64,000 nucleotides of DNA from an uncultured Candidatus Saccharibacteria bacterium (GCA_964450605.1 CAYVEK010000002.1:87681-151680); one strand, 5' to 3'; numbered from the stretch's first letter, positions 1-64,000 are shown. Notes: generated by a model from the sequence alone, not told the origin. Numbers and translations: made by a program.

Positions 1-1141
1 GTATATCCAATCTCCGCATGGACTTGGGATTGACTTATTCCTTCCATGTTATACTCAACAGGATCTTCAAGAGAAAGAACATTTTGACCTTCTCGATCTA
101 TCTCCATCAACATAGAATACAGCGTGGTTGTTTTTCCAGATCCTGTAGGGCCGGATATGAGTATAAGACCGTATGGTCTCTTGAGAGCTCGCTTAAGCAT
201 TTCCAAATGATCCGGCAACATACCCATAGAATCAAGTTTTTGAACACCTTTATCTTGATCCAAGATTCGCATCACAACTTTTTCTCCAAAATATGTAGGA
301 AATGTAGAAACACGAAAATCAATCTTTCTTCCGTCGGTACGAGCAGAAAAACGTCCGTCTTGTGGTTTTCGTTTTTCATCTAGCTTCATATCGCACAATA
401 TCTTGATACGAGCAACGAGAGCGTCGATAATATTTTTAGGAAGTTCAATACTTGTATTTAAAACACCGTCCACTCGATATCGAACTCGAACTTTTTCCCG
501 AAGTGGTTCGATGTGTATATCTGACGCACCTCCCTCTATGGCATATCGAAGAACTGTAGCCACGATCTTTTTAACAGGAGCGTCCTCAATAATATGTGTG
601 CCTGTATTTGAAGCTGATTCTGCAGTTTGGTCATTTTTAGTTGCGATAGTTTCAATACCTTCACCTATATCTCCAAACTCTTTTTCAAAATCAGACAGAG
701 CTTGATTAACTTCACCTGTTAAACCTTTATACATCTCAATACCCCTGTTGAAATCCTCTTCTGATATAAGATATATCTTATAGGTTATTCCACCCTTGGC
801 AGTTATAAAGTTTATAGCATCTCGCGCCTGTATGTTGTCAGGATCAACGAGTCCGACAGACAAAACACCACTTTTAATCTCAAGTGGAATGGCTTGATAA
901 TTTCGCGCAGCATCTTCGGGAATATAGTTAAGAATCTCATACGGTATGTTTTTATCTTCTATAAAATACGGCTCGAGATTCAGAAATTCAGCCTTAGCTT
1001 GAAGAATTTCATTTGACTTAATACCATACTCACGCAAAGCAGTCTCAAGAGGCTGACCCAACTCGACAGCCTTTTTCTCTAAAGCTTCAAGTGTGTCTTT
1101 GTCCAAAATATTCTTTTTTACAAGGATAGAGGCAAATGACA
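1..1141 (-). CDS. pilB: Type IV pilus assembly ATPase PilB/GspE family (partial; C-terminal part runs off the window start)
   Basis: Reverse-strand translation starts with ATG at 1139-1141 (MSFASILVKKNILDKD...). It has an N-terminal GspII-like region, and the Walker A motif GLILISGPTGSGKTTTLYS lies near residue 320, which is typical of PilB rather than PilT. The gene sits at the end of the pilMNOP cluster. Confidence 0.8.
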
Positions 1142-1150
1142 TGTTGTTTT

Positions 1151-1642
1151 TTAACGATTAACTTTTTTTGGCTGTACGACTGGTGGTTTTGGAGTTGTAG
1201 GAGTTGTTGTTGCGGTACTTGTACCCGTAGGAGCAACTTGCGGTGTTGAAGTTGAGACAACTTGTGTTCCTGTAGAGAGGCTTGCTTTTGAATTTAGACC
1301 TATAGGAAGAAATGGGTTTTCTCGACCGACTGGGAGCTTGTAATCAACTTCGAAAGGTTTATCTGGATAGTTTAGAGCCTGAAATGCTGGAGATTTAAAC
1401 AGACTAACATCTATCTTAACGGAATTAAGAGTAAGTATTCCGTTTACAAACTGTTTATCAAGTTTCAATTGTTCACTACTTGAGGCTGTTACAGGCTGAT
1501 CGGTTACTTTAACCAAACCTCCTGTTGATACATTTCTAGTCTGAGATGTATCTTTCTTAGATAAAACAAAATACCAGTATGCAAAGAATGCTATGACTAT
1601 AAGGACTAAGATTATGAGAATGTTTTTGTGTTTACTAAACAT
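1151..1642 (-). CDS. PilP-like pilus assembly protein: N-terminal TM, conserved GRENPF motif, Thr/Pro-rich tail
   Basis: 163-aa ORF with one N-terminal TM helix, the motif LPVGRENPFLP that resembles the PilP signature, and a low-complexity T/P-rich C-terminus. It lies between pilO and pilB. Confidence 0.5.
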   Translation of the reverse strand: MFSKHKNILIILVLIVIAFFAYWYFVLSKKDTSQTRNVSTGGLVKVTDQPVTASSSEQLKLDKQFVNGILTLNSVKIDVSLFKSPAFQALNYPDKPFEVDYKLPVGRENPFLPIGLNSKASLSTGTQVVSTSTPQVAPTGTSTATTTPTTPKPPVVQPKKVNR

Positions 1643-1650
1643 ATTTTTAT

Positions 1651-2274
1651 TTATTTAACATTATTTGAAGCGTCATATTTTAGCCAATATGTCTTTATAA
1701 CCATATTTATATTATATACAGGATCAGGATCGTTACCAGTTGGAGCATTAAAGTCTATAGAATCTATATCCATAATTCTCTTTGAGAACTCAATACGTCT
1801 CAAAAACTCCATAAAGTCTCCATATGTAAGACTTACAGAAAATGAAAGCGTTGCAACTCCGAGTTTAGAAGATTCTACTGACGCATCAGTTTGTACACCT
1901 GTTGATTGTACAATTTTCGGACTCTCAATAGATAGTTTTTTAACAGAACCTTCTGCTGATTTATATTGAGCAATTGTTCCCCTATCTGACACAACTGATT
2001 GCAATAAATTATCGAAATCAATAATCAATTTTACATTTTCGACGTTATCAGGAAGCATGGTTTTCATTTTTGCCCTATCTGCTTCTGATATACTGTTCTG
2101 TGCCTTGAGCAAGCTATCAATACGTGCATCGAGCTTTTTAGCATTATGTAGAGCTGTTTCGTATCTTTGAACCTCTACCTGTCGATCTTTAAGAGCTGCC
2201 AACTTATCAGCAGTAAAAAAGAAATATAGGAGTCCTGCTGCTATGAGAAGTATGATTGATAAAATCGTTTTCAT
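1651..2274 (-). CDS. pilO: PilO-like type IV pilus assembly protein
   Basis: 207 aa with an N-terminal TM helix followed by a coiled-coil region. It occupies the position after pilN in the operon. Confidence 0.55.
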   Translation of the reverse strand: MKTILSIILLIAAGLLYFFFTADKLAALKDRQVEVQRYETALHNAKKLDARIDSLLKAQNSISEADRAKMKTMLPDNVENVKLIIDFDNLLQSVVSDRGTIAQYKSAEGSVKKLSIESPKIVQSTGVQTDASVESSKLGVATLSFSVSLTYGDFMEFLRRIEFSKRIMDIDSIDFNAPTGNDPDPVYNINMVIKTYWLKYDASNNVK

Positions 2275-2282
2275 AATTTTGA

Positions 2283-2951
2283 CTATTGTTGTGTATTATT
2301 TGTCTTAGTTTCAGCTGTTGGTGCTGGACGAATAAGTGATGAGAAGTTTACAGCATTTTCGACAACTGTTGTATTTATATTAAACACGGCCAAATCCTGA
2401 CCTCTTGCCTTACTGAAATCACTAATACTTGTGTTTTTAAATGTTTTCTGTGCTACAACTTCTGAGAACTGTTTATCCTGTACAACTATAGATTCATATC
2501 CAACTCCCTGAGCTTTTAAACCTAAAGAAAATGTACCATCAGGCTTTCTTTTAAGAGAAAATCCTGTAAGAGAGACTCTGTCCAAAGTATTTCTTCCTAC
2601 CTCTGCAAACAATGGACGCACAGCAACATGGTTATCAAGAAGAGTTTTTAATATTTCCAATCTGTCATTTACTGCTTTTAAATCTTCTATGGTTTGAGCA
2701 TTGCTTCTTTCTTGGTACTTTGCCAAAGCTTTTTCGGCAGTAGTTTTATTTGAAACAGAAAGCTTATCGAGTGAAAATACTACCCCTGCAGCAACCAAAC
2801 TGCATATAAAAACAAAGAAAGAAATGAGAGTAAATAAACTTCCTCCACTAAATATAGAGCTACTTCTTTTTTGTATATGACCTTTGTCATCTACAACATT
2901 ATCAAGTGATGCTCTTGGTATAAATGATGTTGTTTGAAATCTTGTTTCCAT
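2283..2951 (-). CDS. pilN: PilN-like fimbrial assembly protein
   Basis: 222 aa with a single TM helix after a short cytoplasmic N-terminus. It sits immediately downstream of pilM. Confidence 0.55.
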   Translation of the reverse strand: METRFQTTSFIPRASLDNVVDDKGHIQKRSSSIFSGGSLFTLISFFVFICSLVAAGVVFSLDKLSVSNKTTAEKALAKYQERSNAQTIEDLKAVNDRLEILKTLLDNHVAVRPLFAEVGRNTLDRVSLTGFSLKRKPDGTFSLGLKAQGVGYESIVVQDKQFSEVVAQKTFKNTSISDFSKARGQDLAVFNINTTVVENAVNFSSLIRPAPTAETKTNNTQQ

Positions 2952-2975
2952 AATCTATGTTTAATTATATCAAAC

Positions 2976-4097
2976 TCAACCTTGCAATGCACGAAGTGCA
3001 AGGCCGATCGCAGCAGCAAAGGCTGTTCCAGATGCTAATAATGATTCTTGCAGAAATACAGGTGTCTCAAGTTTGGCAAAAGGTGCAGCTAATGAAACCT
3101 CACAGGCAAATGTTTTTTTGGCTATATCCATAAAACCGTATAAATTTGCCCCACCACCTGTTAACAGAATCTTCTGTACTGTTTTTCCAAACCTTTTTTG
3201 AAATTGGTTTATCATTGTACTCACTTCGCTGATGATATATTCTTGATGAATACTCATGAGTTCAATTATTTTATCTTGATCTGTTACATTTCCTTTACCA
3301 AGACTTCGTTTTAAATGTTCAGCTTGATCAAAAGTAACTCCAAGACCTTTAGATATAGAAAAAGTGATATCTTGTCCTCCTCTTGTAAGAATATGCGATG
3401 ATACGAGTATACCGTTGTCGACTATGTATGACTTTGTAGATGAGGCACCTAGATCAATAATCATGACTGGTGCATTTTCACCAGAAAGACACGCACGGGC
3501 CGTAGCAAATGCCTCTACTTCGAAAAAACTAGTCTGAAGAGCTGTTTCTTGAACTATGGTTGTATAGTTATTTAGAACTTGATTGTGTATAGCAACGAGC
3601 AAGACTTGTATCTTTTTAGACTTCTCTTCTTGTTGTTTTTTAAAGTCACTGTCAGACTCAACAAACTCCAAGCTTGTATCTCGAGGTGTTGGAATAACAA
3701 ACCAATCCATAGTCACCTCACTTATAGGAACAGGTATGTATTTTCGAGCTTCAAGAGGTATAACCGTTGCAAGTTCTGATTCAGCAACCGTAGGTATCTC
3801 AATAACACTTACCAAACTTAACTTGAGTGGTATAGCCATACCACCTTTCATAGTTGTTATTTCTGCCTCTTTGATAAGATCTTTTATAACATTGCAAATC
3901 TCAGAAGTTGTCATGTTCACAACTTGTCCAGTGGCAAGTTTACTGTATGGACCGAGACCTATCTCTCCATACGTTTCAAGTACAGCTTTTCCTTTTTTCT
4001 TTTTTACCTGAACTATTTTAAGCGAAGAAGATCCAATGTCTATACCAATGACACTGGTTTCTGGTGCTGAAAAAATATTTTTAGTAAAAAAAGACAT
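2976..4097 (-). CDS. pilM: Type IV pilus assembly protein PilM (actin-like ATPase fold)
   Basis: 373 aa. The N-terminal motif VIGIDIGSSSLKIVQV and the later EARKYIPVPISEV are typical of PilM. Confidence 0.8.
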   Translation of the reverse strand: MSFFTKNIFSAPETSVIGIDIGSSSLKIVQVKKKKGKAVLETYGEIGLGPYSKLATGQVVNMTTSEICNVIKDLIKEAEITTMKGGMAIPLKLSLVSVIEIPTVAESELATVIPLEARKYIPVPISEVTMDWFVIPTPRDTSLEFVESDSDFKKQQEEKSKKIQVLLVAIHNQVLNNYTTIVQETALQTSFFEVEAFATARACLSGENAPVMIIDLGASSTKSYIVDNGILVSSHILTRGGQDITFSISKGLGVTFDQAEHLKRSLGKGNVTDQDKIIELMSIHQEYIISEVSTMINQFQKRFGKTVQKILLTGGGANLYGFMDIAKKTFACEVSLAAPFAKLETPVFLQESLLASGTAFAAAIGLALRALQG

Positions 4098-4110
4098 ACG
4101 ATTACTCTAA

Positions 4111-4983
4111 TCATATCGCACTCTTTAATTCTCGCAAAGCTATAGCGACCTGTTCTTCTTTTTTAGGAGCACCTATAACATCACTTATACCTGGTGGAGT
4201 CCCATGCCATTCAAATCTATTTTCCATATAACTCACACCTTTGCCTGGAATAGTTTTTGCAATAATGATTGAAGGTTTTTCCGTTTCTTTTTTTGCCACG
4301 TCTATCGCACGTATCAATGCTTCTATATCATGCCCGTCAACTTGTTGTACATGCCAGTTAAACGCCTCCCATTTTTTATCTAGTGGATCCAAAGGCATCA
4401 CATGTTCGGTATTTCCATCTATTTGTATGTAATTACGATCAACTATGGCGATAAGATTCCCCAACTTTTCACGTGGAGCAAGCATAGCCGCTTCCCATAT
4501 CTGCCCTTCATCATGTTCTCCGTCTGACAATATACTATATATATAACGTGGATAATTTGAGCCAAATTCTCTTTTATCCGCTATAGCCATTCCTACTGCC
4601 TGAGAAAGTCCTGACCCAAGCGGACCCGAACTAGTCTCAAGTGCTGGTAAAAATTCTCTGTGTGGATGACCTTGCAATATAGAACCGAATTGTCGCAAAT
4701 TCATAAGTTGATCTAGAGAAAAATATCCTGCATGACCCATAGTTGCATACAATACTGGACATGTGTGGCCATTTGAAAGAACAAGACGATCCCTTTCTGG
4801 TGCAAACGGATGTTTAGCATCATGCCTCATTACCCCAAAATATAATGTCGCAAATATATCAGCTAAACCAAGAGGTCCTCCCGAGTGTCCTGATTTTGCT
4901 TTTGCGAGCATTTCTATAATAGATATTCTTATATCTCGAGCTTTTGTTTTTATATGTAATAAAGTATCAGAGTTAAGTGACAT
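4111..4983 (-). CDS. tkt: Transketolase, N-terminal (TPP-binding) subunit of a split transketolase
   Basis: 290 aa; the region SGHSGGPLGLADIFATLYF...NGHTCPVLYA...ILSDGEHDEGQIWEA matches the transketolase N-terminal section. No C-terminal subunit gene is adjacent. Confidence 0.85.
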   Translation of the reverse strand: MSLNSDTLLHIKTKARDIRISIIEMLAKAKSGHSGGPLGLADIFATLYFGVMRHDAKHPFAPERDRLVLSNGHTCPVLYATMGHAGYFSLDQLMNLRQFGSILQGHPHREFLPALETSSGPLGSGLSQAVGMAIADKREFGSNYPRYIYSILSDGEHDEGQIWEAAMLAPREKLGNLIAIVDRNYIQIDGNTEHVMPLDPLDKKWEAFNWHVQQVDGHDIEALIRAIDVAKKETEKPSIIIAKTIPGKGVSYMENRFEWHGTPPGISDVIGAPKKEEQVAIALRELKSAI

Positions 4984-4988
4984 AAATT

Positions 4989-5477
4989 TTATTTTTTAAG
5001 TTGAGCTATAGCAAACACATTATAATCTTGAGAGTTAACAATCATGAGATACCTATACGATCCTAGATTAAAATTTTCCGGTACTACGACTGAATAACCT
5101 TTATATGTATATGAAGGGGTTATGTATCCGAAATCGACATAATTTGTCTGATTTGAAACATTAGGAGTGTCCGCAAGCCACAAAGACCAGTTTCCTTGTG
5201 GAACCACCATATTTTCTGTTGTTAGAGACAAAACACTGTCAATTTGAGTTACACCAACTTTTCCAAATGTTTTATTAACACCTTGCGGATTACGAATAAC
5301 AAAAGTACCAAACACAGGATTTCCAGGAGTCAAATATGTTGAACCTACCTGAATCGGAGTTTTTACGGGGCCTATGGCAATATTACCAACACTAGACACT
5401 ACTGAAGGTAGATTTACCAACAATAGCAACATAACTACTATTAAAAATAGACCTATAAGCTTTTTCAGAATTCCCAT
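4989..5477 (-). CDS. Hypothetical secreted or membrane-anchored protein
   Basis: 162 aa with an N-terminal hydrophobic signal/anchor (LIGLFLIVVMLLLLV). No recognisable domain. Confidence 0.4.
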   Translation of the reverse strand: MGILKKLIGLFLIVVMLLLLVNLPSVVSSVGNIAIGPVKTPIQVGSTYLTPGNPVFGTFVIRNPQGVNKTFGKVGVTQIDSVLSLTTENMVVPQGNWSLWLADTPNVSNQTNYVDFGYITPSYTYKGYSVVVPENFNLGSYRYLMIVNSQDYNVFAIAQLKK

Positions 5478-5543
5478 ATCGTCAATTATAACATATACTT
5501 ATATACATACCGCAATTATTATTAAATATAATCTTTTAAACAT

Positions 5544-6083
5544 ATGAACATACGAACACTTACAGTATTTACACTAGCTTTCGCATTTGCAGCAACACCT
5601 TTGTTAGCTGAAGAGCGTGAGGGTAGACAAGATCGAGGAGGAATGATAGAGCGACGAGATGCTCGAATAGAACGAGTGGACAAAAAAATGGATAAACTAG
5701 AGGACCGAATGGAGAAAGGTGAAAAACGAGGTTTGGGTAAAAATGGAAATGCATCTTCAACAATAGATGCAACATGTGCTAAAGCAGCTATCGATGTTCG
5801 AAGTAGTGCTATATTAACAGCATTTAATACACACAATACAACAATATCTGCATTGATAGCTTCAAGTACTATCGGTGAAAAAGCTGCTTTTGACCTTGCA
5901 ACAAACGGAGAGCGACAGAAAGCATTGCGAGCAGTTCGACAAGCGCTAAAGATGGGACGAATGCAGGCTCGAAAGACTATGATGGAAGCTGAGAAAACAG
6001 CATTCACAACTTTCAAAACTTCAATGAAAGCATGTGGAGCAAACGGTAATGATGTTGAGAAAGGAGAACCTCTAGTTAACTAA
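5544..6083 (+). CDS. Hypothetical secreted protein with a charged, coiled-coil-like N-terminal region
   Basis: 179 aa with a signal peptide (MNIRTLTVFTLAFAFAATPLLA). It is followed by an intrinsic terminator at 6119-6141, which is why I prefer it over the overlapping antisense ORF. Confidence 0.45.
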   Translation: MNIRTLTVFTLAFAFAATPLLAEEREGRQDRGGMIERRDARIERVDKKMDKLEDRMEKGEKRGLGKNGNASSTIDATCAKAAIDVRSSAILTAFNTHNTTISALIASSTIGEKAAFDLATNGERQKALRAVRQALKMGRMQARKTMMEAEKTAFTTFKTSMKACGANGNDVEKGEPLVN

Positions 6084-6118
6084 ATTGATATAGATATCTG
6101 TATAAGATATGAAAATAC

Positions 6119-6141
6119 CACCACCTTAGGTGGTGTTTTTA
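6119..6141 (+). terminator. Rho-independent terminator (caccacc-tta-ggtggtg plus T-run)
   Basis: Perfect 7-bp stem followed by TTTTT. Confidence 0.6.
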
Positions 6142-6161
6142 TTATGTTATACTAATGAGAT

Positions 6162-6839
6162 ATGAAAGTCTGGATGATGATTATATTTGTATTAGTGATT
6201 TTAGGTGTTATTTATGTATATAAACCAGTAAGCCATTTTGGGGCAAAACTACTTATCAAACACGCTGGTGGAAAAAAGATCGCTCTCACTTTTGACGACG
6301 GACCCATACCTGCAACCTCCAAGCTACTCGACATGCTTGACGAAGTTGGGGTTAAAGCTACTTTTTTTGTCATAGGAGAAGAGTTATCTCGTCGCGGAGA
6401 ATTAACAAAAAAAGCATTTGATAAAGGTCACTCCATTGGGAACCATTCATGGGATCACCCTCATATGCTCGGCTGGCGCTCCGAATCTTTTATGAAGGAA
6501 CAGATTGAGAAAACAAATACCGAACTAGCTAAACTAGGAATAAAACCCAAATCTTTTCGATCTCCATTTGGAGAAACATCTTGGAGACTAACATCAATGC
6601 TTGAAAAGCATGGAAGTATGAAATACGTAGGCTGGACAGTGTCGAGCAAAGATTGGAAGCTTGATTACACAGCCGAAAAAATACATAAACTTTTTTCAAA
6701 TATAAAAGAAAATGAGGTTATATTACTTCATGACCGTGCATATGAAAAACCAGAACATCTAGAAGCTTTAAAAGAAGAGATACTTCGCCTTAAAAAAGAA
6801 GGTTTCTCTTTTGTAACTATCGACCAACTTCTTCCTTGA
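6162..6839 (+). CDS. Polysaccharide deacetylase (NodB homology domain, CE4 family)
   Basis: Motifs LTFDDGP and GNHSWDHP are typical of the NodB domain. An N-terminal TM helix is present. Confidence 0.8.
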   Translation: MKVWMMIIFVLVILGVIYVYKPVSHFGAKLLIKHAGGKKIALTFDDGPIPATSKLLDMLDEVGVKATFFVIGEELSRRGELTKKAFDKGHSIGNHSWDHPHMLGWRSESFMKEQIEKTNTELAKLGIKPKSFRSPFGETSWRLTSMLEKHGSMKYVGWTVSSKDWKLDYTAEKIHKLFSNIKENEVILLHDRAYEKPEHLEALKEEILRLKKEGFSFVTIDQLLP

Positions 6840-7530
6840 GTTCAGATAAGTTATCACTTGCATTTCCCTGTCCAAACACTGCAGAACCAACAACTGCAGC
6901 ATCCACACCTGCGGATTTAACATCGTGTATGTTGTCCAAATGTATTCCTCCATCCATTTGTATTGTTATGTTTGGATATTTTTCTTTCAGATCTGCAACA
7001 TGTGGCAACCATCTATCATCAAAAGATACACCTTGCTCCCCCACGTGTTCTATGGACATGCACTGAAAAAGCTTAACAGAACCTGAGTGTAATAGATCTT
7101 CTATACGAGCCTTATCAGTAACCCACTCATCATATGTACACGCGATGCCAACATCAGTCAGGAGAGCTGTAGTATCCTCTATGGCCTTAAGTAAACCAGC
7201 CTGTGTGCCGAATGCTGTCGGATGAAATATAAGAACACTTGCACCAAGGCGTGCATACACTTCTATGTACTCATATGCATCTTTAATCATCAGATCAAAC
7301 TGATAATCAACATCGTCCCATCGTGGCAATCCTATATCTTCAGTTAGAAGCTGATCAACGTGAAAATCTCGTGTTATATCTGCTCCACGAGTTGTGTACG
7401 GCCATGTCTTATGTGGTACATAAATACCATCGCAAATATCTACATGTATAGTTTCTGCTTGAGTAACAGAATTAACATGATCTTCTATAACATTAAATGA
7501 TTCTTCGAGAATCGCAGGAATGATTTTCAT
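6817..7530 (-). CDS. rpe: Ribulose-phosphate 3-epimerase
   Basis: MKIIPAILE...IHVDICDGIYVP...MDGGI...AGVDAAVVGSAVF matches the Rpe family pattern. It overlaps the 3' end of the convergent deacetylase gene. Confidence 0.75.
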   Translation of the reverse strand: MKIIPAILEESFNVIEDHVNSVTQAETIHVDICDGIYVPHKTWPYTTRGADITRDFHVDQLLTEDIGLPRWDDVDYQFDLMIKDAYEYIEVYARLGASVLIFHPTAFGTQAGLLKAIEDTTALLTDVGIACTYDEWVTDKARIEDLLHSGSVKLFQCMSIEHVGEQGVSFDDRWLPHVADLKEKYPNITIQMDGGIHLDNIHDVKSAGVDAAVVGSAVFGQGNASDNLSELKEEVGR

Positions 7531-7533
7531 TTT

Positions 7534-8004
7534 TTATTTATCTATTTTATTAATACGTCGAAGATGTCGCTCATCTTGAGAAAAAGATGTACTGAGCCAT
7601 ATATCAACAAGAGTTGTAAGCTCATCTTCATCTACAAAGCGTGCCCCTATAGATAACACATTTGCATCATTATGCTCTCGACTAAGTACGACTATCTCTT
7701 GAGCCTTTTCACCACCATAGCACACTACCGCTCGAACGTGAGGAAATCGATTTGCAACCATGGCTTCACCTTGACCTGATCCACCAAATATAACCGCCTT
7801 TTCTTCTCCTTTTGAATCAGAAACTGCACGAGCAGCTTTTGCTATATACTCAGGATAATCATCTCCTTCTGTATACACTTCCGCTCCGTGATCTATAACA
7901 AGACAACCTTTTTCAAGTAAAAAAGCTTTAACTTTTTCTTTATATTCAAATCCTGCATGATCTGTAGCGAGATGTATGGTTTTCATATCTTGGTTATAGC
8001 ACAT
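7534..8004 (-). CDS. rpiB: Ribose-5-phosphate isomerase B
   Basis: 156 aa. MKTIHLATDHAGFEYKEKV...CYGGEKA is typical of the RpiB/LacAB family. Confidence 0.85.
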   Translation of the reverse strand: MCYNQDMKTIHLATDHAGFEYKEKVKAFLLEKGCLVIDHGAEVYTEGDDYPEYIAKAARAVSDSKGEEKAVIFGGSGQGEAMVANRFPHVRAVVCYGGEKAQEIVVLSREHNDANVLSIGARFVDEDELTTLVDIWLSTSFSQDERHLRRINKIDK

Positions 8005-8007
8005 TTT

Positions 8008-9060
8008 TTACAAATCTTGCCCACCTGTAACTTTTTCAACTTTTGCTGACAAACCTGTCTCTTTATCAAAACTGTACTCACCTTTAAGTGCAAGAGTTAG
8101 CATATCAAGTCTGTCTTTTAATATCGCCTGACCTTCCGCTTCGTTTTCCGCATCTTTGGCAAAATGCGCAAGCACAGGATCTTGTATAGCTCGAGAATAT
8201 GAATATGTCATAGCAAATGGAAATGGACCAAGCTTCATAAGCTCTGATAGATTCATTGCTGCCTGAGTTGGAGTTTGTCCACCTGATAGAAATACTATAC
8301 CGCCGATATTTTTAGGAACAGTTGAAAGAAGGACATCTGCTGTGTGTTTTGCAACTTCTTCATGTGTAGCTGTTTCAACAGCACTTTTTCCAGAAAGCAC
8401 AAAAGATGTTTTGAGTATAACTCCTGTAATATCAACTTTATATAAAGCTAGTTCACCAAATAGATGCGTGAGTGTATTTTGTAATCGCTCGGCGCATTCA
8501 TATATAGAATGTGTTCCATCATATAACACTTCTGGTTCGATGATAGGTACCAAACCTGCTTGCTGTGCAAGTGATGCATAGAGCGCAAGGTTTCGCATAT
8601 TTGCCTCAACTCCACTGTCAGTAGAAGTCGTTACATCAACAACCGCTCGCCATTTTGTAAATCGTGCACCGAGTTTATAATATTCTTCAAGTCTTTCTTT
8701 TAGACCATCTAATCCTAGGGTTAGTTTTTCTCCTGTAAAGTTTGGCAAATCAACAAGACCTTTATCGACTTTGATACCTGGGACAATACCATGTTCAGTA
8801 CAATACTGTGCAAATGTTTTCCCCTTCTCTATCTCTTGTCTTAGAGTCTCATCATAAAATATAACTCCGCTTATATACTTCGATACATCTGGAGTTCCAA
8901 TAAGGAGTTTTCGGTACGCAAGACGATTCTCCTCTGTCTGTGCTATGCCAAGCGCTTCAAAACGCTTATGAATAGAGTTTGTGCTCTCATCAGCGGCCAA
9001 TAATCCTTTTCCTTCTGCAAATATCTGTTTGATTGTTTCGTGTAGTTTTTCTGTAGTCAT
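8008..9060 (-). CDS. fba: Fructose-bisphosphate aldolase, class I (eukaryote-type)
   Basis: GLLAADESTNSIHKRFEALGIAQTEENRLAYRKLL matches the class I FBA N-terminal signature. The protein is 350 aa. Confidence 0.85.
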   Translation of the reverse strand: MTTEKLHETIKQIFAEGKGLLAADESTNSIHKRFEALGIAQTEENRLAYRKLLIGTPDVSKYISGVIFYDETLRQEIEKGKTFAQYCTEHGIVPGIKVDKGLVDLPNFTGEKLTLGLDGLKERLEEYYKLGARFTKWRAVVDVTTSTDSGVEANMRNLALYASLAQQAGLVPIIEPEVLYDGTHSIYECAERLQNTLTHLFGELALYKVDITGVILKTSFVLSGKSAVETATHEEVAKHTADVLLSTVPKNIGGIVFLSGGQTPTQAAMNLSELMKLGPFPFAMTYSYSRAIQDPVLAHFAKDAENEAEGQAILKDRLDMLTLALKGEYSFDKETGLSAKVEKVTGGQDL

Positions 9061-9084
9061 AATATGACCATTATGGCATATTCT

Positions 9085-9777
9085 CTACTTCACCACCACC
9101 GCCTGATCTGTAACCCCAGGCACGAGGTTTATATGCTCCATAGCATCAGCCACCGTCCAGTATTCATCAGCTTTCCCATTCCATGGATCATGTATATAAA
9201 AACCTTCTGGATCTTTAGGGTCACCTTTAAAGCCTGTTATAAGTCGCGCGTGTTCCCCTTTAAAAGCCTTAACCTCAACACCAGCAGGCGTTGTCCAAGT
9301 GTACGGAGGTTCTGTTACAGATGTTGCACCCCAGATGATCACCGGATGTTTTTCTGATATCTGTTTTGCCAACCAGTCAGCAGTGATAGCTGTTCCTGTC
9401 GCATATTCCGCATCTCGTCCGTAAGCTTTTATAGCTTTAACCACAGGTAGACCATATGTTCCATAACCACCTTTTGGTTTGCCTGCAATATTTGCATGAC
9501 CAACAAATTGTTGTTGTGGATCATCCCAGATGTTTTTATCCCAGTCTTTAGCACGAGGTTTGTATCCGAACTTTAGTATGATAGACATATCACGCTGTAC
9601 AGAAATCTTGTAGTATGCAAGTGCCATACGAAGAGAAGCCGCCTCACAACTGTTTGCGAGTTGCTGTTTGTAGTACGGAACTTTTAGTTTTGTGACAGGA
9701 GTTGATTTTACAGCTGCGGATACAGAAAAAGAAAACAGTAGCAAAAATATGGCCGACAACTTTAATAGTTTTTTCAT
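9085..9777 (-). CDS. Secreted peptidase-C39-like (papain-fold) domain protein
   Basis: Signal peptide present; YYKQQLANSCEAASLRMALAYY resembles the C39_2 catalytic Cys region. Confidence 0.5.
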   Translation of the reverse strand: MKKLLKLSAIFLLLFSFSVSAAVKSTPVTKLKVPYYKQQLANSCEAASLRMALAYYKISVQRDMSIILKFGYKPRAKDWDKNIWDDPQQQFVGHANIAGKPKGGYGTYGLPVVKAIKAYGRDAEYATGTAITADWLAKQISEKHPVIIWGATSVTEPPYTWTTPAGVEVKAFKGEHARLITGFKGDPKDPEGFYIHDPWNGKADEYWTVADAMEHINLVPGVTDQAVVVK

Positions 9778-9791
9778 ATATATATTGTATG

Positions 9792-10379
9792 TTAACTATC
9801 CAGTTTATCCAAACCAACAGGCCTAAGTGTTTCTTTTGTAGGGTCATCAATCATGACTTCAAGGGTCCGTGCTTCTGAGATATCTATATTTAAAATACCT
9901 TCTAGGTGATCGTATTCATGTTGCAATAATCGTGCCAAAAATCCATCAGCTTTTTCTATAATAAAATCCCCCTTCTCATCTGTGTATTCTATGGTTATAG
10001 AACTCGAACGTTTAACATCACCCCAAAAAGGAGCACAACTTAGACAACCCTCTCGATATAAGTTTTGTTCAACGGATCGTTGTGTGATGCGAGGATTGAT
10101 ATATATCTTAAACACATCTCCAACATATGTAACAAATACAGCAACACTTTCTCCTATCTGAGGTGCAGCAAGTCCTCTACCAACCCCAGATATCTCTCTA
10201 TGTTTTTGCAAAACCTTACACAAATATTGCCCAACTACCAAACCTCTTTTGAGATCAACTTCCTCTGCTTTTGTTCGAAGCGCAGGGTGTCCTGCATATA
10301 CAAGATCCGGGCATTCTTCTACAACTTTTTGTAAAGATGATATTTTATCTTTTAATTTTTTATAGTAATCAGAATCCAT
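9792..10379 (-). CDS. def: Peptide deformylase
   Basis: GLAAPQIG, EGCLS and HEYDHLEG motifs are all present. Confidence 0.9.
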   Translation of the reverse strand: MDSDYYKKLKDKISSLQKVVEECPDLVYAGHPALRTKAEEVDLKRGLVVGQYLCKVLQKHREISGVGRGLAAPQIGESVAVFVTYVGDVFKIYINPRITQRSVEQNLYREGCLSCAPFWGDVKRSSSITIEYTDEKGDFIIEKADGFLARLLQHEYDHLEGILNIDISEARTLEVMIDDPTKETLRPVGLDKLDS

Positions 10380-10393
10380 ACATAATAAAGTTT

Positions 10394-10747
10394 TTAAAAA
10401 AGTCTACCACCTAAAACTGCATCTGCATTGTCTGGTTTTATAAGAATAACTTTTCCGTTCGTATCAGGGACTCCAAGTGTCAGAACCTCAGATTCAAATG
10501 GACCTATTTTTCGTGGTGGAAAATTTACAACACCTAGGACCAGACGATTTATAAGCTCTTCTTTTGTATACCGATCAACAATTTGTACAGACGATCTTTT
10601 TACACCAACATCTTTACCGAAATCTATAGTAAGTTTATATGCTGGTTTTCGAGCTTCAGGAAAGTCTTCAACCTGAATAACCTTTCCTACTCGAATATCT
10701 ATTTTTTCGAAATCATCTATAGTAGCCATATTTTGATAGTACCACAA
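10394..10747 (-). CDS. csaA: tRNA-binding protein CsaA (Trbp111 / EMAP-like OB fold)
   Basis: IDIRVGKVIQVEDFPEARKPAYKLTIDFG matches the CsaA family. Confidence 0.8.
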   Translation of the reverse strand: MWYYQNMATIDDFEKIDIRVGKVIQVEDFPEARKPAYKLTIDFGKDVGVKRSSVQIVDRYTKEELINRLVLGVVNFPPRKIGPFESEVLTLGVPDTNGKVILIKPDNADAVLGGRLF

Positions 10748-10776
10748 AAGTTAGACAGTGGTATATAATTATATTT

Positions 10777-10890
10777 ATGAAAGCACTTTTGCTACGCTTA
10801 CGACTCAAAGGCTTTAATCGCCTTGAAGCCCTTGCTGTAGGAGTTTTTATTGTGATAATTATCGCGATAATCTACGTACTACTACGATAA
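10777..10890 (+). CDS. Candidate 37-aa hydrophobic micro-protein (MKALLLRLRLKGFNRLEALAVGVFIVIIIAIIYVLLR)
   Basis: It is below the ORF-track length cutoff. TATAAT at 10764-10769 lies 8 bp upstream of the ATG, and a hairpin plus T-run terminator follows at 10888-10925. It carries a basic N-terminus and one TM helix. Confidence 0.25.
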   Translation: MKALLLRLRLKGFNRLEALAVGVFIVIIIAIIYVLLR

Positions 10891-10927
10891 CCCTTCGACC
10901 GACTCGTTCGGTTGAAGGGTTTATATT

Positions 10928-12628
10928 TTATACAGCTGTAACAGACTCTCTTTTTGCCAGACGTGCCAGATGTTTATTTCTTTCTTTATCAAATTTTTCA
11001 ACATCAAAGGCATATTCAGCTATCATGTTTGATGCATGATGTGCTCCAAGATAATGCGGCATTATCACATATGTTGCACCTGCGAGATACAATTCTTTTG
11101 CTTGATGTATATCATGAGATATAACCATGATTATTCCTTCGGGATTAAATCTTCGATAATATGTAACAAGTAATTTGTTAACCTTGTAATCCGGAATTGT
11201 TGAAACGATAATCTTTGCTTCGGGTATTCCTATCTCCTGTAAAAATTCAACATCTTCAGCGTCACCAAACCGAAATGGTATCTCAGCTTTTTGCATCTTT
11301 TTTACTGCTGTAGGATTAAAATCAACCACAACAAAAGATGAACCTAGTTTTTCTGCAACTTTTACAAAGTCATACCCAACTCTATCGTATCCAAATATAA
11401 ACATCTCAGGATGGTGGTCGTGAGCAGATGGTTCACGACGAGAGTGTCTTCTCCACTCAAACATGCGCAGTGGTTTTTTTGAGAAGTTGTATATCTCCCT
11501 TCCATACAAAGATGCATATGTTGATGTTGCAATAGTAATAACAGCAACGAGTGTTACAAGAGATGCTAGTTTTTGATCAACTTGTCCAAGTGATAGTCCA
11601 AGGGTCATAAGGATAAGTGAAAACTCGCTGATCTGAGAAATAGAAAGTCCGGCAAAAAAACCAGTTCGCGTTCGGTATCCTAGCATGTTCATAATCCACA
11701 CAACGATGGCGGGTTTTGCAAATACAACAAATATAGACAAAACTATTGCGGGCAGTATAAGCGTCGGAATATCTGTTAAAACCATCTGAGAACCAAGTAG
11801 TACAAAGAACAAAATAATGAAGAAATCTCGCAGTGGTCTCATACGAGAACCAATCTCATACGCATAACTTGATACAGAAAGAGTTACTCCAGCAATAAGC
11901 GCACCTATTTCTATAGAAAAACCGATGACATAAAAAAGTGCCGCCATACCAAGTCCCCACGCAACAGAGAACAAAAACAAAAGTTCTTGAGAACCTGCCA
12001 AAAAACCAGATAGTCTTGGTAAAATAAATTTACTAACAAGATACAAGATAAGACCTATTCCTAGACCCTTTGCACCTAACACGGTCATGGATTCAGATAA
12101 GCTGGTTGTGTTACCTGTATTTGAACCAAAAGCTGACACAAAAAGCAATATAAGCGTTGCAACAAGATCTTGCACGATCAAAAGACCTATCGTTATCTTA
12201 CTGTAGAGTTTATTTAAATTACCTTTATCGCCCAACAATTTTAAAACAATAATAGTACTGCTAAACGTTAAGGCAACTCCTCCATACATAGAGTGTACTG
12301 GATTAAAGCCTAATACATGCATAATCAAAAAACCTAAACCGAAAGTAACTGCAACCTGACAAAGTCCTATGATAAGCGAAGCTTTACCTGTCTCTTTGAT
12401 AACGGTCGGACTTAGACTTAGTCCAACAATAAACAAAAGTATAGATATACCTATCTTTGCGAACAATTCAACAAACTCTGTTGAATGCAAAGTATTTAAA
12501 ACATATGGACCTAGAATAATACCACTCAATATATATCCCGCAACCAGTGGTTGACGAAATGCGTGAGTAATGACCGCGACACATGTAGTAATAACTACTA
12601 TAAGACTAAGCTCCGTAAAAATATGCAT
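10928..12628 (-). CDS. Cation:proton antiporter (CPA2 / Kef-type) with a C-terminal RCK/TrkA-N domain
   Basis: 566 aa. About 12 TM helices followed by a Rossmann-like domain (IFGYDRVGYDFVKVAEKLG). Confidence 0.75.
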   Translation of the reverse strand: MHIFTELSLIVVITTCVAVITHAFRQPLVAGYILSGIILGPYVLNTLHSTEFVELFAKIGISILLFIVGLSLSPTVIKETGKASLIIGLCQVAVTFGLGFLIMHVLGFNPVHSMYGGVALTFSSTIIVLKLLGDKGNLNKLYSKITIGLLIVQDLVATLILLFVSAFGSNTGNTTSLSESMTVLGAKGLGIGLILYLVSKFILPRLSGFLAGSQELLFLFSVAWGLGMAALFYVIGFSIEIGALIAGVTLSVSSYAYEIGSRMRPLRDFFIILFFVLLGSQMVLTDIPTLILPAIVLSIFVVFAKPAIVVWIMNMLGYRTRTGFFAGLSISQISEFSLILMTLGLSLGQVDQKLASLVTLVAVITIATSTYASLYGREIYNFSKKPLRMFEWRRHSRREPSAHDHHPEMFIFGYDRVGYDFVKVAEKLGSSFVVVDFNPTAVKKMQKAEIPFRFGDAEDVEFLQEIGIPEAKIIVSTIPDYKVNKLLVTYYRRFNPEGIIMVISHDIHQAKELYLAGATYVIMPHYLGAHHASNMIAEYAFDVEKFDKERNKHLARLAKRESVTAV

Positions 12629-12647
12629 AGCCTAAGTATATCACTTT

Positions 12648-13055
12648 CTATTTGAGTGTTCCTATCTGTTGTTTTGCCAAAGCGGCTTCAGGTCCTCTTT
12701 TTCCACCATGTTGTGCTGTAAAGTTTGCCGTACCGTCTATTCCACACATCTTTAAAATAGATTTCTGTCCGCCTGGATGCTTTGTAATAAATGAAGTCAC
12801 ATCGTAAACTTTTCCATTTACGATAGTCCAACAACTTGAAGCATTGTTATGAGTTGCAACATCAGCAACAGTATATGTCGCAGTCACACCTGCAGAGACT
12901 GAGGATGATGCAGTGCCTGGAGTAGCTGACGTTGGAGCTATCGGCTGATTATATGTTTCATTTTGAATTTTACCGAGATACATAACTCCTGCTATGAGTA
13001 ACACAATAAGAACTGCCACAACTATAAGTAAGTTTTTGTTTTGATTATTTTGCAT
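12648..13055 (-). CDS. Membrane-anchored cytochrome b5-like heme-binding domain protein
   Basis: N-terminal TM helix, Ser/Thr-rich linker, then VYDVTSFITKHPGG...FTAQHG (HPGG heme-ligand motif). Confidence 0.6.
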   Translation of the reverse strand: MQNNQNKNLLIVVAVLIVLLIAGVMYLGKIQNETYNQPIAPTSATPGTASSSVSAGVTATYTVADVATHNNASSCWTIVNGKVYDVTSFITKHPGGQKSILKMCGIDGTANFTAQHGGKRGPEAALAKQQIGTLK

Positions 13056-13080
13056 ATATATTTATTATATCAATACAATA

Positions 13081-13497
13081 TTAACCAACAAGCCACAGAA
13101 CGGCATCAACTTTTGATTCAAACATGCGAATGTTATCTCTACCTGATAAGGCTATAGCAGCCTCTCCTGCCATCTTAGCCTTATCACTACCTCCAAAACT
13201 AGCAGTTTTTTCAACGTATGGAGCATTTGTTTTAGCAAAATCAACAAGAGCATCTAATGCCTCAGGTGCATACTCTCCAGTAAAATGACTTACATCTAGT
13301 AGAATTTTTACCGGTCTGTGATCCTGTTCGTATTTTTTCTGAATAAGAACTTTTGCGTCCGCAAGTTCTACTTTAAATACTTCGAGTGCATCATGTGTAA
13401 GATCTGCAACAAATTCTATGAGAATATACTCTTGTTCAAGTGTTGTTTTTATAGTCTTCATATATCTATATCCTACTATACTACCACTCTCGCGCAA
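13081..13497 (-). CDS. Hypothetical protein, possibly STAS/SpoIIAA-like fold (likely true start at MKTIKTTL)
   Basis: No strong motif; weak resemblance only. Confidence 0.3.
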   Translation of the reverse strand: MRESGSIVGYRYMKTIKTTLEQEYILIEFVADLTHDALEVFKVELADAKVLIQKKYEQDHRPVKILLDVSHFTGEYAPEALDALVDFAKTNAPYVEKTASFGGSDKAKMAGEAAIALSGRDNIRMFESKVDAVLWLVG

Positions 13498-14269
13498 GCT
13501 CGGTAGCTATGTCTGTTTTAGGTATAATAAGTTCTTGACCAGCAGATGTTGCAACATACGGACCAAGCTCGTATGCACCATACAGTAGTCTTAATCCATC
13601 TTTTTGAAGCACAAAGTTTTCCGGAATAACTGTTTCAACTATAGAATCTATCTCACCTCCCAAAGCATCACATCTTAAACAAGTTTCGGGATGACGAATA
13701 ATCTTATCCTTGATATAAGGAGTGAGATTTTTCTCATATCCGTCTTTTAAAAAATCATTAAGTGCTAATTTTTTATTTTTTGCAACATCTATCGTATCAG
13801 AACTAAAGAAAAAAGATCCATGTGCACCGCCCATATCTGTATAATTTTCATAACCAATAGATGCTACAGTTTTTTGGTCATTTAAAAAAATAAGTTCTTT
13901 TGCAACTGTCCTATCAGCAACAAATTCTCGTCCATCAAGAGGTGCTCCACTTTTTGCATATTCAGCAAGATTTGTTTCTAGCTCTTTAACATTTTTATTA
14001 AAAAGCTCACGCGCTTCTTTTTCAAGGGTTATATTTATATTATCTAGTTTTGCAAACTGTACATACTCAACTGTGGATGAGTTTGATGACGATGCATATG
14101 TAAAACTCTTTATTTCATATGGAGCAGTAGATGTGCTAGCGATATTTTGAGCTGGCTCTACAGGAATACCTGTGTCAGTACTGTTATTTATCTTTTTAAG
14201 AAAAAATATAGCGATTCCCAATATGATAAGGGTTATAAGTATAACTATGGTTCGTTTTGTTTCTGCCAT
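13481..14269 (-). CDS. Membrane-anchored DUF3298/DUF4163-like protein (RsiV-like)
   Basis: N-terminal TM helix; the C-terminal region LRLLYGAYELGPYVATSAGQELIIP resembles DUF3298. Confidence 0.45.
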   Translation of the reverse strand: MAETKRTIVILITLIILGIAIFFLKKINNSTDTGIPVEPAQNIASTSTAPYEIKSFTYASSSNSSTVEYVQFAKLDNINITLEKEARELFNKNVKELETNLAEYAKSGAPLDGREFVADRTVAKELIFLNDQKTVASIGYENYTDMGGAHGSFFFSSDTIDVAKNKKLALNDFLKDGYEKNLTPYIKDKIIRHPETCLRCDALGGEIDSIVETVIPENFVLQKDGLRLLYGAYELGPYVATSAGQELIIPKTDIATELAREW

Positions 14270-14347
14270 ATAGACATTATATCATTTACAAATAACAAAC
14301 AAACCCTCGCTGTGGTGGTAGCGAGGGCAGGCTGTGGTTAGGGATTA

Positions 14348-14839
14348 TTAAAATTTTTTCTGAAGATCTTTCGGTAAGGTTACCGTTCTTCTTTGTTTAG
14401 CCGCTTGGGTAGCGGCGCGACCTGCTCGACTAGTGTTTGCATTGGCAGTTTTAAGTTTTTCCATATTACCTGCCAATACTTCTGCTCGAGATTGAGCATC
14501 CGGGTGTTTGATTTCGCCAGCTCCAAGTTTATGAATAGTGGCATTTATTCTCTGCATCAAGTAGTAGAGCTCTTCTTGATTGAGTTTGTGAACATCTCGA
14601 GTAATAAGGGCTTGTATACCAGGGACTTTATTTGTGACAGATCGATCACCTGCCAGTATCCATGCGAGCCTACCTTGCTCCTGTTTGCATCGAGCACGGA
14701 GCTCTTCCATGTATTGCTTCATGTTTGAACGTTTTGTTCTGCTCCGAAGGAAAAATTCTTTTCCGAACATAAAAATGAGAGCAAGAACGATAACGATAAC
14801 GATAACGATAACGACAACGGACGTGGTAAGAGTGTTCAT
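14348..14839 (-). CDS. Hypothetical single-pass membrane protein; its TM helix is encoded by a hexanucleotide tandem repeat
   Basis: The N-terminal VVVIVIVIVIVLALIF helix maps onto the (CGATAA)n repeat. Confidence 0.35.
   Translation of the reverse strand: MNTLTTSVVVIVIVIVIVLALIFMFGKEFFLRSRTKRSNMKQYMEELRARCKQEQGRLAWILAGDRSVTNKVPGIQALITRDVHKLNQEELYYLMQRINATIHKLGAGEIKHPDAQSRAEVLAGNMEKLKTANANTSRAGRAATQAAKQRRTVTLPKDLQKKF
14788..14817. repeat. Hexanucleotide tandem repeat: CGATAA x4 plus CGACAA
   Basis: Seen directly in the sequence. On the minus strand it encodes (VI)n in frame. Confidence 0.9.
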
Positions 14840-14927
14840 GTAAATGGATTGTTCGAGTTTTGTGTTTTGTACGGCACCATACCGTACATCTATATTTTAC
14901 TCCCGCACGTACAAGCAATGCAAAAAG

Positions 14928-15965
14928 TTATGCACCGCGTTTGCCCACTACCCTCTTGTGTAACCATGATCCTGGAAGCATGTGATGAAAAAACTTTGTT
15001 TTGCCATGACCGTAGAATATAAACAATAGGGCTGCTGAATATACTACAAGATCCTCAACTTCCCAAGCTCCGTATTGCATAAACATTGTCACCACAGACG
15101 CGGCAAAGAAACAGGCTATAAGAACAGTGTTTATACGCGTCAGATAACCAAGTATAAAAATAATTCCAAAAATAAGTTCAGCAAAACCAGTACTTAAAAT
15201 AAACAGCTTATTTGTAAACCATGGGAATACATCTGCCATAAAGTTCCAAGGATGAGCATTTAAAAACGCCGCACTAAGCTCTGGGGTCATGAGTTTTTCG
15301 GTGAACGCGAGCACGATAAGTGTAATACCTGTACCGAGTCGAACGAGCTCCACTGCATGCTTATCCAACTTACATGAACACCATGAATCTTTTGGAGAAT
15401 TTTTTATAAAGAAAAAAACTGCGAGTGATATGAGTAATGCATTTTCAAGAACAATAATCCATCCATGGGTAAACCCCAGCATAATGCACATTGCAAGAAG
15501 TACAACAGAAGCTAGTCGAGGTAGTATATTTAAAATAAACATAAGACCTATGACGATCTGGGTGTACTTCAGGGTTTCTGCAACTGTTCCGATAACTTTA
15601 AACTCTGGTATTAAAATGATATTCCACAAGAAACTAACAGATACCAGAAATAAACCAAGTACAACCTGTGCAGTTCGTGTTATACCCTTTTCGTGTACAT
15701 ATCCAAAAACCAAAAGCTTTCGTGGTGTTTTTATATATGAGTCCAAAACTCCAAACACAAGAACCGCTATCAGAGTTATGAATGACCAGATCAAAACCTC
15801 AGTACTTGTTATTCCGTAAAAAGGCATCACACTTCCACTTGATAAAACTTTTTCACTATCAACAAACCATTTTACATGAGCTGAGGCGACAAAAGGAATA
15901 ACACACAGTACAGTGATGAATAGTATTTTTTTAAACATGTTTTTATGATAGCACAAAGTTGACAT
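14928..15965 (-). CDS. Polytopic membrane protein (about 8 TM helices; weakly DoxX-like)
   Basis: Signal/anchor followed by multiple hydrophobic helices. No catalytic motif recognised. Confidence 0.4.
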   Translation of the reverse strand: MSTLCYHKNMFKKILFITVLCVIPFVASAHVKWFVDSEKVLSSGSVMPFYGITSTEVLIWSFITLIAVLVFGVLDSYIKTPRKLLVFGYVHEKGITRTAQVVLGLFLVSVSFLWNIILIPEFKVIGTVAETLKYTQIVIGLMFILNILPRLASVVLLAMCIMLGFTHGWIIVLENALLISLAVFFFIKNSPKDSWCSCKLDKHAVELVRLGTGITLIVLAFTEKLMTPELSAAFLNAHPWNFMADVFPWFTNKLFILSTGFAELIFGIIFILGYLTRINTVLIACFFAASVVTMFMQYGAWEVEDLVVYSAALLFIFYGHGKTKFFHHMLPGSWLHKRVVGKRGA

Positions 15966-16043
15966 AACAAGCGCTATGGTTTATGATCCATATCATAAAT
16001 CGCTAAAAGCGCTCTTATTTTTATAAAATAAGTAAAAACAAAA

Positions 16044-16075
16044 ATCAGAGAATCAACTCTCTGATTTTTGTTTTT
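16044..16075. terminator. Bidirectional intrinsic terminator (atcagaga-loop-tctctgat, flanked by an A-run and a T-run)
   Basis: 8-bp perfect stem flanked by an A-run and a T-run. Confidence 0.55.
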
Positions 16076-16221
16076 AAATTTATAAAATCATTGTACCTTA
16101 TGTATCCCATTCTATATTTCAATCTTTTGGAATCTATAGGTCTCAACTGATTCTAGTTAAATTTTTGATAAATAAATATTAAAGAATTATTAAACTATTC
16201 ATAATAAATCTCCAAACATGA

Positions 16222-16590
16222 CTAATTAACTACCTCTGAGACTCTTTCTGTTTTTGTGTCTACATAGTACCAACCTTTTGTAGCTGCATGATCTATCTGG
16301 TTTTCAAAAACATGTACCATATACGTATGATCATCAATTTTTTCTGCTGAAAATGTCGGCGTTCCAACAGCTGGATTTTTTTTCTTTGATTCGTTTAATG
16401 TTTTAATCCACTTCTCGATATCTGCAGAATTATTTTTTACAAGTTCAATAGCACGGTCAGGAGTCGTTACCTTATCTTTATTTACAGTACTGTATTTATT
16501 ATATATAAAGACACTTCCTGCCCCTAAACACAAGCCTACCGACAGTGCAACTAGAACAGATATCGAACCTTTTTGTTTTGAAAAAATCAT
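16222..16590 (-). CDS. Small secreted/lipoprotein-like hypothetical protein
   Basis: Signal peptide with ...LCLGAG; no recognisable domain. Confidence 0.35.
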   Translation of the reverse strand: MIFSKQKGSISVLVALSVGLCLGAGSVFIYNKYSTVNKDKVTTPDRAIELVKNNSADIEKWIKTLNESKKKNPAVGTPTFSAEKIDDHTYMVHVFENQIDHAATKGWYYVDTKTERVSEVVN

Positions 16591-16610
16591 ATTTTTATAT
16601 TAAAAGTAAT

Positions 16611-16823
16611 TTATAAATTCTTCATTATCTCTTCATCTTTTTGTTTTATAGTATCTTTGTACTTATCTACACCATCCAGTACTTCTTGTTTTTTATCCAT
16701 AAATTTTTGATAATACGGTTTTCCGTTTTTATCTTTCAAAAAGTACAGTGCACAGACAGCGGCAATAAGAATAAACAAAAAGAAGAGAGAGAAACCTGAT
16801 TGTGTTTTAATTATTTTTACCAT
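16611..16823 (-). CDS. Small membrane protein, hypothetical
   Basis: 70 aa with one TM helix. Confidence 0.25.
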   Translation of the reverse strand: MVKIIKTQSGFSLFFLFILIAAVCALYFLKDKNGKPYYQKFMDKKQEVLDGVDKYKDTIKQKDEEIMKNL

Positions 16824-16827
16824 ATGT

Positions 16828-17208
16828 TTATTTATTCATTGAATGAATACCAAACGTATTTCCCTCAGTATCACAGCAAATAGAGATAAAACCATATTCT
16901 CCAATACTCATCTTTGGTTTATAAATCTTTCCGCCAGCCTCAACAACTCGAGCCTCTTCGATAGCACAATCCTCTGATCCAAAATAAACAATAGTTCCAC
17001 TACCACCAGCCTTTACACCGTCCATCTGTACTAGTGCACCTCCTGCCCCGTAAGAATCCATTTGACCAGGAAAACTCATCATCTTCATAGACTGGTCTGT
17101 TGGGTTGCCCAGAGGTTCTAGTTTTGTATCAAGAACTTTTTCGTAAAACGCGGTAGCCCTGTCCATATTGTCTACATATATTTCGAACCAAACGACTGAT
17201 TTTTTCAT
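16828..17208 (-). CDS. VOC family protein (glyoxalase / bleomycin-resistance fold)
   Basis: VWFEIYVDNMDRATAFYEKVLDTKLE ... GFISICCDTEGNTFGIHS matches the VOC fold pattern. Confidence 0.7.
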   Translation of the reverse strand: MKKSVVWFEIYVDNMDRATAFYEKVLDTKLEPLGNPTDQSMKMMSFPGQMDSYGAGGALVQMDGVKAGGSGTIVYFGSEDCAIEEARVVEAGGKIYKPKMSIGEYGFISICCDTEGNTFGIHSMNK

Positions 17209-17258
17209 AGTTTTTTTGAATTAAGTTTAGTAAATATATAAAGATGATAACACAAAAC

Positions 17259-20252
17259 TTATTGATTTATCAGCTTTCTGGTCTTTGGACCAAAATACCC
17301 TGAAGCAGGTTTTATGCTATGTGCTTTTTGATACTCAATCAAGGCATCTTTTGTTAGCTTTCCAAAATAATTAGTACTTTTATCTTGGCCCAATATTTTT
17401 GCTTTAGGTCCACTATTTTCCTTAATTAAAAATTGTTGAAGATCCTTAACGTCTGATCCGACAGAGCCAACCTTTAAATCTCGAACAAAAACTTTTGTAT
17501 TTATTTTTTTAAAAGGTGCACCGTTATTATTTGTTTTTTCTTCGGCAAATAATTGAGGCCATTTTTTCTTCAACTGCTCTGCTTCTGTTTTTTTGCCCAT
17601 TTTATACAGATATTCAACTTGTTGAGCTATACTACTTCCACCCGCACCAGGTCCCACCTGAGCACTCGCGCCAGCAGACAAAGTCTGACCAAAAAGAGAG
17701 AATATAGAGAAGTGTGGAGCGGTACACGTTATAGTATTTGTACTAGTATTTACAGAACAATCGTTGAGTGCTGACCATTCACCATTTGCATAGTGATACA
17801 AACGAAGAGTCGCCTCATCCAAACCTGCAATATCTGCATCTGAATATGTATACGTTATAGTAACAGGCAAAGCAAAAGAATCGAGAATAACATTTGAATT
17901 TATAATAGCCTTAACGTCAAAAACTATATCTCCAACTTTCACGGTTGTACTTGTAGGTTTACCAATAAGTCCAATAACAGGATTTCCAGGTAAAGATTGG
18001 ATCTGTATAATCACATTTGATGATGTCGAGGTGAAGTTTGCCGGAGTAGTAATCATAAACGTTGCTCCACCCTCTGTAAGTTGTGTTGTTGTTGTAGCAC
18101 TTACAGTTACATCTGTTGAAGTTGCTGATGTTTGAACAACTGATGCTTCACAACCTATTGTTTTAAATGTATCGTCAGATGACGTTGCTGTATTTGTATA
18201 CCCATCACGAGATACAATTTTATAGTAATACGTTGAGCAAGGAACTAGATTTGTTAGAGCTATAGAATGAGAAGTAACTCTGGGTGAGGTGTCTGTTTCC
18301 GCTGTACTGCTACTAAATTTAACTACTCCATAGTATACACGACTTGAAGCATTTTCATTCGTACTCCAAGTTATAGACGCTGATGTTGAGGAAGTACTTG
18401 TTGCAGAAACAGATGTTATGACAGGTGCTGTAGTGTCACCCATGGTAAAGTTCCAAGAAGTACTCGCATTTACACCTGCAAAGTACGCATGTGACCCATC
18501 TCTAAAAGCTGTACTTGGAATCATTACATAGTAGCCAACTCCTTCTTGAAAATCATTTACAGGATTAACAACTATAGTGTTTGTACCACTTCCCGTTACC
18601 GTTGAGCTTGCAACATTTATTGTCTCAAACACCGTATTGTCAGCTGTTTTGTAAATCGTAATATCACTTGTACTTGCATATACAGTCGTACTAAACAACA
18701 TCGTTAGATTTGTTGATGTTGCAACGCCGGTCGAGTTGTCTGCTGGAGTTAGAGACGAGATACTTGGTGCATTTGTTGTGCTAATTGATACATTTTTAGC
18801 TATAACAGTTGGCAAGGCTCCAAGAGCACCGTACTCAACAACATATCCAGGCAGTGTTGTTCCTGTACAAGGAAGATCGTTCCATTTTCCAGATCCACCT
18901 GATAAGAATTGACCACAATCTTCATTTGAACCCGCATCATTTGGTTCACCAGTTCCCCAGTTTGCGTAATTACCACCAAAAGTAGATCCTCCACTTGCAC
19001 CACTCCAAAACTGTGTACCTGTCTCAGGCCCTGTCGCCCACTTCCAAGCACCTTCGACAGCAGAATCAGAAGCGCCCATCCAACCGGCATTCGATAAACG
19101 AGCTGCGACGAAATCATTTTCTTGTTGTGAAGTAATGGTTGTTAGGTACCCAGTAGCACCATATTTTGTAAGTGAAGCTGCTGCGGCTTGTGCCCCTTGC
19201 CATGTAAGTGTACTTGATATGTATTCATATAGATGGCCGTTATCTGCAAAAAATACTTCACCTGAAGGTACAAGAGAAACTTCAAGAGTGTCTGACCCTG
19301 TACTTGCTCGAGTATATGTAAGTGTTGAAAGAGCGTTATTAATATCCGTAACCGTTCCGCTAAAATACAATGTTGAACCAGTTGTTCCGCCTGTAAACGT
19401 AAGACCTGTTGTATTTGACATTGCCAATGTTCCACTTGTAACTCGCAACTTCACAGGTGTTGTTGATGCTCCATTTCCGCTTATTTGTACATCAGTTATA
19501 GGCATTGCCACATTTGCAGTACCTGTGACTGTATCTGCACCTACAATAGAAAAGTTTGCAGGAGGTGTGGCAGAATATGTTTGTACTCGAGTAGAGTGTA
19601 CAAAATGAACACCACTGTTATACCACGTTGATAAACCAGAAGATCCACTTCCTTGCAAGGTTGCAGAACTATCCGTTGTATTAAAAGTACCAACAAGACT
19701 ATTGTCAGCAAGATTTCTCACAATGACAGATATAACTGTTGCATTTGTACTTGTTGCAGAAAACTCAATACTATACCCAATAGAATTGTTAAGAGAAAGT
19801 GCCGTTGTTCCAAGTGAGGTTGTAACTCCTCCAACTATTTTATATACAAATATTCCACCACTTCCGATATGTGCAAGATAATGATCATTTGTCCCTGATT
19901 GATATCGCAAAACAAGTCCTAAAAACTGACCAAAGTTTTCTCCCGCAGGAAGAGTTGCTATGATACGCTGGTCCTGTTTATTTTCTGAACTTGGTCGTAA
20001 CAAAAACTTTGTCAAATAATCTGAACTTGCATACGACGATCCTTGCAGTTGATTGTTCGATATATTCCACATACCTCCTGCCGTATCTATCCACCCATTA
20101 CCGGCGCCCGATGTTGAGCCTGGAGTAGAAGACGTTGCAGTATCTGCTCGAGTAAATGAATCATCGACAACTGGATACCATGTCGTTGCGCTAACTGATA
20201 CCGACAATAATGATACTGAAAAAATAAATAAAAATTTTGAAACTTGTTTCAT
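17259..20252 (-). CDS. Large secreted multidomain surface protein: C-type lectin-like domain, Ig-like (Big) and FN3-like domains, C-terminal peptidoglycan-binding domain
   Basis: 997 aa with a signal peptide. The lectin-like region is WQGAQAAAASL...QQENDFVA...EGAWKWATG...ANWGTGEPNDAGSNEDCGQF...GKWNDLPCT. The FN3-like region is SITWSTNENASSRVYYG...CSTYYYKIVSRDGYTN. The C-terminal PG_binding_1-like region is LKVGSVGSDVKDLQQFL...LIEYQKAH. Confidence 0.75.
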   Translation of the reverse strand: MKQVSKFLFIFSVSLLSVSVSATTWYPVVDDSFTRADTATSSTPGSTSGAGNGWIDTAGGMWNISNNQLQGSSYASSDYLTKFLLRPSSENKQDQRIIATLPAGENFGQFLGLVLRYQSGTNDHYLAHIGSGGIFVYKIVGGVTTSLGTTALSLNNSIGYSIEFSATSTNATVISVIVRNLADNSLVGTFNTTDSSATLQGSGSSGLSTWYNSGVHFVHSTRVQTYSATPPANFSIVGADTVTGTANVAMPITDVQISGNGASTTPVKLRVTSGTLAMSNTTGLTFTGGTTGSTLYFSGTVTDINNALSTLTYTRASTGSDTLEVSLVPSGEVFFADNGHLYEYISSTLTWQGAQAAAASLTKYGATGYLTTITSQQENDFVAARLSNAGWMGASDSAVEGAWKWATGPETGTQFWSGASGGSTFGGNYANWGTGEPNDAGSNEDCGQFLSGGSGKWNDLPCTGTTLPGYVVEYGALGALPTVIAKNVSISTTNAPSISSLTPADNSTGVATSTNLTMLFSTTVYASTSDITIYKTADNTVFETINVASSTVTGSGTNTIVVNPVNDFQEGVGYYVMIPSTAFRDGSHAYFAGVNASTSWNFTMGDTTAPVITSVSATSTSSTSASITWSTNENASSRVYYGVVKFSSSTAETDTSPRVTSHSIALTNLVPCSTYYYKIVSRDGYTNTATSSDDTFKTIGCEASVVQTSATSTDVTVSATTTTQLTEGGATFMITTPANFTSTSSNVIIQIQSLPGNPVIGLIGKPTSTTVKVGDIVFDVKAIINSNVILDSFALPVTITYTYSDADIAGLDEATLRLYHYANGEWSALNDCSVNTSTNTITCTAPHFSIFSLFGQTLSAGASAQVGPGAGGSSIAQQVEYLYKMGKKTEAEQLKKKWPQLFAEEKTNNNGAPFKKINTKVFVRDLKVGSVGSDVKDLQQFLIKENSGPKAKILGQDKSTNYFGKLTKDALIEYQKAHSIKPASGYFGPKTRKLINQ

Positions 20253-20281
20253 TATAGAATCAAGTATATCAAAGTATTATT

Positions 20282-20761
20282 TTAAATACACACCTCAACT
20301 GTTTCAATCACAACTGAAACTCTCGGTCTGTCTGCCATATCTACTGCAACCTGTTCGATTTCAGCAACTATATCCATACCTCCTATAACTTTTCCGAAAA
20401 CAGTATGTTTGGTATCTAAAAATAGATTATCTTTTACGTTTATGAAGAACTGGCTACCGTTTGTGTTTGGACCAGAATTTGCCATAGAGATAGTTCCTGC
20501 CAAGTTATGATTCTCTGCATGTATTTCATCTGCAAACTTGTACCCTGGGCCGCCTGTTCCCCAAAAATCAATCTTTTCGTCATCTTTAGTTAACGGATCA
20601 CCACTTTGAATCATAAAACCAGCAATCACTCGATGAAATTTTACACCGTTGTAAAATCCATCTTTTGAAAGTTTGATGAAGTTCGCAACCGTATTTGGTG
20701 CTAGTTTTTGAAATAATTCGAGAGTAATATCGCCACGATTTGTATGTAGAATTGTTTTCAT
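20282..20761 (-). CDS. ppiB: Peptidyl-prolyl cis-trans isomerase, cyclophilin type
   Basis: FHRVIAGFMIQSGDP...NGSQFFI matches cyclophilin. Confidence 0.9.
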   Translation of the reverse strand: MKTILHTNRGDITLELFQKLAPNTVANFIKLSKDGFYNGVKFHRVIAGFMIQSGDPLTKDDEKIDFWGTGGPGYKFADEIHAENHNLAGTISMANSGPNTNGSQFFINVKDNLFLDTKHTVFGKVIGGMDIVAEIEQVAVDMADRPRVSVVIETVEVCI

Positions 20762-20789
20762 GGGATGAGTGTAACATAAAACCTATGTA

Positions 20790-21467
20790 TCACGAATCCC
20801 CTTCTATATCCTCAGCCACGATCCAATCACAACCCTCCGGACCAACCACTGCAGTGTGTTTTACATGTGAAGGAACATCAAATCTCTCACCGGCCTTAAA
20901 GGTTTTATCAAAACCACTGGTAAAAGTAACTGAGCCTCTGAGTATATAAAAAGCTGTTCTTCCTTTATGTTCATGTTCTTCGTACACAGTGTTAGGTGCA
21001 TCTGTCCATTCGAAGATGTGGAGGTATCCGTCTTTTTTGAATTGACCTTTAAGGTAATCTTTTATTAATTCAATATCTCGCAAATCTTTTTCACGAGCAC
21101 TATCAGCTTTGCATACTAAAATATTCGGTAATGACTGAACAGGTATATCGTTGATTAAATCTGCCTCTGAAAGAACTTTTTGAACATCAAAGAAATAATT
21201 TTGTTTTTCCAAATACACATCTCCATATATTTCTATATCATCTTTTATTAGTCGTTTACGATTCCATTTTTGTTCGTACTCAGAATCTAGGATAAAACCC
21301 TCTGACATAAGGCGATTAAATAAATCTGGAGCAACTAAAATATCCAGGTCTCTAGTATCTCGAATTCCTCTTACTGCAAGGTTTGAACCTCCTATGAGCA
21401 TATATTGACCCGTTGGTAAGTTGAGGGATTTAACTTTATTTATTATGTCTGTGGGTGTATATGACAT
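20790..21467 (-). CDS. Fusion protein: N-terminal minimal nucleotidyltransferase-like domain plus C-terminal cupin domain
   Basis: N-terminal GGSNLAVRGIRDTRDLDILV is MNT-like; C-terminal HEHKGRTAFYILRGSVTF...H is a cupin motif. Confidence 0.45.
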   Translation of the reverse strand: MSYTPTDIINKVKSLNLPTGQYMLIGGSNLAVRGIRDTRDLDILVAPDLFNRLMSEGFILDSEYEQKWNRKRLIKDDIEIYGDVYLEKQNYFFDVQKVLSEADLINDIPVQSLPNILVCKADSAREKDLRDIELIKDYLKGQFKKDGYLHIFEWTDAPNTVYEEHEHKGRTAFYILRGSVTFTSGFDKTFKAGERFDVPSHVKHTAVVGPEGCDWIVAEDIEGDS

Positions 21468-21469
21468 GT

Positions 21470-21793
21470 TTATATATTCTCTAACGGATACACATCCATT
21501 GCAATCTCATCATATGGGTGCACTTCTTTAATAGCCCTGATAACCTCTTGCAGTTTTTCCCTCGAACAGATTGTTTCTATTCTTTCTTCTATCACCTCTT
21601 CAAACTTTCCAACTTCACCGATATGAGGGTTTGCACCAACTTCAGGTTTAAATCTCCCTATACCTTTTGAAGAAAAAGTACAGTACGTGTAGTTACCTAT
21701 TTTTCCTGCTCCTGCTTTTCCCATAGCTTCTCGAACAATATCAGTGTGAGTTTCTGGGACGAATATGACGATTTTGACGTTAAGTGAGTTCAT
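21470..21793 (-). CDS. Stand-alone YqfO/Nif3-insert-type PII-like domain protein
   Basis: IFVPETHTDIVREAMGKAGAGKIGNYTYCTF...RFKP...HPYDEIAMDVYPLENI closely parallels the PII-like insert of Bacillus YqfO (AYVPEHYADEVKEALFSAGAGHIGQY...AHPYEEVAYDVYPLEN), as I recall that sequence. Confidence 0.6.
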   Translation of the reverse strand: MNSLNVKIVIFVPETHTDIVREAMGKAGAGKIGNYTYCTFSSKGIGRFKPEVGANPHIGEVGKFEEVIEERIETICSREKLQEVIRAIKEVHPYDEIAMDVYPLENI

Positions 21794-21797
21794 ATTA

Positions 21798-22616
21798 TTA
21801 TTTTAATTTCTTAATTGTATTATTAGACTGCAGTGATTTCATTTGAGATATTGCAATTTCATTTAATTTTAATATTCTATCAGATTGAGTCATTCCCATT
21901 TTTATAAACTCAGCATTCAATGTTTCTAGATTTGCAAGACATACAAGCTCATACACATCAGCATAATCACGCATATTTCCTTCTTTATTTTTATTCTTAC
22001 TCTTCCACTCCTGAGCAGTCATTCCGAAAAGTGCCTTATTTAAAATATCAGCCTCGTTTGCATAGATTCCTACCGCATCCTGTTTTGATAATTTATTTGG
22101 TAAAACAATATTTTCTTTAATTGAATCTGTGTGAATTTTATAATTTATTTTTGTCAAAACTCTTTTTGCATCCCATCCAATCGTTAGACGTTCGGCTTCA
22201 TCTATTTTCAACCTTTGAAACTCTTTGATCAGATACAGTTTAAACTCAGCAGAAATCCAAGTGGCAAATTCAAATGCAATGTCTTTATGGGCAAATGTAC
22301 CTCCGCCATTTCCAGACTTAGAGATAATTCCAACGGCACCTGTAGTCTCTATCCACTTCTGAGGTGATAAAGTAAAACTATTGGAACCAGCCTCTTTTTT
22401 AAAGGCGTCGAATTCGACCCCTTTGAAATTTAAATTATTAACCCTTTCCCAAACACCCAAAAACTCTATAGTAGAATAATTTCTCATCCAATTTTTAACA
22501 ACATCTTTTGGCTCATTTGGATTCTTATATCGAGCAATATCAGTAAGGGAAATATAATCATCCTGACCCTGTCTAAATGTGTATATTTGAATACCTTGAG
22601 TGTTTATCTTCTTCAT
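21798..22616 (-). CDS. KilA-N domain protein (phage-derived DNA-binding module) with an antirepressor-like C-terminal region
   Basis: N-terminal ISLTDIARYKNPNEPKDVVKNWMRNYSTIEFLGVWE fits the KilA-N pattern. Confidence 0.65.
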   Translation of the reverse strand: MKKINTQGIQIYTFRQGQDDYISLTDIARYKNPNEPKDVVKNWMRNYSTIEFLGVWERVNNLNFKGVEFDAFKKEAGSNSFTLSPQKWIETTGAVGIISKSGNGGGTFAHKDIAFEFATWISAEFKLYLIKEFQRLKIDEAERLTIGWDAKRVLTKINYKIHTDSIKENIVLPNKLSKQDAVGIYANEADILNKALFGMTAQEWKSKNKNKEGNMRDYADVYELVCLANLETLNAEFIKMGMTQSDRILKLNEIAISQMKSLQSNNTIKKLK

Positions 22617-22648
22617 ATTTGCTCAAAGTGTATCATACTAAAAATCTT

Positions 22649-23122
22649 TTATTTATGTTGTAATGTTTGAACAACAATACGATGTCTATATTTGGCATGT
22701 CTAACAGACTCATCTAAAAATCTAGTGATTCGAACATCACGATTGCCGTCAGAGATAATACGAACATCTGCCACAAAAAATTCATTATTTGCTTTAAAAA
22801 GAAATCTAAAACATGTCCACTCTTCCATGCTTAAGATATAGTCTTTCGCATTATGTATGATAAAACTTTTTATCTGCGGAGTTGTGAGAACTAAATGGTC
22901 TATGTTTTGATCAATACTTTCAAAAATATTTTTATACTCCGCATCCTCTGTTTGTTCATACACATCTACCGTAATATCAGGAGTTGGAGACTCAGGTTTA
23001 TCGCACCCCCAATTTTTAAAATCAGGACTAATATAGTTAAAAATATCTTGGGCAGAAGCGAGGATTTCTGTACCGTCAGTAGAGCCAATCGTTACAGATG
23101 TGTCTAGCTTATTACAAATCAT
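22649..23122 (-). CDS. Orphan hypothetical protein (157 aa); first of three small genes each preceded by the conserved GTTGGAC...GTTAGAAC element
   Basis: ATG lies directly adjacent to repeat copy A. No known domain. Confidence 0.3.
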   Translation of the reverse strand: MICNKLDTSVTIGSTDGTEILASAQDIFNYISPDFKNWGCDKPESPTPDITVDVYEQTEDAEYKNIFESIDQNIDHLVLTTPQIKSFIIHNAKDYILSMEEWTCFRFLFKANNEFFVADVRIISDGNRDVRITRFLDESVRHAKYRHRIVVQTLQHK

Positions 23123-23123
23123 T

Positions 23124-23150
23124 GTTGGACGGATTGATACAAGTTAGAAC
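23124..23150. repeat. att-like conserved element, copy A (GTTGGACGGATTGATACAAGTTAGAAC)
   Basis: Three copies occur at 23124, 23514 and 23901, spaced 390 and 387 bp apart. Each sits just upstream of a minus-strand small gene. Confidence 0.8.
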
Positions 23151-23154
23151 CGTT

Positions 23155-23505
23155 TTAATTAAAATACAAGAACATTCCCATCACCAAAATCAGCTGAATT
23201 CCCACAGTAAACAGTAATCTTTTAAATCCTGTAGACTGAACCAATGAAGCGTGTTGCAAAACACTCACACCGATAGGATCAATCTGGTTTCCTAAATCAG
23301 TAGGCTTTGTTGATGGATCATAAAGATATACTGCCAGCGACAATGTGTACACAAGAATTGCCTGAAGTAATCCGCTAATAATGGTTTGATTTTCCTGATA
23401 TTTGAAAAATACTGTTGATATTAGTGAAAACACTATAGCAGTAATGAATAAAATTGTGAGCGAAACTTTTTTGGATCTATAATACATACATAAATAATAC
23501 CACAA
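23155..23505 (-). CDS. Orphan small membrane protein (3-4 TM helices); annotated start is TTG, and an internal ATG at 23487 is more likely the true start
   Basis: Hydrophobic helices; no known domain. Confidence 0.3.
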   Translation of the reverse strand: MWYYLCMYYRSKKVSLTILFITAIVFSLISTVFFKYQENQTIISGLLQAILVYTLSLAVYLYDPSTKPTDLGNQIDPIGVSVLQHASLVQSTGFKRLLFTVGIQLILVMGMFLYFN

Positions 23506-23513
23506 AACCTCTC

Positions 23514-23540
23514 GTTGGACCGATTACGTGAAGTTAGAAC
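23514..23540. repeat. att-like conserved element, copy B (GTTGGACCGATTACGTGAAGTTAGAAC)
   Basis: Direct repeat of copy A/C. Confidence 0.8.
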
Positions 23541-23561
23541 TGCTTTGATAAAATCAAGCCT

Positions 23562-23861
23562 TTAATTGCCTGAAAAACAGATATACTCATGAGTATTAAT
23601 TGTTAATATAAAATCTTGTATTTGAGAAGAAACACTTGCTAATTCTTCAGAGAACTTGAACGTCTTCAACTCGGATATCAATTGAGGAACTTGTAGTGTA
23701 TTGAAAATTGTATCTCCATAAGGATCAATTCCCCAGAGAGTTTTGAAAGTTTTTTCCTGATCCCTGTCATGTATTTCAGCAAGAAGACGACCGAAATCTA
23801 GGTTTGAATCGGTTATTATTTTCCCATGTTCGTCTTGTAAGAATATTCCTATTGGTTGCAT
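23562..23861 (-). CDS. Orphan small cytosolic protein (99 aa)
   Basis: No known domain. A TGTGAT-N3-ATCACA palindrome lies between repeat C and its ATG. Confidence 0.3.
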   Translation of the reverse strand: MQPIGIFLQDEHGKIITDSNLDFGRLLAEIHDRDQEKTFKTLWGIDPYGDTIFNTLQVPQLISELKTFKFSEELASVSSQIQDFILTINTHEYICFSGN

Positions 23862-23882
23862 ATTGTGATCATATCACACAAT

Positions 23883-23927
23883 TTGTTAACAAAATCACTT
23901 GTTGGACGGATTACGTGAAGTTAGAAC
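23883..23927. repeat. att-like conserved element, copy C, fused to a 22-mer (TTGTTAACAAAATCACTTGTTG) that is identical to the sequence abutting the tRNA-Gln 3' end at 28004-28025
   Basis: Exact 22-nt identity seen in the sequence. Confidence 0.85.
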
Positions 23928-23993
23928 CTCTTTATATCATACTTTGGTGGGTAAATATGCAGTGATGAGGACATGTGAAAAAGTCTAATACCA

Positions 23994-24022
23994 TTGACAT
24001 TTGTATCTATGGATTGTATTAT
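23994..24022 (+). promoter_or_regulatory. Sigma-70-like promoter TTGACA-17-TATTAT upstream of the radical SAM gene
   Basis: Consensus hexamers with 17-bp spacing. An AT-rich promoter abuts a GC-rich ORF. Confidence 0.5.
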
Positions 24023-24058
24023 TGCAGGCAGAAACCAAACCCTCAAACTCCCGCACAA

Positions 24059-25917
24059 TGAACAAAATAATCGCTCCCCTTCTCGTCATCTGTATGATGG
24101 CCTTGAACCTCACCACCAACACATCTTGGGAGGTTAATCTCTCACCAGACTCCGTCTGCAAAATGATCTACAACCACACGGACGTAGACAAACCAATCAC
24201 CCTCAAAGCTCGTTCTGTTGAAGTCGAGATGTACGTAGAGTACGGATGGGGTTGGAGGACAGTTAACGTGCTTGGTGAACCCAAGACCGAAATATCCTTC
24301 AAACCGGGCCCTGCATACATCGTTCCGATCTGTGATATCAGAGTGCTTTCCAATAAGAAACGTCATACCGACTTCGCCTTGCGAGTCTGCGCCGTGGCCG
24401 CTCCGTACTGGATATGCAATAAGAATCCAAATCGTCGCCTCAGCCTCAACAGTCGAACGCCATTCTCGTTGCAGAACGCTCTCCGATGTGTCGCTGAAGC
24501 AGCTCAAAACGAAGAAGGTCCACTCAATGCAAATTGGACTGATCCCGAACTCGTTCACGAATCAATGATGCTCTTCGATGATTACGAAGAGAACGCTGCC
24601 AGCTTTGCAGACCGCCTCCGGCTCATTCAGCCAAACGTCCTGTACATCGGATCAATGACCCTGTCTTTCCCCGGGGCTGTCGAACTTGCCCGCACAGCAA
24701 AGCAAATGTTTGGAGACGGGATTCTCGTAGTGCTTGGCGGCCGACATGTGAACGAAACGTTTTACACGGAGGCAAATCAAATCAAGCATCACAAAGGATC
24801 ACCGCTCCTACTTATGCAGCAAGGAAAGATCGACCAGGTCTTCGACTTGGTCGTCTCAGGCGATGGAGAGCATATATCATTAAAGATCGCCGAGATTGTC
24901 CAACGCGTCGCGACGGACAATCTAATGGTGCGAAACTTTTTTGATCACTCGCTCGAACTTTCCGAGGCTCCAGGAATCTGGCAAGCCGGATGGATCACCG
25001 CTCGGAACGAGATCGAAACGGTGCGTAGTTTAAAACCGCAAGACCGCAGCAGTTTACCAATCCCGGCAGAGGTCTTTGGTATCACCTCGCGCTTCCCTAT
25101 CTTTGGCACGGATTACACCGCGCACGTCTACAGCGATTCAAGTCGAGGCTGCGTGCGAGACTGCAGCTTCTGCAGCGAACGTCGATCAGTGGCCGGAGGT
25201 ATGCAAAACCCTGCGGCCAGTGCTGATCGATTGTTTAGACAGCTTCTTACAGTTCAAGAAATCGGCAGGATCAACGAGTGCTCGGTCAGTGCCTTCGTGG
25301 AGGATTCAATTCTCCTCGCCGGCAGTCCGCAGTACTTATCACGTCTTGCCGATCTTATGGAGAAATCCAAGTTCAACATGAGGTTCGGCGGTCAGTTCAC
25401 CGTAGCTGACCTAACAAACCCCCTCGTGCAACAACAGATTCAAAGACTACAGCAATATGGGTTGTACTATATCTACACAGGTATGGAAACAATCAACCCT
25501 GAAGCTGCGGCAGCCATGAGCAAAAACCGTAAGAAGAATACCCCGTGGTTAACACAAAACACCGAGGCTATAGACTTCGTGAGCAGGATCGGGCTAAAGT
25601 TCGGAGTGTCGGTTCTCTTCGGTATCGGCGAAAGCCAACTCGAGAGACTCCTACACCTGGACACACTCGCAGAGTGGCAGAGAGAATATCAAAACCCCTG
25701 CGTAGTCAGCCTGAATTGGGCGACCGAACACCCACTACTCAACCAGTCGTCACACGACTTTGTTGAGTGGGGCACCAACAGAGACGATCCTCGTCTTAGT
25801 TTGATGCAAGAGGTGTTCGGGGAATCATCCGCAAGGTATTGTTTCCACCCCCTACCCAACACAGAAGAACTCAGTATAATCGCGGAAAAGTTCAGAAACC
25901 TCAACAACCGTACGTAA
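24059..25917 (+). CDS. B12-binding-domain radical SAM enzyme (class B-like); GC-rich gene. The ORF-track start at 24001 is a TTG inside the promoter, so the likely start is ATG 24059 (MNKIIAPLLV...)
   Basis: CxxxCxxC motif in GCVRDCSFCSE. An upstream Rossmann-like B12-binding-type segment (ILVVLGGRHV) is present. About 50% GC by eye versus roughly 36% background. The N-terminal ~150 aa are unassigned and include a hydrophobic leader. Confidence 0.65.
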
Positions 25918-25978
25918 AGTAAGCAACCCTGACTACGTACAAATCCTCGTACCGGAGCAATCTGGTGCGAGGCATTTT

Positions 25979-27043
25979 TTATAATAATTCTTTGCAGGCA
26001 ATTACCAATGTATCAATATCTTTCTTACTATTTGATATTGATAGAGATATTCTAATAAGTGGAATACCGGGTTCTACAATACTATATCCCATATTATCAG
26101 ATACACTGATTTTATATTGATCTAATAATTTTTTAACTACATCTGCAGTTAGATCTCTATCCCCTACTGACAATGTAATAATATGATTTACTTGGTGTGG
26201 CACCTCATAAATATATTTCTCTAGACCATTTAATTTAAATTGCTCTACTAGATACAATCTAAGATCATGTATATGTTTTTCAAAATCAACTTCGTTAAAT
26301 TGCTTTAACATCTCAACCGTTGAAAATAACTCCTTGGTATAACCACCGAGATCAATCTGAGGATACTCACAATCCTCAGATATATATTTATATTTAAATC
26401 CTTTTTCCAAAACACAGAGACCGAGATGTAGTTCAGCACCGATGAACTTCGATGATGTAGCAATGTATGCATCCGTATAATGCAATGGATAGATTTTTGA
26501 TCCACCAATCATCTGCGCTCCATCTGCAATACATACAGCATCTGGATATTTTTCTTTTACATGTTTAAAAATAGACTCAACTGGATATTCTTGTCCGGTT
26601 AATCTCGATACATGTGAATGAATGACAACGACAACAATTCCTTCATCTTCCAGAATCATAGGTCCCTCATCTGGATCGAATACTGTAACTGGATGTGACT
26701 GAAATGTGAATTGATGCTTTGTTGCATAGTTTGGATATGACATATCTTCCAATGACAGCTCTCCTCGTTGCAATATATCTTTAATCCAAAAAACCTCATG
26801 GGCATCTAAGAATATGGATATAGGTTTTCCGTTCTTACTCACCATATCAACAATATATGCAATATGGGTTGAAACATTCTGATCAATATAGACATGTTGG
26901 TCAACGTCAGTCCATAGAACTGACATATCCTGACGCAACCGCGAAACCAACTCACCCGAGTCTTGTTTGATCTCTGTATTAGATAGGAGTTTTGGCTTTC
27001 TACCATCACAGCTGTTCAAATAAATTATCGGCATTAGATTCAT
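25979..27043 (-). CDS. PLP-dependent aminotransferase class V-like (cysteine desulfurase / epimerase fold)
   Basis: VCIADGAQMIGGSKIY...ATSSKFIGAELHLG resembles the class V Lys region. Confidence 0.55.
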   Translation of the reverse strand: MNLMPIIYLNSCDGRKPKLLSNTEIKQDSGELVSRLRQDMSVLWTDVDQHVYIDQNVSTHIAYIVDMVSKNGKPISIFLDAHEVFWIKDILQRGELSLEDMSYPNYATKHQFTFQSHPVTVFDPDEGPMILEDEGIVVVVIHSHVSRLTGQEYPVESIFKHVKEKYPDAVCIADGAQMIGGSKIYPLHYTDAYIATSSKFIGAELHLGLCVLEKGFKYKYISEDCEYPQIDLGGYTKELFSTVEMLKQFNEVDFEKHIHDLRLYLVEQFKLNGLEKYIYEVPHQVNHIITLSVGDRDLTADVVKKLLDQYKISVSDNMGYSIVEPGIPLIRISLSISNSKKDIDTLVIACKELL

Positions 27044-27061
27044 AGTAGCATATCGATATCT

Positions 27062-27982
27062 CTATACCATATATGTCAGAGAATCCTCATAGGCAAGGTC
27101 TTCCCCTTTTAAGATCTTTTGGTATATGTCTTTCACCTTTGAAGTCAGCGGCCCTATCTTACCCTCACCTATCTTCCGCGCATCCACTTCAATAACAGGC
27201 GCTACAAAAGAAGACGTCCCGCAAGCAAAGACCTCATCTGCCACATACAATTCTGTTAAATCAATATTTCGTTCCATCACAGGAATATTCAAACTCTCCG
27301 CAATTTTAAAAATTATTTTTCTATTAATTCCCTCAAGAATATCATTAGATGAGTTTGGAGTAATCAAAGCTCTATTTCGCACAATGAAAATATTTGCCGC
27401 ACTCAACTCGCACACATGTCCGTCATTGTCTAAAAATATACAGTCATCATACCTACTGTCGAGTGCATCTTGTTTACCTAATACTGAGTTCACATACGCT
27501 CCATTAACTTTGGCTCTAGATGGTATTGAATAATCAGGAATACGTCGCCATACACTTGTTTTCAGCCGCACACCATTTTGAGGAATGATCGGATTGGCTT
27601 CATATATGAATATACTTAGCATCGTCTTAAGCCCTCTTGATCGAGTACCTGGAACCAAATCGACCACGTGTACTGTAGCTCTGACAAATGATAACGCAGT
27701 TATATTATTTGCTTTTATAACTTCTGATACAGCTTTTTCAAATCGCGCATAAGCCCACTCTGATTCAAAAGTATCAATGCCAATTATTTTTGATGAGTTG
27801 ATGAGTCGAGTGTAGTGATCTTTGAGATAGAGTGAAGCTATTCCTTTTTTAGTAGAAATAACTGGAAATACAGTGTATACACTGAGGCCATATAGTACAG
27901 CAGAACTCGCCACACTTAGATGAGCGTCTTCGATTGGGATGATTTTGTTTCCAAAATAGGCTTGAGGATGTATGTTGGACAT
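27062..27982 (-). CDS. Class IV aminotransferase (branched-chain amino acid / D-amino acid aminotransferase family)
   Basis: EVFACGTSSFVAPVIEVD and overall length fit fold type IV. Confidence 0.7.
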   Translation of the reverse strand: MSNIHPQAYFGNKIIPIEDAHLSVASSAVLYGLSVYTVFPVISTKKGIASLYLKDHYTRLINSSKIIGIDTFESEWAYARFEKAVSEVIKANNITALSFVRATVHVVDLVPGTRSRGLKTMLSIFIYEANPIIPQNGVRLKTSVWRRIPDYSIPSRAKVNGAYVNSVLGKQDALDSRYDDCIFLDNDGHVCELSAANIFIVRNRALITPNSSNDILEGINRKIIFKIAESLNIPVMERNIDLTELYVADEVFACGTSSFVAPVIEVDARKIGEGKIGPLTSKVKDIYQKILKGEDLAYEDSLTYMV

Positions 27983-28022
27983 TACGATAAATTATAAAGT
28001 TTTTTGTTAACAAAATCACTTG

Positions 28023-28094
28023 TTGCCAGACTTGGAATCGAACCAAGATTAACGGGATCAGAATCCGTTGTCCTACCTTTAGACGATCTGGCAA
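28023..28094 (-). tRNA. tRNA-Gln (anticodon CTG)
   Basis: Hand-folded cloverleaf: acceptor TGCCAGA/TCTGGCA (U1-A72); D arm GTCT-AAAGGTA-GGAC; anticodon loop TTCTGAT with one stem mismatch; T arm CTTGG-TTCGATT-CCAAG. No CCA is encoded. Confidence 0.7.
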
Positions 28095-28133
28095 TAGCCC
28101 CATTATACATATTTATAAAGTTTTTTCCACCAA

Positions 28134-28450
28134 CTCTTGACACCACAAAAAACCAGCGCTAGACTAAATTACGGCACCTTCAAAGGAATCTCTCTGATCT
28201 GTTTTCAGAAGAGCTCTTCCGGTCCTCAGGTGACCAACTTCCAACCAACCTGCCACCATCATGGCCCAACAAAAACCCAAACCACCTCGTCACGTATCTC
28301 ACCAGACCAGAAAAGGAGGGTCCTCCCCCCATTCAGGTCAAGCTCTCGCTGTCATCTGGGAAGGCCGAAAGCCTCCCAAGAAGCGGCACTGAGATCGTTA
28401 TCAACCCAAAACCCCGCCTCGGCATTACGCCGGGCGGGGTCCATTTTTTT
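28134..28450 (+). ncRNA. Candidate structured noncoding RNA or degraded GC-rich insert: TTGACA-17-TAGACT promoter, about 280 nt of ~55-60% GC sequence, then a strong intrinsic terminator (28411-28450)
   Basis: The only ORF (28137..28490) translates to a low-complexity peptide and reads through the terminator. An 11-bp GC-rich hairpin plus T7 closes the element. RNA family not identified. Confidence 0.25.
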
Positions 28451-28473
28451 ATATAACTCAACCAACCCTCCTT

Positions 28474-29724
28474 TTACTGAACACCATTAACTCCATCATA
28501 TTTAGCCTCACCAACTATAGTGTTATATGCAGGTCTATACAAAAACACTTTGTTGTTTTTCTCGTAGAGCAAGATAACATCTCCATCCTGTGCATACATA
28601 AACAAACTATTTTTTCCAACAGATGTCTTTCTTACCTCTTCTATACTTGTAATGGTATAGATAATGGGTGTCTCTTTAACCGAAAGAGTTGTCAATTTTT
28701 CAACTCGTTCAGCTATGATTTGGTCACCTGTTTTTCCAGCATCTTCTCGTGTAGTTTTTCCAAACATTTCTTCAAAAAACTTTTCAAAAGAAAAATCTTT
28801 CACATTTGCAGTTGGTACAACAACAGGCTCTGTTGCAATAACTGATCCTTGTAGGCCAAATTTGTCTGAATATTTTACAGTCTTTGTAATCTTTCTTCCT
28901 TTACTGTTGTATGCCTGACGAGTATCTGTTCCTGTAGATGTAAACTGTACAAGATAGCCGGCAAGTTTTCCGTCTTCTGCAGTGATCTCTATTTTTCCTT
29001 TTGCAAGGTTTTCTGCGAATTGTTTATTGTTCTTAATCTCTTTTGCTGTAAGTTTTCTATTTTTTGCTTTAGCAAGTTTATTTACGTTTGCGATTAAAAC
29101 TGCTGGTTTAACTTTTATAGAATACACAGTTTTTGTTCCAACTTTTTTTGTTGTAACAGAAAACCAGTTTGTATTTGTCCATATAGCATCAACAGCACTT
29201 AGTGTATCAACTGAATTACTTTGTTTTGTTTTCTTAAATTCTGAACCATCAACACGTAGCCATACTCCACTGTATTGATCAAGGGCTGTTGTGTACAGTT
29301 TCTGCTGTGCGATTTTTACATACTCTGGATACATGTATACATACATCGCTTTTAAACTCGTATCATCATTTGCAATGGCAACTATGATATCAAACGGAAT
29401 CGCATAGTCATACATCAACATATATTCCGATGTAATATACATAGTACCTTTTAGCTCCACCAGATTATTTATATTATCTGTAGAAATCTTTAAATCTGCT
29501 TTTACCTTAGAAGTATCTTTTTTTGTTTTTGCACCTGGCTCAGTTATAGTTTCAACTGAGTCAACTTTAAAACTGATCTGTTCAGTACCGTTTAAACTTT
29601 CAGAAAGGAGTGGTGATTGTTTAAACAACTCCATTACTTTATCTTCTAACATACCGGCTTTTGCAGACGTCGCCCATGATAACGTCAAAAGGAACACTGT
29701 TAGGCTAAATATTATTTTTTTCAT
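28474..29724 (-). CDS. Secreted hypothetical protein (416 aa) with signal peptide
   Basis: MKKIIFSLTVFLLTLSWATSAKA signal; no known domain. Confidence 0.4.
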   Translation of the reverse strand: MKKIIFSLTVFLLTLSWATSAKAGMLEDKVMELFKQSPLLSESLNGTEQISFKVDSVETITEPGAKTKKDTSKVKADLKISTDNINNLVELKGTMYITSEYMLMYDYAIPFDIIVAIANDDTSLKAMYVYMYPEYVKIAQQKLYTTALDQYSGVWLRVDGSEFKKTKQSNSVDTLSAVDAIWTNTNWFSVTTKKVGTKTVYSIKVKPAVLIANVNKLAKAKNRKLTAKEIKNNKQFAENLAKGKIEITAEDGKLAGYLVQFTSTGTDTRQAYNSKGRKITKTVKYSDKFGLQGSVIATEPVVVPTANVKDFSFEKFFEEMFGKTTREDAGKTGDQIIAERVEKLTTLSVKETPIIYTITSIEEVRKTSVGKNSLFMYAQDGDVILLYEKNNKVFLYRPAYNTIVGEAKYDGVNGVQ

Positions 29725-29783
29725 ATGTATATTGTATCTGTTTTTATGCTTGTTTTACAAGGTTTTTTAAGGGTTTATATAAC

Positions 29784-29811
29784 TTGACAATGGGCTCAAA
29801 TATGGTATAAT
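29784..29811 (+). promoter_or_regulatory. Sigma-70-like promoter TTGACA-16-TATAAT, followed by a 5'UTR hairpin (atcgtgg-aaaagta-ccacgat, 29826-29846)
   Basis: Consensus hexamers; perfect 7-bp hairpin. Confidence 0.5.
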
Positions 29812-29880
29812 ATATACATCCTGACAAATCGTGGAAAAGTACCACGATCCAGGCTCAACCAAAACTCCAGCACACGAACC

Positions 29881-30189
29881 ATGAAACTTGTTAAAATTCT
29901 CTTCGCCGTCCTGACCGCCGCCACCTTCAGCTCCTGCACCATCGAGGTGCAGAGCCGGGGAGGTTACAGCGGTGGCGGACCCGTGGTCCGCCCGCTGACC
30001 GGAAACCCCTACACCTATCAAGGCGGAGGGTACTACGGCCGGCCGGCCCCGACGGTCCGGCCCCAGACCCCCTACCGGCCCAATGGCCGGGCCTATCCGG
30101 AGGAAACCTCCGGATTTGTAGGGGTCCCGTGGACCCAGGCAGAAAAGAACGAAATGAGGTTCTCGACCTCAAAATGGGGTGGGTTGTAA
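29881..30189 (+). CDS. Small GC-rich (~65%) Gly/Pro/Tyr-rich putative lipoprotein
   Basis: Signal peptide with ...TFSSC lipobox-like site. A compound hairpin terminator lies at 30214-30258. Composition is strikingly different from its neighbours. Confidence 0.4.
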   Translation: MKLVKILFAVLTAATFSSCTIEVQSRGGYSGGGPVVRPLTGNPYTYQGGGYYGRPAPTVRPQTPYRPNGRAYPEETSGFVGVPWTQAEKNEMRFSTSKWGGL

Positions 30190-30272
30190 AACCCTGCCCC
30201 CCTATCTGCCAAAACCCCCGGACCACACTCACACTGTGGCACCCGGGGGTCTTTTTTTATATACACCAAAAC

Positions 30273-31190
30273 CTATATCTTCAAATATTTTCGTATCGCC
30301 AAGAAACTTGAAACTGCACCGAGACACGCACCAACAACTGCAAGGCTAAGTATGAGTAGTGGCAGATTGTCCTGATAGTAACTAAACAAGTTTACACCTG
30401 TACCAAGTTTTTCAGTCCACTCACCTGCCCAGTGTGATAATGGGAACAAGATAAGCACAGTAACTATCGCCGACACAACTCCATACAGTATGCCAACCGT
30501 CACAAATGGACCTCGTATATATGTCTCACTCGCTCCAACAAGTCGCATAACAGATATCTCTTCACGGAAGATATAGATAGCGAGTCGTATTGTGTTAAAC
30601 GTGATGAGTATAGAAACTATAGCAAAGAATATGACAAGAAGAACTCCAAGTTTGTTTGATGCAGTGATGATACGTGACAATGCGTCGATAGCCTGCTTGT
30701 TTTTTGTGTAGTTTATTTTATCAATGATATCACTGTCTCCACTTTCTTTTTGTTTTAAATACTCTACGATAGCATCATATTGTGAGGGATCTTTAGCTTT
30801 AATGTTCATACTTGCAGGAAGTGGATTTTCCCCGATCTCATTGAGAGCCTGGAGTGTAGCTTCTTCTTCCTGGTGTCGAGCTCGAAAACGATCATATGCA
30901 TCTTTTCGAGATATGTATTCTACTTCAGCAACTTCTGGTCTCTTTTGCACATCTTTGATGGATGCCAAGATCTGATCTTCGCTTGCTGTTTTTACAAAAT
31001 ACACATTTATATCAACTTTGCTTTTTATAGTTTCAAGGGTTGAAGAAAGTACAACTCCTGAAAATACAATCATTGATATAACAGTCAGAGTAACTGTCAT
31101 GATAAGAACAGATGCAAGAGAAACAGAACCATTTCTCCAAAAACTGATTGCTCCTGATTTTATAATTCGTTTAAGCTTTGTGAAAAACAT
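30273..31190 (-). CDS. ftsX: Cell division permease FtsX
   Basis: Four-TM topology with a large extracytoplasmic loop; adjacent to ftsE. Confidence 0.8.
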   Translation of the reverse strand: MFFTKLKRIIKSGAISFWRNGSVSLASVLIMTVTLTVISMIVFSGVVLSSTLETIKSKVDINVYFVKTASEDQILASIKDVQKRPEVAEVEYISRKDAYDRFRARHQEEEATLQALNEIGENPLPASMNIKAKDPSQYDAIVEYLKQKESGDSDIIDKINYTKNKQAIDALSRIITASNKLGVLLVIFFAIVSILITFNTIRLAIYIFREEISVMRLVGASETYIRGPFVTVGILYGVVSAIVTVLILFPLSHWAGEWTEKLGTGVNLFSYYQDNLPLLILSLAVVGACLGAVSSFLAIRKYLKI

Positions 31191-31209
31191 ATAGTATTAA
31201 ATATTTGAT

Positions 31210-31890
31210 TTATAAAATATACTTACCTTCTGGACTATCGAGAACTACGCGGCCATCTTTCATAGTTATAACTCTTCGACCAAGATTATCTATCACACCA
31301 ACATTGTGTGTTGTAAGAATAATAGTTGTTCCAAGATCATTGATCTTTTTCAACAACTGAATAATCTCATATGTGTTTACTGGATCAAGATTTCCTGTAG
31401 GCTCATCAGCAATAATAAGATCTGGCTGATTAACGATCGCTCGAGCAATAGCAATACGCTGTCTCTCTCCTCCTGAAAGTTCATCAGGAAAGTTATGCGC
31501 TTTATGTTTAAGACCAACAAGCTCAAGTGCATGTGGTACATCTGACTCTATCTCTTCGTCAGGACGACCTGCTGCTTCCATGGCGAATGCTACATTTTCA
31601 TAGGCTGTTTTATCTGGCAACAAACGAAAATCCTGAAATACTGTTCCAACACGTCGACGATATTCATTTATCTGTCGCTTTTTAAGTTTGTGAATATTTA
31701 CCTCTTCAAAAGTCATCTCGCCCTCTGTAGGTATCTCTTCCGCAAGTATAAGTTTAAGAAGTGTAGTCTTTCCTGCACCTGAATGTCCGACAATAGACAC
31801 AAATTCTTTTGGTTTAATATGAATATTTATATCTTTAAGCGCTATATCACCTGTATGATACAGCTTAGTTACTTTATTGAACTTCAGCAT
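31210..31890 (-). CDS. ftsE: Cell division ABC ATPase FtsE
   Basis: Walker A GHSGAGKTT, LSGGERQR signature, Walker B IIADEPT. Confidence 0.9.
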   Translation of the reverse strand: MLKFNKVTKLYHTGDIALKDINIHIKPKEFVSIVGHSGAGKTTLLKLILAEEIPTEGEMTFEEVNIHKLKKRQINEYRRRVGTVFQDFRLLPDKTAYENVAFAMEAAGRPDEEIESDVPHALELVGLKHKAHNFPDELSGGERQRIAIARAIVNQPDLIIADEPTGNLDPVNTYEIIQLLKKINDLGTTIILTTHNVGVIDNLGRRVITMKDGRVVLDSPEGKYIL

Positions 31891-31898
31891 GGGTATTA

Positions 31899-32774
31899 TT
31901 ATAGCATGTTTCGCTCTGCGTCCAAGAATGCATCTATATCCCCATCAAGCACATCGTCAACAGAACTTGTTTCGTACTCAGTTCTATGATCTTTAACCAT
32001 CTTGTATGGATGAAGCACATATGAACGTATCTGATTTCCCCACTCTACACTCACCTGTGATGTGGTTGATAAACCTTTTTCTTTTGCTAAAGCATCTTCT
32101 TCTTGTTTCTTGAGCAACTTTGCCTGTATGATAGCTATAGCCTTTTCTTTGTTTTGACCTTGTGATCGCTCGGTTGTTACATGTACCGATATGCCTGTTG
32201 GTTTGTGAACTACACGTACCGCAGTTTCTCTTTTATTTACATTTTGTCCACCCGGACCTCCTGCTCGAGCAAATGATATATCCAAATCACTTTCTGGGAT
32301 CGAAGCATCTATTTTAAATTCTACTTTTGGTACCACTTCAACTAAAACAAATGAAGTATGCCTTTGACTCTTTGCATTAAATGGAGAAACACGCACCAGT
32401 CTATGAACTCCTGACTCGTGTTTAAGCCTACCATAAGAACCCCTACCCTTTATCTCAAACATTACTTGTTTATATCCACCTAAACTATTTTCATGGTCAT
32501 GCAAAAGCGTCAAACCCCAACCTTGTTTTTCTGCATATTTTCTATACATAGAAAAAAGCATACCTGCAAAATCTTCAGCATCATCACCTCCTGCGCCGGC
32601 TATGATAGTTATGATGGCATCCATCTGTGAATAGTCTTGAGCCAGTAGTTCTTGTTTAAGATCCTGAAGCTCTCGCATCATAAGTTTTGCTTTTTCAGCA
32701 TCAACCCAAAAATCCGGCTGAACCATAGCAACCTCTATTTCTTCTATACGTTTTTTTGTCAGAGCAAGTGACAT
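31899..32774 (-). CDS. prfB: Peptide chain release factor 2 with a strongly shortened domain 1 and no programmed +1 frameshift site
   Basis: SPF motif and GGQ motif ([12 protein letters not shown]) are present. The protein is 291 aa versus about 365 in E. coli. Only 23 bp separate the ATG from tRNA-Thr, leaving no room for a frameshift leader. Confidence 0.85.
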
Positions 32775-32797
32775 TGGTGTAAATATAGCACACTAGG

Positions 32798-32870
32798 AGC
32801 CAAAGGCGAGGATCGAACTCGCGACCTATGCGCTACGAGTGCATTGCTCTACCAACTGAGCTACTTTGGC
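32798..32870 (-). tRNA. tRNA-Thr (anticodon CGT)
   Basis: Hand-folded: acceptor GCCAAAG/CTTTGGC; D arm GCTC-AGTTGGTA-GAGC; anticodon loop CTCGTAG; T arm GCGAG-TTCGATC-CTCGC. Confidence 0.7.
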
Positions 32871-33056
32871 GAAAACTTTCGTTTTTCAGAAAAAGTTCGG
32901 AATATTTTTCTGCTGAAAAATTTCCTCTGCCTCGGAGCCAAGCTCCTGCGGCAAGCCTTTTTCTTCAAAACTCAAGTTTTGATTATATATCTACTGTGAA
33001 AGACTGCATTTGCAGGAGCGAAGCTCCGAAATCGCAGTCTGAAGCATTGGATATAT

Positions 33057-33326
33057 TTATTTCATAAGTTCAGCCAACTTCTCTCGATGCTCTTTCATCA
33101 CTGCCATAGTTGCCTCCATCTGTCCTTTTCCCTTTTTCATCTCCTCCTGTATCTTGTCACCTATCTGTTTAAAAAACTCAGGATTCTTTTGAACCATAGC
33201 AATAATCTTTTCCTGTTGATCAGCAGGAACGTCTTTAAGTTGCCGTTTTAATAATTGTTTTGTTAGGAAATCTTTAAAAAATGCCATATGAGAACTACTG
33301 TACCAAAGACACACGAAGTTCTGCAA
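33057..33326 (-). CDS. Small hypothetical protein (likely start at MAFFKDF)
   Basis: Charged, helical; no known domain. Confidence 0.3.
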   Translation of the reverse strand: MQNFVCLWYSSSHMAFFKDFLTKQLLKRQLKDVPADQQEKIIAMVQKNPEFFKQIGDKIQEEMKKGKGQMEATMAVMKEHREKLAELMK

Positions 33327-34185
33327 CTGTACGCTCTGCCGCTTGTAGTGTTATAACTGCACGCTCTAGATCAGATGAGACTAGATAGTCTTCTGACTTT
33401 TTAAGGGCTGCCTTGGCTGTATCTACTAACTCTTTTTTATCGTCGGTAACTTTAAATGAATCTAGCTCTGTATATAAAGCTGATATCTTTTTCTTTACAG
33501 TCTCTGGCGTTGAAGATGCTATGTCATCTTCTGGTTCTATAGCTAGTTTAACAACTTCTTTCTTTTCAAGTTTAAGTCGTAGATCTGTTGCAGCAAGAAC
33601 TTCTTCAACAACAACTGGAGAAACTGTATATAGCTGATCAGCCTTTAGAGCAGTTTCTAGATCGAGAACTATCTCTTTTGCTTCGGTTATTTTATTTTCT
33701 TTAACAAGAGCAGCCACTCTGTTTCTAACCTCACGAGATCTGTTTGATAGCTGGGCAACAAGTATATCTTTTTTAGTCTCACTATCTGTAACAGCTTTTA
33801 GTGCATATATCTCTCGCTGAGCTTTGGATAGAGACATCTTTGCTTGAATACTTGATTCTGAACTTGCAACCTCTCCCGCCACTTGAGAAAAGTTTGTCCA
33901 GAATACATGTGAATAGTTTACAAAAATACCGAGAAGCACTATCGGCAATACATAAAACGCATATTGTAGTTTTGTTTTAAACAATATGTCGAAAGGATTC
34001 TGAATATTTACAAATGGAGATTTGACATTGTGCTTATATGCACCTGATTCTATATCTTGTGTGATACGAGCAAAGAGAGAGTTTTTTTCAGAAACAGACA
34101 AAGACGCAGACTTTTCAAGTCGTCGAGATACAGGATTTTTTAGATCCTTCAACATATTCTCAATGTTTGAATTATGCTTTGTCAT
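33295..34185 (-). CDS. Putative anti-sigma factor (single-pass membrane protein), translationally coupled to the upstream ECF sigma factor
   Basis: 14-bp overlap with the sigma gene; TM helix near residues 85-105; coiled-coil extracytoplasmic part. Confidence 0.35.
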   Translation of the reverse strand: MTKHNSNIENMLKDLKNPVSRRLEKSASLSVSEKNSLFARITQDIESGAYKHNVKSPFVNIQNPFDILFKTKLQYAFYVLPIVLLGIFVNYSHVFWTNFSQVAGEVASSESSIQAKMSLSKAQREIYALKAVTDSETKKDILVAQLSNRSREVRNRVAALVKENKITEAKEIVLDLETALKADQLYTVSPVVVEEVLAATDLRLKLEKKEVVKLAIEPEDDIASSTPETVKKKISALYTELDSFKVTDDKKELVDTAKAALKKSEDYLVSSDLERAVITLQAAERTVAELRVSLVQ

Positions 34186-34780
34186 ATTTTTTCTTTAGAG
34201 TTTCAATAATACGATGAATCTGTACTGAGATAGTGTTTTCACGTTCACCAAGTGCTTGAGCTATATCAGATACGGACATATCTTCGATATATCTCATATA
34301 CAATAGCTCCTGCTGTTTTGGTTTAAGTTCTTTGATCTTGCCCAAAAGATGTTTGTGATCTAAACCTACCTCTACTGCCTCAAAGGCCTCATCATCATAA
34401 TCTATCTCGAAACCTTCATCGATAAGTGCGTCTAGTGAATGGTTTTTCTTTGATCGATAATGATCTATGATGGCGTTTCGAACAGATCTGAAAAGGAAAG
34501 CTCTGTGATTTAACCCTTGAGAGTGCTCAGACTCTGAGTCTCTCACCTTTTTAAGGTGACCAAAATAGTTCACAAACACATCTTGAACAACGTCAGTTGC
34601 TTTATCTCTGTCAGTAAGACGGAAAAAAGCAAACTTTATCAACGCGTCAACATGTTCTCTGTACAATTGTTCAAAGTACTGATAAAACTCCGTTTCTGAA
34701 ATAGATCGTATATCGTGAGCTGTTGTCACCTGTGTGTGCGAGTCTGACATATGCTTTTGTATATACTGATCGTCCTTCAT
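34172..34780 (-). CDS. ECF-type sigma-70 family RNA polymerase sigma factor
   Basis: Region 2 (DVVQDVFVNYF) and region 4 helix-turn-helix (MSVSDIAQALGERENTISVQIHR). Confidence 0.75.
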   Translation of the reverse strand: MKDDQYIQKHMSDSHTQVTTAHDIRSISETEFYQYFEQLYREHVDALIKFAFFRLTDRDKATDVVQDVFVNYFGHLKKVRDSESEHSQGLNHRAFLFRSVRNAIIDHYRSKKNHSLDALIDEGFEIDYDDEAFEAVEVGLDHKHLLGKIKELKPKQQELLYMRYIEDMSVSDIAQALGERENTISVQIHRIIETLKKKYDKA

Positions 34781-34854
34781 ATAAGATAACGTAATAAATG
34801 TATATATATTACAAGTATTCAGGCCTAAAAAAAGCCTTTATTTATAAGATGAAA

Positions 34855-35319
34855 TTAGAGGACTTCTGGACCCTGCAATCGCAAATCCATCAGTACAAAT
34901 TCTTGGTTTAAATAATAATTTGGAAGCACCGCACGTATCTTGAAACCAAACTTCTCATAGAACGGCCTAGCCTTCCAATGCATACCTGTTTCAAGCTTTA
35001 TAACATGGCACTCTTTCTCTCGGGCAGAATCGATAAGATGTTGAACCAAAAGTTTACCCACACCCTTACCCCGCTCGCTCTGTTTTACTATAACAGCATC
35101 TATGGAAGCAACGCCGGTGTTAGTCTCCATAACAGCATAGCCTATAATGGCTTGATTTTCATCTCGAGCAACGTATACAGCCTTTCGCTTTGGGTATTCT
35201 TTTGTAACTTCGCCTACATGATCTCCATCAGACAAAGACCACTCGGTAGAGTTGAACTCGTCGAGTACGTCTGGATGTTTTTTGAGATCAAATTCACGAA
35301 TACTTATCTCTTTATGCAT
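34855..35319 (-). CDS. GNAT family N-acetyltransferase
   Basis: VKQSERGKGVGKLLVQHL acetyl-CoA binding motif. Confidence 0.75.
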   Translation of the reverse strand: MHKEISIREFDLKKHPDVLDEFNSTEWSLSDGDHVGEVTKEYPKRKAVYVARDENQAIIGYAVMETNTGVASIDAVIVKQSERGKGVGKLLVQHLIDSAREKECHVIKLETGMHWKARPFYEKFGFKIRAVLPNYYLNQEFVLMDLRLQGPEVL

Positions 35320-35380
35320 AACGTCTTATAGTATAGCACACATAAGGGTTTTTGGCTTTAATAGCTTTTTATAATTAAGA

Positions 35381-36067
35381 GTGTTACATTTTCTACGAAC
35401 ACAGACCTTTACAATGAAATACCGTAACCCTGTTAAATGGTCTGTAACTCACTATATCAGACCTAAAAACAAAAAAGTGAGGAAATCAGAGCCTCAAAAG
35501 ACTCCGAAACGAAGTGTTTTTGTGAAATTTCTCAACAGTCTTCAAAATCGTGGACCCCTTCATGCAGTTCGCGGACCTGTATGGGAAAAATTCACAGCAG
35601 AGGTCAGACAAGGAATGGAGGAAGCGGGAACTTGGCCACAAGGTACGCAAGATGCCACGCCTCAAATAATCGCCGAGTATGTGAGTCGACTACAAAAAGC
35701 TTTTTGGGACGATATAGATTTCGACAAATGGACAAATCATCGTAAAACCCAGGATTTATTTTCTGGAAAAAAACATGAACACATCCTCGAACGCCGTCGA
35801 GTCTTTCGTTGGGTTTACGAGAAAATTCGCAGATGGGGTATGCGTCACCAATATGCATACTTGCTCGATAAGTGGTTTTCTCACCACATTCCTGGAACCA
35901 TAGCCCAAACATGGGTACGTTGGGATTTTGACCCTCATGATCGCAGTCATATTTACAGAGTAAGCCGACAAGGCATATGCATCACGCCCTTTAAAGGGGT
36001 CATCTCTCCACCAATCAGTCGACGAGTAATACACCTCGATGTTTCTGAAAAATCCCGTGATTTCTAA
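35381..36067 (+). CDS. Hypothetical basic Trp-rich protein; moderately GC-enriched (~44%)
   Basis: No known domain. An imperfect hairpin plus T-run terminator follows at about 36075-36110. Confidence 0.3.
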   Translation: MLHFLRTQTFTMKYRNPVKWSVTHYIRPKNKKVRKSEPQKTPKRSVFVKFLNSLQNRGPLHAVRGPVWEKFTAEVRQGMEEAGTWPQGTQDATPQIIAEYVSRLQKAFWDDIDFDKWTNHRKTQDLFSGKKHEHILERRRVFRWVYEKIRRWGMRHQYAYLLDKWFSHHIPGTIAQTWVRWDFDPHDRSHIYRVSRQGICITPFKGVISPPISRRVIHLDVSEKSRDF

Positions 36068-36111
36068 CGAACCCTTTCGTCTTCTGGACGGAGGGGTGTA
36101 TTTTTTTATGT

Positions 36112-38484
36112 TTAGCCCTTAACCACAAAACTCACAATCTTGTTTTTGATATAGATAGTTTTAACAATCTCCTTGCCGTCAAGATGACTTGCGACTATCT
36201 TATGAGCTCTGTCGAGTACTGATTTTTCTTCTTCACCCTCTTCTATCTCTATCTCACCTCGCAATTTTCCATTTACCTGAATACCAACAACTACAGTGTC
36301 CGCCAATATCTTTTTCATATCAACTTTTGGCCAATCACTTAGATGAATAGATTTTTTATTTCCAAACTTAGTCCACAACTCTTCAGATATATGTGAAGCA
36401 AATGGGGCAATAAGTTTTAAGAATGTTTCAAAATCTTTTTGCGGAACACTCTCACATGTTTCTAATTCATTTAACAAAATCATGAGTGATGATACTGCAG
36501 TATTGAAACAAAATGTATCGATATCCTCTGTAACTTTTTTAATAGTTTTATGTATATGTGATACGATCTTAGGATCAAGTTTTGTTTTATTTTTACTATC
36601 AACTTTTTCAGCAAGTCGCCATACACGATCAACAAAACGCCGTGTTCCGATAATACTGTCAGTACTCCAAGGCAATGAAGAATCAAATGGACCAATAAAC
36701 ATCTCGTACAATCTAAACGCATCGGCTCCGTATGTGTTTATACAATCATCAGGATTAACTACATTTCCCCATCGCTTACTCATCTTACGATTGTCAGAGG
36801 CTAGTATCATGCCTTGATTTTTCAAAACCTTAAACGGTTCATCAGTTGGAACAAGCCCCAGGTCATACAAAAACTTATGCCAAAATCGTGAATACAGCAA
36901 ATGCCCAGTTGCGTGTTCTGCACCACCTACATACACATCAACATCTCTCCATAGTTCTACCGCTTTTTTACTTGCGAACGCTGATTTATTTTTAGGATCC
37001 ATGTATCGCAAGAAGTACCAAGAAGAGCCTGCCCATCCTGGCATAGTATTTGTTTCGTACCCAGCTTTCATCCAAGATGAAATAGCAGCGAGTGGAGACT
37101 CTCCTGTTCCTGTCGGTTCATATGAAGTTACTTTTGGTAGATTTAATGGAAGCTCTGATGTTTTAAGAGGTACAACAACTCCATCTTTATCATGCTTTAT
37201 AGGCACAGGTTCGCCCCAATATCGCTGTCGAGCGAAAACTGCGTCACGCATTTTGTACTGAAATGTTTTTTGAGCACCTATACGTTTTGCTACCTGTTCA
37301 GCATCTTCCAAAATAACAGTCTTTATATCTATATTGTATTTTTGAGCAAATTCTTTATCTCTATCATCCTCATCTGGCACACCCATAACTGCACCTGTTC
37401 CATACCCTGATAAAACATAGTTTGCTACATATATGGGAATATGTTTTTTTGTATCAGGATGAATGGCTGATACACCTTCAACCAGAATACCAATTTTTTC
37501 TTTTAAATCCTGCTCATTATTTGACCAATGTTTTGACTGTTCAGCATAGTCACTTGCTATAGGATGATCTCTGGCAATAACCATAAAAGTAATTCCTGAC
37601 AGTGTATCAAGTCTTGTCGTGTATGCTTCTAGAGAATCCACCCCATTAACCGGAGTACTTAATCTGAACACAACTTTGTGACCTTGACTCTTTCCTATCC
37701 AATTTCGCTGAATTGTTTTTATGTGCTCACTCCAGCCTAGCTTATCCAAACCAGAAAGCAATCGATCAGCATATGCTGAGATGCGCATAAACCACTGACG
37801 CATCAGCTTTTTTTCAACTGGAAAACCTCCTCGCTCACTTTTACCGTCTATAATCTCATCGTTGGCAAGCACCGTACCAAGTCCTGGACACCAGTTTACT
37901 TCACTGTAGCCCTCATAAGCCAAGCGATATTTCATCAACTCTTTTTCTTTTTCAATCTTTGTTAGTTTTTTCCACTCTTTTGTTTTTTCTAGCTTTGCAA
38001 TCAACTCTTTGATCGGCCGAGCTTTGTTTTTCTTTTCATCATAATATGAATTATATAGCTGTAAGAAAATCCACTGTGTCCATTTATAATATTCTGGATC
38101 AGTCGTGTTTACTCGTCGAGACCAGTCATATGAAAGACCGATGATAGATAACTGTTTTTCAAACGTTTTAACATTTACCTCCACCGCTTTTCGCGGATGA
38201 ACTTTATGTTCAATAGCATATTGCTCCGCTGGAAGACCGAATGCATCATATCCCATAGGGTGTAATACGTTATACCCTTGCATACGCTTCATACGAGCAT
38301 ACACATCACTTCCTATATATCCACGAGGATGTCCTACATGCAAACCTGCCCCAGATGGGTACGGGAACATGTCGAGAACATACATTTTTTTCTTCTTTTT
38401 ATCCTGAGCTGTTTTATATGTTTGTTTTTTATTCCACTCCTTCTGCCACTTAGCGTCTGTTTTTTTATGATCGTAAAATTTCAT
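36112..38484 (-). CDS. leuS: Leucyl-tRNA synthetase
   Basis: HIGH-type motif (HVGHPRGY), the KMSKRWGN motif, and a length of 790 aa. Confidence 0.95.
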   Translation of the reverse strand: MKFYDHKKTDAKWQKEWNKKQTYKTAQDKKKKKMYVLDMFPYPSGAGLHVGHPRGYIGSDVYARMKRMQGYNVLHPMGYDAFGLPAEQYAIEHKVHPRKAVEVNVKTFEKQLSIIGLSYDWSRRVNTTDPEYYKWTQWIFLQLYNSYYDEKKNKARPIKELIAKLEKTKEWKKLTKIEKEKELMKYRLAYEGYSEVNWCPGLGTVLANDEIIDGKSERGGFPVEKKLMRQWFMRISAYADRLLSGLDKLGWSEHIKTIQRNWIGKSQGHKVVFRLSTPVNGVDSLEAYTTRLDTLSGITFMVIARDHPIASDYAEQSKHWSNNEQDLKEKIGILVEGVSAIHPDTKKHIPIYVANYVLSGYGTGAVMGVPDEDDRDKEFAQKYNIDIKTVILEDAEQVAKRIGAQKTFQYKMRDAVFARQRYWGEPVPIKHDKDGVVVPLKTSELPLNLPKVTSYEPTGTGESPLAAISSWMKAGYETNTMPGWAGSSWYFLRYMDPKNKSAFASKKAVELWRDVDVYVGGAEHATGHLLYSRFWHKFLYDLGLVPTDEPFKVLKNQGMILASDNRKMSKRWGNVVNPDDCINTYGADAFRLYEMFIGPFDSSLPWSTDSIIGTRRFVDRVWRLAEKVDSKNKTKLDPKIVSHIHKTIKKVTEDIDTFCFNTAVSSLMILLNELETCESVPQKDFETFLKLIAPFASHISEELWTKFGNKKSIHLSDWPKVDMKKILADTVVVGIQVNGKLRGEIEIEEGEEEKSVLDRAHKIVASHLDGKEIVKTIYIKNKIVSFVVKG

Positions 38485-38673
38485 ACGGTTTATTATATCA
38501 ATAGATTAGTAAATAACATGTCGAGTACGGGTGAGAAGGTTATACAAAACCAGCCCCACCCTATCTAAGGGCAAGGTTGAGAACAAGGTATAGGTTTTTC
38601 GATAGTATCTGCTTTGGACTAACCATATATATTTGAACTATATACTTGTTTGCCCTTTTAGGCAAATTATGAT

Positions 38674-38928
38674 ATGGTTCTTTGTATGTCATTAAACGTA
38701 CAAATCAGTAAAAACCAAGGTGAGTCACCATCATCTGTACTTCGACGATTTACAAAGAAAGTGCAGGAGTGGGGTGGTCTAAACAAAGTTCGAGAGAAAA
38801 GATATTCTGAGCGAGCTATGTCACACTACAAAACAAAGCAATCAACATTGAAAAAGCTTAAAAAGAACGCAGAGCGAATGGCCGAAATTAAGCTTGGAAA
38901 GTTTTTCAATACACAAAAGTCTCGATAA
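38674..38928 (+). CDS. rpsU: 30S ribosomal protein S21 (probable start at MSLNVQISK)
   Basis: VLRRFTKKVQEWGGLNKVREKRYSE resembles S21. Confidence 0.65.
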   Translation: MVLCMSLNVQISKNQGESPSSVLRRFTKKVQEWGGLNKVREKRYSERAMSHYKTKQSTLKKLKKNAERMAEIKLGKFFNTQKSR

Positions 38929-38937
38929 ACTTATCTC

Positions 38938-39375
38938 ATGCGTGTACTTGTTGATACAGATACATTATTGGCTACGTACACAACAAAAAAAGCACCTGTA
39001 CTATCTGGTGCTTTTTTGTTATCTATAAAAGAAACTATCTTAGGAAAAGAGTATGATCTATCTGTAAGTTTTGTTGGACCAACAACAATGCGCCGGATAA
39101 ATAAAACAAATAGAAACATAGATAAGGCAACAGATACTCTTTCATTCCCTATCGAACTTGGAGTCAAAGGTTCTGGAGAGCTATATATATGTATGGACAA
39201 GATTATTTCAAAATCAAAAAAGTTTGAATTAACTCCCAAAAAATATCTCGAATACGTTCTTGTGCACAGCATGGTTCATCTACTTGGATACGATCACGGT
39301 GATAAGATGGATGCTGTGGAGAAAAAGCATTGTCAAAAACTTCACATAAACTATCCTTACAGGTATACTGAATAG
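38938..39375 (+). CDS. ybeY: rRNA maturation endoribonuclease YbeY
   Basis: HSMVHLLGYDH metal-binding motif. Confidence 0.85.
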   Translation: MRVLVDTDTLLATYTTKKAPVLSGAFLLSIKETILGKEYDLSVSFVGPTTMRRINKTNRNIDKATDTLSFPIELGVKGSGELYICMDKIISKSKKFELTPKKYLEYVLVHSMVHLLGYDHGDKMDAVEKKHCQKLHINYPYRYTE

Positions 39376-39378
39376 TAT

Positions 39379-40668
39379 ATGAAGAAGTCTGAACAAAATA
39401 CGGCAGTGCTTGAAGTTGGCACAAAGTCACTTCGTATTTTGGTATTGGACAACACTGACACTGAAAAGAGGAAAATATTGGCAACAGCTTCTGTACCAAT
39501 ACAATATATAAAACGAGGAATCATTTCCAACCCTGATGAACTCATACAGTCTATACGACTTGGCCTTTCAAGTATTCAAAAGCAATTTTTACCTAAAATA
39601 CAAAGTATAGTTATCGCACTATCTGGAACTTCCCTAACTAGTATTATCAGCAGTGCACAGATAGAGATACCTCCTCGAACTGGAGTGGTTGATAGTAGAA
39701 CCTTAGACGCACTCATGCAGAAAGTTGAGGACCGTATCCCTGAGTCTATTATCCAAAATAGAAAGATAGTTCAGATCATCCCTCAAGAATACCGCATCGA
39801 CAATAAACGAGTTCCTGGAGATAAAGCACTTGGTCTGCGTGGATTATCTCTTGAGATGAAAGCTCTCTGCATCATGGTGCAAAAACAACATCTTGAAAAT
39901 ATACTCTACGCCTGTGAACAATGTGGTCTACAACCTGAGGACGTGCTTATCGGTCATTATGGATATGCAGAAACCCTAGTCAAAGAACCGGATCGTCTTG
40001 CTGGTGTATGTATTGTAAATATTGGAGGCGACACAACATCTGTTATCACATATGACGAAGGTGTACCACTTTTCTTTGAGGTACTACCTATCGGATCTCA
40101 GGATATAACCAAAGATCTGGCGCTCGGACTCAAAGTAACCATCGAACGAGCTGAGCAGATAAAACTGAATCCTCAGAGTGAATTACAAAAACTTACAACT
40201 GAACTTACTGAAGTAATATTAAAAAAACACAAAACAACCGTTAAACGCGATCAACGAGAGCGTGCTTTGTACATGAACTTGGAAGAAAAATATCACGAGG
40301 TAGTTTTTGCTCGATTGATAGATATATTTGAACTTGTGCAAGGACATTTGCGAAAAATAAAAAAAGATAGACTTCTTCCTGCCGGAGTGCATATCTGCGG
40401 ATCAGGAGGAAAGATTGCTGATATAGATATCATCGCAAAAGAAATACTTCACCTCCCTGTTCAGATAGTAAAAGATACTGAGTTATATAAAACTATCAGT
40501 AAACACAAGATTAGTAATGAATCAAACCCTCCTTTTTACACACCAGACTATCTTTCCTTGTACGGTACAGCTGTTGTATATCTTCAGACAGAAGAACCAA
40601 GTCGATACCACCCTCACGAGTCATTAGGAACCAAGATTTTAGGCTGGTTTAAGCAGTTTTTGCCTTAG
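39379..40668 (+). CDS. ftsA: Cell division protein FtsA
   Basis: Actin-like ATPase fold immediately upstream of ftsZ; 429 aa. Confidence 0.8.
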   Translation: MKKSEQNTAVLEVGTKSLRILVLDNTDTEKRKILATASVPIQYIKRGIISNPDELIQSIRLGLSSIQKQFLPKIQSIVIALSGTSLTSIISSAQIEIPPRTGVVDSRTLDALMQKVEDRIPESIIQNRKIVQIIPQEYRIDNKRVPGDKALGLRGLSLEMKALCIMVQKQHLENILYACEQCGLQPEDVLIGHYGYAETLVKEPDRLAGVCIVNIGGDTTSVITYDEGVPLFFEVLPIGSQDITKDLALGLKVTIERAEQIKLNPQSELQKLTTELTEVILKKHKTTVKRDQRERALYMNLEEKYHEVVFARLIDIFELVQGHLRKIKKDRLLPAGVHICGSGGKIADIDIIAKEILHLPVQIVKDTELYKTISKHKISNESNPPFYTPDYLSLYGTAVVYLQTEEPSRYHPHESLGTKILGWFKQFLP

Positions 40669-40697
40669 TACGGCAGCAAAATCACGACACGTTCTTC

Positions 40698-41969
40698 TTG
40701 TATATCAAACTTCCCAATCCATATTTTTGTGGTATTATTCCAACCATGCCACAAGTAAAAACTGACGTTCAAACATTTGCCAGAATTATGGTTATCGGAG
40801 TGGGTGGATCTGGTAAAAATGCAACAAACCACATGATCGAAGCAAAAGTTAAAGGTGTTGATTTCCTTGCCGTAAACACAGATGCTCAAGATCTACAAAA
40901 TTCTCTTGCCCCTCGCAAGATACATATAGGTAAAAACTTAACAAAAGGCCTCGGAGCAGGTATGAATCCTGAAGTAGGAAAAAATGCCGCCGAAGAAACT
41001 CGAGCCGAGATCCAAGAATCTCTAAAAAATGCAGACATGGTATTTGTTACAGGTGGACTTGGAGGAGGAACAGGAACAGGAGCAAGCCCTGTTGTTGCTA
41101 AACTAGCAAAAGAGATGGGTACCCTAACTATCGGAGTTGTTACAAAACCTTTTGCCTTTGAGGGAAATCGACGTATGCGACTTGCAGAAGAAGGTCTTGC
41201 TGAGCTATCTCGCTCAGTTGATGCTCTTGTTGTTGTGCCTAACGACAAACTTCTTGCTGTTGTAGATAAAAATACTACTGCCAAGGATGCATTCTCTATG
41301 TCCGATGAGGTGCTTCGACAAGCCGTTGAAGGTATTTCACAACTTATCACAACACCTGGAAGTGTCGGAAACATCGACTTTGCTGATATACGAGCCGTTC
41401 TTGAAAATGCAGGCTCAGCGCTTATGGGTATTGGAACAGCAAGTGGAGAAAATCGTGCAACTGACGCCGCTAAAGCAGCAATATCATCACCTCTTATCGA
41501 CGTATCTATACATGGTGCAAAAGGAGTTCTCTTCTCTATCGCCGGAAGCGATGATCTAACTATGTATGAGATCTCAGAAGCAGCTCGAGTTATTACAGAA
41601 TCTGTTGACCCTGATGCCAAGATTATCTTCGGTACAGTCAAAGATGAAAGTCTAAAGAAAAATGAAATAAAAATCACTGTTATCGCAGCCAACTTTCCTG
41701 ATAAACTCACAGCCGTTCGAAACATCTTCAAAGATCGAGATGCCATGATACAAGATAGCCACTCTCAATCAGACTCCCCTACAAAAGGAAAGATTTTTAA
41801 CTCTATCGGCAACATCTTTAAAGAAGAACCTACTCCAACTCCAGCTCCAACAAAAGTTGAGGAGATTATCGATGACACTACAAACTCAAATGTAATGAAG
41901 CCTGCTCCAGACGATGATGAATGGAGTGCTGTTCCAGCTTTTCTACGAAGATCAAAAGGTCGAAACTAA
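40698..41969 (+). CDS. ftsZ: Cell division GTPase FtsZ (likely start at MPQVKTD, about 40746)
   Basis: The tubulin-like GTP-binding loop GGLGGGTGTGASP (GGGTGTG signature) and the NTDAQ motif. Confidence 0.95.
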   Translation: MYIKLPNPYFCGIIPTMPQVKTDVQTFARIMVIGVGGSGKNATNHMIEAKVKGVDFLAVNTDAQDLQNSLAPRKIHIGKNLTKGLGAGMNPEVGKNAAEETRAEIQESLKNADMVFVTGGLGGGTGTGASPVVAKLAKEMGTLTIGVVTKPFAFEGNRRMRLAEEGLAELSRSVDALVVVPNDKLLAVVDKNTTAKDAFSMSDEVLRQAVEGISQLITTPGSVGNIDFADIRAVLENAGSALMGIGTASGENRATDAAKAAISSPLIDVSIHGAKGVLFSIAGSDDLTMYEISEAARVITESVDPDAKIIFGTVKDESLKKNEIKITVIAANFPDKLTAVRNIFKDRDAMIQDSHSQSDSPTKGKIFNSIGNIFKEEPTPTPAPTKVEEIIDDTTNSNVMKPAPDDDEWSAVPAFLRRSKGRN

Positions 41970-42005
41970 ACTAGACCATAAAAAATCAAACCATGAGATT
42001 CAAGC

Positions 42006-42950
42006 ATGATGTATACTTACATCATGCTTGATCTTATTATCATAGGAGGAGGACCTGCTGGAGCTGCAGCAGGTGTATACGCTTCTCGAAAAAGATTAAA
42101 AACAGCTCTCATAACAGATTCTTTTGGTGGACAAAGTGTTGTCTCAACAGATATACAAAACTGGATAGGCTCTCCTCATATAAGTGGAGATGCTTTAGCA
42201 AAAAGTCTTGAAGCGCATGTTCGAGAATATGCAAGTGATATCACAACTATATATGATCATCACCGAGTCGTTGCTGTTCGAAAAGATGGCATGACATTTT
42301 CTGTTGACGTTCAAGATAGAAGTGGATCAGTAGAGACACTCACCTCTCGTGCTGTGCTGGTCGCCACAGGAAGCAAAAGAAAAAAACTACAAGCAAAAGG
42401 CGCTGATATATTTGAACACAAAGGTGTTACCTACTGTGCGTCATGTGATGGTCCTGTATTTTCAGGCATGCCAGTTGCTGTTATAGGTGGCGGAAACGCA
42501 GCGTTTGAAACAGCTCTGCAGCTTTCTGCATACTGTTCTCATGTCTATTTGTTAAATAGAACAGATACATTTAAAGCTGATGAGATAACAGTTGAAAAAG
42601 CTCGTAAAAAAGAAAATCTTACTATCATCACAAACGCCTCAACAGATGAAGTTGCCGGAAGTATGTTTGTAGAAAAACTTCTATATACAGAGTCAGGTGA
42701 GAAAAAAGAACTTGCTGTGAATGGTGTTTTTGTCGAGATCGGACAAGAACCAAATACCGATTTTGTAAAAGGTTTAGTTGATATGAATACAGTTGGAAAT
42801 ATCATCGTTAATCCAAAAACACAAAGAACTTCTGTTGACGGTGTTTGGGCTGCTGGAGATTGTACTGATGGTTTGTATCATCAGAACAATATCGCAGCTG
42901 GAGACGCGGTGAAAGCGCTGGAGGATGCATATGTTTGGTTGCAGGGGTAG
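42006..42950 (+). CDS. trxB: Thioredoxin-disulfide reductase
   Basis: FAD-binding GGGPAGAAAG, redox CASCDG, NAD(P)-binding GGGNAA. Confidence 0.85.
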   Translation: MMYTYIMLDLIIIGGGPAGAAAGVYASRKRLKTALITDSFGGQSVVSTDIQNWIGSPHISGDALAKSLEAHVREYASDITTIYDHHRVVAVRKDGMTFSVDVQDRSGSVETLTSRAVLVATGSKRKKLQAKGADIFEHKGVTYCASCDGPVFSGMPVAVIGGGNAAFETALQLSAYCSHVYLLNRTDTFKADEITVEKARKKENLTIITNASTDEVAGSMFVEKLLYTESGEKKELAVNGVFVEIGQEPNTDFVKGLVDMNTVGNIIVNPKTQRTSVDGVWAAGDCTDGLYHQNNIAAGDAVKALEDAYVWLQG

Positions 42951-42956
42951 ATAAAA

Positions 42957-43440
42957 TTATTCTTTATAGTTCTGAACTATTTGTTCGATAATACTAGTTG
43001 TAGATATTTGTCTGTCATTGTTTATGACACTGTCTTTTTCTGATATACAAAGCTCAACACCTATATCTTTAAAAGACTGACGAAACGGTTCCCATGTATC
43101 ACGGTCCAGTGAAATAAAAATATCAGGACGAAGTGTTGCAACTATTTCACTTGTTTTTATCCTTTCTCCTGAAATTTCGTCTTTTGCTAAAAATGAATAA
43201 TCAACATCTTTTAAGCAATCTATTATTCTCATTTATAATAGGCCTTTTACTACCTTTTTTCTTTACAACCATTGAATCTGCTAATACAGCCACTATAAGA
43301 ATATCGCCTAAAGATTTCATTTTTTTAAAACCTGTCACATGTCCTACATGCAATAAATCAAAAACACCGTCAGTAAAAACTATTTTTTTATCTCTATGCT
43401 GATCTCGTATTTGAGAAAGTTGTGTATGATTAATGATCAT
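42957..43440 (-). pseudogene. Frameshifted cytidylyltransferase-family gene (glycerol-3-phosphate cytidylyltransferase / RfaE-domain-II-like) split into 43440..43201 and 43232..42957
   Basis: The N-terminal part carries the HxGH motif (FDLLHVGHV). The C-terminal part continues the family in a different frame, and the two ORFs overlap by 32 bp. This could be a sequencing error or an authentic frameshift. Confidence 0.6.
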
Positions 43441-43468
43441 ATTTGTGGGCGATACAGGACTCGACCTC
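43441..43468 (-). repeat. Duplicated 3' fragment of tRNA-Val (about 25-28 nt: TTTGTGGGCGATACAGGACTCGA), 145 bp from the intact gene
   Basis: Direct repeat of the intact tRNA-Val 3' end at 43585-43607. There is no matching 5' acceptor strand, so it is not a complete tRNA. Confidence 0.8.
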
Positions 43469-43586
43469 TACGAGGTCAGTACACCTTTGCGGTTTGATTC
43501 GGACAAAAGTCCTCACAAACATCGCAAAGCTTTTCGAGTCCTGAAAAAAGCTTCGCTTTTTTAATTATACAGTATTGTGATATTTG

Positions 43587-43659
43587 TGGGCGATACAGGA
43601 CTCGAACCTGTGGCCTTGTCTACGTCAAAGACACGCTCTACCAACTGAGCTAATCGCCC
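43587..43659 (-). tRNA. tRNA-Val (anticodon GAC)
   Basis: Acceptor GGGCGAT/ATCGCCC; D arm GCTC-AGTTGGTA-GAGC; anticodon loop TTGACGT; T arm ACAGG-TTCGAGT-CCTGT. Confidence 0.8.
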
Positions 43660-43753
43660 GTCTATAGGTTCCATAGTATCATGGAAGGGCTATTCTGTGG
43701 AGCCACACTTCCCTTGATTTAACAAGGGATTATTGCTATATTTAAGACCGTCA

Positions 43754-43825
43754 GGCCCCATCGTCTAACGGTTAGGACAGCAGGTTTTCAATCTGTTAAT
43801 CGGAGTTCGATTCTCCGTGGGGTCA
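43754..43825 (+). tRNA. tRNA-Glu (anticodon TTC)
   Basis: Acceptor GGCCCCA/TGGGGTC; D arm GTCT-AACGGTTA-GGAC, typical of Glu; anticodon loop TTTTCAA; T arm CGGAG-TTCGATT-CTCCG. Confidence 0.7.
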
Positions 43826-43859
43826 CCTTAAACAGGCGGTATGGGTAGCTTTATTTAAA

Positions 43860-44153
43860 ATGAAAACAACTAAATTAGTATCAATTTTAAACATTGTATT
43901 TATTCCCTTGTATGGATTTTTCTTATGGTTTTTTGCAAACTCACCAAGGATTGGATTCTTTGGAGTATTGTATATGGTTCTTATTTTAGGTAATCTTTTC
44001 TTGCATATATTAAAGAAAGATATATCTCAAAAAATACCTAGGTGGTATCCTACATTGAAGAATGTTGTGATTTCACTTAGTATTGTATCGAGCACTTACT
44101 TTATTGTATGGCTATACTTTGCTTTAAACTATTTAATATCTACTTTACCGTAG
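43860..44153 (+). CDS. Small membrane protein, hypothetical (3 TM helices)
   Basis: Hydrophobic helices only. Confidence 0.3.
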   Translation: MKTTKLVSILNIVFIPLYGFFLWFFANSPRIGFFGVLYMVLILGNLFLHILKKDISQKIPRWYPTLKNVVISLSIVSSTYFIVWLYFALNYLISTLP

Positions 44154-44362
44154 ATTTATTGGCCAACTCCCAGTCTTCATATAATATATGAGCAGTTATC
44201 TAATGACACCAGAAACCCCCTCTGGCATGGTTATAAAACCTAGATTGATAATATTAAGGATCACGGTCGGGCACCTTGCCTAAAAAGTCTCCTCTTCCAA
44301 GGAGACTTTTTAGATTATTTGAATCATTATCAGGATGTGCTTCAAAGTATACGGTCTCCCCC

Positions 44363-45289
44363 CTACCTCACCATCCTCAACACTAACTTCTCAAACCATT
44401 TTATAAATATCAAACCAAGTATAGCCGAAGCGACATTGAACAATATGTGCGCTAGAGAAACCTGCATAGCTGAGCTATCTGAAAGTGACATGATAAATTC
44501 TGACACTGGTTTTAAAAACGGCAAGACAAGTATCACTCCGAGCACATTAAATACAAAATGTGCCATCGCTGCCCTCTTTGCTTCTTTATCCATCACAGCT
44601 GCTGCGATAAGTGCAGTTGAGGTTGTACCGACATTTGTTCCGAGAAGTATTGCAAATGCCTGCTCAAATCCAACAAGTCCTGCTCCTGCTAGTATAACCA
44701 TAATTCCTGATATAAGAGCACTTGATTGTAGTACAACAGTTATAAGCAATCCTATCAAAAGGCTGATGTATATATTTGCATTATCTGTTAATAGTTTCAT
44801 TATCCACGGATCATTTTTCAAAGGCTCAACGAGAACTGAAATGATAAACAGTGTCGAGAACATCAATCCAAAATAAAATATTGGTTTTCCAAGATGACTA
44901 AAGGCTGTTTTTATTTTCATTAACAAAAATCCAAGCACGAGTATAAACGGCGCAACTTCGAGTAGTTGAAATGCTATCAACTGTGTTGTGATGGTTGTTC
45001 CGATATTTGCACCAAAGATAACTCCGAGACTTTGCCTAAATGTCATAAGACCACCTTGTACCAAACTGATAGCAATGACTGTTGTTGCAGTTGAAGACTG
45101 TAGTATCGCAGTGATCACTGTTCCTATCAGAGTTCCTCGTAGTGGTGTTGAGGTTATACTTTGTATGATTGATTTAAATCTATTTCCTGCAAGTCTTTCG
45201 AGCTGTCGACTAAACTTTTCAATCGCAAAAAGAAATACGAAAATAACAGCAATGATGGAAAATAAAATATAGGTTAAGCTAGTTGGCAT
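44363..45289 (-). CDS. Na+/phosphate cotransporter family (NptA-like) membrane protein
   Basis: Duplicated Na_Pi_cotrans-like segments (GANIGTTITT ... GTNVGTTSTA). Confidence 0.65.
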   Translation of the reverse strand: MPTSLTYILFSIIAVIFVFLFAIEKFSRQLERLAGNRFKSIIQSITSTPLRGTLIGTVITAILQSSTATTVIAISLVQGGLMTFRQSLGVIFGANIGTTITTQLIAFQLLEVAPFILVLGFLLMKIKTAFSHLGKPIFYFGLMFSTLFIISVLVEPLKNDPWIMKLLTDNANIYISLLIGLLITVVLQSSALISGIMVILAGAGLVGFEQAFAILLGTNVGTTSTALIAAAVMDKEAKRAAMAHFVFNVLGVILVLPFLKPVSEFIMSLSDSSAMQVSLAHILFNVASAILGLIFIKWFEKLVLRMVR

Positions 45290-45325
45290 GAATACATTTT
45301 ACCTGTATTTTGCTGGGTTATTTGC

Positions 45326-45354
45326 TTGACTTTTAGCACTAAATGCTGTATTAT
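45326..45354 (+). promoter_or_regulatory. Sigma-70-like promoter TTGACT-17-TATTAT
   Basis: Consensus hexamers with 17-bp spacer, about 115 bp upstream of the GC-rich gene at 45470. Confidence 0.5.
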
Positions 45355-45378
45355 ACGAGCGCACCTTAACACTATTTT

Positions 45379-45422
45379 CATTGCATGATTAAGATCATTT
45401 TTGTGATTTTAATCATGCAATG
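45379..45422 (+). promoter_or_regulatory. Perfect 14-bp inverted repeat (CATTGCATGATTAA-N16-TTAATCATGCAATG) in the 5'UTR
   Basis: Seen directly. It lies between the promoter and the start codon, so it may be an operator or an RNA stem-loop. Confidence 0.5.
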
Positions 45423-45469
45423 GAAGACAAAAATTCATCAACCAAAACCCTTCTGTTGCATGCATCACC

Positions 45470-46237
45470 ATGAAAATCCGCATTCTACTGGTCCTCGTGA
45501 CCATCCTCATCACCCTGCTCTTCAACAGCACCGCCTCAGCAACCGCTGAGAAGGATGGAGGGTTTGGCAAACCCTCCATCACTACCCACGTCGAGTGGGC
45601 TCAACAATACCTCGCCTTCGGGGCGGGGATAAACCTCACAGACGACCCTGTTCTGCAAGGCTCCATTACCCTTAACTGGGATAATGGCACCTACCTGTTT
45701 TTATGGGGTTCCACTGATATGTCTGGTCGGCCCGGAAGCTCACTCGGGGACGAGTATGATCTCGGGCTAGGTTGGGCCGGCAACCTCAAAGGCTGGAGCA
45801 TCGACATCGGTGTCACCTACTTCGACGAACCCCACATGGGGAAAGTCGGACATCTCGGCGAAGAAGACATCCTGTATGTGCACCTGAAGGCTGGTCGCGA
45901 TATCGGCCGTGGATGGACCGCATCAGCAGCATTTGAAAGCTATATCACCATGCCGAACACTGAGTACAACGGTGGAAACCTGTACTCAGTCGAGTTGGCA
46001 AAAACTTTCAAAGCATCAGAACGGCTGTCCTTCCCCTTCTCGATCTCTGCCGTCTACGATGATGGTGGGTTCGGATTTGATTCCGGCTGGTTCCTTCGTG
46101 GGAACCTGGGCGCAGACATCACCCTGTCGAAAACACTCACCGCCAATATCGGCGGACGGTACTATGTGCCGTTTGATGTTGACGACGGAAGAGAAACCGA
46201 TGCAATGCTCTACCTCGGCTTCACGTGGAAGCCGTAA
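45470..46237 (+). CDS. GC-rich (~55%) secreted beta-rich protein with outer-membrane beta-barrel-like character (MipA/OmpV/OmpW-like alternating strands)
   Basis: Signal peptide; repeated alternating hydrophobic/polar beta-strand segments; aromatic-rich C-terminus (YLGFTWKP); composition is atypical for this genome. Confidence 0.35.
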   Translation: MKIRILLVLVTILITLLFNSTASATAEKDGGFGKPSITTHVEWAQQYLAFGAGINLTDDPVLQGSITLNWDNGTYLFLWGSTDMSGRPGSSLGDEYDLGLGWAGNLKGWSIDIGVTYFDEPHMGKVGHLGEEDILYVHLKAGRDIGRGWTASAAFESYITMPNTEYNGGNLYSVELAKTFKASERLSFPFSISAVYDDGGFGFDSGWFLRGNLGADITLSKTLTANIGGRYYVPFDVDDGRETDAMLYLGFTWKP

Positions 46238-46318
46238 CGGGGTCGATAAGTACCCCAAACTTATCAATTGCGCACGAGTCCGGAAACGGGCACGGGCGCT
46301 TTTTATGTAACAATATTA

Positions 46319-48337
46319 TTATTGAATCTTTGGATTTACTGTTATTTTAAAGTTTTGATATAAAAAATATTTACCATAATCACCGCCTTCATGAATATTG
46401 ATTTTAAAATAACCGGTGTACACTTTAGGTGTTGTCCCATCACTATTTAGATATGAATCATTTAAATACCTATTAATAGTCGCTGTTCCTCGTGCACCAC
46501 CGCTCGATGTGCCCAGAGAACCATATGTAGGCAACCCTTCACCATAGCCATATACCGAAAATCCAAAAGTTTTATTTGTATCACTTGATACTATTTTAAT
46601 AGTAAAATCTTTATTACCCTCACCATCAGTCATTACTAGATCAAGAGTACACTGGTCAAGTGTATATGTTACTGCTCCTACTAACACACTTTGAGGACAG
46701 TCTGCAAAATTTGATGGATTTAGAATTGTAGGCTCAGAAATTTGGGTTACCACAGGAGGTGAAACAACTGATGATGGAACGCTGATCCGTGCCGTTGCAG
46801 GAATAACGTATGTAGATGTTGGCGACAACGTACCACTACTTATTTCACTGACACCGTAGAATGAACTTATACCCGCATCATCAATAAATCTAAGTCCCGT
46901 AGGTCCATATACTTGAAATTTAATATTGTAAGAAGTGTCAGTTAACTTGGCGGCAAAAACATCTATGTTTAGATTTTTTCGACTATTTTTTGGAACACTA
47001 AAGCCTAGACTGGCCAATTGAATATAATACACTCCCTCATATTTAGTAAATGATGAAGTATTAACAGGAATTGTTGCTAATACGACATTTCCATCTCTAA
47101 CAACAAAAGATTTTATTACTTCTGCAGGATTAAGAACTTCTCCTTTTAAATTTGTTAAAGTAGTTTGCATATTTACTCGAGCAAGTTGTACATTTCCACC
47201 CACAGCTTCCACTGAGATAGTATATGCTCTGAATGAATCATCTTGACTTGTAATATTTGTACTTACAGGAACCGTAGGAGTTGCTGTAGAAGTAGGATTG
47301 GTTGTTGATCCAGGGACTATCTGACTGTTTATTAACGCACGTGTTATTGGCCCAACATATCCATCACCAGGCTGAATATTATTTGCTAACTGATAACCTA
47401 TAACCGCTTTTTTTGTCTCAAAATCAAATGAACCTGTAGGCGCTATATTTAACCAACCTTTAAGTGCCAGAAATCTTTGTAACTTAAGAACCTCGCTACC
47501 TGTCATGCCTATTTCAAGGTTTGTATTGATATATGGAGACTGATCAATGGCAACAACTGTAGTTGCTGGCGCTGAAACACTAATAATTCCAGAACTTACA
47601 GTTCTACCATATCCACCTTTTATAGTAGGTACAATTTGTTCGTCATATAGCTCTATATTATATCTTCCTGCTGGAACCGTGTTAAACACTAATGCATTTT
47701 GCACTTTGCAACCAACTTTTGTTAGATCTACACGTGCAACACCTGCAGCAACATCAAAATATCCGAGATCACAGTAAAGTTTTCCTTGTGAATTAAAAGC
47801 TGTGTCAACAAGTATTGCGTGAAGATTACCTTTTATATTGTATATATGATTCCAACGAATTTCATACACTTTACCAAGCTCCCATGTTTCATCAGATTTC
47901 TGAGTGATTAGTTGCACAAATGGACCTGCCACATATTCTCTCAGATAGTCTTTATTATTAGAACCAGAAGTCTGGTCCGTTGATGGTGTTGAAATATTAT
48001 TACATGAAATATTTTTAATTTTCAGACGTGTCGATGGTCCAACATATCCTGTTGGGGATATCTGATTAGCAGATTGAAAGCTTTTTACAGCCCTTACAGT
48101 TGCGAGACCAAAAAAACCACTGGGATTTGTATTTAAATACTTATTTTCTTGTAGAAAATCCTGAAGGACAGAAACCTCACCATTTGTGAGTGAGTCTACA
48201 GATCGGTAGCGAAGATTATTTTTAATATCTAAACAAGAACTAGTTCCTTCAGGATCGATATCTGTATCTTGTGCAAAAACCGAAACCTGTATACTGCAAC
48301 TAAAAATAAGTACTGCTAAAAAAAATAGTTTATTCAT
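46319..48337 (-). CDS. Large secreted protein with two peptidoglycan-binding (PG_binding_1-like) domains and beta-rich repeats
   Basis: Signal peptide; the PGB-like segments are GEVSVLQDFLQENKYL...VKSFQSANQI and MTGSEVLKLQRFLALKGW...VIGYQLANNI. Confidence 0.55.
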   Translation of the reverse strand: MNKLFFLAVLIFSCSIQVSVFAQDTDIDPEGTSSCLDIKNNLRYRSVDSLTNGEVSVLQDFLQENKYLNTNPSGFFGLATVRAVKSFQSANQISPTGYVGPSTRLKIKNISCNNISTPSTDQTSGSNNKDYLREYVAGPFVQLITQKSDETWELGKVYEIRWNHIYNIKGNLHAILVDTAFNSQGKLYCDLGYFDVAAGVARVDLTKVGCKVQNALVFNTVPAGRYNIELYDEQIVPTIKGGYGRTVSSGIISVSAPATTVVAIDQSPYINTNLEIGMTGSEVLKLQRFLALKGWLNIAPTGSFDFETKKAVIGYQLANNIQPGDGYVGPITRALINSQIVPGSTTNPTSTATPTVPVSTNITSQDDSFRAYTISVEAVGGNVQLARVNMQTTLTNLKGEVLNPAEVIKSFVVRDGNVVLATIPVNTSSFTKYEGVYYIQLASLGFSVPKNSRKNLNIDVFAAKLTDTSYNIKFQVYGPTGLRFIDDAGISSFYGVSEISSGTLSPTSTYVIPATARISVPSSVVSPPVVTQISEPTILNPSNFADCPQSVLVGAVTYTLDQCTLDLVMTDGEGNKDFTIKIVSSDTNKTFGFSVYGYGEGLPTYGSLGTSSGGARGTATINRYLNDSYLNSDGTTPKVYTGYFKINIHEGGDYGKYFLYQNFKITVNPKIQ

Positions 48338-48446
48338 GTGAATGAGGAGTGAGTTTATTAATAATATTGATTATAACATATATATCCGAGAATGGACACA
48401 TAGAGCACTGATACTAGACAAATAGAATATTTGCTACAATACACCC

Positions 48447-49607
48447 ATGAAAAAACTCAGCCTCAATATCCTCTACCTCTTTATCGGCCTATCTCTTTTA
48501 TCTATCATCACTAAAACCATCGATAAAAAACTAAGCACTTCAAACAAATCACAGACCGCAACCACAACCACAGATCTTGCCGAACAGTCTAAAAAAGATC
48601 CTATACAGGAACAGCTTGATCAGATGTCGATCGAAGAAAAGATAGGCTCTCTACTTATACTCGGATTTCGAGGGCCTGTGATAAATGAACATATTCAAAC
48701 ACTGATAACTAAACATCATGTTGGTGGAGTAAACCTACTTAAGTGGAATATCGAATCGGCCGATCAAATGAAAAAACTTTCCGCTGATTTGCAAAATCTA
48801 TATACAAAAAATCATAACAACTTACCTTTCATCGTATCCGCCGATCAAGAAGGTGGAACTGTTGTTAGATTTAAATTTTTAAATGAAAAAACCGCACAGC
48901 CTGACATGAAGACTGTTGGACAAGTTATCGAAATAACAAAACGTCGTGCAAAAGAACTGAAATCACTCGGAGTAAATATGAATTTTGCACCTGTTGCTGA
49001 CTATATAACAAATACAAAAAGTTTTCTATATAACCGAACTTTTGCAACAACAACTGAAGGCACTATAACTCTCGCAAAAACAGCGGCTGAAGTATATATG
49101 GCACAAGGTGTTATGCCAGTGTTTAAACATTTTCCTGGATATGGAAATAGTACTATAGATCCACATAAAGCGATGACGGTATTTGATGGAACGAGAGAAA
49201 TGTTTAATCAAAACATAGAAGTATTTAAAAACATTTTACAAAATGAAAAAGATATACCTGTAATGACTGCTCATATACAAGTCCCTTGGGTATCGAACTT
49301 ACCCGCAACAAAAGAGCCCTACTTTATGACCGACATGTTACGAAATGATTTTTCATATCAAGGTGTAGTCATAACCGACGATCTAGACATGGCATCAGTT
49401 GGAGCTGATCAGGGTAAAAATGCAGTTGATGCTATAGTTGCAGGAGCTGATATGATTATCAGTACTCCAAATGATACGAACCATTTTGTAATTATCGAAG
49501 CTCTGAAAAAAGCAGTAGATGAAGGAAAAATATCTCAAAAAAGACTTGATGAAGCGGCATATAGAGTGCTCAAGTTACGAAATAAGATGGCGGAAATACA
49601 AGGGTGA
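48447..49607 (+). CDS. nagZ: Glycoside hydrolase family 3 beta-N-acetylhexosaminidase (NagZ-like), membrane-anchored or secreted
   Basis: SADQEGGTVVRF and KHFPGYGNSTIDPH motifs. Confidence 0.75.
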   Translation: MKKLSLNILYLFIGLSLLSIITKTIDKKLSTSNKSQTATTTTDLAEQSKKDPIQEQLDQMSIEEKIGSLLILGFRGPVINEHIQTLITKHHVGGVNLLKWNIESADQMKKLSADLQNLYTKNHNNLPFIVSADQEGGTVVRFKFLNEKTAQPDMKTVGQVIEITKRRAKELKSLGVNMNFAPVADYITNTKSFLYNRTFATTTEGTITLAKTAAEVYMAQGVMPVFKHFPGYGNSTIDPHKAMTVFDGTREMFNQNIEVFKNILQNEKDIPVMTAHIQVPWVSNLPATKEPYFMTDMLRNDFSYQGVVITDDLDMASVGADQGKNAVDAIVAGADMIISTPNDTNHFVIIEALKKAVDEGKISQKRLDEAAYRVLKLRNKMAEIQG

Positions 49608-49662
49608 TTTGTGTGGTGGGTTTGGTATGATGTGAGGTGAACTTAACCACCAATCCAGCACC

Positions 49663-50064
49663 ATGAAACTGCTACATCCAGCTGACCCCGCTCTGATAAC
49701 AGCCCTTCAAAGGGTAATCCGATCTGCACAAGATCAACAATGCTCCATACCTGAGGACCCTGAAGAAACCCCTATCGCCGAACTTTTCGAGTCTTCCGCA
49801 AGAAGCGAGAACTCACAAGCGTTTCGAAAGATGATGTTCGACCGTTTCTCTCGCGGGATCGTACTTTGCGAACTTATCCCCACTGTCGAAGGAAGGAAAG
49901 TTTGCCTTGAGGTCTGTCCTGCTGCCAACTTCAGGGTCGTTATCCCTGGCCAGTGCAACATCGGAGTCGATCTCCGGACGACCGTAAAGATATGTGCACT
50001 GGTTCACCCAAGCACTCCTTTTTCACAGATTCTGCACAGTGCAATCGAAAAGGCGATGCAATAG
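49663..50064 (+). CDS. GC-rich (~52%) hypothetical protein, Cys-containing
   Basis: No known domain. A hairpin (ccccgagggtttttcgggg) plus T-run terminator follows. Confidence 0.3.
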   Translation: MKLLHPADPALITALQRVIRSAQDQQCSIPEDPEETPIAELFESSARSENSQAFRKMMFDRFSRGIVLCELIPTVEGRKVCLEVCPAANFRVVIPGQCNIGVDLRTTVKICALVHPSTPFSQILHSAIEKAMQ

Positions 50065-50218
50065 TGCAGACACGACCATATCACACCCAGCCCCGAGGGT
50101 TTTTCGGGGCACTTTTTATTATTTGACTTCACTTACAAAAACACTATAATAACATCGTACTTCGAGTATTTAAAACTTCTCTAAGAGCAGAAAAACGGCT
50201 ACTGCCACTAGTCTTAGA

Positions 50219-50650
50219 CTATTGAGATGGGGAGAACGTCGTACCCCAGAGAAGTTTTAAGTTCTTGAAGTATTTTTCTTTTGCCAAAAACATAGTTACC
50301 AAAATATAACCTTTTATATTTGTATCGTATTCCAAAACAGCAACATGGGGTTTTGTTTTAAATTCACGATCGATATATTTAACAAACAAGAATCTTTTAT
50401 CTTTATTTTTTGAAATAAAAATTTGTTGGTGTGCAAAAGTTATCAAGGTTAGTTTATGTATTAGATATAAACCAATCTCATCTTTTTCTAAAATATGTTT
50501 TAGAGAAACCCTAGTACAAAAAACTTTACCTTTTGGGACATAATCTGAATTAATGTACATATTTAAATAAATAAGTTTGTGAGGATCTGGTATTTGATCA
50601 CCCCTATCAAACACTATTAATTCTTCAATTATTTTTTGTAACAAAAACAC
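50219..50650 (-). CDS. Hypothetical protein (143 aa)
   Basis: No known domain. Confidence 0.3.
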   Translation of the reverse strand: MFLLQKIIEELIVFDRGDQIPDPHKLIYLNMYINSDYVPKGKVFCTRVSLKHILEKDEIGLYLIHKLTLITFAHQQIFISKNKDKRFLFVKYIDREFKTKPHVAVLEYDTNIKGYILVTMFLAKEKYFKNLKLLWGTTFSPSQ

Positions 50651-50695
50651 TTAACCATCCTACCACCCCACCCATCAAGAAATTCTGAAGAAAAG

Positions 50696-51406
50696 TTAAA
50701 CTTTCCCTCCACCCATCCTCCACTCATCAATCTTTTTATGATCCCCACTCAATAAAACTTTTGGTACTTTATATTTTTTACCGCCCCACTCTAAAACCTC
50801 TGGTCGAGTGTATACATCATGAGATGAAACTCGACTCTCTTCTCTACTATCAAAATTACCGAGCACGCCTGGAACCTGTCGAGCAATAACATCCATCATA
50901 ACCATAGCTGGTAACTCACCACCTGTAACAACCCAAGGGCCTACTGATACATCCACCATCTTGTATGCTTTTTTAACTCGTGCATCGATACCTTCATATC
51001 GCCCACACAAGATGATAATGTCTGTGTATTTTTGAACCCAGGTATGAGCTGTTTCTGTTGTAAACTGTTCGCCACCAGGAGACAGAAAGATTATCAGTTT
51101 TTTACCTTTTCTTTTTCCTATCTTTTTGTCAGCTTTTTCTATAGCCTTAAGTACAGGCTCGGCTTTCATGACCATACCAGGACCTCCTCCGTACGGCCTA
51201 TCATCCACCATACGCAAAGGTTTCTCCTTAAACCGCTGTGCACCCTTTGGTTTTACAAAATCCCGAGGATTATAAAACTCAGTTTTAATATACCCCTCCT
51301 CTATCCCTCGAGCTATTATAGAAGCCTGTATATACGACGTAAAAGCCTCGCCAAAGAGAGTTATGAAGTGAAATGTAATTGGTTGTATCTTGGCCTTCTT
51401 AGCCAT
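50696..51406 (-). CDS. trmD: tRNA (guanine37-N1)-methyltransferase TrmD (start taken as ATG 51404-51406; the ORF track extends to 51445)
   Basis: ILCGRYEGIDARV and VGPWVVTGGELPAMVMMDVIARQVPGVLGN match TrmD. Confidence 0.9.
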   Translation of the reverse strand: MAKKAKIQPITFHFITLFGEAFTSYIQASIIARGIEEGYIKTEFYNPRDFVKPKGAQRFKEKPLRMVDDRPYGGGPGMVMKAEPVLKAIEKADKKIGKRKGKKLIIFLSPGGEQFTTETAHTWVQKYTDIIILCGRYEGIDARVKKAYKMVDVSVGPWVVTGGELPAMVMMDVIARQVPGVLGNFDSREESRVSSHDVYTRPEVLEWGGKKYKVPKVLLSGDHKKIDEWRMGGGKV

Positions 51407-51472
51407 AGTCGACCGACCTAATGCGAGCTCCAAACGAAATGTCAAATGTGAGTGCAGTGGTCGGTCGACTAT
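51405..51472 (-). promoter_or_regulatory. 14-bp perfect inverted repeat (ATAGTCGACCGACC-N40-GGTCGGTCGACTAT) whose 3' arm abuts or overlaps the trmD start codon
   Basis: Seen directly. On the mRNA it would sequester the ribosome-binding region. Confidence 0.45.
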
Positions 51473-51534
51473 ACCTACGAAAAACCTATAAAGTTCAACT
51501 ATAGCCCAGTATATCCCAGACTCCCTGAAAACAC

Positions 51535-51566
51535 AAAACCCCGTCTTGCGACAGGGTTTTATGACA
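51535..51566. terminator. Bidirectional intrinsic terminator (ccccgtc-ttgc-gacaggg with a one-nucleotide bulge, flanked by A and T runs)
   Basis: Hairpin plus flanking runs. Confidence 0.5.
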
Positions 51567-51663
51567 TTTCGTTTTAGGAGCCTGCCATGAATTGCTTCTG
51601 GCGCTCACATACAGCCATACTAGCATATTTGATCTTAAAAGTCAAATATTAGGCCAGTTTTTG

Positions 51664-52365
51664 CTATTTTCGAGATGTAAGCTCTTCTTTTGCCTTCTTT
51701 AGGATATCTGTAGCCATCTCTTTTCCTCCTAATCCGAAAGATATACCTAGTGCAATAGATGCGGCAACAACAGCTCCAATAAACAGTGTGTTGATCAAAG
51801 TTACTGCGATTCCTAGCTGAACAAGGGCTGACAAAACAGCAAATACAATCACCGCCGCCTTTGTAACAGTTCCCAATGCTCGTGCTGAAGAAAGGTGTGC
51901 GTTTGCAGCGGCTGCTGTAACAGTCTTCTTAAGAACATCGGCAACAAGCACGGCAACAAGAAGTATAAGTACAGCGACAACTATTTTTGGTAGGTATATT
52001 GCAACCATTGTTCCGATAATAGCTGAAACATCACCTAGTCCTAGAACTTGTAATATCGCTAGGAACATAACTGTAATAATAGACCACTTGATAAGTCCAC
52101 CGAAAAATAGACCTGTGTTTAGATCCATACCACCTTTTTTCAAAAGGTTTTCTGCTCCAGCCTGTCGCAATGCAGAATCAAGTTTAATTTTCTCAAATAC
52201 AGTTTTAATAAGTTTGCCAATATAATCTGCAACGATCCATGTTGCGATAAATATAATAAAAGCAAAGAAAATAAGTAATCCGTATCCAAGTAACGCCTCT
52301 TTCACACTTTCGTATGAAGTTGTTACTGCTCCTCCTATACCTGTAGTCATGATTTGTGTTGGCAT
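51664..52365 (-). CDS. Membrane protein with conserved-TM-helix repeats (MscS-N-terminal / PF05552-like)
   Basis: Repeated hydrophobic helices separated by short charged loops. Confidence 0.4.
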   Translation of the reverse strand: MPTQIMTTGIGGAVTTSYESVKEALLGYGLLIFFAFIIFIATWIVADYIGKLIKTVFEKIKLDSALRQAGAENLLKKGGMDLNTGLFFGGLIKWSIITVMFLAILQVLGLGDVSAIIGTMVAIYLPKIVVAVLILLVAVLVADVLKKTVTAAAANAHLSSARALGTVTKAAVIVFAVLSALVQLGIAVTLINTLFIGAVVAASIALGISFGLGGKEMATDILKKAKEELTSRK

Positions 52366-52417
52366 ATAAAATATAATGATTATGTTAAATTGATAACATC
52401 TTCATTATACCATATCC

Positions 52418-53203
52418 TTACCGGAAGAAACCCATCTTATCCATTGCTACGATATGCTCAAAATCCAGCACATCTCGTATAAGTCTATCCCCTATAGAGT
52501 GCCTGTATTTAAAATCTTCTTGATCTAAGGCAGCGTATTTTAGCTCTCGTCCCAGATCTCGTTCAAGTTCAGCTACAACCTCTGTTACCTGACCAGGAAT
52601 CTTGTCGAAAATAAGAATCATATCTATCGGTGATTGATGATTTGTCGCGTCGATGAAAAATCCAGATAGCAGTATCGTTTTCAAACGAGGAAGATCTTGC
52701 ACGTGTTCAACAATACGATCTTTGTCTCGAGGTACGGCTGATAAAATCAAATCAGTAATAGGTTGTCGAAGCGGAAAATCAGGATTCATCTGATATACTA
52801 CGGAATTATTTTTCTGTGCATCTGGAGTGATGATATTTTTACGTGAAGCAATCACTATTCCCTGTCGCATAAAATCTCGAAGGTCGGGGAGTAATTTGTC
52901 TGATTTAAGTTTTGTTAAATGAATCAGTTGTTTTAGTGTAAATTCTTTATGAGAATTTATAGAAAATATTTTCCACAACTTAGCTTTTGAATTTCCACCA
53001 AAAAGTTGTTCCATGAGAACTAACTCTGTTGGAACTTTTCCTGACAAAACACTTTCTTGCATCACTGGAGCTTCTTTTGTGATACGTTTTGTTACAGGTT
53101 TTACCTTCTTCTTAGTTTTTGTTTGAGTTTTTTTCTTGAATACTTTTTTGCTGTTCTTTTTTGCCACTTTTCGGACAACAGGTTTTCTGGATTTCTTTTT
53201 CAT
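52418..53203 (-). CDS. Hypothetical protein with a Lys-rich histone-H1-like N-terminal tail
   Basis: N-terminal KKKSRKPVVRKVAKKNSKK...KTKKKVKP; C-terminal globular part is unassigned. Confidence 0.35.
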   Translation of the reverse strand: MKKKSRKPVVRKVAKKNSKKVFKKKTQTKTKKKVKPVTKRITKEAPVMQESVLSGKVPTELVLMEQLFGGNSKAKLWKIFSINSHKEFTLKQLIHLTKLKSDKLLPDLRDFMRQGIVIASRKNIITPDAQKNNSVVYQMNPDFPLRQPITDLILSAVPRDKDRIVEHVQDLPRLKTILLSGFFIDATNHQSPIDMILIFDKIPGQVTEVVAELERDLGRELKYAALDQEDFKYRHSIGDRLIRDVLDFEHIVAMDKMGFFR

Positions 53204-53230
53204 ACACTATACATTTTATCACAGACCGAT

Positions 53231-53275
53231 AAAAGAAAAACCCCGTAAGGGGTATCCCTTACGAGGTTTTTCTTG
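53231..53275. terminator. Bidirectional intrinsic terminator (cgtaaggg-gtat-cccttacg)
   Basis: 8-bp perfect stem with flanking A/T runs. Confidence 0.55.
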
Positions 53276-53314
53276 CGTAATTTGAGTCTGTGCAGACTTT
53301 AAAGTCTAAACTTA

Positions 53315-53725
53315 TTATTTTAGCTCAACTTTACCTCCAGCCTCTTCAACTTGCTTCTTAAGAGCGTCGGCATCTTCTTTCTTCATACCAGCTTTAAGAG
53401 TTGATGGTGCTGCGTCTACTAGATCCTTAGCCTCTTTTAGACCTAGACCCAGAACTTCTTTAACTACTTTGATAACAGCGATCTTGTTTGCTCCACCGTC
53501 TGCAAGAACAACATCAAATGATGTTTTCTCCTCAGCTGCGGCTGCGCCACCTGCTGCAGGACCAGCTACTGCAACTGCTGCAGCTGATACTCCAAATTTC
53601 TTTTCTAGGAATTTAACAAGTTCGTGTAGTTCGATAACTGACATCTTTTCAATGGCATCAACTACTGTTTTGAATTGAGCAGGAGTTTCAATAACTTCTG
53701 TCATGTTTGTGTCTACTTCTGACAT
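53315..53725 (-). CDS. rplL: 50S ribosomal protein L7/L12
   Basis: Ala-rich hinge and the C-terminal [23 protein letters not shown]... Confidence 0.9.
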
Positions 53726-53758
53726 AAATTTTTCTTAAATATTAATTAGTAAATTAGA

Positions 53759-54247
53759 TTAACCTTTCTTTTCCGCAATTGCGTTAAGAGCGAGTACAAA
53801 TCGCTGTATCGGTGAATTGATAAGTTGTACAAACTGAGCTTGAAGAGTCTTGATACCTGGAATAGAAGCGATAGTGATCATGTCACCTTTTGCTTTATAT
53901 TCTCCATCAAATACTCCACCAAGAATAGTAAGTTTATCTTTGAACTTTTTTGTAAACTCAAGAACTTCTCGAGCTGGAGCAAGTAGGTCTGCGCCGTATA
54001 CAAGTGCAACTTCGCCATCAAGGGCAGGAAGTTCTCCTGTAACACCAGCCTCAACCAACGCTCGTTTGATCAAAGTTTTCTTAGCAACTCTATATCCAAC
54101 ATCTGCAGATCGAAGAGCTTTTCGAACCTCTCCAACTTCACCAACGTTTATGCCGTGAAATTGTAGAAATACAACAGTCTTTGAATCAGCAAGTATCTTA
54201 GATACATCTGATACGATTTCACTCTTTTTTGACTTTGAAATCGCCAT
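53759..54247 (-). CDS. rplJ: 50S ribosomal protein L10
   Basis: Family-typical N-terminus; position upstream of rplL. Confidence 0.9.
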   Translation of the reverse strand: MAISKSKKSEIVSDVSKILADSKTVVFLQFHGINVGEVGEVRKALRSADVGYRVAKKTLIKRALVEAGVTGELPALDGEVALVYGADLLAPAREVLEFTKKFKDKLTILGGVFDGEYKAKGDMITIASIPGIKTLQAQFVQLINSPIQRFVLALNAIAEKKG

Positions 54248-54385
54248 GGTTGTTTTGATTTAAATTGTTAATGTGTTTTTGTGGACCAACAATAGGTAGA
54301 AAAGACTTCTACATAGGGCTTCTGGACGACTAGGTCGCTTGCCTATGGTCTTGGAGGCCACATCGAAACAATAGCATATTTTCTG
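54248..54385 (-). promoter_or_regulatory. Possible L10 leader (rplJL autoregulatory 5'UTR)
   Basis: 138-bp structured leader upstream of rplJ; based on position only. Confidence 0.25.
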
Positions 54386-57106
54386 CTATTTTGCAATGAC
54401 TCCCCCGAGCACAAAGAGCAGGTATGCATAGTCAGCTCTGGTTGAGGCATATCTAGCCTTTAGGTTTGGATTATTTGAGTAGCGATCTATGTTTTTGATA
54501 GATCTTTTTATCTTCTCAATAAGTAGGGTTAGTTGTTTCTTTTGTTCATCAATAGTTCTTTTTTCTAGCTGATCGAGATATTTTATATATCTTGTTTTTA
54601 GATAAAAACCTGTGGTAGATGATGCGAGTCTTTGTTTTGTAATCTGTAGCTTTTCTTCGAATGTCTGCGTGGTCGTGGTAGCTTGTGATATCTCTATGGA
54701 ACCGTTTTTTGTTATATCTATAACACTTGTTGGAGTTATATACTCCTCTATATGCAAATCTGGTATAGATAGCACCGCATGATTATTTTGCATTGTGATG
54801 ATTGCGGGCATATATAGCGGAATATGCTCATATGTTTGAACTTGTATATTTCCTGTTGTTGGAGAGTTTGTTATATGAGCAACAGTTGTTGTTGATATGG
54901 CTCTACTTTGTATCTGCACTGATATATGTTTCGAAGAATTATCATTATCGTTCAGTTCAATATATTCTAAACCTTTATCAAAAGTTTTAAGCCCTACCTC
55001 ACCTTTTGACTCTATAAACGAGCTCGATATGTTTTTGTATGTTATAGGCTTTCCTTTCGTTGGTAAAATGCGCAGCTCAATAGGTTCAGCAAGAGGTTCA
55101 AGATCTTCTATAATAAGCCTACTGTATGTTTCTGCTTTTATATCTAAACCACTAGATGCAGTAGGGATATTATCAGAAAGTATATTATATATGTGTTGTC
55201 GAATACTCCCTTCATTCATCATATCGGCATGGGTATATCCAGTATCACTTAGATCAACTTCTGTTGTTATACCTGTTCTACCTCCACCCCGCTCAACAAC
55301 GCCATCTCCCATATTGTCATATAAAGGAATAGCTCTTTTAGTATGTTCTATAAAACCACTAACAGTTGGAACTCCGACACCGACTATTTGAAACTGTTGT
55401 ACACTTTGAATCTGTTCGCTTTGTATATATGAATGTATAGCCTTAGCTTTTTCAAATAAGTCGTGGTTAAAAACAGTAGAGCCTGTACGCAATACTTGGT
55501 TAAATTCTTCAACTGTATGTACAGCACTAGCACCAACTGCCATATCTCCAACATAATCAAAATATGTTTTTTGAGGAAGCAACATATACGCAGTTGGCAT
55601 ATTTTTTCCAAGATCTTTTGCCACAGAAGATTTTAGTATAAGCCCTCCCGCAACAGATTGTTCGTGGCCAAATAAAAGTGAAGTAACGGCTTGTGGTGTT
55701 CCATGCTCAGGTATGCCAACATATACAACCTTATCTATAGGTAGATATATATCGTGCTTCTTGGCATAGGCCAATAGATAACGAACGATCAATCCACCAT
55801 TACTGTGCGTAACCAAAGTCACCTTACCTGTTTTCGAATCTTTTGCTGATTGATATATCGAATCAAGTATATATCGAGTAAATGTTGACGTTCCATTTGA
55901 AAGCAATACTCCCTCTTGAAGCAGGGTGTCCGGCGCAAATCTCCAATCATATGGAACACTATCAAAATGACGTATGACTTTTTTAGAAACTAGGCTGTTC
56001 ATATCAGATACAAAGTCTTTGTATATAGACTTATCAAGCAATACTCCTCCAAAAATATTTGTTTTAGATAAAATATCTCTTGTATATATACCAGGTTCTA
56101 CAGCTTCTCCGTATTTATTCATAAAGAGTTTTTTAACATCAGCATTTCTGTTTGGTTCCCATAGCTGATTTTCATATCGACTATTTTTTTGATACAAACG
56201 ACTCCCCATGAGTCCTGGAAAAAATAAAACATTTGAACAGCATATAGTTAGATCTTTTCTGTTCTTTGTTTTCGACCATGGTGTGAAATGTATATTACCA
56301 AGCATCTTATTTAGAGGTTGAAGATCTGGCTGAGTTGAAGTGCCGAACCAGTTATCTGTTGCGTCTAAAGGTCGAAAAGATTCGGTGTCAACATCTTGTA
56401 CTATAGCGTACTGATTTTGATTAAAATCTGTTTTGTGTACAGATAGATTAGACGTCTGTACGAGTATGGCTTTATTATTTGCTTCAAAAAGTGAGTCTTG
56501 TATGTTTACGGTAGTGTTATCAAAACCATATATCCCCATATCAGTATTAATAAAATCAGAATCCCGTACATCAACAGTACTTGAGCTAAACAACTCTATA
56601 CCTTTACCTTTCCAATTTTTAAGTTTTGTATGTTTTATCATGAGCTTAGACTCTTTCCATACATTTATAAATCTGCCTGCTCCAAAACTGTCTGTGTATA
56701 AGTTGTCTATAGATATATCTGACTTGTTCCATCCGCTCATAAAAGAAGAATTGTTTTTTCCTATCAGTTTTACATGTTGTACATATGCACGATAGTTATC
56801 ACCTGATATAAGAGATGATGACATATTGTTTGCAGTGAAGACTGTTGGTTTTAGTTCTGTACCCAAAACAGATAACGAAGAGTTTTTAAAAAATATCGAT
56901 TTTTCAAACCTGACTTCGACACCAGAATCTATGCGCAAATCAGCATTTAAAAAGGTTGTCGAAGTTTTAACAACATATGGACTACCAGCCTTTGTCCATA
57001 CCACCGGTTTACTATATAAACCACCAACAATGGTTTCGGCATATATATGTTTTGGTGCACATGCACAAAGTATGCACATAATCGTGAAATATATTTTCAT
57101 GTACAC
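54386..57106 (-). CDS. Large secreted protein: N-terminal right-handed beta-helix-like repeats, a central alpha/beta-hydrolase of the LCAT/PGAP1-like lipase type, and a C-terminal coiled coil
   Basis: Signal peptide; LVTHSNGGLIVRYLL resembles the GHSMGG nucleophile elbow of LCAT/PGAP1-like lipases. Confidence 0.5.
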   Translation of the reverse strand: MYMKIYFTIMCILCACAPKHIYAETIVGGLYSKPVVWTKAGSPYVVKTSTTFLNADLRIDSGVEVRFEKSIFFKNSSLSVLGTELKPTVFTANNMSSSLISGDNYRAYVQHVKLIGKNNSSFMSGWNKSDISIDNLYTDSFGAGRFINVWKESKLMIKHTKLKNWKGKGIELFSSSTVDVRDSDFINTDMGIYGFDNTTVNIQDSLFEANNKAILVQTSNLSVHKTDFNQNQYAIVQDVDTESFRPLDATDNWFGTSTQPDLQPLNKMLGNIHFTPWSKTKNRKDLTICCSNVLFFPGLMGSRLYQKNSRYENQLWEPNRNADVKKLFMNKYGEAVEPGIYTRDILSKTNIFGGVLLDKSIYKDFVSDMNSLVSKKVIRHFDSVPYDWRFAPDTLLQEGVLLSNGTSTFTRYILDSIYQSAKDSKTGKVTLVTHSNGGLIVRYLLAYAKKHDIYLPIDKVVYVGIPEHGTPQAVTSLLFGHEQSVAGGLILKSSVAKDLGKNMPTAYMLLPQKTYFDYVGDMAVGASAVHTVEEFNQVLRTGSTVFNHDLFEKAKAIHSYIQSEQIQSVQQFQIVGVGVPTVSGFIEHTKRAIPLYDNMGDGVVERGGGRTGITTEVDLSDTGYTHADMMNEGSIRQHIYNILSDNIPTASSGLDIKAETYSRLIIEDLEPLAEPIELRILPTKGKPITYKNISSSFIESKGEVGLKTFDKGLEYIELNDNDNSSKHISVQIQSRAISTTTVAHITNSPTTGNIQVQTYEHIPLYMPAIITMQNNHAVLSIPDLHIEEYITPTSVIDITKNGSIEISQATTTTQTFEEKLQITKQRLASSTTGFYLKTRYIKYLDQLEKRTIDEQKKQLTLLIEKIKRSIKNIDRYSNNPNLKARYASTRADYAYLLFVLGGVIAK

Positions 57107-57183
57107 ATAGTTACATATGTGTATTCAAGAACATCCAAAGAAAACATAAAGACCACCCGAAGGTGGTCTTTATGTGTATGAGA

Positions 57184-57627
57184 TTATTCTGCTGACTCTT
57201 CTGCTTCTATATCTGCAGCATCTGCTTCAGCGATAGGAGTTCGAACCATCTGCATCTTAAGTCGTTTGTTGATCTCCTTAACAGCTTTGTCTCGGATGTA
57301 ATACAACTTAGCTCGTCGTACTTTTGATCGTTTTACGATCTCAACCTTATCAATGTTTGGAGAATATAGAGGGAAAATTCTTTCTACTCCGTATCCGTTT
57401 GAAGATTTTCGAACAGTGAATGTTGCTCCACTTTCTGTACCATGTTTTCGAGCGAGTACCATACCCTCAAAAACCTGAAGACGAGTTTTACCTTTTTCCT
57501 GGATCTTCTGGTGTACACGAACAGTGTCTCCTGATCGAATATCAAGAGCTTTTCGAGCGTTTTTATCTACTTGTGACAGTGTTATAGCCATAGGGACATT
57601 TTTAGCATATTTGAGGGTAATAATCAA
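57184..57627 (-). CDS. rplS: 50S ribosomal protein L19 (probable start at MAITLSQV)
   Basis: RSGDTVRVH...FEGMV is the L19 signature. Confidence 0.9.
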
Positions 57628-57667
57628 GGGGACGGGTCAAAAAGGGCTTGGCTGTATAGGCTAGGGT

Positions 57668-60538
57668 TTAAAACCCTATTCCACCTTTACTTTCAGCTGG
57701 TTTAGGTTCTTCTTTTTTATACTTTTTCATAATCTCGTCTTCCACAATATCTCTATCCTGACCATATGATAGATATGATAACTCTTTAAGGTTTTCCACT
57801 ATGGCCATATTTCCCTTTTCATGAGGCATCATCTGTATATTAAATGGCTTTGTAGGTTTTCCATAAGCCAACATCTTAATGTAAGCATTGAGGTTATCTA
57901 TATTCATAATATCACTAGCTTTGAATATAGGTTCGAACTGTTTTTCCAAAAACTCTGCATCAGACGCACCAACTCGAAACACAACCATATTTCCAACGTT
58001 TCCAAATACAGAGCTTTTTATCTTATCATCGAGCTGATCGATAAACTGATGAGCAATACTTAGAGACAGCTTATATTTTCGAGCCTCAGAGAGAATAGTT
58101 GAAATAGACGGAGTTGTTACGTTCTGGAACTCATCTATATATAGATAAAACGGAGGCATATCTTTACCAAAAGAGTCTACTCGAGACAAAGCCGCCATAA
58201 GTATCTTACCTACAATGATAAGTCCGATAAGACTTGAGTTAATCTCTCCCAATCGTCCCTTTGCCAAGTTTACAAGCAATATCTTTTTACTATCCATGAT
58301 CTCACGGAAATTAAAACTAGACTGCTCCTGAGCAATGATAGGTCTCATAATATCGTTAGCAAGAAAGACATCGAACTTTGAAGTGATATAAGGGACCATG
58401 TTTGCGAGTCCAGACTCTCCACTTGTTTTCTCAGCAATCTCAACCCAGAATTGTTTTACTATAGGATTTTTACATCGAGAAACTTTCATGTCACGAAAAC
58501 TTTTGACTGCCATAACTCGTGACACATCAAGCAATGTACATCCTGTTGAAGGGTCTTCTATAACCAGCATAGTTGCGTTTCGGAAATATTGCTCAAACAT
58601 AGGACCCATGGACTCTGGAACACCGCCGTACAGTTTTTGGAAAATACTAAAGAGCTCGTTTACCACAAATGTTTTTTGCTCAGGATATGCAGGATCATAC
58701 TCGAGCATGTTAAGCGCCATCGGACGTTCTGTATAACTTGGATCAAAATAAATCACATCGTTGTACCGCTCGGGCGGAATCTTTGACAAGATATCTTGCA
58801 CATCATTTCCATGAGGATCTATAAAACAAACACCATCACCATTTTTGATATCTTGTACGATCAGATTTTTTAAGATACTAGATTTTCCCACACCTGTTTG
58901 TCCAATCACATACATGTGACGCAAACGATCTTCTGGTGCCATGTATATCATCTGTTCGACATTTCGATGAATATTTTTACCAAGCAAAACTCCTTCTCGA
59001 GGAAGATCTAATGGTGCCGGAGCAGTTCCGGCTTTAGATTGTTTAAGTTGAGGAGCGTTACTACCACTTGAGGCAACCGGAAAGTGCATAACTGTCGAAA
59101 GTTCTCGTAGAGACATCGGTAGTATTGTTTGATCGTCAAATGATCGAAATACAAAATCTTCGACCAGCTGATCAAGCTTGCCTTTTTCTTGTCTTTTCCA
59201 AACAAAACTATTTCCGAGTGTGTTTGTGAACTGATTGAATCCTGATTCAAGATCAGAAAGTATAGCTTCAGCACGAGAGCGATTATTTGCCGATGCGAGG
59301 ATACGAATGTTTGTCTCAACAATAGGACTACTAATCTTTTGCGTTATCTGTTCTATTGCAACCTGATCGATGGCGATATCTTTTTTATCAGAATCTTTTT
59401 TAGAACCTGCCATATCTTTTCCAAGCTCAGCCGCTGCTTTTTTGAACTGACCCCAGATAGTATGTTGTATATCAATCGCCTCTTTAACTTTGTCTCCTTT
59501 ACGAATCTTATCAAGAGACTCTTTATAGAGCTTTGTATAATAATTTCCAACCTGATTAAATGTAATCTGAATAGACGCACCTTCACCTTCTCTATTTATC
59601 TTAGACAATGTGTTCAAGATGACGTTTATAGGATCATGATCAAATTGATCATATGTTTTTATTGGATAGACATCATTGTTTCCATAACTTGCAACAGAGC
59701 CAACAACTATACCTTCTGCATTGAAGATATTGTAATCATCGTGCTGTATTAAAAGGTTTGCTCCTGGAAAAACAGATGTAACATGTTTTTCAAATAAATC
59801 CGTCTTATCATTTGGAACAGACGCATAGAAGATAAACTGTTCACTTCCGTCAGCAACAGCAACTTCGATGGTCATATGATTTCGACTATCACCATGTTTT
59901 TTACCCGCCTCACTGATAGACATCATTCCGGCATAAAACTGCTCCATCGCAGACAACATCTCTTTGAGCGGACGAGCTCTATCTTGTTTGCCTTCTTTGT
60001 CATAATCAGGCAAAGCAACTTCATACAACGTGTGGCTCAAAGTTTTCTGTAAAGGTTCACCTTCTTTTAGACCAACCGGTTGCATTCCTGCTTTTATATA
60101 CTCAGCCAAAAATCTATGAAAATCATCCTCAAGATGAGGGTTACCTGTTTTTTTAACTATAGCCAAGGCATTATAAATACCTTTTTCAAGCATGATAGTG
60201 AAAAACTGTTCCATGTCTTTATCGTGGGTCTCGGGTGATAGCTTGAGAACAATCTCAGTTGCAGCTTTCTCAACTTGAGCAGGAGTCGCTTTGTATACCT
60301 CATGTAATAAATCACGTCCTGATTGTTTGTGGTAATCTTGAATCTCCTCTTTGATAATCTCATCAAGTTCTTGTTTTGCACCAACAGACTCTTGGTGTTT
60401 TACACGCTCACGTAAATACGCCAACTCTTCTTCGATAGACGCAAAAGGGTTTTGCTCTGCAGATGATGCAGAGTTTTCTTTTTTCAAAGATTCATTTTGT
60501 TTCTTTTGCTCTTGTTCTCCAGAGGTTTGCATATACAT
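57668..60538 (-). CDS. Type IV secretion / conjugation-family ATPase (VirB4/TraC-like AAA_10 domain), orphan
   Basis: 956 aa. Walker A MYVIGQTGVGKSS followed by VCFIDPHGND, and Walker B YLYIDEFQNV. Large N-terminal non-ATPase domain. Confidence 0.55.
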   Translation of the reverse strand: MYMQTSGEQEQKKQNESLKKENSASSAEQNPFASIEEELAYLRERVKHQESVGAKQELDEIIKEEIQDYHKQSGRDLLHEVYKATPAQVEKAATEIVLKLSPETHDKDMEQFFTIMLEKGIYNALAIVKKTGNPHLEDDFHRFLAEYIKAGMQPVGLKEGEPLQKTLSHTLYEVALPDYDKEGKQDRARPLKEMLSAMEQFYAGMMSISEAGKKHGDSRNHMTIEVAVADGSEQFIFYASVPNDKTDLFEKHVTSVFPGANLLIQHDDYNIFNAEGIVVGSVASYGNNDVYPIKTYDQFDHDPINVILNTLSKINREGEGASIQITFNQVGNYYTKLYKESLDKIRKGDKVKEAIDIQHTIWGQFKKAAAELGKDMAGSKKDSDKKDIAIDQVAIEQITQKISSPIVETNIRILASANNRSRAEAILSDLESGFNQFTNTLGNSFVWKRQEKGKLDQLVEDFVFRSFDDQTILPMSLRELSTVMHFPVASSGSNAPQLKQSKAGTAPAPLDLPREGVLLGKNIHRNVEQMIYMAPEDRLRHMYVIGQTGVGKSSILKNLIVQDIKNGDGVCFIDPHGNDVQDILSKIPPERYNDVIYFDPSYTERPMALNMLEYDPAYPEQKTFVVNELFSIFQKLYGGVPESMGPMFEQYFRNATMLVIEDPSTGCTLLDVSRVMAVKSFRDMKVSRCKNPIVKQFWVEIAEKTSGESGLANMVPYITSKFDVFLANDIMRPIIAQEQSSFNFREIMDSKKILLVNLAKGRLGEINSSLIGLIIVGKILMAALSRVDSFGKDMPPFYLYIDEFQNVTTPSISTILSEARKYKLSLSIAHQFIDQLDDKIKSSVFGNVGNMVVFRVGASDAEFLEKQFEPIFKASDIMNIDNLNAYIKMLAYGKPTKPFNIQMMPHEKGNMAIVENLKELSYLSYGQDRDIVEDEIMKKYKKEEPKPAESKGGIGF

Positions 60539-60564
60539 ATATTATATAGGCAAACACCTTTCTA

Positions 60565-61050
60565 TCAAAGAGCTTTTCTCCAAATTGTTTTTGTAGTCTC
60601 TATTTCTTTTTTAGAACTCTCTTCACAAGGCAAGGCTTCTATCATATCGACGATGGAGCATATATCTTGTATTTCTTCTTTAGACAACTCTTCGTTACGT
60701 GGAGCTTCATCATTTGTTCTTTCAACCCACCGCCAGAGCGTATAAGAAATATCTTCATATGAAGAAGCTGAACTTACAACCTGTGCCAGCGCACTAAGTG
60801 CTCCTTTAGAAAAATATCGCCAAACTTTTGGATGAAGATCTTGAAAATTATTTTCATCTATACCCACCTCACCTAAAGCATCTGGATTTGTAACAAGTAA
60901 ATCTTTGAAATCTTTCCATGAATGCTCTCTATACCATTTGAACTCACCCCACTTTTCATGTTCCTCACAGCATCCGATGATATCTATATCTGCAAAAGGT
61001 GGTGTGTCTTTCTCAGGCCAGGATTCTATATGTGAGATGAGATTATTCAT
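60565..61050 (-). CDS. Acidic Trp-rich hypothetical protein, immediately upstream of and co-directional with the VirB4-like gene
   Basis: No known domain. Confidence 0.3.
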   Translation of the reverse strand: MNNLISHIESWPEKDTPPFADIDIIGCCEEHEKWGEFKWYREHSWKDFKDLLVTNPDALGEVGIDENNFQDLHPKVWRYFSKGALSALAQVVSSASSYEDISYTLWRWVERTNDEAPRNEELSKEEIQDICSIVDMIEALPCEESSKKEIETTKTIWRKAL

Positions 61051-61136
61051 ATGTATATATTAGCAGATATTTCACAGTGGACCAAAATGGATTATTTGAC
61101 AGTTGCACATACCCCCCATAGGTATATAATATATAC

Positions 61137-61409
61137 ATGCACGGGATACACAAAGATCATAAAAAAATAACAACTCGCTTAAAACGAATCCTTGGACAAC
61201 TACAAGGTGTTCAGAAAATGATAGAACAAGATGTCTACTGCATAGATATAATCACTCAAACAAGCGCCATCAAGAACGCCATCTCTGCTCTTGAGGATGA
61301 GATGCTTGAAAGCCACTTATCTCACTGCCTCACCGCACCTGAAAATAAAAATAGGCTCCAAAAGATGCAAAGTGAAATATTAAAAGTATATAAACTAAAA
61401 AGAAAATAA
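61137..61409 (+). CDS. csoR: CsoR/RcnR-family metal-sensing transcriptional repressor
   Basis: RLKRILGQLQGVQKMIE...C.DIITQ...H..C: the family W-X-Y-Z ligand positions are present. Confidence 0.8.
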   Translation: MHGIHKDHKKITTRLKRILGQLQGVQKMIEQDVYCIDIITQTSAIKNAISALEDEMLESHLSHCLTAPENKNRLQKMQSEILKVYKLKRK

Positions 61410-61410
61410 T

Positions 61411-61929
61411 ATGATCTCCGTTGAACATAAAAAATATATTACATACCTTCTCAAATATCTGGGAGTGGCTCTTATTGCCGGATCTGTTGTACATGTTGGA
61501 ACCCTACACAATGGAACAACTCGTTATATCGTGCTTGGAATTATTGGATTAGTTTTAATGATTTCGGGTAATATTTTAGAATCGAAACAAACTGGTGAGA
61601 AAATAGACTTCAAATATTTTGTACTTATAACTACCCTATCTCTAGCAACAGGATTCTTTTCTGGAGGAATACAACACTATTTAGATAACCCTCGGTATGC
61701 AGGATATCTACTGGCCACAGGTCTACTGTGTTCATATATCATTTTCTTTTTAAAAGACAAAACCAAACTACACACAAAAAACATACTCGTAGTTGCATTG
61801 ATTGCACTCGGTATAGTTGTTATATCTTTGAATTTGCCCTACAGCACAATCTCAGACCATCATTCACCTGTACAGCAGGAAAACTCACCGCACACAGACC
61901 CCCCTGGAACACCAGCACATACCCATTAA
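61411..61929 (+). CDS. Membrane protein with a His-rich C-terminal tail (HHSPVQQENSPHTDPPGTPAHTH)
   Basis: Four TM helices; His-rich metal-binding-like tail; 1-bp gap from csoR. Confidence 0.4.
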   Translation: MISVEHKKYITYLLKYLGVALIAGSVVHVGTLHNGTTRYIVLGIIGLVLMISGNILESKQTGEKIDFKYFVLITTLSLATGFFSGGIQHYLDNPRYAGYLLATGLLCSYIIFFLKDKTKLHTKNILVVALIALGIVVISLNLPYSTISDHHSPVQQENSPHTDPPGTPAHTH

Positions 61930-61951
61930 AAAAATAATTTAAATAAAAACT

Positions 61952-62353
61952 ATGAACTATAAACTTACAACAATAATATTGGCAGGAATACTCATCTTAT
62001 GTATCGGTTGGCAAATCGGATCAGCTGGACGACATGCTGAATACCGAGATCACAAGAAAATGATGATGGAAATGATGGGAGGTGAAGGAATGTCTATGAT
62101 GTCAAAAAAACATGACATGAAAAATATGATGGATGGAATGACACAAAACCTGCAAGGAAAAACAGGAGATGCTTTGGATAAAGCTTTTTTAACAGACATG
62201 ATTGTGCATCACCAAGGTGCTGTTGATATGGCAAAAGAATTACAGAAAGGAACAAAACGACCTGAACTACAAAAGATGGCAAATGATATAATACAGGTTC
62301 AAACAAAAGAGATAGACATGATGCAGAAGTGGTTGAGTGAATGGTTTAAATAA
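61952..62353 (+). CDS. DUF305 domain protein with an N-terminal Met-rich segment (MMMEMMGGEGMSMMSKKHDMKNMM)
   Basis: DKAFLTDMIVHHQGAVDMA is the DUF305 core. Met-rich motifs are typical of Cu(I)-binding proteins. Confidence 0.7.
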   Translation: MNYKLTTIILAGILILCIGWQIGSAGRHAEYRDHKKMMMEMMGGEGMSMMSKKHDMKNMMDGMTQNLQGKTGDALDKAFLTDMIVHHQGAVDMAKELQKGTKRPELQKMANDIIQVQTKEIDMMQKWLSEWFK

Positions 62354-62366
62354 TCAGAAGACTCAA

Positions 62367-62398
62367 CAAAAAAACACGGCGTGCCGTGTTTTTTTTGT
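62367..62398. terminator. Bidirectional intrinsic terminator (cacggc-gt-gccgtg with A-run and T-run)
   Basis: Palindrome flanked by A7 and T9. Confidence 0.6.
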
Positions 62399-62400
62399 TT

Positions 62401-62928
62401 TTATTTACCCTTCTCCATCAAATAGCCGTCATATCTAAACATAAGCGTTGAATTATTTTTCTGATACTCAGGCCATACACGAATCTCATTTTTACCAACA
62501 AATTCTTGTCCCCAGCTTTTATACTGATTGATTAGTACAGGTGTATCAGGTATAGACTTAAAATCTTTATCAAATTTTAAAGACAAATGCGGTTTTCCAT
62601 CTTTTGTCTCTACGCTCCACTTACCAGAACCTTCGGTTTTTGTAGGATCTGGAAACTCATATCCTTCTGGATAATCTCCAGCTTCACTATATGAATAAAT
62701 CTCTTTCATAGAAAAATTTCCTGTTGACTCAAGTGTGAGTGTCACACTCCCTGAATCACTTGCTCCTGATTGCCAAGTTCCAACCATAGTATCTCGAGTC
62801 ATTTTTACCTGAGGTGTAGAAGTTGCAGTGTTTTGAACAGGAACAATCACTGCCTCATTTTTATTTTTAAACCAGATGTATGATCCGATTGCGAGGAGGA
62901 TGATTATTAATAGTATTATTTTTTTCAT
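62401..62928 (-). CDS. Secreted/anchored hypothetical protein
   Basis: N-terminal hydrophobic anchor; no known domain. Confidence 0.35.
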   Translation of the reverse strand: MKKIILLIIILLAIGSYIWFKNKNEAVIVPVQNTATSTPQVKMTRDTMVGTWQSGASDSGSVTLTLESTGNFSMKEIYSYSEAGDYPEGYEFPDPTKTEGSGKWSVETKDGKPHLSLKFDKDFKSIPDTPVLINQYKSWGQEFVGKNEIRVWPEYQKNNSTLMFRYDGYLMEKGK

Positions 62929-62935
62929 GTGTATA

Positions 62936-63388
62936 TTATTTTAATGTAAAACTAAAAATTTCACTAATTTTTTCCACAGTATCAGTAAACTGATTATCAA
63001 AAAGCAGATATTTATCCAAATCTGAAAATGAAACCCATTTATATGCCCTTACCTCTTCTGGTTGAAGTTGTATATTCTGATCACTACCTACAAATCTAAA
63101 ACCAAAAAAGTGTCGTTCTGATCCTATGTACTCAACACCATCTTTCATCTTAGGTGTTTTAAATGTTGTAAAAAGAGGGTTTTTACTTTCACCTATGAGT
63201 TTGAGCAAGTCTCTATCTATACCCAACTCTTCTTTAATTTCTCTATATACTGCCTCTTGTAAAGATTCACCGTCTTCAACACCTCCTCCAGGTATGGCAA
63301 AATACTTTTCTTCAAATGAGTTTAGATTCACGAGAAGGAATTCTTGGCGGCTATTAACTATGAGTGCGGAGACACCTTTTCTGTACAT
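62936..63388 (-). CDS. NUDIX hydrolase
   Basis: Nudix box GGGVEDGESLQEAVYREIKEELGI. Confidence 0.8.
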   Translation of the reverse strand: MYRKGVSALIVNSRQEFLLVNLNSFEEKYFAIPGGGVEDGESLQEAVYREIKEELGIDRDLLKLIGESKNPLFTTFKTPKMKDGVEYIGSERHFFGFRFVGSDQNIQLQPEEVRAYKWVSFSDLDKYLLFDNQFTDTVEKISEIFSFTLK

Positions 63389-63392
63389 ATAA

Positions 63393-63710
63393 TTATTTAA
63401 TACTAATTGGCTTATAAATCTCGAACTTCTTCATACCATAACCATCCAAAATAATTTCTCTTAGTTCTGGAAACAACCGCTCTAACCTAAAATACATATG
63501 TGATAGCTCCACCCTTTTGGGTACAGAATCGTCAAGAGTATTTAGATTAAACCCTACATTCATAGAATATTGTATGTTCTGATCAAACTTCTGAATGTTA
63601 ATCAAGATACATGCTTCAGAGCCTTTAAAACCCAAATCCTTACCTGAGACATCAAAACCTTTTGAGGAAAAAATATTTTCTATTGTTGATTTAAATTCGT
63701 TAGTTTTCAT
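63393..63710 (-). CDS. Hypothetical protein
   Basis: No known domain. Confidence 0.3.
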   Translation of the reverse strand: MKTNEFKSTIENIFSSKGFDVSGKDLGFKGSEACILINIQKFDQNIQYSMNVGFNLNTLDDSVPKRVELSHMYFRLERLFPELREIILDGYGMKKFEIYKPISIK

Positions 63711-63727
63711 AGTAATAGTTTATTATC

Positions 63728-64000
63728 TTAATGGTTCTTATGGGGAGCAATACTTCTAATTTCAATACCTTTGACCCCTCCTATAAAATCACACGACATG
63801 GCTGCCTTAACAATATAGTATGCTCCATTATTTTCCTTGGGTATAGCTCTAAAATAAATTTCATCTCCTTGATCATCAAACTGTTGAATGTTTACAAATT
63901 CAGGATGCGATTTTAATATCATTTTTCCAGCGACTTCCATACATGATCTATAGTTCCATATATAATATCGGAAACCTACCGCAATAAGTAGAATCACTAG
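63728..64000 (-). CDS. Hypothetical protein (apparent GTG start at 63997; may extend past the window end)
   Basis: No stop codon before the window edge. Confidence 0.25.
   Translation of the reverse strand, partial: LVILLIAVGFRYYIWNYRSCMEVAGKMILKSHPEFVNIQQFDDQGDEIYFRAIPKENNGAYYIVKAAMSCDFIGGVKGIEIRSIAPHKNH

Follow-up and report, generated by a model that had tools for sequence, protein, structure and literature searches.

The 64-kb window examined here, meaning the whole stretch of 64,000 nucleotides, is part of a 270-kb contig and carries on its + strand a compact gene for an exported protein. A coding sequence of 255 codons (45470..46237) is preceded by a sigma-70-type promoter (45326..45354) and by a leader that contains a long RNA hairpin (45376..45425), and it is followed by an intrinsic terminator (46270..46304). 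The first-pass annotation had marked the promoter, a perfect inverted repeat, and a GC-rich reading frame for a protein with a signal peptide and alternating amphipathic strands. All of these are present, and the repeat extends to a 23-bp stem.

The promoter, found in a consensus scan, consists of a −35 hexamer (TTGACT, 45326-45331), a 17-nt spacer and a −10 hexamer (TATTAT, 45349-45354), matching the consensus at 10 of 12 positions. By itself such a match is at chance level, with 4 sites found against 3.1 expected in shuffles. It gains weight because an equivalent promoter, TTGAC(A/T)-N17-(TGn)TAnnAT, stands in the same relative place before every homologous gene read (TTGAC-N17-(TG)TAnnAT at related loci L001, L002, L003, L004, L015, L017, L018, L024, L029, L030, L033 and L034). 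This strong consensus promoter would start transcription at about 45361, as predicted from its position, and would yield an mRNA with a 5′UTR of ~109 nt (45361..45469, + strand) in which no Shine-Dalgarno motif can be read. Among 58 window genes, 24 have a −10-like hexamer ending 4–12 nt 5′ of the start codon and a single one has a Shine-Dalgarno core; leaderless mRNAs seem to be the rule in this genome, and a leader of ~109 nt is therefore exceptional here. On the 3′ side of the hairpin the leader is C/A-rich and G-poor, and the leaders of L001, L004, L029 and L030 are likewise C/A-rich. This stretch upstream of the AUG would offer an unstructured ribosome landing site.

The terminator comprises a GC-rich stem (46270-46299) and a TTTTT tract (46300-46304), identified from its fold, and equivalent terminators lie downstream of the homologues. 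Closed by this element, the locus would form a self-contained, monocistronic expression unit. Elsewhere in the window, two further GC-rich genes, one for a radical-SAM protein and one a 133-aa ORF, also have C/A-rich leaders that lack Shine-Dalgarno motifs; of the two, only the radical-SAM gene was found to have a consensus promoter, and the radical-SAM protein has a hydrophobic segment at its N-terminus.

The protein begins with a predicted Sec-type signal peptide (residues 1-24, 45470..45541), which reads MKIRILLVLVTILITLLFNSTASA and is followed by TAEKD. It has an MKIR n-region, a hydrophobic core of 14 residues and a predicted signal peptidase I cut after ASA; AF2 models place a helix at residues 2-19 and then a low-confidence linker. 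The protein is acidic and contains no cysteine, and it is therefore not a lipoprotein. AF2 predicts a β-barrel of 12 strands, with the same topology whether the alignment held 8 sequences (pLDDT 79.5) or 72 (pLDDT 91.2, pTM 0.82). All 12 predicted strands alternate between a hydrophobic face (mean KD +1.77; L, I, A, W, V, Y, F) and a polar face (−1.04). In the model the barrel is closed, antiparallel and even-stranded with a hydrophobic lipid-facing surface, as outer-membrane (OM) proteins are. The coding sequence also contains a perfect 13-bp inverted repeat with a 1-nt spacer (45554..45580, + strand, 100% complementary). It coincides with a five-codon insertion (GGFGK) that the homologues lack in the protein alignment, and the sequence looks like that of a templated (snap-back) insertion.

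Sequence comparisons place the protein at the edge of the TorF/Gcw_chp family, which is mainly proteobacterial. It scores 32.3 bits on TIGR02001 (TorF; E = 7e-8; curated cut-off 47.15) and 19.2 bits on PF09694 (Gcw_chp; curated cut-off 24). Falling below both cut-offs counts against our assignment; nonetheless, a Pfam search at E ≤ 1 returned no family besides Gcw_chp. TIGR02001 is the sole family matched by 28 of 72 relatives, four relatives (P0004, P0006, P0010 and P0157) carry precomputed PF09694 matches, and two are named ‘TorF family putative porin’ by NCBI. When the profile of the 72 relatives was aligned by HHalign with TorF of Novosphingobium, a bona fide member that scores 164.5 bits on TIGR02001, the match extended over 119 columns with a probability of 97.5% and E = 8.4e-12. 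The window protein shares with the family a length of ~240-260 aa with a signal peptide and the motifs DPxxQ, GxYxxxWxS, ExDxxxGWxG and DxGVxYF/Y; it differs in its sub-threshold scores, in the missing C-terminal Phe of its clade, and in that the named carriers of its close subfamily are all members of the CPR. Judged by these comparisons it is a remote member of the TorF superfamily, from a CPR branch. The first-pass annotation was thus right to see an OM-type β-barrel but had looked to OmpW, MipA or OmpV for its kin. Its alternative of a secreted β-sandwich is excluded by the closed 12-strand AF2 barrel and the TorF homology, and a structured non-coding RNA in place of a protein gene was rejected in view of the family match and of protein conservation to E = 1e-44 at 38% identity.

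A PDB sequence search returned no relative of the window protein and no solved structure for the TorF family, and we found no tested function for the family in the literature. The nearest likeness in fold is to the 12-stranded OM channels KdgM/NanC, VhGalP and Tsx, which are also small and acidic, and the window protein is apparently monomeric in the same way. The likeness is in fold only: identity is 8-12%, with no relationship at the sequence level, and the protein does not match the KdgM Pfam family. On the strength of that fold we infer that the barrel is most likely a small passive channel like KdgM, NanC or Tsx. Against a channel role it can be held that barrels of 12 strands also include enzymes (OMPLA, LpxR) and plugged translocators.

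The breadth of the family depends on the search. A word-indexed search recovered 9 relatives; an exhaustive profile search recovered 996 cluster representatives at E ≤ 1e-3, 491 at ≤ 1e-10 and 73 at ≤ 1e-30. Scanning a collection of species-representative genomes with one short peptide pattern, which covers the close subfamily only, gave 9 loci, 7 of them in CPR-labelled MAGs (5 genomes) and 2 in MAGs without a lineage name. The CPR labels of carrier MAGs are Parcubacteria, Saccharibacteria (three genomes, one with two copies), Taylorbacteria and Minisyncoccia, and wherever a carrier of the close subfamily has a taxonomic name, it belongs to the CPR. Around 20 family loci the flanks hold compact housekeeping genes (NusA, trigger factor, ClpP, RNase Y, aminoacyl-tRNA synthetases, DnaB, RecR), and no OM genes were found among them.

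In diderms, a C-terminal Phe serves as the hallmark β-signal read by BAM. Within the family, 112 of 156 members end in Phe, in the context G-x-x-aromatic-x-F, and so do most of the proteins from CPR-labelled or lineage-unnamed MAGs. The clade of the window protein is different, with the ends WKP, WKP, KLGGKK, ITR and WKH. An OMP-type terminus had been proposed for the window protein, and its last residues, LGFTWKP, are indeed aromatic-rich; the final residue is Pro, so that the C-terminal aromatic β-signal, one defining feature of OM proteins, is absent. From these sequences the clade appears to have lost the terminal Phe, and the loss may record a relaxed dependence on a BAM-type insertase.

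The gene order of the window is that of a contig from a ‘Candidatus Parcubacteria bacterium’ MAG (L001/L006), and a third lineage, L015, is syntenic with it as well; on this basis the genome is assigned to the CPR, in agreement with the monoderm organism presumed at the outset. Its ORFs include LeuRS, YbeY, FtsA, FtsZ, TrxR, L10, L7/L12, PilM and a VirD4/TraG-like ATPase, together with a pentose-phosphate and glycolysis gene set and large surface proteins with lectin, Big_5, PG-binding, LCAT and β-helix domains. A binning or assembly artefact was rejected, as the gene lies inside long contigs among housekeeping genes.

Synteny also bears on how the gene came to be there. The first-pass annotation had suggested a trophy of horizontal transfer, and composition at first sight favors a recent acquisition from a GC-rich diderm, with the gene a passenger whose GC content is the donor's: the ORF has a GC content of 54.3% against 38% for the window, its codons look foreign (22 of 28 Leu codons are CTC or CTG, against CTT, CTA and TTA elsewhere), and the wider TorF family is proteobacterial. 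Its position argues otherwise. In the window, in L001 and in L015 the barrel gene adjoins, in the same place, a gene for an exported GH3 glycosidase. Between window and L001 it has diverged on a par with its neighbors, at 57% identity compared with 62% for GH3, 58% for a hypothetical protein, 37% for an LCAT protein and 71-91% for core proteins. Where conserved residues have four-fold degenerate codons, the third base is the same in 27-33% of cases, which equals random expectation, and synonymous sites are therefore saturated. Promoter, leader and hairpin are conserved too. The best non-CPR match has 42% identity over only 27% of the protein, phage sequences gave no match in the donor search, plasmids gave one weak match that is itself a canonical TorF protein, and the collections searched yielded no close relative from a diderm. 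We consider recent import extremely improbable. As far as these comparisons reach, the gene is a resident, vertically inherited within the Parcubacteria clade.

The unusual composition would then call for another explanation. C occupies 38-60% of four-fold sites in every orthologue, and in nearly all loci the gene is richer in GC than its flanks (0.586 vs 0.412, 0.560 vs 0.392 and 0.497 vs 0.368). Since the C excess persists despite saturated synonymous sites, the composition is actively maintained. The ORF has a GC3 of 0.64, whereas 62 ORFs of the window average 0.286 (sd 0.087), which makes an excess of about 4 sd. This is not the usual signature of high expression, a candidate we rejected because the ribosomal-protein genes for L10 and L7/L12 have a GC3 of 0.24. 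The pattern indicates that selection or a gene-specific bias maintains the C-rich codon usage, which is no leftover of transfer. Selection on the mRNA, for example for resistance to AU-directed endonucleases, could be the means.

The inverted repeat in the leader, for which a repressor operator and a regulatory RNA stem had both been proposed, has perfect 14-bp core arms, CATTGCATGATTAA (45379-45392) and TTAATCATGCAATG (45409-45422), with 16 nt between them (45379-45422 overall). As RNA the + strand folds into a 23-bp hairpin closed by a 4-nt loop, and 3 of its pairs are G-U; at −29.9 kcal/mol (z = −9.9) it is more stable than the fold of any of 200 shuffled sequences. Stems of 21-23 bp occupy the same place in L001, L004/L015 and L030, making four lineages with the window, and energies across these stems range from −24 to −30 kcal/mol (z −6.7 to −9.9). 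In an alignment of these four distinct sequences, on which the covariation rests, pairing is kept in 94% of cells and drops to 32-48% if one partner is slid. Five pairs are compensatory, with both sides changed; one G-U pair is invariant and four more positions use G-U, in each case on the + strand only. The basal 12 bp are kept in sequence, beyond pairing, and the apical half varies among lineages in sequence and internal loops. L010/L020 have in the 5′UTR a hairpin of the same length (~22-23 bp) and unrelated sequence. In the closest relative, L029 (66% identity), the flanking leader is kept and the hairpin is absent, which makes the hairpin a dispensable, accessory module.

A DNA operator would bind a dimeric repressor, with TTGCATG repeats as the half-sites. 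The perfect 14-bp symmetry in the window, the sequence conservation of the basal 12 bp, a third copy of the TTGCATG core near the start codon and the TrmB-family regulator genes that adjoin the homologues in L003 and L031 all speak for such a site. Half-sites of an operator have fixed spacing and symmetry on both strands. Here the gap between the conserved arms is 16 nt in the window and ~24 nt in L001, L004/L015 and L030, and the G-U pairs at five positions are strand-specific, since on the other strand they would be A-C mismatches. The five compensatory changes and the stem of equal length built from unrelated sequence in L010/L020 point the same way. A search for further copies, as members of a regulon, found none in the 64-kb window with up to 2 mismatches and none in 375 kb of related loci. 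We regard an operator as very unlikely; because of the compensatory changes, the G-U pairs confined to the + strand and the variable arm distance, the palindrome is best read from these alignments as the core of an RNA hairpin whose pairing is under conservation.

As to what such a hairpin might do, the sequence 3′ of the stem is GGAAGACAAAAA in the window and GGAAACAC, GATAAACAC or GAGTACC in relatives. There is no U-tract after the stem in any of them, and the hairpin is therefore no terminator. Rfam 15 contains no family for the hairpin or for the whole locus: the best match is the 23S-methyl motif (25.4 bits against a threshold of 50), and the remaining sub-threshold matches for the hairpin are generic miRNA-hairpin models. 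Downstream lies a copy of the 5′-arm core (CTTCTGTTGCATG, 45450..45462, + strand), which can pair as an inverted repeat (85% complementary) with the hairpin 3′ arm (45414-45426) once the 5′ arm is absent. Such a copy is found downstream in all four leaders, and the alternative helix has an energy of −14.9 kcal/mol in the window, −9.1 in L001 and −7.8 in L030. A thermodynamic, riboswitch-like toggle between the two structures was rejected, as the hairpin forms first and exceeds the alternative helix in stability by 15-20 kcal/mol.

Structured stem-loops in 5′UTRs are known to set mRNA stability or processing, as in the E. coli ompA leader, the B. subtilis aprE leader and RNase III leader sites. 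The window hairpin is comparable to these in its long, stable stem without a U-tract and, by analogy, in its position in the leader of what may be an abundant envelope protein. At 21-23 bp, or about two helical turns, the stems (window, L001, L004/L015, L030) also have the size of a classical RNase III substrate, for which about 20 bp or more is expected; no rnc gene occurs among the scanned window ORFs. In contrast to the known leaders, the window stem has no sequence or Rfam relationship to them, lies off the very 5′ end and is missing from L029. The last two points count against our explanation, as the ~14 unpaired nt that the predicted start leaves 5′ of the stem are not ideal for a 5′-end stabilizer. 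The hairpin most likely sets mRNA fate, as a stabilizer or as a processing site for a double-strand-specific (RNase III-type) enzyme. If the 5′ arm were lost, the 3′ arm could re-pair with the downstream arm copy and create a new 5′-proximal stem. The arm copy fits this model of processing followed by refolding, short of proof.

An OM-type barrel is unexpected in such a host, as the first-pass annotation had recognized. Gene-content and cryo-EM studies indicate that CPR lack an outer membrane and report no PilQ, TonB or OMPs (PMC6744442, PMC7137472, 10.1101/2025.01.22.634366); no BAM machinery is known in them either (PMC6744442, PMC7137472). A full set of OM biogenesis genes would have made the barrel unremarkable. 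In the 64-kb window we found nothing OM-related, which also weighs against placing the protein in an OM-like layer. A lipid-embedded barrel thus has no obvious home, because CPR have no known outer membrane or BAM machinery, and KdgM/NanC, VhGalP and Tsx themselves sit in a true LPS outer membrane. MspA-type porins of the mycolata show that pore proteins can occur outside the classical diderms, in a lineage classed as Gram-positive. These differ in being octameric goblets in a mycolic-acid outer membrane and not monomeric 12-strand barrels, share no homology with the window protein, and belong to a membrane for which no genes are known in CPR.

Taken together, the locus is probably a monocistronic unit for a resident, Sec-exported and lipid-embedded 12-strand barrel of the TorF/Gcw_chp type, likely a passive channel, with a leader hairpin that would set the fate of its mRNA. 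The barrel would sit in a lipid layer outside the cytoplasmic membrane, which could be a so far unrecognized outer lipid-containing layer of the CPR cell or its contact zone with the host.

It is also conceivable, if unlikely, that the CPR cell exports the barrel into a host membrane, for instance the OM of a diderm at the attachment site, where it would leak nutrients to the epibiont. CPR bacteria live as obligate epibionts on monoderm and diderm hosts (10.1101/2024.03.08.584096). Such cells lack many biosynthetic pathways and have no outer membrane of their own, and the GH3 glycosidase encoded next door is exported too. The BAM-type Phe retained in 112 of the 156 members would have a use only where it is read by some BAM, perhaps that of the host. 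Several points oppose this idea: BAM works from the periplasmic side, no monomeric OMP is known to insert from outside through an LPS leaflet, the locus has no linked genes for secretion or delivery, and the window clade has lost the terminal Phe.

Quite unlikely, in our judgment, is that the carriers are really diderm, or possess an outer lipid layer with an assembly system of their own, in which the gene would be an ordinary porin. Its conservation, its strong promoter and the β-signal kept in most members would fit a structural OMP, and few CPR lineages have been imaged so far (PMC8871954). The studies that found no OM, PilQ, TonB or OMPs in CPR stand against it, as does the lack of anything OM-related in the window or in the flanks of the ~20 loci. 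We retain the reading of a resident, probably channel-forming barrel in a lipid layer beyond the cytoplasmic membrane.

We found no papers describing OM-type barrels in CPR. What is already known is that automated annotation labels some relatives ‘TorF family putative porin’. To judge from the alignments, selection acts on the protein as well as on the nucleotide sequence of the locus, which has a leader structure of its own. Tentatively, and with more doubt than for the locus itself, we suggest that several CPR classes regarded as strictly monoderm keep an OM-type porin and express it strongly, which would imply either an unseen outer lipid layer with BAM-independent insertion or a nutrient-tapping pore exported into the host envelope. 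The window clade may then record the loss of BAM dependence through the loss of Phe, and the gene would be one of a small set of C-rich genes with leaders in which selection keeps codon usage far from the genome norm.

CPR/Patescibacteria account for a large part of the diversity of bacteria and are treated as monoderm in reconstructions of the gain and loss of the outer membrane. A conserved and, from its promoter, apparently strongly expressed OM-type barrel in these organisms would challenge the simple monoderm picture. To our knowledge almost nothing is known of the rules of gene expression in CPR, and a GC3 ~4 sd above the mean in spite of saturation, combined with a long structured leader, provides a handle on them. 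The barrel may point to an unrecognized envelope layer, or to a new route by which an epibiont opens a channel to its hosts or within them, and the family offers a concrete protein to localize in the few CPR-host co-cultures now available.

The leader of the barrel gene, which encodes a divergent TorF/Gcw_chp-family protein, carries a further conserved sequence besides its hairpin. The interval from the -10 box to the hairpin holds a G(C/T)AGTACTTTGA(C/T) motif, which occupies 45357-45372 in the window and equivalent positions in five other loci with barrel homologues (L001, L004, L015, L029 and L030). The motif is retained in L029 despite the absence of the hairpin. Compared with the copies in these loci, that of the window, GCGCACCTTAAC, is the most diverged.

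Another branch of the barrel family carries a different conserved element, composed of two hairpins in the arrangement P1-ACUUUAUUGG-P2-CAUAGAG, and no TTGACA promoter is recognisable in this branch. The element is found approximately 60-150 nt upstream of the barrel gene ATG in L011, L013, L014, L019 and L022, and downstream of the barrel gene in L008 (6743-6812). Covariation was observed at 11 of its 25 predicted pairs, and comparison with Rfam gave no match at E ≤ 0.1. L013, a contig of uncultured bacterium VK3_bin-1048, also contains a candidate type III hammerhead ribozyme (4976-5031, + strand) with a complete CUGAUGAG...GAAAC core. It scores 43.3 bits, slightly below the Rfam gathering score of 48.5, and the barrel gene lies about 1 kb downstream of it.

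Within the barrel coding sequence, a perfect inverted repeat of 13 bp with a 1-nt spacer (45554-45580, + strand) marks the site of a 15-nt in-frame insertion (GGFGK) that is missing from homologues; this looks like a templated snap-back insertion. The surroundings of the gene also vary. In L001 and L015, the loci syntenic with the window, the barrel gene directly adjoins the gene for the exported glycosidase GH3, and in the window the two are separated by a gene whose secreted product, of 672 aa, has two PG_binding_1 domains (46319-48337, - strand). Two kinds of gene recur beside barrel homologues in neighbourhoods that otherwise differ: TrmB-family regulators, in L003 (6422-7231 and 8455-9189) and L031 (9092-9829), and a SAM-dependent methyltransferase of ~240-255 aa, in L002 (11351-12118), L004 (1614-2336) and the contig encoding the relative P0008. 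A further relative, P0009, is a 297-aa 'ribose 5-phosphate isomerase B' on a 1810-nt JGI contig, in which an RpiB N-terminus is fused to a barrel homologue's C-terminal two thirds, probably through a frameshift or an assembly chimera.

The barrel gene is the first of three GC-rich outliers in the window. The second (23995-25917, + strand; GC 0.50, GC3 0.58) encodes a radical-SAM-domain protein of 638/619 aa with a hydrophobic N-terminal segment, MNKIIAPLLVICMMALN. Its promoter is TTGACA-17-TATTAT, and its C/A-rich leader, which has no Shine-Dalgarno motif, resembles that of the barrel gene. The third is a 133-aa ORF (49640-50118, + strand; GC3 0.50) that gave no match in a family search and is missing from the syntenic locus L001. 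Its leader reads 'aacttaaccaccaatccagcaccATG', and its terminator-like stem is accompanied by a T-run.

Start signals were read for 58 genes of the window, among them 2283..2951, 8008..9060, 12648..13055, 31210..31890 and 36112..38484 (all on the - strand). A Shine-Dalgarno motif precedes a single gene (1/58), and in 24/58 a TATAAT-like box ends 4-12 nt upstream of the start codon. Shine-Dalgarno motifs thus seem to be almost unused by this genome, and, given both counts, leaderless mRNAs look like its norm.
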